In this document: positions 1 through 64,000 of the stretch, piece after piece
Position numbering within the stretch: the first letter of the stretch is position 1
Layout: each line of letters begins with the position of its first letter
Origin: Eledone cirrhosa
Lineage: Eukaryota
Direction: 5' to 3'
Length of the DNA: 64,000 nucleotides
Assembly: GCA_964016885.1 (NCBI GenBank)
Contig: OZ024763.1
Span: 3,968,001 to 4,032,000 of the forward strand
Translations under genes and position numbers: made by a program
The notes under the pieces: generated by a model
The model's input: the letters and a program-made list of their open reading frames with translations, nothing else
The model's database searches: none
Told to the model about the DNA's origin: nothing

Positions 1-14870: not shown

Positions 14871-15197
14871 AGTGTGTGTGTGTGCAGTTGTATTTTTACT
14901 CTCACACACACACATATATATACACATTGTGTGTGCATGTGTGCGTGTGTGTGCATGTGTGCGTGTGTGTGCATGTGTGCGTGTGTGTGCATGTGTGCAT
15001 GTGTGTGTGTGTAGTTGTATTTTTACTCTCTCTCACACACATATATATATACACATTATGTGTGCGTGTGCGTGTGTGTGTGGGGGTAGTTATATTTTTA
15101 CTCTCACACACACACATATATATATATATACACACATTGTGTGTGCATGTGTGCGTGTGCGTGTGTGCATGTGTGTGTGTGTAGTTGTATTTTTACT

Positions 15198-15235
<38 letters not shown>

Positions 15236-15289
15236 GACATTGTGTATTTGTATGCATATGAAAATGAATGTGAGTAAGAGGAAATATGT

Positions 15290-15885
15290 GGTAGAGAACA
15301 TCAAGAAGCTCGATAAGATTATGAAGGTGGACGGGAAGGCGCTAGGGGCTGGTTGAGGGCTTCGTGTATCTGGGAGCAAAGATTAGGAAAAAAGAAGACG
15401 ATGTGGTTGAGAGGAAGAGCAAAGCCTGGGCGGCGTGTTACAGTTTGAGGTCCGTGTGGAAGTCTGACCTTCGTAGGGACCTGAAGATCCGTCTCTTCGT
15501 TGCTGTAGTGGAGTCTGTGCTGCTGTACGGGTCTGAGACTTGGTCACTGACCAAGATACTCACTCAGATGGTGGATGGGTGCTACACGAGAATGCTGAGG
15601 ATGGCTCTGAACATTAATCAGTATACACTGAGGATGAAGAACTCAGAGCTGTACGGGAGCCTCGCAAAAGTTAGCTTGAAAGTAACACAGAGGATACTGA
15701 GGTTAGCTGGACATGCTCACTGACATCCAGAGTTGACACTGCACTCAGTGCTCCTGTGGGAGCCCCTCCACGGACTCACTGCAAGAGGGGGACCATGGAT
15801 GACATGTTGATGCCCTAAGGACAGACACTGGTCTCTGGAAGGCCCGGGACATAGCGGCGATGACGAAGGACAGAGACCGCCCTAG
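15290..15885 (+). mobile_element. RTE-clade LINE 3' fragment
   Basis: YLGA...KAWAACYSL..VWKS...KIRLFVAVVESVLLYGSETW...DGCYTRMLR...RLAGH. Confidence 0.85.
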
Positions 15886-16108
15886 ATAGATATATGTGTG
15901 TGTGAATGTGTGCGTGCGTGCGTAGAATTCTCTGATGAGGACACAACAATACCTGAAATGCACAAAAATAACCTCATGTTTTTATCTGCCAGTAGGAACA
16001 GTTAAAAGTATTTACACTTCACGTTTCCATGTTCTCTTGCCATCAAATCAGTATTTGTATCTAAAGTTTACCTTTAAATGTACGTTGTGTGCGTGTGTGT
16101 GTGCGTCT

Positions 16109-16146
<38 letters not shown>

Positions 16147-16210
16147 CTGTGTCTGTGTGTCTGTGTCTGTGTGTCTGGGCGTATGGGTGTCTGTGTACGT
16201 GTGCGTCTGT

Positions 16211-16268
<58 letters not shown>

Positions 16269-16280
16269 TGTGTGTGTGTG

Positions 16281-16325
<45 letters not shown>

Positions 16326-17699
16326 TGTGTGTGTCTGTGTGTGTCTGTGTGTCTGTGTGTCTGTGTGTCTGTGTGTCTGTGTGTATGTGTATCTGTGTGT
16401 ATGTGTATCTGTGTGTATGTGTATCTGTGTGTCTGTGTGTGTAGTGTGTGTGTGTCTGTGCGTGTGCGTGTGCGTGTGCGTGTGCGTGTGCGTGTGCGTG
16501 TGTGTGTGTGTGTATGTATGTGTGTATGTGTCTGTGTCTGTGTCTGTGTGTGTGTGTTTACTCATAGCAGAGATCTCTATTTGAATCACGATTTCATTCA
16601 ATCGGAATTAAAGTCGATTATTCACGCGGACGGATTTAGAAAAAAATGACTGATATATCTTTTAAAGAGCATTTAGTGTTCTTTCAAGTAACGGTGGGGT
16701 CATCGACATCAAACAGCATTGCTACTTATCTTACAACGGGAGTGTGTTGTGAAGTTCACCAGGAGGAATTTAGGTTATGTCGGCAGGTGGAAATAAGTTG
16801 AAGCTTCTTTTTTTTCTTTTTTATTCTTCCTTGTTGTTGTTGTAATTGAAATTGGAAGCCGAATGCTATGAAGTGTCCCTGTAAGATCATTAATCAATCA
16901 CAGTTCTAAATGCTTGTGTCTTATGTAGTATCGACCCCCAAATAATGCTACTGGTTGTTTTCACCTTTATCTCAAAATGTATTTCTGATGTGGCGGAATG
17001 AGAACGTGTTGGTGCAGGCAACTTTTCAAGTGGTTCTCCGTTAGTCTTATATATAGCTGGTTGTCTTGAAAAAGACATCATCACAATCATAATAATGGGG
17101 GTCTTATATAGGCACAAGGCCAGCAATGTGGGGGCAGGGGAAAGTCGATTAAATCGAATCCCAGTGCGTGACTGGTACTTTATTTTATCGACCCCGTAAG
17201 GATGAAAAGCAAAGTTAACCTCGGTGGGATTTGAACTCGGAATGGCAAGGGCCGTAACTCTATGCGTCAAAGAATGGCGTCCGGCCCTCTACCGATACTG
17301 CCAATATAATAAGGATTTCTAGTATAGGCACAAGAGCAGTAATTTTTTTTTTGGGGGGGGGGGGGGCGTCGATTAGATCGACCCCAGTACGTTACTGGTA
17401 CTTTATTTTATCGACCCCGTAAGGATAAAAGGCAAAGTTAACCTTGGCGGGATTTGAACTCGGAATGACAAGGGCCGTAACTCTATGCTGCAAATAATAA
17501 TAATAATAATAATACTGCTGTTAATACTCTTAATATTACTACTACTTGGTAGACACAACTGAAGGACTAAAGAGAGACCCCCCCCCCCCCCTCCTTTGGT
17601 CAAGACTTCATCGACTTTTTCAAATTCGATTTGAGAAGGACGTGCTGACATAAAAGTACATTATATCTAAGAACCACAATTAGCCAAGCATCGAATGAA

Positions 17700-19115
17700 T
17701 AAACATACACACACATGTACACCAGGACCGAACACAGAGGAGCCAAACTCCCACTGTCATCACCTCCGTCTCTCTCGTCCTCCCCATCACACACATGTAC
17801 ACCAGGACCGAACACAGAGGAGCCAAACTCCCACTGTCATCACCTCCGTCTCTCTCGTCCTCCCCATCACACACATGTACACCAGGACCGAACACAGAGG
17901 AGCCAAACTCCCACTGTCATCACCTCCGTCTCTCTCGCCCTCCCCATCACAGACATGTACACCAGGACCGAACACAGAGGAGCCAAACTCCCACTGTCAT
18001 CACCTCCGTCTCTCTCGTCCTCCCCATCACACACATGTACACCAGGACCGAACACAGAGGAGCCAAACTCCCACTGTCATCACCTCCGCCTCTCTCGCCC
18101 TCCACATCTCTCACGTACACCAGGACCGAACACAGAGGAGCCAAACTCCCACTGTCATCACCTCCGTCTCTCTCGTCCTCCCCATCACACACATGTACAC
18201 CAGGACCGAACACAGAGGAGCCAAACTCCCACTGTCATCACCTCCGCTTCTCTCGCCCTCCACATCTCTCACGTACACCAGGACCGAACACAGAGGAGCC
18301 AAACTCCCACTGTCATCACCTCCGCCTCTCTCGCCCTCCACATCACACACATACACCAGGTCCGAACACAGAGGAGCCAAACTCCCACTGTCATCACCTC
18401 CGCCTCTCTCGCCCTCCACATCACACACATACACCAGGACCGAACACAGAGGAGCCAAACTCCCACTGTCATCACCTCCGCCTCTCTCGCCCTCCCCATC
18501 ACACACATGTACACCAGGACCGAACACAGAGGAGCCAAACTCCCACTGTCATCACCTCCGTCTCTCTCGCCCTCCACATCTCTCACGTACACCAGGACCG
18601 AACACAGAGGAGCCAAACTCCCACTGTCATCACCTCCGCCTCTCTCGCCCTCCACATCTCTCACGTACACCAGGACCGAACACAGAGGAGCCAAACTCCC
18701 ACTGTCATCACCTCCGCTTCTCTCGCCCTCCACATCTCTCACGTACACCAGGACCGAACACAGAGGAGCCAAACTCCCACTGTCATCACCTCCGCCTCTC
18801 TCGCCCTCCACATCTCTCACGTACACCAGGACCGAACACAGAGGAGCCAAACTCCCACTGTCATCACCTCCGTCTCTCTCGCCCTCCCCATCTCTCTCTA
18901 TTATGAGCAAATGGGGTCTCAAGTGCTGATCGCCCCACGGCCCCGACGGACAGAGTAGAGAAGGGGTTTCCCCGGAGGACGTTGAGGGAGATGTGCTGGA
19001 AGAGCCATCCCATCTCGCGAGGCTCGCACCTGCGACTCGCCAGCTCAGCGCCTATGGTGGTGTTTAGGGAGGTAGCCCTAGGGCCAAGGACACCAGAGGT
19101 TTCCACTGCTAGGAG
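17700..19115 (-). mobile_element. CRE-clade element 3' end with tandemly amplified 3' UTR segment
   Basis: [11 protein letters not shown]...REMGWLFQHISLNVLRGNPFS matches the restriction-like endonuclease C-terminus; homologous to 51660-51950. Confidence 0.65.
17706..18890. repeat. 78-80-bp tandem array (about 15 copies)
   Basis: Unit ...GTACACCAGGACCGAACACAGAGGAGCCAAACTCCCACTGTCATCACCTCCG... Confidence 0.95.
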
Positions 19116-20573
19116 CTGAAACTTAGGGGAATGTAGGAAGAATGGTTCACCCTAAAGGCTGGTAAGTTGTGAGAGAAGACGCGGACCTTTCTATGGTACT
19201 CTTGGCGATCAGGGTGGTTTCCGATCTATGGAGTTCGCCCACGGGTAATACTCCCCCCCCCCCTATTAGGGAATTCTGTTGATATTAATTGTTGTTTGAT
19301 TTATTGTTGTTTAGTTTACACCTTTTTATTGTCCTTTGTGGCAAATAAAGATTTACTACTACTACCACTACTACTACTACCACCACTACCATACTTACTA
19401 CTACTACTACCACCACTACTACACTTTTTACTACTACTACCACCACACTTATTACTACTACTCCTATTATTACAACTACTACCACCACTATTATTACTAC
19501 TACTATAACTACCACCATTATCACACTTATTACTACTACGACTACCACCACTACTAAGGAAAGCGGAAATAAGAAAGAAAGGAAAGAAAACAAAGAAAGG
19601 AAAGAAAGGAAAGGAAAGAAAAGAAAGGAAAGAAAAGAAAGGATATGGAAATGTAAAAAGGAAAGAAAAAAGAAGAGAGAATGAACAAAGAAAGAAAGAA
19701 AGAGAGAACAAAAGAAGTGAGAGCTGTGTTCTCACGGTGTGCAAGTGAAATAAGTGCAGTTTTATCAAACAAACACTTAACCCTCTTGACACCAAACTAC
19801 CTGCTACTACCATACCAGTTGCTTTTAAAGTGTTCCTATTTATATCTATAAACTTTCCCTCCTAATTTTGTTTGCTGTTATTTCTAAAACGGACGTAGAG
19901 GCAGAATACTCAGACACACCATAGGGTCCCATCTAAGGTAACTCTTTCTAAATGATTCAGATGGAAATCCATGCGAGACCAACCGAGCTTATGGATGTTA
20001 TCCAGCCATCTTGCATGTGGTCTCCCTCTGGGTTTTCTGTCGGTTAAATTTGTCCGTAAAATCTGTCCAACGAACATTCTAACACCCTATCCAGTAATGG
20101 GGTAAAAGAAAAAATTTGTTAGGTTATAATCCACCTCCACCTCCACCCCACGCCCTTAACTGCAGATGGATTCGTAGGGTCACCATCCTGACATACGCAT
20201 TTTAAACTTGACAGAGACCAGAGTTTAACATCTCATAAAAAAGAAAATTGATTTCACGAAATACTATATTGGCAATTGACGTCATTCGCGTAGCAAAAGT
20301 TTAAATCAAAATCTAAATTTTATTTCAAAGAGAGGAAATTGGAACTTTATTAGAACAACAACAACAAAACAAAGATTACCAGGTAACTTATTTTTACTTT
20401 TTGTTACCTCTTCTTACAGTCCTTTTGCATTGTTCTATCTCTTTCAACGCTATATATATATAGATATAAAAATTCGGGTATGTTTAGACCTGGAGAGGGT
20501 TGGGCTCCGCCAGGTTTCAAAGTGCCCTAGACACGTTTTTTTATAGTGCCCCTGCGACTCCACAAGGAGTTAT

Positions 20574-20629
<56 letters not shown>

Positions 20630-20999
20630 ATAACTCCTTGTGGAGTCGCAGGGGCACTATAAAAAAACGTGTCTAGGGCACTTTGAAACCTGGCGGAGCC
20701 CAACCCTCTCCAGGTCTAAACATACCCGAATTTTTTCTATAGAGGAAGAATCGACCCTGTACTGGACTGGTACTTTTTTATCGACCTCGAAAGGATAAAA
20801 GACAAAGTTGGCTCCGGTGAGATTTGAACTCAATGAGGTGGGACGAAAGCATTCTACCCGACGTCTTAACGTCTGCCAATACGCCGCCTAATTATATATA
20901 TATATATATATTAGAGATTGGAGGCGGTAAAAACCAGTTAGACCATTACTTACCAGGGTACCTGATACTTGGGGTAGTAGAGTGGGTATATATATATTA

Positions 21000-21530
21000 T
21001 TTCTGTTCATGCACGGGACAAAAGCGCTTACCAAGGTTTCAAGGTCAAAATTTGACCACACCCCCGAAAAATAAGAGGCATCAAAATAGTCATTAAAGAA
21101 ATCTGTCCTCTCCCACAGAATTGTAATATCAAATCCATTGTGTATGAGACAGAGATTACACATAACAGAGAAGATTCTGAAGTTCGCGAAAGATACGTCG
21201 GTATGGTGCAGTATTGATTTAAACAACGTTTTTACACGCATTTCCACTCCTTCAAAAATCCTGATATGAAAACCAGTACAGCCCTGGCGAAAAAATCTGG
21301 CATTTAAAAAAGAAAAAGGCGTCCCGCATAAGATATCTTGGAAGGTAGTTGAAAGATCCAGGTCTTACACCAACGGTACCAAGAAATGTAATCTCTGTTT
21401 GTGTGAAAAATTTAGGATATTACAAGGTTTGTCATCTCCGAACAATATTTACTTGAACTCAGAGTGAAATTTTTAGAGGATGCCTCCATCTCAAAACTCA
21501 ACTGCTTGCTAGGTGGAAATATTTAACAAA
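21000..21530 (+). pseudogene. Penelope-like element GIY-YIG endonuclease C-terminal remnant
   Basis: Manual translation across frameshifts: CSC...ICPLPQNCNIKSIVYETEI...RYVGM..FKQRFYTHFHSFKNP...TALAKKIW...ISWKVVERSRSYTNGTKKCNLCLCEK...LNS.SE. Confidence 0.8.
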
Positions 21531-22794
21531 TAAGACTGATTTTCAACCACCTTAATTTGATTTATGTACTTCCGTTATATCTCTTCTTTTTCTTTCTATT
21601 TCCACACTTACATAATACAATACTTTCTATATTACACTACTCCATACCTTGATACATATTACCATCTCTATATTACATTCCATCACATAATACAATACTT
21701 CTGCTATGGTATACGAACACAAATACGTGGTTGATCTGATAATCCATATTTACATTTTGGAGTTATTTCCCTTTGTTTTTGACGTTATCTTTCACAAACA
21801 TGCAATCTTAGAAACATTTACATTTAACGGTATCTTATAAACTCGTATTAGCACCTAAAGAACGGTCACATATATATTTACACACACACACACATATATG
21901 TAGGTATGTACATACATACATATATATATATGTAGGTATATACATACATACATATATATATATGTAGGTATATACATACATACATATATATATGTAGGTA
22001 TATACATATATATATATATATACACATATATATATATATATACATATATACACATATATATATATATATACATATATACACATATATATATATATATACA
22101 TACATATATACACATATATATATATATATACATATATACACATATATATATATATACATATATACATATATATATATACATATATGGTGGCTGCCAACTC
22201 GTTTTCGAGTACGGCCACTACTTTATATCCATGTAGGAGAACCCCTACCGATGCGCTAAACGAGTGTGACTTTTTAGTCCAGCCAGTGACTTGAAAACTC
22301 TGGTACAAACACTACACTTGTGACAATTATTGACACATAGTGCTGGGCCCATGGTACCATGTGACGACAAGTGCAGAGAGATCTCCAGATATAAAGCAAT
22401 GCCTGTGCCGTGAAGCTTTTATAGTGAGCAAAGGCACTGCACAAAGCCAGTCCCACTCTCTTAACCAAGATGATATTTACCAAAAAGAAGAACAAGTCAA
22501 CATCATTGGATACCATCAGGGTTGCAGGTGTTATATCAGAGTTTTCCTTCTCCTAGAATTCTGCCTTGACAAAGGCTAAGGGGTCATCTCTCCCGGTGAT
22601 TTTGGAAGGCCATTGACTCTTAAGAGCTCCTTTGCCCTTTGACAGGTTTTGTTTTTAGTCCTGCAGGATGTCCAAAGTCACCCTCCTCACCAAGAAGCCT
22701 TGGTGGGGTTGTCAGTTTAGTCGCCAACGGCCCGACCATGAGACAGGTTGTACTGGGATACATGTTACCAGTAGCACCAACTGGTGACCTGACA

Positions 22795-22842
<48 letters not shown>

Positions 22843-22964
22843 CACATATATATAACCAAAGTTTATATGGTTCGTTGATTATTCAACGAATTCAATTTTA
22901 CAATAGATTAGAAGCACTCGACTGCTTTATCTGAAGTATCTAATATTATTCAAAATATTAATAC

Positions 22965-22998
<34 letters not shown>

Positions 22999-23001
<3 letters not shown>

Positions 23002-23083
23002 CTGACGAGCCGCGGATTACAGATTCAGGTCAGATCGATACAGATCGAACCTTGAGCTGGTCAGTGGCGAAACGCGCGTCACC
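22999..23083 (+). ncRNA. Type I hammerhead ribozyme with long stem II
   Basis: GGT-CTGACGA-GCCGC...CAG.TTCAGGT...ACCTTGAGCTG...GTGGC-GAAA-CGCGCG-TC-ACC; palindromic stem III and GUC site; stem I is truncated by the flanking (TA)n. Confidence 0.75.
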
Positions 23084-23134
23084 AACCAATAAACGTAATG
23101 AAGGAGTAACCAATCGTCCTTGTTTTATCTTATT

Positions 23135-23173
<39 letters not shown>

Positions 23174-23176
<3 letters not shown>

Positions 23177-23568
23177 AGGTGAGTAATATTGTAGAACAAT
23201 AAAACTATGCATATATCAGATAAGTAGCACTCAACAGTTGGTAGAACTGGAGTATATATATAAAGAAGAAATTAAAAGATGGTTTAAAAAGTTCCATATA
23301 TTTTATTATGCGCATTTCGAAAACAACATCATCCTGGGACAAACATTGTGTTCTCATCAGATAAAATAAGGTAACATGATATGAGGCCTAAAAACACTTG
23401 TGAACATATGTTGACTGGACACTTTCTTGTTTACAAGTGTTTTTAGGCCTCAAATCATGTTACCTTATTTTATCTGATGAGAACACAATGTTTGTCCCAG
23501 GATGATGTTGTTTTCGAAATGCGCATAATAAAATATATGGAACTTTTTAAACCATCTTTTAATTTCTT

Positions 23569-23572
<4 letters not shown>
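23174..23572. mobile_element. Hammerhead-bearing fold-back element (family also at 6063-6327)
   Basis: About 140-bp inverted arms (about 23262-23402 / 23432-23572), each with a hammerhead; (TA)n on both sides. Confidence 0.7.
23466..23535 (+). ncRNA. Type I hammerhead ribozyme (inverted twin on - strand at 23299-23368)
   Basis: TATTTTAT-CTGATGA-[long stem II]-GAAA-TGCGCA-TA-ATAAAATA; perfect 8-bp stem I, palindromic stem III. Confidence 0.8.
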
Positions 23573-23611
<39 letters not shown>

Positions 23612-23892
23612 TATATATATATATATATATATAAACATGGACACGTGTATTATGTAAGCTGATGAGGTACAGAAAATCTGCCCATGTGTTCACCTGCATC
23701 TTGTGTGTTTTAAGGTGTTTGTGTTAATGTGTGTAGGTCTGTGTTAATGGGTATATATGTGTGTGTTAATACATCTGCGTGTGTAACAGCGCTTGATGTG
23801 TTAGTGTGTATGAATTCATATATACGTGTGTGTGTGTGTGTGTGTGTGCTTGTGCGTATGTGTCGGCAAGTATGTAACACGGCATGTATACT

Positions 23893-24004
<112 letters not shown>

Positions 24005-24058
24005 TGTGCGTATGTGTCTGTGTCTGTGTCGGCAAGTATGTAACACGGCATGTATACT

Positions 24059-24097
<39 letters not shown>

Positions 24098-24172
24098 ATG
24101 CTTATGTGTGTGTGTGTGCATGCTTGTGTGTATGTGTCTGTGTGGGCAAGTATGTAACACGGCATGTATACT

Positions 24173-24233
<61 letters not shown>

Positions 24234-24541
24234 ATGCTTGTGTGTATGTGTCTGTGTGGGCAAGTATGTAACACGGTGTGTATGCTTCAACGCGTGTGTG
24301 TGTCTGTGCGGTAGACACTATTTTTCTAATTCTAAATTTTTTGATAAAAGAACGCTTGCATTTTGCATGTCACCCATAGTGACGTCACAGGTTGTCATGA
24401 CAACAATTCATGTCACCGTGACAACAGAAAAATACTATTGAGGAAAACAATTGTTTGCATGGTCCCCCCCACACAAAACCCACCTTTTCTTTATCTCACT
24501 TTGTCACTATTGTCCTCTATCTTCTGCTTCTCATTCTCTTC

Positions 24542-24609
<68 letters not shown>

Positions 24610-24767
24610 AAAAGGTAAGACCCCGACGGCAGAGCTCAAGCCGAAACCGGTACAAATAATGTGGAAATTACTATATTGTAAATAAATGTTTTGATGTTAT
24701 TCTGATAGAAAATCCCTTTACCATTTTCTACTGTTTTTTTCTTTTTTACTATTATGTATATATATAT

Positions 24768-25180
24768 ACGATATTAAACAAATGGAAACTATATTTATAT
24801 TTATAAAACCATATTTATTTCGTTATATATATTTCTGGGATATCATATTAAAAATATGTTATGCCTTCCTCAGACAAAATACAATACATAAGCTGTTTTA
24901 TAAATAATTAGTGACATACCTTGTGATAATGCAACTTCCTTTTAAAAAATTGATTTGGTAGTGCTTATGTATTGTATTTTGTCTGAGGAAGGCATAACAT
25001 ATTTTTAATATGATATCCCAGAAATATATATAACGAAATAAATATGGTTTTATAAATATAAATATAGTTTCCATTTGTTTAATATCGTAAACCTACTCCA
25101 GAAACTGTTGAGTGCTTTTATATCAGTTATAAAATATTTACTCGTTGTAACCCAACAATCTTAAATAAAACTTTTGCATA
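24768..25180. mobile_element. Hammerhead-bearing fold-back element
   Basis: About 125-bp perfect inverted arms (24768-24893 / 24963-25088) plus a tail; (TA)n flanks. Confidence 0.7.
24975..25040 (+). ncRNA. Type I hammerhead ribozyme (inverted twin on - strand at 24816-24881)
   Basis: TATTTTGT-CTGAGGA-[AGGCATAACATAT...ATATGATATCCCA]-GAAA-TATATA-TA-ACGAAATA. Confidence 0.7.
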
Positions 25181-25196
25181 TATATATATATATATT

Positions 25197-25525
25197 TAAA
25201 GGTTAAACAAGGTTCAATGAATAAATCAAAGAATGAGTTTTACAATAGATTGGAAGTACTCAACAGTATTGGTTTTCCGGAGTTATTAATATTAATTCAA
25301 AATATTAACAAAAATAGACATTCTTGTGATCAAGTATATTTTATTATACATATTTCAGAGGTACCATGACTGAATCTGAAACCATCTACTATGTCAGGGT
25401 ATGCATCATTTTATTTTATCTGATGAGGACGTACTGTTGAAGTTAGCTCAGTACCTCTGAAATATGTATAATAAAATATACTTGATCACACGAATGTCTA
25501 TTTTTGTTAATATTTTGAATTAATA
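25197..25525. mobile_element. Hammerhead-bearing fold-back element (family also at 4405-4600 and a tail fragment at 22855-22965)
   Basis: Inverted copy of the 3' end (about 25289-25364) facing a longer copy ending at 25525; TA flanks. Confidence 0.65.
25412..25478 (+). ncRNA. Type I hammerhead ribozyme
   Basis: TATTTTAT-CTGATGA-GGAC-GTACTG(TTGAAGTTAGCT)CAGTAC-CTCT-GAAA-TATGTA-TA-ATAAAATA. Confidence 0.72.
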
Positions 25526-25755
25526 TATATATATAGGAAATTAGTCAGAAACCCGACGTATGTGTACATATATATGTATATATATAGAATGTGTACATAT
25601 ATATGTATATATACGTCTTTTCTAACGTCCTTTTGGACATCCTTTGTTTTTATTTGTAGATTTTTTTTATGAATAAAAAAATTATATAATTATTTATGAA
25701 TGACAAAGAGAATAATAAAAGCTAGGTACACTATAAGACGCCATCACTGCTGCCC

Positions 25756-28704
25756 TACAATATAGTACAGCATCATCCAACACTATAGTACAGCATCCAA
25801 CACTATAGTACAACATCCAACACTATAGTACACCACCATTCAACACTATAGTACAACATCATCCAACACTATAGTACAACATCATCCAACACTATAGTAC
25901 AACATCCAACACTATAGTACAACATCATTCAACACTATAGTACAACATCCAACACTATAGTACAACATCATCCAACACTATAGTACAACATCCAACACTA
26001 TAGTACAACATCCAACACTATAGTACAACATCATCCAACACTATAGTACAACATCCAACACTATAGTACAACATCATTCAACACTATAGTACAGCATCCA
26101 ACACTATAGTACAGCATCATCCAACACTATAGTACAGCATCATCCAACACTATAGTACAACATCATTCAACACTATAGTACAACATCATTCAACACTATA
26201 GTACAACATCATCCAACACTATAGTACAGCATCATCCAACACTATAGTACAACATCATCCAACACTATAGTACAACATCATTCAACACTATAGTACAACA
26301 TCATTCAACACTATAGTACAACATCATCCAACACTATAGTACAGCATCATCCAACAATATAGTACAGCATCATTCAACACTATAGTACAACATCATTCAA
26401 CACTATAGTACAACATCATCCAACACTATAGTACAACATCATCCAACACTATAGTACAGCATCATTCAACAATATAGTACAGCATCATTCAACACTATAG
26501 TACAACATCATTCAACACTATAGTACAACATCATCCAACACTATAGTACAACATCATCCAACACTATAGTACAACATCATCCAACACTATAGTACAACAT
26601 CATTCAACACTATAGTACAACATCATTCAACACTATAGTACAACATCATCCAACACTATAGTACAACATCATCCAACACTATAGTACAGCATCATCCAAC
26701 ACTATAGTACAGCATCATCCAACAATATAGTACAGCATCATCCAACACTATAGTACAACATCATTCAACACTATAGTACAACATCATCCAACAATATAGT
26801 ACAACATCATCCAACACTATAGTACAGCATCATCCAACACTATAGTACAGCATCATCCAACACTATAGTACAGCATCATTCAACACTATAGTACAGCATC
26901 ATCCAACACTATAGTACAGCATCATTCAACACTATAGTACAACATCATCCAACAATATAGTACAACATCATTCAACACTATAGTACAGCATCATCCAACA
27001 CTATAGTACAGCATCATTCAACACTATAGTACAACATCATCCAACAATATAGTACAACATCATTCAACACTATAGTACAACATCATTCAACACTATAGTA
27101 CAGCATCATCCAACACTATAGTACAGCATCATTCAACACTATAGTACAACATCATCCAACAATATAGTACAACATCATCCAACACTATAGTACAGCATCA
27201 TTCAACACTATAGTACAACATCATTCAACACTATAGTACAGCATCATCCAAGAATATAGTACAGCATCATTCAACACTATAGTACAACATCATTCAACAC
27301 TATAGTACAACATCATCCAACAATATAGTACAACATCATCCAACACTATAGTACAGCATCATCCAACACTATAGTACAACATCATCCAACACTATAGTAC
27401 AACATCATTCAACACTATAGTACAACATCATCCAACACTATAGTACAACATCATTCAACACTATAGTACAACATCATTCAACACTATAGTACAACATCAT
27501 CCAACACTATAGTACAGCATCATCCAACACTATAGTACAACATCATCCAACACTATAGTACAGCATCATCCAACACTATAGTACAACATCATTCAACACT
27601 ATAGTACAACATCATTCAACACTATAGTACAACATCATCCAACACTATAGTACAGCATCATTCAACACTATAGTACAACATCATCCAACACTATAGTACA
27701 ACATCATCCAACACTATAGTACAGCATCATCCAACACTATAGTACAACATCATTCAACACTATAGTACAACATCATTCAACACTATAGTACAACATCATC
27801 CAACACTATAGTACAGCATCATTCAACACTATAGTACAACATCATCCAACACTATAGTACAACATCATCCAACACTATAGTACAACATCATTCAACACTA
27901 TAGTACAACATCATCCAACACTATAGTACAGCATCATCCAACACTATAGTACAACATCATCCAACACTATAGTACAGCATCATCCAACACTATAGTACAA
28001 CATCATCCAACACTATAGTACAGCATCATCCAACACTATAGTACATCATCCAACACTATAGTACAACATCATTCAACACTATAGTACAACATCATTCAAC
28101 ACTATAGTACAGCATCATTCAACACTATAGTACAGCATCATCCAACACTATAGTACAACATCATCCAACACTATAGTACAGCATCATCCAACACTATAGT
28201 ACAACATCATCCAACACTATAGTACAACATCATTCAACACTATAGTACAGCATCATTCAACACTATAGTACAACATCATTCAACACTATAGTACAGCATC
28301 ATTCAACACTATAGTACAGCATCATCCAACACTATAGTACAACATCATCCAACACTATAGTACAGCATCATCCAACACTATAGTACAACATCATCCAACA
28401 CTATAGTACAGCATCATCCAACACTATAGTACAACATCATCCAACACTATAGTACAGCATCATCCAACACTATAGTACAACATCATCCAACACTATAGTA
28501 CAACATCATCCAACACTATAGTACAACATCATCCAACACTATAGTACAGCATCATCCAACACTATAGTACAGCATCATCCAACACTATAGTACAACATCA
28601 TCCAACACTATAGTACAACATCATCCAACACTATAGTACAACATCATCCAACACTATAGTACAACATCATCCAACACTATAGTACAGCATCATCCAACAC
28701 TATA
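25756..28704. repeat. 19/22-bp minisatellite (CAACACTATAGTACARCATCATY), about 3 kb
   Basis: Contiguous tandem units with no unique spacers. Confidence 0.97.
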
Positions 28705-28973
28705 GCTGATTTAATCGACTTTCCCCTCCCCTAAAATTGCTGGCCCTTGTACCTAAAGTAGAAACCATTGCTAGCCTCCTATGACCTTCCAAAAGAAGAA
28801 CAATATTTCTATATTTTATCTTTTTCTTTTTTTCTTTACAGATTTTCCACTGGCCATTATTTCTGGCAGACTAACAGACCATTGTCACAGACACTTATCC
28901 AGACTTTCTAATACTCCCTTCCTTCCGGTTGCGGCAACATTTCTTCAGCTCCCTTGAAAAGGTCAACTGACCA

Positions 28974-30305
28974 ATGTATTTTGTGAGGAAACTATTCAGA
29001 CGTAGTTTTTGTGGTAGCTTGGCGGTAGTTTTATTGGTCTGCTGTGTGGTCTACGCCTTGCTTGGTTCCCATCTCAGAATAATAACCGTTTCAAACTTTC
29101 AGTTCATCAAGAACACCCCAGCAGAAAACTTGCCAGTCCAAGCAGCTATTCGAAAGACGAGCTCCAAAAATGGCAGTGTTGTTTTACAACTGCTCGTTAC
29201 CCACAGAGTCCCCGCGGCAGCCCCTAACTTGGAAACGAACAACTCCGAATCACATTCCAAACCGATGATAAAACTCGACAAAGTAAAAGTAAACAATATT
29301 AGACTTATTGAAAAACTCATTTCTAGAATTACACAATCAAATCTGAAAGGTGATCGCTTAAATAAAAGCAAACCTTTAAAAGAAGAGGCCTTGAAAAAAA
29401 CAAAAGACAATTTACCAAAACGTTTTCATATACCTAATGTGCCCTCCATGTCTGTTGATGACACGGTTCCATATATACCAAAACCTGTGATAAATTATTT
29501 CTTAAAGTTACCACAACGGGAGTACAACGAAGAAGTCCTTATTTTAACTCCAATTCACAATGTTGCGGATCGTTTGAATCATTACGCCGATATGTTGAAG
29601 AATTTGACCTATCCCCACCATCTGATATCTGTAGCACTCGGCGAGGATTGCAGCACCGACGAAACACTTATAGTAGCCAAAGGCGTCGTTGAAGAACTGT
29701 CCGACATTTTCAAATCTACCAGACTGTTTCACTTCAACTTGACTGGTCAGATAACCGGACGCTGGAGCGTCGTACACGACCACGCGATGCAGTGGACGCG
29801 ACGCAGCCATCTTGCCAAGTCACGCAATCTCCTATTGCGGAGCAGTTTGAAAGACGAGACATGGGTCCTGTGGATTGATAGCGATGTGTCCCGCATCCCC
29901 GGTGATTTGGTTCAGCAGCTCATCTCAGCTGATAAGGATGTTGTCGTTCCTTCTTGTCTCTTTAACGATGGAGTCAACACAAGAGTTTATGACAAAAACA
30001 CCTGGCGGGAGACAAAACAATCGTGGGATATGCAAAAGCATTTACAGCCAAACCAATTGGTATTGGAGGGTTACGGCCCTTCGAATCGACTGTATTTGCC
30101 ACATCTGCGTGCAGAGGGTCGTCTGGTACCGATAGATGGCGTTGGTGGTTGCAGTCTTCTAGTCCGAGGAAATTGTCACAGAAAGGGTTTGGTGTTCCCA
30201 GAGGAGGTATACCAACACCATATAGAAACAGAAGGTTTATCAAAGATGGCAAAAACTATGCAATTTTCTGTGTATGGAATGCCTTTTGTTGAAGTTTTCC
30301 ATTAA
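28974..30305 (+). CDS. Anp1/Mnn9/Van1-family (GT62-like, GT-A fold) Golgi-type glycosyltransferase, single coding exon, 443 aa
   Basis: Non-repetitive 443-codon ORF. It has an N-terminal signal-anchor (SLAVVLLVCCVVYALLG), a K/N-rich stem, VLILTP..., LTYPHHLISVALGEDCSTD, RRSHLAKSRNLLL, the DxD motif WVLWIDSDV, YDKNTW, IDGVGGCSLLV and the family-typical C-terminal HHIETEGLSKMAK...VYGMP. A polypyrimidine acceptor (...ctttacag) ends at 28841 upstream of the ATG, and AATAAA motifs follow from about 30751. Confidence 0.88.
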   Translation: MYFVRKLFRRSFCGSLAVVLLVCCVVYALLGSHLRIITVSNFQFIKNTPAENLPVQAAIRKTSSKNGSVVLQLLVTHRVPAAAPNLETNNSESHSKPMIKLDKVKVNNIRLIEKLISRITQSNLKGDRLNKSKPLKEEALKKTKDNLPKRFHIPNVPSMSVDDTVPYIPKPVINYFLKLPQREYNEEVLILTPIHNVADRLNHYADMLKNLTYPHHLISVALGEDCSTDETLIVAKGVVEELSDIFKSTRLFHFNLTGQITGRWSVVHDHAMQWTRRSHLAKSRNLLLRSSLKDETWVLWIDSDVSRIPGDLVQQLISADKDVVVPSCLFNDGVNTRVYDKNTWRETKQSWDMQKHLQPNQLVLEGYGPSNRLYLPHLRAEGRLVPIDGVGGCSLLVRGNCHRKGLVFPEEVYQHHIETEGLSKMAKTMQFSVYGMPFVEVFH

Positions 30306-30579
30306 AAACAAAGCAATATATATATATACATATATAGTGAAGGCGCATAGCTGAGTGGTTAGAAAATTGGATTTGCAATCGTGAAGTTGTCATTTTGATT
30401 CCCAGACCAGGCGATGCGTTATGTCCTTGAGCAAGACACTTTATTTTACGTTGCTCCTTCTGACAGATAGTATTACCAAATTGGAAAGACCAATGGAAAC
30501 ATTGTTTCCTCGGTCCGATTTGACGGCCCCCCCCCCCCCCCCATTCGTTAATCGAATGAGGTCTGGGATCTTGTTGATC

Positions 30580-30634
<55 letters not shown>

Positions 30635-31013
30635 CACCCGTCTAACCCATGCTAGCGTGGAAAAAGGACGTTAAACGATGAGATATATATATATACATAT
30701 ATATTCATATATATATATATATACACACACACATGGATGCATATGTATAAAATAAAAGTTTAGCACAAATATCTGATAAGGAAATAAAATAAATTTTTAA
30801 AATGTTATCCAAAAACTAAAATAATAAATAAATAAAATAAAGAGAGAAGAATAAAAATGAAAATTTTATTTTCAATGTAAATTAAATCGATATTTCAGAT
30901 TTAAAACGTTGTATCAACGGTTTCTTGTTTGAATAAATATGTTTTGATAAAACCTTGTCTGCAATACATAAATATATATATATACATTTTATATATATAA
31001 ATATAATATATAT

Positions 31014-31064
<51 letters not shown>

Positions 31065-31245
31065 TTTATTAAAATAACAGATTAAAGTTTAAAAGATCCC
31101 GTTAAGGGTGAAAGCAGCGATTCTTTGCTTCAACTTTCATCTGTTATTTTAATAAATATTTGCTCTACGGTTCTTATATATTTGATATATATTTATCCTT
31201 ATCGAGCCCTCTTTGGATTTTAGTCTTCAAATTTATTATTATTAC

Positions 31246-31278
<33 letters not shown>

Positions 31279-31283
<5 letters not shown>

Positions 31284-31832
31284 ATAAATGCTCTGAAATA
31301 GCGATATATATGTGAAGATAGACATAGAATATTCGAAAATATTCTGTATGTTTATAATAAACATTTTGAAGACCTAATCGCTATAGAATAGAATACGTCA
31401 CGTATTACAATTAGATTCTCGATAAAAGCAAGGTGACGTATTCTATTCTATTCTATAGCGATTAGGTCTTCAAAATGTTTATTATAAACATACAGAATAT
31501 TTTCGAATATTCTATGTCTATCTTCACATATATATCGCTATTTCAGAGCATTTATTCCAATTTCTAATTTCTGCCGGACCGGCAACCGCTCTTTCAAACC
31601 AGTTCCTGTACACAGCTAAGTATTCTATAAGTCTCTAGCTGTGCCATTCTCGATAAAAGCACTGGATATGTAATCCTGAAGATTTCTAATAAGAATGAAA
31701 CGCGTAGGTTACTTCCCTTGCTTTTATCGAGAATCTAATTGTAATACGTGACGTATTCTATTCTATAGCGATTAGGTCTTCAAAATGTTTATTATAAACA
31801 TACAGAATATTTTCGAATATTCTATGTCTATC

Positions 31833-31837
<5 letters not shown>
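31279..31837 (+). mobile_element. Retrozyme-like 310-nt hammerhead unit with direct repeat and 5' inverted copy
   Basis: Sequence at about 31440-31527 recurs exactly 310 nt later; hammerhead at 31670; 31279-31433 is an inverted copy; (TA)n flanks. Confidence 0.7.
31670..31712 (+). ncRNA. Type I minimal hammerhead ribozyme
   Basis: GTAATC-CTGAAGA-T-TTCT(AATA)AGAA-T-GAAA-CGCG-TA-GGTTAC with palindromic stem III (ACGCGT). The outer helix TTCTCGATAAAAGCA/TGCTTTTATCGAGAA extends stem I. Confidence 0.82.
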
Positions 31838-31865
<28 letters not shown>

Positions 31866-32709
31866 CATATATATAATATAAAACATATATATATATGAGA
31901 GTATTGAAGTTTGCTTGAAGCATTGGGGAATAATAATTTTTTTTTTTTTTTTGTCGCTTTGGAAGCCTCAACAATGCAGATGGATAAATCTCCGGGTAAC
32001 AGAATCCGGTGGTGAAGAGAGAGATGTAAGAGGAAATGTAGAATGAGACGTATAGTGTGTTGAGGAACGTAGGAAATAGCGTAAAAATAAAAATAATAAC
32101 ACGAGATAGAGTTACCTTGGGAGAGATTTAATTGTCCCTATATTTCGGATTCGCATCCATTAACTAGGGGGGGGGGTTTATCTGTCGGAGAGGAACGGTA
32201 CGTGGCCTCTGTTGTCCGCTGTTTGTGTCTGTTACAGCACATTGTACCCAGTCACCCCTGTAAGGTGGTACTACTACCACCACAATGTACCCAGTCACCT
32301 CTGTGTGGTACTACTACTACTACTACCACCTCATTGTACCGAGGTGGTATAGCCAGAATCACGATAAAATACTCCCAGTACACTCTGTAAAGTAGTTGGC
32401 GCTATGAAGGGGATCCAGCAGTAGAAACCATGCTAAATATGAGGTTGCAATATATTTTTTTAAATCAATATATGAAAAAAATAGATGAATATAATGAATA
32501 AATAAGTAATTTTTATTTAATTATTTATTCATTATTTTTTTATACATTTATTTTTTTTGTGTATCGATTTTATTAATGTTGATCTATTGATTTATTTGTT
32601 TTAATAATTAGCTTATATTTATACATACATTAATTTATACACTTACATATACGACGAATTTATGCATATTTTTTATATTGAGGGAACCGAGACTGCATGA
32701 ATGTATATA

Positions 32710-32896
32710 CAGGTAAAATTCCGTTGTAACGAATACCATTATAATGAATTTTTCAGTATAACGAAATTTGTTTAATCCCTGATGTAATAACAAACAAACG
32801 CTCGATTTTTTTCGATCGATCTTGTTATAAAGAATTTTTCGTTACAACGAATTTTTTTTATAGCCCGTGAATTTCGTTTTAACGGAATTGCACTGT
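32710..32896. mobile_element. Tc1/pogo-type MITE; second copy inverted at about 57123-57298
   Basis: TA-flanked CAGG.AAAATTCCGTT...AACGGAATTGCACTG termini with internal CGTTAYAACGAA repeats. Confidence 0.7.
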
Positions 32897-33822
32897 ATAA
32901 ATTTAGGTTTTAAGCAAATATGGCCTTCAAGACCTTCGTAAGTCACTCATTTTCTGTGGTTGCTCCAGCTGGGAACTCCAACAGAAATGTCCCAAAGACG
33001 TGTGTAAATAATATTTACTTCAGTAGAAATTGAAACAATGAGAAACTCTGGTTGAAGTAGAGGGTAAATAATTGTTTCTACTGTTGGCACAAGGCCAGCA
33101 AATTACCCCAGTACATTACTGGTACTTTATTTTATCGACCCCGGAAGGATGAAAGGCAAAGTTAACCTCGGCGGGATTTGAACTCAGACCGTAAAGAGTC
33201 GTAATTCTATGCCGCAAAGCATGGTGTCCGACGCTCTACCGGTACTGTCAATCCGTTCGTCTCTATTGCAAATAATAAAAGTTAGTTTTTACTATTATAT
33301 TCGCCTCACATTGGAAGCGAAATTTGCGTTTTTTTCTATGGTTTTTTGGTATGTTTTGAATGAACATGGCCTTTAAAACCATTGGAAATTATGCGTTTTT
33401 ATTTAACTGTGGGCCAGGTAGAGTGTACCTTCAGAGTTCTCGAGTTAATTATAAACAAAACAAAACAAATAAGTTTCCGGTTGTTTTGAAGACTATATTC
33501 GTTCAAGGGAGAAACATAAATTTTATCTCGATACCGAGACGTGTGTCAGTAACAATTTACGATAATAAATAATGATTTAAGAAATACTAAACAACATTAA
33601 CAACCTTTTTACGTCTTCGAAGTTTGGTGCTGCTCTCACAGTGCTGGTCCTGAGACAACAACATCTAATTGAAAGGGGGAAATAACTCTCCAATAGTCAT
33701 AAGAGGCATTTAATGCACAGATAGAGAGTGAGAGAGTGACAGTAGGAGAATTAAATGGAAGTCTATCGTAAATGCTCATACATATACATAGACATACATA
33801 CATAAGATGGTATTTGTAATAC

Positions 33823-33965
33823 GGCGCCTGGCTTAGCGGCTAGAGTATTGGGTTCACAGTCATGAATTTGTGAGTTCGATTCCCGGACCAGACAACGTTA
33901 TTGTGTCCTTGGGCAAGACATTTTAATTCACATTGCTCCAGTTCACTCAGCTAGAGAAAAATGAG
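33823..33965 (+). mobile_element. tRNA-derived SINE family 2; copies at about 30341-30520, 40690-40790 and 51088-51230
   Basis: TGGCTTAGCGG A-box, GTTCGATTCCC B-box, body GTGTCCTTG.GCAAGACA. Confidence 0.8.
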
Positions 33966-34004
33966 TTTCCCTTGGGCAACATTATAGATAGGTTACTAGC
34001 AAAG

Positions 34005-35410
34005 GAGGAGTGTGGCCAGCACTGTAACGGCATGACAGTGGGTGGAGAATGAAAGGGTCCACAATGGTACCGCAATGGCATTTGTGAGGCTCACAGACCC
34101 GGAGGCCGAACGTCTGGGAAACACCAATGTGCAAGCAGTCGCTGTTCTGTTGACAAGCCCGTTGCAAATGAGGGAACTGCGTTTGGCCAGGCACCACTGT
34201 GTGGTTGGGAGGCCGAGCGGAAACATGTCAGACGATGCTTGTGGAGCCGGCGTACCAGCTCGTCTGAAATCATGATGCAAAGATGGCGCCCCATTTCTTT
34301 TGGGGAGACTAGACGTCTATGAAGGGGTGAGGGGAAAGACGCTGACAGGGTGGAGGCCGAGCTGGTTCCATATCGCGTAGGCCACCTCGCGTTCATCGAT
34401 CACAGAAGGTTCAGTTGTGTTGTAGAGAATCCTGCTGGTGAGGGTATGGCAAGAAGTTACCGACGAAAGGAAAGCAAGCAGGGCCAGTGGGACAGGAAAC
34501 CGAAGACCGAGACCGCTAATTTTCTACGGGTAACGTGGAGTGTTGACATCTGGTGTCGTCAAACAGGACGTTGCATATCTCCTTAGCGGCCCATCTAATG
34601 CAGATGTCGTGATCAGTGAGAAGAGATGTCTGGCTGTAACAGGAGGGACTGAGGAAGGTATATAAGAGTTTCGACATGGCGAAGCAGTCCTTCAACAGAA
34701 AGAGTGCAGGGAGGGTGTCAATCAGGCTCGGCCTACTCCTCATGGATTCTAGTTGCCGTAGTCTGAACCTGGGGGGGTAGAATAGCAGGCGGGAGGATTG
34801 GTGGCCTGAGGATAAGGACCTGTTCCTTGGAGTCACCTGCACCAGGTGAAGTGATGATCGCAAGTTCGAGGAGGCCGCGTCGTAATTGACGTTCACGACC
34901 TCCGACTTGGACGAGTTGACCTCAGGGCCGATCAGGAACGACTGATTGGAGATCCTGACAGACACTCTCTGCAAGCCCTCCTATTGTGGCATCGTCCAGA
35001 CGTTGAGAGGAGCGGTGATGCTTCGTGCAACGCTGGTCACCCCGAGAGCAAAGGGGGGGGGTCCAATGGTCACCCCGAGAGCAAAGAGGAGGGGGTCCAA
35101 TGATCACCCCTGTTGGACACCGGTTGAGAATGATTAACTTGTTAGCGGTGAGGAGCAAGCTCGAGAACCTATAGGACGGGTAGGCAAGCAGGTAAGCGGA
35201 CAGGACACGCTTGAGGCAAGCCTTGGGCATGCAGTCGCCTGCAGACAGTTGGGGGCGTTTCTCATGTCAAGCTTGATGATGAGACGCCTAGGATCACTCG
35301 GCACCGACTCAAGGGAACAGTTTTTAATGAACTGTTTAGCAGCGTTGGTGGCTCCCTCACAGCCAGTGCTGGCCACACCGACCCCCGGCTACACTGGGCT
35401 GAGTTCTTCG
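34005..35410 (-). mobile_element. Decayed CRE-clade non-LTR retrotransposon (RT through zinc knuckle)
   Basis: GCEGATNAAKQFI, IIKLDMRNA, GD.L.PPLFALG (locally duplicated near 35035-35107), LDDATIGG, EVNSSKSEVV, STLPVE..GLG, GAWPNAVP, CHCGTIVDPFILHPLSCRYSAG; many frameshifts. Confidence 0.75.
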
Positions 35411-36573
35411 CCTAACTTAGGTGCAACAGACTATCTGGCTATCTCAAAGCAAGAATAATAAGCATATATTGTTTCAGTAATATATGGTTAAAAAAAAGTA
35501 AAAGGGGAGATTACTGCTGCTAACTGACAAGGGAGGCTACTCTAATTCGTGGATTGATGGAAGTCGATTGCTTTCAATAATTGTTTCTACTTTAGGCACA
35601 AGGCCAGCAATTACCCAGTGCATTACTGGTACTTTATTTTATCGACCCCGTAAGGATGAAAGGCAAAGTCAACCTCGGCGGGATTTGAACTCAGATCGTA
35701 AAGGGACGTAACTATGCTGGAAAGCATGGCGTCCGACCCTCTACCGATACTGCCAATCCACCCGGTTGTTCGATCAACGGAACAACCTGCTAAGGAAATT
35801 AACGAGCATTCCACAGACACGTGTACCCTTAATGTAATTCTCGGGAGATTCAGCGTAACACAGTGTGTGACGAGACCAAGCCCTTCAATTACATGTACAA
35901 TCCAACTTATATAGTAGTGTACAACGTTCTATTGAAAAACACTATAGTGTGTGTGTGTGTGTGGTGTATGGTGTGTGGTGTATGGTGTGTGGTGTGTGGT
36001 GTGTGGTGTGTGTGTGTGTGTGTGGTGTGTGGTGTGTGGTGTGTGGTGTGTGGTGTGTGTGTGTGTGTGTGTGAAAACAAACTTCAATTTATTCAGTCGA
36101 GTGGCAAGTATGACTAATGTAGAATATGTGTGGGAAATAATGTTCATGTGATGCAAACAATAGATTTCAGTTACTCACGTTGAAGAAGTAAAAAGTCCTT
36201 GCTTCGTATAAAAGATTTATTGTTTCTACTTTTGGCACAAGGCCAGCAATTATATCAGTGTATTACTGGTACTTTATTTTGTCGGCCCCATAAGGATGAC
36301 ATGTAAAGTTAACCTCGGCGGGATTTGAATTCGGAACATAAAGGGACGTAACTCTCTGCTGCGAAGCAGGGTGTCCAATGCTCTACCGATTCTGCAAGTC
36401 CACCGTATATAAGAATAATTGTTTAATGTCCTGAGTTGCTGTTGGCGATAGGAGAATGAGCGCTGGACAGGTCTTGGCAGGCTGAAAATACTAGCAGCAA
36501 CTAAACTGTTCGGTTTAAGTATTCACGCTCGTCACACACAAGTGACGTCGCCGAGCCTTTGCGTATGTATTTC

Positions 36574-36637
<64 letters not shown>

Positions 36638-36641
<4 letters not shown>

Positions 36642-36922
36642 TGTTATACTTAGGGAGGGTCATATTTGTGTAATATTGCCAGAATTAATAACAGAACACA
36701 CTCACTGTTTGGTTGGTTTTCGCTTTTCGCTTCTGTGTCTTTTATATCGGTAATCTAATCCGATATAAAAGACACAGAAGCGAAAAGCGAAAACCAACCA
36801 AACAGTGAGTGTGTTCTGTTATTAATTCTGGCAATATTACACAAATATGACCCTCCCCCAAGTATAACAATATTTGTTTCGACACACGATTTCATATAAA
36901 AAACCTCGCAAAACTAATTCAT
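36638..36922. mobile_element. Fold-back element (related to the hammerhead element at 6573-6840)
   Basis: About 110-bp near-perfect inverted arms around a 9-nt spacer (36751-36759); shares the terminus TTGTTATACTT.GGGAGGGTCAT with 6575. Confidence 0.6.
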
Positions 36923-36926
36923 CGCC

Positions 36927-37108
36927 GGTGGATTGGCAGTATCGGTAGAGGGTCGGACGCCATGCTTTCCAGCATAGTTACGTCCCTTTACGATCTGAGT
37001 TCAAATCCCGCCGAGGTTGACTTTGCCTTTCATCCTTACGGGGTCGATAAAATAAAGTACCAGTAATGCACTGGGTAATTGCTGGCCTTGTGCCTAAAGT
37101 AGAAACAG
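36927..37108 (+). mobile_element. tRNA-derived SINE family 1; other full or partial copies at about 317-392, 2042-2108, 11474-11586, 17105-17490, 33069-33255, 35579-35762, 36219-36405, 45565-45750, 62030-62293 and 63200-63375
   Basis: A-box TGGCAGTATCGG, B-box GAGTTCAAATCC, conserved body GCCTTTCATCCTTACGGGGTCGATAAAATAAAGTACCAG; more than 10 copies in the window. Confidence 0.88.
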
Positions 37109-37140
<32 letters not shown>

Positions 37141-38353
37141 CGGCGATGATGTTCGTAGAATAATCGGAAAAACTCAACGCAAAGAAGCTGCTAAAAGCAG
37201 CAAAGTGCAGTCAATGACGGCGTCGGGCAAAATTTACCTCAAAGGACAGAAATCAGCGGCTAAAAGTGTGTTGGTTCGCAGAAGTGATTTGAAGAAAAAT
37301 GGACGAGAGATCACACAAACATTCAAATACTCTCAGCAGCTTTTAATACCACGCAAAATAGACGGCTTGTCCAACGGAGAAATAAATATCTCTGTTGGTA
37401 TGATTTTTGTATGATTACTTCGAATCATAAATATAAAATTTGATAGTAGTGTTCACAAATGAATATAGTTTTCCAAAATGCTGTTATGCGGAAGTCTCTT
37501 TTTTTACTATGGGATGTTCTCCTTAAAAGTGACAAGTTGTAATCAGACAGTATGTACAAGTAGAGGTAGTAGTAAACTCTATTGTGGCGAGGTTGTGTTG
37601 TACAAGCGCAGAGACAGGGAACTCTGTTGTTTAGGAGAAGGGGCAGATGTATGAGAGTTGCTGAAGGGCCAATGGAAGAATTGCTGTCAGGTCCTTGTCA
37701 AGTGGACCTAAATGTTTGGCTAAGTGTTACATCTCTCTACTTGCTAGAGCAACTCCGTGTGGGGCAAGAGCAGAATGTGTGTAGAAGCTAGTTAATCTCT
37801 GAAAAACTGCAAATGACTCCCTTCTCCGGACGGGGAGACAAGAGATTTTGGAACAAAAGAACATAAGTAACGTGTTGCCCAGAGGTCAGCATATGCGGTC
37901 ACACTGACCTATTTTGCTAACAACAGAACAAGAGTTTTAATTACTGCTTTATATATGTATGTATGTATGTATCGATTGATTAATTTACAGAAGCAATCTT
38001 CGGGGCGTTATCGAATCGAATCGATTCGATTCGATTACGCAACATTCGTTCGTTTCTTTTCTTTCTTCCTCCGTACTTTCCAAACAAAACAACAAGAGAG
38101 AAAGAGAGAAAGAAAGAAAGAAAGAAAGACTCGGAAGGAGGAGAGAGAGAGAGATAGAGAGGGGGAGAGAGGGAGAGAGAGGGAGAGAGAGAGAGAGAGG
38201 ACGAGAGAGAGAGAGAGGACGAGAGAGAGAGAGAGGACGAGAGAGAGAGAGAGGACGAGAGAGAGAGAAGAGGTGAGTGAGAAACAGATATAAGCAGAGA
38301 TAGAAAGAAAGAAACAGAATCAAATAGATAAAGAGAGAGACAAAGGTGTGTGT

Positions 38354-38402
<49 letters not shown>

Positions 38403-38595
38403 GCCTGGTGAGGTAGTAGAGGTGTCGTGGTGACATTGTTGTTTGTGCACGTTAAAAAAGTTGTCTAGTCAAGACGAGAACACACCTGCATTAGTGCGTG
38501 TGTATGTGTGTTTTCAACTTTGGAGTGCAGAGAACCAGAAGAAATTGTCTCTGCCAGGTCTATCTAAGTATACTTGTATAGTTGTTGTTTAAACG

Positions 38596-38669
38596 ATGGA
38601 TGTGTTCGGTTTGTTTACTGTACCAAACTACTTGCTGATTATTCTTATATTTCTACTGTCTGTTTACCT
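38596..38669 (+). CDS. CYP exon 1 ([25 protein letters not shown])
   Basis: ATG at 38596, hydrophobic anchor, donor gtgagt at 38670, 74 nt, phase 2. Confidence 0.85.
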
Positions 38670-41600
38670 GTGAGTAGATCATACTTTTCTTTAAAACATT
38701 ATTTGTCATATTTCTAATGAGAGAAACTGTCTAAGTCTTTAACCCTTTCTTAGACAGTGTCTCTCATTAGAAATATGACAAAGAAAGGGTTAAAGACTTA
38801 GACAGTGTCTCTCATTAGAAATATGACAAAGTCTTTAACCCTTTCTTTGTCATATTTCTAATGAGAGACACTAAGTCTTTAACCCTTTCTTTCTCTTATT
38901 TCTAACGAGAGACACTAAGTCTTTAACCCTTTCTTTCTCTTATTTCTAACGAGAGACACTAAGTCTTTAACCCTTTCTTTCTCTTATTTCTAACGAGAGA
39001 CACTAAGTCTTTAACCCCTTCTTTCTCTTATTTCTAACGAGAGACACTAAGTCTTTAACCCTTTCTTTCTCTTATTTCTAACGAGAGACACTAAGTCTTT
39101 AACCCTTTCTTTCTCTTATTTCTAACGAGAGACACTAAGTCTTTAACCCTTTCTTTCTCTTATTTCTAACGAGAGACACTAAGTCTTTAACCCCTTCTTT
39201 CTCTTATTTCTAACGAGAGACACTAAGTCTTTAACCCTTTCTTTCTCTTATTTCTAACGAGAGACACTAAGTCTTTAACCCTTTCTTTCTCTTATTTCTA
39301 ACGAGAGACACTACTTGGAGTGACTCTCTGATCTCCGAGTTATGCACTTTATCATGTAACGTTACTCCAAACACCTTTTGGGGGTATCTCATTTTAGCCG
39401 CTTGTATTCGTGATCGTATTTTTTCGCTCCTTCCCCAAGATTCATGACCATAAGTAAGGGTTGGCACGAACACCAAATTAAAGACAGGGAGTTTCACTTT
39501 TACGCCTACCTCCCTTCTTCTGATTACTGAATTATGAAGCTGGCGCATTACTGTACCAGCTCCAGCAATTCTTGCACTTAATTCAAAATCCTTCCTTCTA
39601 TCATTTGTGAACATGGGCCTGAGATACTTGAACTTCTCCCTGCGTCAATGGAACTCCATTCACATGTAAAGTGCACTGCGCAGTCTTCCTTGAGAGGACG
39701 AGTGTCTCAGTTTTCACAGCACTGATTTTCATTCCAGCCATGCAACGCTCAGCATCAAACCTATCAAGTGCAAGTTGAAAATCACCTTCTGTTGAGTTAA
39801 GTAACACCATGTCGTCTGCAAATACCAGCCGACTGTTTTACATCCACCAGTCATGATACCACTTCCAACCTGATTGCGCATGTCACAGTTGGCTTGATTT
39901 CTCCCTGGCTCATATGATTTTCATGGATATATCATCAAATATGGATGTAATGTTTTTGAGAAAAAGCAAGTGGAGCATGCTGTTGTGGAGCATTCACTTC
40001 GTAAGCGGGAATCGAGTGCAACGTCTGTAAAAATCCAGCAGGAATTGAGGTGCAGTGTATGTGACCAATTTCTTCTGACACTAGCTGGTTTTGTTAACAT
40101 ACATACATATGTACATTTATACAGACAGACGGACAGACAGTGGGTACCATGGAACAAATGGAAAGCTGTATGTACCATTTAGACAAACCATATGGATAAA
40201 TTTCTCTTTCTTTGATTTTGTTTATTTGTTTATTTATATATATATATATACAGGATGTTCCAAAAAAATGTATACACATATTTATTAAAATGCTGTTAAA
40301 GTGTGCATATATATTTTTGGGACACCGTGTATATGTGTATCTTTCTTTTCTTTCAGTTATGGAAGACGAACCTTTGGTGTGTTCAAAATGATGGGAGTGC
40401 CTGGTCCTGAACCAGTCACATTCATAGGCAACATGATTGACATGTCACAGGTAAAATATATCAAATATAGCTGCTGCTGTTGGTGGGGTGGTGGTGGTGG
40501 GGAGTCTGCTGACGATCATGTCACCATTTTATGTCCATTTTTCCATGCTTACATGGGTTGAATTGGTCTTTTCCAGCACAGCATCCCTCTACGTCTTCAA
40601 CTCAACTGTGAGCCTCAGAGATTTGAGATCAGCTCTCACAACATCTGCCCAGGTCTCCCTTGGCCTCCCTCTACTGTAGCTCCCTTCCGGTGTTTAGAGG
40701 ACTGGATTTGCAATCATGAGGTTGTGATTTCGATTCCCGGACCAGGCGATGTGTTATGTCCTTGAGCAAAACACTTTATTTCATGTTGCTTCTTTTATCT
40801 GGATTTGTTAGTATTAGGAATTAGAAAGACCAATGGAAACATTGTTTCCTCGGTCTGATTTGACAAGCTCCACCCCACTCGATAAGTGAATGAGGTCTGG
40901 GATCTTGTCGATCAACTGTCGATACCACATGAGGAGTAATTTGAGGGTGTATGCCACATGAATGGTAATTTTGTGGCTGTATACCACATGGGTAATTTTG
41001 CCATGAAGGTGTCAAATGTGTAAAAGGTTTGGAGCGTTACACACCAGATAAAGGGTATTTTTAAGGGTATACTTTTGTGTAAAAGGTTTGGGGATCTCTA
41101 TACTAGAATGTTATCCATCATATTATGAGTAATTTTAGGGGTCAAATATGTAAAAAGTTAAGGATTTTCTGTTTTCAAGTGTTATCCATGATTGTGTGTA
41201 ATTTTCGGGGTATACTTCAGCTATGAAGGGGTCTAGTTTTCCATGAAGAGGCTGATAGTGTAAAAAGTTTGGGGCTTCCTTTACTAGTATTGACAGGTGG
41301 GTCAGGCATGCCCCTGTAACATTCTAACATACTATGGTACTCAAAGGATGAAGCTCCTACATGCATGTAACCTTGACACCACATGTCATGTGTTGGTACA
41401 TGTCTTACATCTGACATGTAACCTTGACACCACATGTCATGTGTTGGTACATGTCTTACATCTGACACATTCCTGTGTGGGAGCATTCATGAGTTATTTG
41501 CTGTAAGTTTACATGCACACACACATACACACTTTCAAATACACACACACACATACACACTCTCACACATTCACACTCTCTCAAACACACACTTTCAAAT

Positions 41601-44600
41601 ACACACACACATTCACACTCTCTCAAACATACACACTTTCAAATACACACACACATTCACACTCTCTCAAACATACACACTTTCAAATACACACACACAT
41701 ACACACTCTCTCAAACACACACTTTCAAATACACACACACATTCACACTCTCTCACACATACACACTCTCTCAAACATACACACTTTCAAATACACACAC
41801 ACATACACACTCTCTCAAACACACACTTTCAAATACACACACACATTCACACTCTCTCACACATACACACTCTCTCAAACATACACACTTTCAAATACAC
41901 ACACACATTCACACTCTCTCACACATACACACTCTCTCAAACATACACACTTTCAAATACACACCCACATTCACACTCTCTCACACATACACACTCTCTC
42001 AAACACACACTTTCAAATACACACACACATACACACTCTCACACATTCACACTCTCTCAAACACACACTTTCAAATACACACACACATTCACACTCTCTC
42101 AAACATTCACACTCTCTCAAATACACACTTTCAAATACACACACACATTCACACTCTCACACATTCACACTCTCTCAAACACACACTTTCAAATACACAC
42201 ACACATTCACACTCTCTCAAACATTCACACTCTCTCAAATACACACTTTCAAATACACACACACATTCACACTCTCACACATTCACACTCTCTCAAACAC
42301 ACACTTTCAAATACACACACACATTCACACTCTCTCAAACATTCACACTCTCTCAAATACACACTTTCAAATACACACACACATTCACACTCTCACACAT
42401 TCACACTCTCTCAAATACACACTTTCAAATACACACACACATTCACACTCTCTCAAACATTCACACTCTCTCAAATACACACTTTCAAATACACACACAC
42501 ATTCACACTCTCACACATTCACACTCTCTCAAATACACACTTTCAAATACACACACACATTCACACTCTCTCAAACATTCACACTCTCTCAAATACACAC
42601 TTTCAAATACACACACACATTCACACTCTCACACATTCACACTCTCTCAAACACACACTTTCAAATACACACACACATTCACACTCTCTCAAACATTCAC
42701 ACTCTCTCAAATACACACTTTCAAATACACACACACATTCACACTCTCACACATTCACACTCTCTCAAACACACACTTTCAAATACACACACACATTCAC
42801 ACTCTCTCAAACATTCACACTCTCTCAAATACACACTTTCAAATACACACACACATTCACACTCTCACACATTCACACTCTCTCAAATACACACTTTCAA
42901 ATACACACACACATTCACACTCTCTCAAACATTCACACTCTCTCAAATACACACTTTCAAATACACACACACATTCACACTCTCACACATTCACACTCTC
43001 TCAAACACACACTTTCAAATACACACACACATTCACACTCTCTCAAACATTCACACTCTCTCAAATACACACTTTCAAATACACACACACATTCACACTC
43101 TCACACATTCACACTCTCTCAAATACACACTTTCAAATACACACACACATTCACACTCTCTCAAACATTCACACTCTCTCAAATACACACTTTCAAATAC
43201 ACACACACATTCACACTCTCACACATTCACACTCTCTCAAACACACACTTTCAAATACACACACACATTCACACTCTCTCAAACATTCACACTCTCTCAA
43301 ATACACACTTTCAAATACACACACACATTCACACTCTCACACATTCACACTCTCTCAAACACACACTTTCAAATACACACACACATTCACACTCTCTCAA
43401 ACATTCACACTCTCTCAAATACACACTTTCAAATACACACACACATTCACACTCTCACACATTCACACTCTCTCAAATACACACTTTCAAATACACACAC
43501 ACATTCACACTCTCACACATTCACACTCTCTCAAACACACACTTTCAAATACACACACACATTCACACTCTCTCAAACATTCACACTCTCTCAAATACAC
43601 ACTTTCAAATACACACACACATTCACACTCTCACACATTCACACTCTCTCAAACACACACTTTCAAATACACACACACATTCACACTCTCTCAAACATTC
43701 ACACTCTCTCAAATACACACTTTCAAATACACACACACATTCACACTCTCACACATTCACACTCTCTCAAACACACACTTTCAAATACACACACACATTC
43801 ACACTCTCACACATACACACTCTCTCAAACATACACACTTTCAAATACACACACACATTCACACTCTCTCAAACATACACACTTTCAAATACACACACAC
43901 ATTCACACTCTCTCACACATTCACACTCTCTCAAACACACACTTTCAAATACACACACACATTCACACTCTCTCAAACATACACACTTTCAAATACACAC
44001 ACACATTCACACTCTCTCACACATTCACACTCTCTCAAACATACACACTTTCAAATACACACACACATTCACACTCTCTCACACATACACACTCTCTCAA
44101 ACACACACTTTCAAATACACACACACATACACACTCTCACACATTCACACTCTCTCAAACACACTTTCAAATACACACACACATTCACACTCTCTCAAAC
44201 ATTCACACTCTCTCAAATACACACTTTCAAATACACACACACATTCACACTCTCTCAAACATACACACTTTCAAATACACACACACATTCACACTCTCTC
44301 ACACATACACACTCTCTCAAACACACACTTTCAAATACACACACACATACACACTCTCACACATTCACACTCTCTCAAACACACACTTTCAAATACACAC
44401 ACACATTCACACTCTCTCACACATTCACACTCTCTCAAATACACACTTTCAAATACACACACACATTCACACTCTCACACATTCACACTCTCTCAAACAT
44501 ACACACTTTCAAATACACACACACATTCACACTCTCACACATACACACTCTCTCAAACATACACACTTTCAAATACACACACACACACACACACACATTC

Positions 44601-46791
44601 ACACTCTCTCAAACATACACACTTTCAAATACACACACACATTCACACTCTCTCAAACACACACTTTCAAATACACACACACACATTCACACTCTCTCAA
44701 ACATACACACTTTCAAATACACACACACATTCACACTCTCTCACACATTCACACTCTCTCAAACACACACTTTCAAATACACACACACATTCACACTCTC
44801 TCAAACACACACTTTCAAATACACACACACATTCACACTCTCTCAAACATACACACTTTCAAATACACACACACATTCACACTCTCTCACACATACACAC
44901 TCTCTCAAACACACACTTTCAAATACACACACACATTCACACTCTCTCAGACATTCACACTCTCTCAAATACACACTTTCAAATACACACACACATTCAC
45001 ACTCTCTCAAACATACACACTTTCAAATACACACACACATTCACACTCTCTCACACATACACACTCTCTCAAACATACACACTTTCAAATACACACACAC
45101 ATACACATTCTCTCACACATACACACTCTCTCAAACATACACACTTTCAAATACACACACACATTCACATTCTCTCACACATACACACTCTCTCAAACAT
45201 ACACACTTTCAAATACACACACACACACACACACACTCTCTCAAACACACACACTTGGTGATGGTGTAATGATGATGATGTGATGATGGTGATGGTGATG
45301 ATACAATGATGATGATGATGATGATGATAGTGATGTTGATCATTTTAAATATTTTTAACATCAATTTCTTTTTCCCTCCTCAGGCTCCACATTTTGTTCT
45401 AAATTACTGGCGAGAGAAATATGGAGACACATTTGGGTAACAATATTTTAATCTACCATTTACTTGGCAGAGTTGTTAGAATGTTTAATTAACCCTTTGT
45501 GAAGTTATGGTCTAAAGACCAACTTAACCCATGATTCTTGATACAAAACTGTTCATATTTATACGGAGGATTGATAGTATTGGTAGAGTTTCAGACGCCA
45601 TGCTTTGCAGCATAGAGTTACGGCCCTTTGCGGTTTGAGTTAAAATCCCGCTGAGGTTAACTTTGCCTTTCATCCTTACAGGGTTGAGAAAATAAAGTAC
45701 CAGTAATGCACTAGGGTAATTGCTGGCCTTGTGCCAAAGGTAGAAACAATTATCTCACATAATATCGAATCTACAAGATTTTGATATTGTTTTATTTTGA
45801 GATCAATACCTCAACGTCCACATGAGCAGCTGGTTACAGCCGGTTTGAACAGAAAGAGGTAAGAAAATTTTGGTCGGATATGGCCAGTTTAAATACTTTG
45901 TGAAGTTATGTTCGAAACACCAGCTTAACCCTTTATACAAAACCGCCTGAAACCACCCATAGTTCATGATACAAAGCTGTTCATATTTATACTAGTGGAG
46001 TCATGCCATCAATAATAACATCAATAGTTTTGAACAAAGGGTCTTTGGTGTAACGTTACTCAATAGGGTGCATACTGGAGTGCTGATAATATCCTGGTTA
46101 ACGCTTTACCATTTACATTTATGCATATCAGAGATTTGTGTCTCCTCCTCAGAGAATGACTACTCCTATGATTCTATATATATTTTTTTATTTGTCATTT
46201 AGTGTACATTTTGGCTGTTATCCTCAACTAGTCTTTCATGACCCAAAAGTTTTAGAAGAAATCTATGTAAAGAATTTCTCCAATTTTATGAACAGACCAG
46301 TAAGTATTCTGTTTTTTATTCTTTTGCTGGTTTCAGTCATTTGACTCTGGCCATGCTGGAGCAAAACTTTAAAGAAATTTTAGTTGATCATATTGACACC
46401 AGTACTTACGTTTTTTCCAAGTCTGGTACTGAATTTATCAATTTCTTAACCTTTAGTGGGCTGAATTTTTTTAATGAATTGCTTCCCTTGACACAGTGTA
46501 TTGTATTAAGGGGATAATACTCTATCTGTGACTTCTGTCGACCACAGCACCAACAGGGTTAAGTTACTTGACAGAGACGCAGATATAAACACAGACAAAA
46601 CACACAGACACACACATATATGCAAATGTGTTTTCCCCTCTTTTTTTTCTCACTCTTTCTATGTTATCTTCTGATGAAGGACAATTGCCTGAAACATTAG
46701 GACTCTTTTCCTGCTATTTCAAGCATTAAACTAATATATTTATTCAACGTACTATGTCGTTTTCTTTGTAATTTCTGTTTACTTTTTACAC

Positions 46792-46822
<31 letters not shown>

Positions 46823-48412
46823 TAGATATCTTTTCTTCGCCCACTTATTCCTGAGAGGGTCATGGGAGCAGAGTCCTCAAACACTCCCTCCAGCAGGTCC
46901 TATCCAAAACAACCATCTTCAACTGATCTGACTGGATCCCCAAGCAGGACCAGCCAAGCTTATGTATGTAATCCAACCATCTTGCTCAGGGTCTCCTACT
47001 TTTTTTGCCTGTTCTAACCACATGTCCATAGTATCAGAGCTGTGATCTCTCAATTGGGAGAAGTAGAAGCTCTACCTGGAGTGACTCTCTGATCTCTGAG
47101 CTACAAATCTGTCCAGCGATTCTTTCCTGAGACATTCTAACCACATGTCCATAGTATCAGAGCTGTGATCTCCCAATTGGGAGAAGTAGCAGCTCTACCT
47201 GGAGTGACTCTCTGATCTCTGAGCTACAAATCTGTCCAGCGATTCTTTCCTGAGACATTCTAACCACATGTCCATAGTATCAGAGCTGTGATCTCCCAAT
47301 TGGGAGAAGTAGCAGCTCTACCTGGAGTGACTCTCTGATCTCTGAGCTACAAATCTGTCCAGCGATTCTTTCCTGAGACATTCTAACCACATGTCCATAG
47401 TATCAGAGCTGTGATCTCCCAATTGGGAGAAGTAGCAGCTCTACCTGGAGTGACTCTCTGATCTCTGAGCTACAAATCTGTCCAGCGATTCTTTCCTGAG
47501 ACATTCTAACCACATGTCCATAGTATCAGAGCTGTGATCTCTCAATTGGGAGAAGTAGCAGCTCTACCTGGAGTGACTCTCTGATCTCTGAGCTACAAAT
47601 CTGTCCAGCGATTCTTTCCTGAGACATTCTAACCACATGTCCATAGTATCAGAGCTGTGATCTCCCAATTGGGAGAAGTAGCAGCTCTACCTGGAGTGAC
47701 TCTCTGATCTCTGAGCTACAAATCTGTCCAGCAATTCTTTCCTGAGACATTCTAACCACATGTCCATAGTATCAGAGCTGTGATCTCTCAATTGGGAGAA
47801 GTAGCAGCTCTACCTGGAGTGACTCTCTGATCTCTGAGCTACAAATCTGTCCAGCAATTCTTTCCTGAGACATTCTAACCACATATCCATCGTAAATATA
47901 TATATATTGTTATAGGGTAGAATGCCTCACAGTGAAGTTTATACCAGTTCGATAGTAAAATTGCCATAATGTGGCCATTTTACTAAATCTGAAGTCTTCA
48001 TATCACCTACTCTATGAAATTCTGTCTGATTTGTTTATCTCCCGTTACAGGTAATGACATTGCCAAATGAATATATCGATTCGATGATGATAATAACCAA
48101 AGACGATCACTGGAAATTTCTCCGGACAACTCTATCTCCTTTATACTCAGGGCGCCAACTGAAAGGAGTAAGTAGAACCTCTCTTCCTCTCTCTCTCTCT
48201 CTCCTATCTCTTCCTCTCTCTCTATATATATATATAACAAAGAAGGTGTGGTAGGATACCAGGTGGACCATAACGCACCAGAGTACTCAATACTTAGAGT
48301 AGTAGAGTGGGTAATAGGAAGAGAGTCAGGACCCCGACGGCTGAGCTCTGGCCGTTTCGACAGCTAGGTCCGAACTAAGCCACCAGACTGGTAACTCTTT
48401 TCCTATATATAC

Positions 48413-48507
<95 letters not shown>

Positions 48508-48632
48508 TATATATATATACATATACAAAATATATATACATATATAAAATATATATATACATATATAAAATATATATATATACATATACAAAAATATATA
48601 TAGAATATATATATATATATAAAATATATATA

Positions 48633-48675
<43 letters not shown>

Positions 48676-50761
48676 AAATATATATATATATATATATATT
48701 ACATATACAAAATATATATATATATACATATACAAAAATATATATAGAATATATATATATAGAATATATATATATAGAGAGAGAGAGAGAGAATATATAT
48801 ATATATAAATATATAGAATATATATATATATATATAGAATATATATATATATATAGAATATATATATATATATAGAATATATATATACAGAATATATATA
48901 TATATATAGAATATATATACATATATAGAATATATATACATATATAGAATATATATACATATATATAGAATATATATATATATATAGAATATATATATAT
49001 ATATATAGAATATATATATATATATAGAATATATATACATATATAGAATATATATATATATATAGAATATATATACATATATAGAATATATATACATATA
49101 TATAGAATATATATACATATATATAGAATATATATATATATACAGAATATATATATATAGAATATATATATATACATATATAGAATATATATATATATAT
49201 ATACAGAATATATATATATACATATATAGAATACATATATCATCATCATCATCATCATCAGGTTTAGCGTCCGTGTTCCACGCTTGCATGGGTTTGGACG
49301 GGGGTTTTCCCACTTGAGGCAAGAGTGGTTGTCTTGCTCGCATAGGACTGTCTGGCGGGTTTTCTACAGTTGGATGCCCTTCCTAACACCAACCACATTT
49401 ACAGTGTGGGGCTGGAAGGTTTTTACCGTGTTGCCTACACGGCCACATTACAGCGTGGACTGTCTGGCGGGTTTTCTACAGCTGGATGCCCTTCCTAACA
49501 CCAACCACATTTACAGTGTGGGGATGGGAGGTTTTTACCGTGTTGCCTACACGGCCACATTACAGCGTGGACTGTCTGGCGGGTTTTCTACAGCTGGATG
49601 CCCTTCCTAACACCAACCACATTTACAGTGTGGGGCTGGGAGGTTTTTACCGTGTTGCCTACACGGCCACATTACAGCGTGGACTGTCTGGCAGGTTTTC
49701 TACAGCTGGATGCCCTTCCTAACACCAACCACATTTACAGTGTGGGGATGGGAGGTTTTTACCGTGTTGCCTACACGGCCACATTACAGCGTGGACTGTC
49801 TGGCGGGTTTTCTACAGCTGGATGCCCTTCCTAACACCAACCACATTTACAGTGTGGGGCTGGGAGGTTTTTACCGTGTTGCCTACACGGCCACATTACA
49901 GCGTGGACTGTCTGGCGGGTTTTCTACAGCTGGATGCCCTTCCTAACACCAACCACATTTACAGTGTGGGGCTGGGAGGTTTTTACCGTGTTGCCTACAC
50001 GGCCACATTACAGCGTGGACTGTCTGGCGGGTTTTCTACAGTTGGATGCCCTTCCTAACACCAACCACATTTACAGTGTGGGGCTGGGAGGTTTTTACCG
50101 TGTTGCCTACACGGCCACACTACAGCGTGGACTGTCTGGCGGGTTTTCTACAGCTGGATGCCCTTCCTAACACCAACCACATTTACAGTGTGGGGCTGGG
50201 AGGTTTTTACCGTGTTGCCTACACGGCCACATTACAGCGTGGACTGTCTGGCGGGTTTTCTACAGTTGGATGCCCTTCCTAACACCAACCACATTTACAG
50301 TGTGGGGCTGGGAGGTTTTTACCGTGTTGCCTACACGGCCACATTTACAGCGTGGACTGTGTGTTTTTTGTCGTGACACCTACACGATCTCATTTGTTTC
50401 GGCCTGGATGTTGTGGGACCAACATAACTTTACATTGAAAGGGGCGGTGTGGGTGGGGTGGAGGTGGTGGGACGGGGGTGTGTTTTGATAGAGATGCCTA
50501 CTGACTGTAGTAGGTTTTTACTTTGTATTTAGGTAAGGCGGGTCTTCTCTATTACTGAGTACCGCCAAAGGTCTCGGTCCAGTGACATTGTCTTGGAGAG
50601 GTGTAAGCGTGTGAGGTCGGAATTTATCAGCTCGTCCCATGTTTTTCTGGGTCTGCCTACTCCGTGGCTACCATCTATCTTTATTGCCCTGCACTTTGTT
50701 ATACAGCTGTCGTCTTTCATGCGCATCACGTGACCGTACCAACGTATATCATCATCATCAT

Positions 50762-50822
<61 letters not shown>

Positions 50823-53800
50823 ATATATACATATATATATCATCATCATCACCGTTTTATGTCCGTTCTTCCATGCTAGCATGGGTTAGATGTGTTGTCC
50901 TGTTGTGGGCAGTGTCCGGTCGGCTGACCTTGTCTTGCTCATACAGGAACTGATTCTGGCCTGATTTCTACAGCTGGATGCCCTTCCTAACACCAACCTC
51001 ATTTACAGTGAGTGCTGGGTGCTTTTTTCCATGGTGCCTACACGACCACTTTACAGTGGAAGGGGGTGGAGGCATATTGTCTATATGGGGGCACATGGTT
51101 TAGTGGTTTGAGCATTGGCCTTGCAATCGAAAGGTTGTGAGTTCAATTCTCAGACCGGGTGATGTGTTGTTTCCTTGAGCAAGACACTTTATTCCACATT
51201 GCTCCAGTTTACTCAGCTGTAGAAATGAGATGATAGGGAATGGGGTCCCTATCATTCCACTGCAAAGTGGTCGTGGAGGTGCCACGGCAAAAAAGCACCC
51301 AGCACTCACTGTAAATGAGGTTGGTGTTAGGAAGGGTATCAAGCTGTAGAAATCAAGCCAGAATCAGTTCCCGTCCCACCCTTGCAAGCAAGGAAAAGTG
51401 GATGTAAAATGATGATGATGATGATATACATACATGCATATAATGTGTATATGATGATGATGATGATGATGATAGGTTTTCTTATGTTTATTGTTTTGTA
51501 TGTTTTTTTGTTATTCACTGTTGGTTGTTGTTTTCACAGATGTTGGAGTTGTTGAAGAAACCAACCAATAACTTAATCAGTGTCTTGAGCAAGTTCTCAG
51601 AAAGTGGACAGGACTGTGATGTTCAAGAGTAAGTGATGTCATATCGATTGAATAGAAGTAAACATACATACACACATACACCGGGTCTGAACACAGAGGA
51701 GCCAAACTCCCATTGTCATCGCCCTCCCCATCTCTCACTATTATGAGCAAATGGGGTCCCACATGCTGGCCTCCCCACGGCCCCTGCAGACAGAATGGAG
51801 AAGGCATTTCCCCGGAGGATGGTAAGGGAGATGCGCTGGAAGAGCCATTCCATCTCGTGAGGCTCACACTTGCAGCTAACCAGATCAGCGCCTATGGTGG
51901 TAAGTAGGGAGGTAGCCCTAGGGCCAAGGACACCAGAAGTCTCCACTGCTAGGGGTAGTCAGCTCTGCACCTATGGTGGTAAGTAGGGAGGTAGCCCTAG
52001 GGCCAAGGACACCAGAAGTCTCCACTGCTAGAGGTAGTCAGCTCTGCACCTATGGTGGTAAGTAGGGAGGTAGCCCTAGGGCTAAGGACACCAGAAGTCT
52101 CCACTGCTAGGGGTAGTCAGCTCTGCACCTATGGTGGTAAGTAGGGAGGTAGTCCTAGGGCTAAGGACACCAGAAGTCTCCACTGCTAGGGGTAGTCAGC
52201 TCTGCACCTATGGTGGTAAGTAGGGAGGTAGCCCTAGGGCCAAGGACACCAGAAGTGTCCACTGCTAGGGGTAGTCAGCTCTGCATATATGGTGGTAAGT
52301 AGGGAGGTAGCCCTAGGGCCAAGGACACCAGAAGTCTCCACTGCTAGGGGTAGTCAGCTCTGCACCTATGGTGGTAAGTAGGGAGGTAGCCCTAGGGCCA
52401 AGGACACCAGAAGTCTCCACTGCTAGGGGTAGTCAGCTCTGCACCTATGGTGGTAAGTAGGGAGGTAGCCCTAGGGCCAAGGACACCAGAAGTCTCCACT
52501 GCTAGGGGTAGTCAGCTCTGCACCTATGGTGGTAAGTAGGGAGGTAGCCCTAGGGCCAAGGACACCAGAAGTCTCCACTGCTAGGCGTAGTCAGCTCTGC
52601 ACCTATGGTGGTAAGTAGGGAGGTAGCCCTAGGGCCAAGGACACCAGAAGTCTCCACTGCTAGGGGTAGTCAGCTCTGCGCCTATGGTGGTAAGTAGGGA
52701 GGTAGCCCTAGGGCCAAGGACACCAGAAGTCTCCACTGCTAGGGGTAGTCAGCTCTGCACCTATGGTGGTAAGTAGGGAGGTAGCCCTAGGGCCAAGGAT
52801 ACCAGAAGTCTCCACTGATAGGGGCTCGACTGCAAACCTGTCGGAGAGTGACCGATACTTGGAGAGTTTACCCTCCTCAGTCCGAAGTCTCTTCAGCTGT
52901 GTGAAAAACAGGACATCTTCCCATAATAAAATGCATCCAACGCCCCCTATAGAGTACAAAAACATAAGCAAGCAAAATTAAGTCACCCAGTTTGTTTGAG
53001 ATCAGTGGCTTGGATTAAGTCCTGATTTGGTTTGTAATGACCTGCCCAAACCTTGATTGATTATTATATTATTAGGATAATGATAAGAAGGAGAAAGTTA
53101 GGTGTAAAAACTAAACTTTCTATCATGAATTCCTTGTTCATGCCAACCCTTACCTATGGTCATAAATCTTGGGTAATGACCAAAAGAATACAATTGTAAA
53201 TACAAACAGCTGAAATGTGATTCCTCCAAAGGGTCTTTGGTGTATTGTTGTTACTCAATAGAGTGTGTAACTTGAGGATCAGGAATTCACTCCAGGTAAA
53301 GCCGCTACTTCAACAAATACAGAGGCCACAACTTTAGCTGTTAGAATGTCTAAGGAAAAAATGTCAGACAAACTTTATAGGTAAAAGTAGCCAGCAAGAG
53401 AGCTAGGGGTTGACCACGAGCATGATGGTTGGATAACATCCAAGATCTCAGTTGGTTTTGCTTGGAAATCCAGCTGGATTAATTGGAGATAGTAGCTTGT
53501 GACAGGACCCTCTAGAAATAGTGTCTGAGGACTCTGCTGGCAAGATCCCTCTGAAGAAGAAGAAGAAGAAGAAGAAGGAGAATATGCCAATATATACAGA
53601 TAAAGAGATCAAAGCCAAGCAACCAGATATTATAATCAAAGGCCACAAAGAAAAAGAAATTCCTGCTAATAGAGATGTCAATATATCTTCCAAGGAAATA
53701 GAGAAACTCTCCAAATATAAAGATCTAGAGATAGAAATAACTCGAATGTGGAAAATGAAAACAGAAGCAATCCCTATAATAAAAGATGCTCTGGGAATGA

Positions 53801-64000: not shown

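What the first reader, a model, noticed from the sequence alone, without database searches (positions are those of the whole stretch)
31279..31837. 310-nt retrozyme-like unit consistent with a circular or multimeric RNA template
Seen: a non-coding segment runs from about 31434 through a unique region and an intact hammerhead (31670-31712, with a 15-bp outer helix 31647-31661/31719-31733). It then repeats its own start exactly 310 nt later (ATTAGGTCTT at 31461 and 31771). An inverted copy of the same sequence precedes it, and the copies are essentially identical, so the insertion is young. Established: metazoan non-LTR retrozymes are tandem units of a few hundred nt with type I hammerheads that yield circular RNAs. 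Inference: a cephalopod retrozyme copied by read-around of a 310-nt circle, about 1 kb downstream of the glycosyltransferase stop codon.
Basis: partly seen in the sequence, partly recalled or inferred. Interest (0 to 1): 0.75.

Follow-up and report, generated by a model that had tools for sequence, protein, structure and literature searches.

The report
Octopod retrozyme with Penelope insertion footprint
This is one small, young copy of an abundant 310-base non-coding repeat in an octopus-family genome that carries a predicted self-cutting RNA motif, and its back-to-back layout in a TA repeat matches Penelope-type jumping genes, whose enzyme likely copied the RNA, possibly a circle, from both ends of a DNA cut.

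Summary
Observation confirmed. Between two (TA)n runs lie an inverted arm (31279-31433) and a direct arm (31434-31836). The direct arm reads once round a 310-nt ORF-less unit through a type I hammerhead motif. The arms are identical where they overlap (0 of 155, 0 of 83). The host is an octopod (neighbouring protein 75% identical to Octopus vulgaris). In one public run 587 contigs cover the whole unit deeply. In two others the family assembles into one closed 310-nt loop, so it is not mainly the end of a long element. Those two runs also carry an unrelated high-copy repeat of this window, so they are no evidence for free circles or transfer. Five more hammerhead loci in the window share it. 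A circular template is inferred, not shown; an uncleaved multimer fits about as well. With one weak-looking ribozyme, this locus cannot release a circle itself. Retrozymes and their PLE link are published. This scan has noted 310-nt two-armed arrays repeatedly on other pieces of this genome.

The parts
31246..31279 (.). left (TA)n run, target of the inverted arm
   Evidence: period 2, 17.5 copies
31279..31433 (-). inverted, 5'-truncated arm, unit offsets +10 to about +165; lacks the ribozyme core
   Evidence: 155 of 155 identical to the unit read round
31279..31312 (-). one-sided extension ('tail', 26-35 nt depending on how much TA-like overlap is counted) present only at the left end
   Evidence: loose (TA)n ends at 31535 (12 contigs) and 31566 (1 contig) in run X1
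31434..31836 (+). direct arm, 1.3 units: starts at +43, passes the ribozyme, ends at +129 to +139
31440..31444 (+). one extra ATTCT next to the head-to-head junction, absent from the other two copies of this stretch
31646..31734 (+). 16-pair outer helix (31646-31661 with 31719-31734) extending stem I
31670..31712 (+). type I hammerhead motif with short palindromic stem III and U.U at 10.1-11.1; predicted cut 31706/31707
31804..31823 (+). predicted 8-pair hairpin with UUCG loop at +98 to +117, just before the first 3' end; candidate binding site for the partner protein (inference)
   Evidence: fold of the unit as a circle
31836..31896 (.). right (TA)n run, target of the direct arm
28971..30305 (+). 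neighbour, not part of the element: Anp1/Mnn9-like glycosyltransferase reading frame, stop 974 nt upstream

Best explanation
This is a single young insertion of an abundant, protein-less 310-nt hammerhead-motif unit (retrozyme type), laid head-to-head in a TA repeat and likely written there by the endonuclease and reverse transcriptase of a Penelope-like element. Steps: (1) Inferred: tandem copies elsewhere are transcribed, and paired hammerheads cut some transcripts into monomers that a host ligase closes into circles, as shown for coral, mussel and axolotl retrozymes. (2) Inferred from the anatomy and from in vitro work on the anole PLE: the PLE protein binds just downstream of the ribozyme and nicks both strands of a (TA)n run. 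One end primes at about +130 and the other at about +165. (3) Shown by the sequence: the right-hand copy ran 1.3 units through an exact, uncut or re-joined ribozyme site; the left-hand copy stopped at +10; the two were joined head-to-head with 1 nt of overlap and a 5-nt slip. (4) Inferred: the template was a read-through RNA. I commit to the ligated circle at about 0.5, against about 0.4 for an uncleaved multimer and 0.1 for an exact template jump. The product has one ribozyme and is predicted to be a dead end for circle production.
For: Layout equals the published PLE structure: direct repeats, an adjacent inverted 5'-truncated copy and a 30-40-bp tail at one end (PMC3846280 passages; PMC8557442 passages, which also name microsatellite bias). 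The anole PLE protein cuts and extends both strands of AT-rich DNA and starts at two internal RNA sites that define the tail (PMC11167929). In run X1 the best-supported loose end is (TA)n at +139 (12 contigs), with another at +170 (1 contig). The left arm does not occur contiguously in the direct arm, so it needed its own pass over a template. All three copies of +126 read C where 87% of X1 depth reads A, so both arms come from one minority lineage. Of 8 hammerhead-motif loci in the window, 6 are clearly two-armed in TA runs, and in 6 of those 6 the arms end at different offsets. The family closes at 310 nt: single 340-nt contigs (310 + 30) in X4 and X9; in X1 45 of 587 contigs fit only partly and the share running on into unlike sequence is 0.
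Against: No partner PLE was identified (no genome held). Self-cleavage is untested and looks weak: U.U at 10.1-11.1 in about 83% of X1 depth, where G-C is described as highly conserved. In the anole PLE unprocessed RNA was the main substrate and ribozyme mutants still inserted, which argues against needing a circle. Only 83 nt of the unit are copied twice in the direct arm, too little to tell circle from array. No target-site duplication can be read inside (TA)n. 26 further loose ends in X1 were not shown. The circle folds with 57% of bases paired, and its minus strand folds as well (z -4.2 and -4.6), so folding does not single out the circle.
Confidence: 0.75

Rival explanations
1. Same PLE-driven insertion, but the template was a linear uncleaved multimer transcribed from a tandem array; circles, if made, are a by-product. 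A linear RNA of about 430 nt (+10 of one unit to +130 of the next) would suffice for both arms.
For: Unprocessed RNA was the dominant substrate for the anole PLE in vitro. Short palindromic stem III impedes cleavage as a monomer; here ACGCGU is predicted to pair with a second copy (-9.5 kcal/mol). Li et al. saw cleavage in 1 of 9 Xenopus dimers. The left arm stops 9 nt short of the cut site, as it might near the 5' end of a once-cut linear RNA.
Against: Linear copying cannot lengthen arrays. Earlier scan notes report arrays of 9-18 near-identical 310-nt units in this genome (not checked by me). Circles were the abundant form in mussel and about half in coral.
Confidence: 0.4
2. The 310-nt period is only the end repeat (pLTR) of a long ORF-bearing PLE, shortened at this locus by deletion or a template jump.
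For: The anatomy is that of a PLE with its ORF missing. PLE pLTRs carry type I hammerheads. A 2-contig loose end at 31550 runs into 59 nt of other sequence.
Against: Depth in X1 is continuous over the unit (2.3e5-6.2e5 between 31490 and 31769), the share running on into unlike sequence is 0, and X4 and X9 assemble a closed 310-nt loop. A rare autonomous parent with this pLTR is not excluded.
Confidence: 0.08
3. The inverted arm arose by self-priming or DNA fold-back on the first cDNA or on an antisense template (model of Arkhipova et al. 2013), not by priming from the second DNA end.
For: Proposed in print for head-to-head PLE inserts with palindromic junctions. An imperfect palindrome TACGT-G-ACGTA spans the start of the direct arm in the unit, and the 6.5-kb locus has an almost palindromic junction.
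Against: The left arm (+10 to +165) is not contiguous in the direct arm, the direct arm cannot be copied from the shorter left arm, the junction has a 48-nt spacer, and both outer ends fall in TA at different offsets in 6 of 6 two-armed loci.
Confidence: 0.1
4. A viroid-like circular RNA replicon or a horizontally spreading element found in many organisms.
For: Runs under 18 organism labels (A to R) hold part of the unit; X4 and X9 show a single closed contig.
Against: X4, X9 and X5 also hold an unrelated high-copy repeat of this window (33065-33254); repeat-to-unit depth ratio 40 in X1, 44 in X4, 118 in X9, as trace octopod DNA would give. No hammerhead on the minus strand of the element.
Confidence: 0.03

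Closest known systems
Metazoan non-LTR retrozymes (Cervera and de la Pena 2020, PMC7229834; Li, Clavereau and Pollet 2026, 10.64898/2026.07.22.740005)
   Same: Non-coding unit of a few hundred nt (310; 34% GC), type I hammerhead, tandem period, high copy number; PLEs already proposed as the mobiliser and origin.
   Different: This locus has 1.3 units and one ribozyme, below the two-ribozyme criterion of Li et al. Head-to-head arms, a tail and TA targeting are not described in what I read of these papers ('inverted' occurs 0 times in PMC7229834), and 'octopus' and 'cephalopod' occur 0 times there. Circular RNA is untested here.
Insertions of endonuclease-bearing Penelope-like elements (Arkhipova et al. 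2013, PMC3846280; Craig et al. 2021, PMC8557442; Frangieh et al. 2024, PMC11167929)
   Same: Partial tandem plus adjacent inverted truncated copy, one-sided tail of about 30 nt, AT-rich or microsatellite target, hammerhead a short way upstream of two 3' ends.
   Different: No ORF (longest ATG frame on the circle 30 aa); the whole repeat is 310 nt instead of several kb. Non-autonomous PLEs with pLTRs are known (Chlamys MRC1), but that clade is described as lacking canonical hammerheads.
PLE-type and metazoan type I hammerheads acting as dimers (Cervera and de la Pena 2014, PMC4209133)
   Same: 6-pair stem I, 4-pair stem II, 1-2-pair stem III with a palindromic loop.
   Different: U.U (83% of depth) or A-U (17%) instead of G-C at 10.1-11.1; a 16-pair outer helix.

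Membership tests
Metazoan non-LTR retrozyme | Non-coding unit of about 150-450 nt, GC under 50% | tested here: met
   310 nt, GC 0.34; longest circular ATG frame 30 aa
Metazoan non-LTR retrozyme | Type I hammerhead motif in the unit | tested here: met
   Core and three stems present, beyond chance; 10.1-11.1 non-canonical, Rfam below cut-off
Metazoan non-LTR retrozyme | [quoted passage not shown] | tested here: not met
   One ribozyme in 31279-31837; the locus is a sub-dimer product
Metazoan non-LTR retrozyme | Family occurs with a tandem head-to-tail period | tested here: met
   Closed 340-nt contigs in X4 and X9 and continuous depth in X1; array lengths not measurable from contigs
Metazoan non-LTR retrozyme | No LTR, PBS or PPT; target duplication longer than 4 bp when present | tested here: inconclusive
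   No target duplication can be read inside (TA)n; PBS and PPT were not searched for
Metazoan non-LTR retrozyme | Self-cleavage and linear plus circular RNA in vivo | not testable with these tools
   Needs bench work or RNA reads
Non-autonomous derivative of an endonuclease-bearing PLE | Partial tandem with adjacent inverted 5'-truncated copy | tested here: met
   against PMC3846280 and PMC8557442 passages
Non-autonomous derivative of an endonuclease-bearing PLE | Two 3' ends about 30-40 nt apart (one-sided tail) | tested here: met
   +129 to +139 and +163 to +165 here; +139 (12 contigs) and +170 (1 contig) in X1
Non-autonomous derivative of an endonuclease-bearing PLE | Sequence shared with the pLTR of an autonomous PLE in the same genome | not testable with these tools
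   No genome held; no such element recognised in the window
Viroid-like circular RNA replicon | Ribozymes in both polarities and existence without a genomic DNA copy | tested here: not met
   No minus-strand hammerhead (other ribozyme classes checked only through Rfam); genomic copies abundant

The most novel reading that the evidence does not exclude
A Penelope-type reverse transcriptase copies a covalently closed 310-nt ribozyme RNA circle round and round from both ends of one cut in a TA repeat, with one fixed start site per end (+130 and +165). The insertions would then be the genomic record of circle-to-DNA retrotransposition and would explain the inverted copy and one-sided tail of PLEs in general as two-ended priming on one RNA.
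Probability: 0.4. Interest if true: 0.7.

Novelty: new variant of a known kind. Interest (0 to 1): 0.42.

Why it matters
That retrozymes move through circular RNA with PLE enzymes has been proposed since 2020 and supported by phylogeny in 2026, but the papers I read give no insertion-level evidence. A 310-nt ORF-less unit that carries the full PLE footprint is such evidence and a minimal substrate: the two start sites, the target and the template forms to compare are all defined, so the origin of PLE inverted and tailed inserts becomes testable in vitro. This particular copy is small and cannot decide circle versus multimer.

Tried and rejected
No genome held, so no census of copies, ends or partner. 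Sequencing-run search: no RNA holder listed. Raw reads X23 (same organism label as X9, another sample): 0 laid of 12.8 million, which the tool marks as no test. The closed contigs were first read as possible free circles or transfer, then rejected on the control repeat. Exact 25-nt pattern scans of metagenome and viral contigs: 0 matches each. Scan look-ups by sequence, nearby place and relatives returned nothing, so identity with the earlier 310-nt family is unverified. Exact look-up of the neighbouring protein: absent. Rfam weak matches mir-297, lsy-6 and RUF21 rejected as TA-repeat or inverted-repeat artefacts. My energy comparison of an active-like fold (-24.6) with the minimum (-33.4 kcal/mol) left out one stem III pair that the program cannot close, so it is only indicative. 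No read-round was found in the other hammerhead families (4 comparisons at the 4.5, 23, 24.9 and 25.4 kb loci); those copies are shorter than a unit. A role in regulating the glycosyltransferase has no support: 10 poly(A)-signal hexamers lie between its stop and the element.

Full report
Anatomy. Offsets count +1 = 31707, the base after the predicted cut. The element lies between (TA)n runs at 31246-31279 and 31836-31896. The direct arm starts at 31434 (+43), carries one extra ATTCT near its start, passes the hammerhead and ends at +129 to +139. The inverted arm 31279-31433 covers +10 to about +165. The arms point outwards, head-to-head, with 1 nt of overlap at the junction (read). Identity is complete where it can be compared: 155 of 155 and 83 of 83, so the insertion is young. 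No other copy of the unit is in the window. The longest ATG frame on the unit read as a circle is 30 aa. The neighbouring reading frame matches Pfam Anp1; its best hits are Octopus vulgaris (75%) and Argonauta (65%), so the host is an octopod, probably not O. vulgaris itself.

Ribozyme. 31670-31712 has the core, a 6-pair stem I, a 4-pair stem II and the palindrome ACGCGU as stem III, inside a 16-pair helix. My pattern found 9 hits in the window against 0 in 30 shuffled windows and 0 in 2000 shuffles of the element; it was written knowing this motif. Rfam gives only a sub-threshold HH9 match. Pair 10.1-11.1 is U.U. This is not decay of this copy: about 83% of X1 depth has it and 17% has A-U, and the related motif at 6499/6505 has it too. 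Two stem I positions differ from the X1 majority and both keep a pair (G.U to A-U, U-A to U.G); these are one-sided changes and weak evidence. Such short-stem-III motifs are described as needing a second copy to cut well (PMC4209133 passages). Cleavage is untested. With one ribozyme, this locus cannot release a monomer.

Family. In run X1 (best holder, possibly the window's own sample), 587 contigs cover the unit at summed depth 2.3e5-6.2e5 between 31490 and 31769, against 5-12 for the longest contigs listed. The tool warns that this is no copy number; I read it only as very many copies. 45 of 587 contigs fit partly, and the share running on into unlike sequence is 0. The best loose end is (TA)n at +139 (12 contigs), another is at +170 (1 contig); 26 were not shown. 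The window copy differs from the majority at 6 of 310 sites. In X4 and X9 the unit assembles as one contig of 340 nt = 310 + 30, which I read as a closed loop of 31-letter words; X4's contig visibly wraps. A control on 31900-33300 showed that X4, X9 and X5 also hold an unrelated repeat (33065-33254, 13 matches elsewhere in the window) at a depth ratio like that of X1 (40, 44 and 118 for X1, X4, X9). So these runs most likely hold trace octopod DNA. The loop shows that the majority path of the family is periodic at 310 nt; it does not show a free circle. X4 and X9 each carry one letter that is a minority in X1, so their DNA may come from other individuals or species.

Mechanism. The layout is the typical PLE insert: two direct repeats, an adjacent inverted truncated copy and a 31-bp tail at one end (PMC3846280 passages; PMC8557442 passages). 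The anole PLE protein cuts and extends both strands of AT-rich DNA and starts at two internal RNA sites downstream of the hammerhead (PMC11167929, parts 1-2 of 4). Here the left arm is not contained contiguously in the direct arm and the direct arm is longer than the left, so neither is a simple fold-back copy of the other. All three copies of +126 share the minority letter C, pointing to one template lineage. The window holds 8 loci with a hammerhead motif. Six are clearly two-armed in TA runs, with ends at +129/+163 (this one), +44/+132 (23.2-23.6 kb), +55/+145 (24.8-25.2 kb), +52/+149 (25.2-25.5 kb), +26/+100 (6.4-6.6 kb), and +43 with a tail-only arm assigned by likeness to the 23-kb tail (6.1-6.3 kb). 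The 4.5-kb locus has only a 21-nt hint of a second arm, and the 11.3-kb motif was not examined for arms. In 6 of 6 the two arms end at different offsets; a free 50:50 choice at each end would give that 1 time in 64 (my arithmetic; two loci share a family). I infer priming from both DNA ends at two sites on a read-through RNA. The direct arm crosses the cut site exactly, so a cleaved linear monomer cannot be its template without a precise jump. Circle (about 0.5) and uncleaved multimer (about 0.4) cannot be separated with 83 nt of overlap. Against the circle: unprocessed RNA was the main substrate for the anole protein. For it: circles dominate in mussel, and arrays need a way to grow.

Comparison. 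It works like a PLE insertion and is filed as a product of a non-LTR retrozyme family: unit size, GC, motif and tandem period are met, the two-ribozyme criterion is not met at this locus, and RNA is untested. PMC7229834 (abstract, sections 13, 14, 17 and passages) proposes circles copied by PLE enzymes. The 2026 preprint (parts 1-3 of 5; supplements not seen, and they may list more species) links vertebrate retrozymes to PLE pLTRs. Six literature searches listed no paper on cephalopod retrozymes or on head-to-head, tailed retrozyme insertions; the library lacks most subscription papers, and one search listed 15 of 4,965.

Earlier scan notes. Look-ups by place show that agents noted 310-nt two-armed hammerhead arrays of up to 18 units and over a thousand insertions on other pieces of this genome, with much the same reading. 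My PLE and tail reading was written before I saw them; the two-armed wording and the count of unequal ends were prompted by them. I could not check their counts or confirm sequence identity.

Verdict. Real, young and well formed. A known kind of element with an insertion footprint that ties it to PLE machinery more directly than the papers I read do. Interest 0.42; 0.7 if the circular template is shown.

Noticed in passing
window 23175-23571, 24769-25177, 25196-25522, 6372-6558, 6065-6326, 4406-4607: Six more hammerhead-motif inserts of at least four other sequence families in (TA)n; five are clearly head-to-head with one-sided tails of about 74-97 nt, longer than the 30-40 nt in print. Their tails share a short TTGAGT(G/A)C-like motif that this unit lacks.
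   Followed up: partly
window 31706/31752 in run X1: One contig (depth 2.65, 21 letters on the short side) runs exactly to the predicted cut site, has 5 other letters and resumes at +46. It may record a jump onto the 3' end of a self-cleaved RNA, or be an error.
   Followed up: no
window 11283-11330: Another type I hammerhead-like motif with an 8-pair stem I, not directly in a TA run.
   Followed up: no
   Followed up: partly
window 33065-33254: Very high-copy short repeat, 13 matches at 80-93% elsewhere in the window; used as control.
   Followed up: partly
window 28971-30305: Anp1/Mnn9-like glycosyltransferase in one uninterrupted 444-codon frame; a read-through transcript would carry a 120-155-pair RNA hairpin and a sense ribozyme motif about 1 kb past the stop (inference; no RNA data).
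   Followed up: partly
window 15346-15723 and 39267-39644: Short frames that look like remnants of LINE-type reverse transcriptase ends (by eye; Pfam gave only DUF6451, below cut-off, for the first).
   Followed up: no
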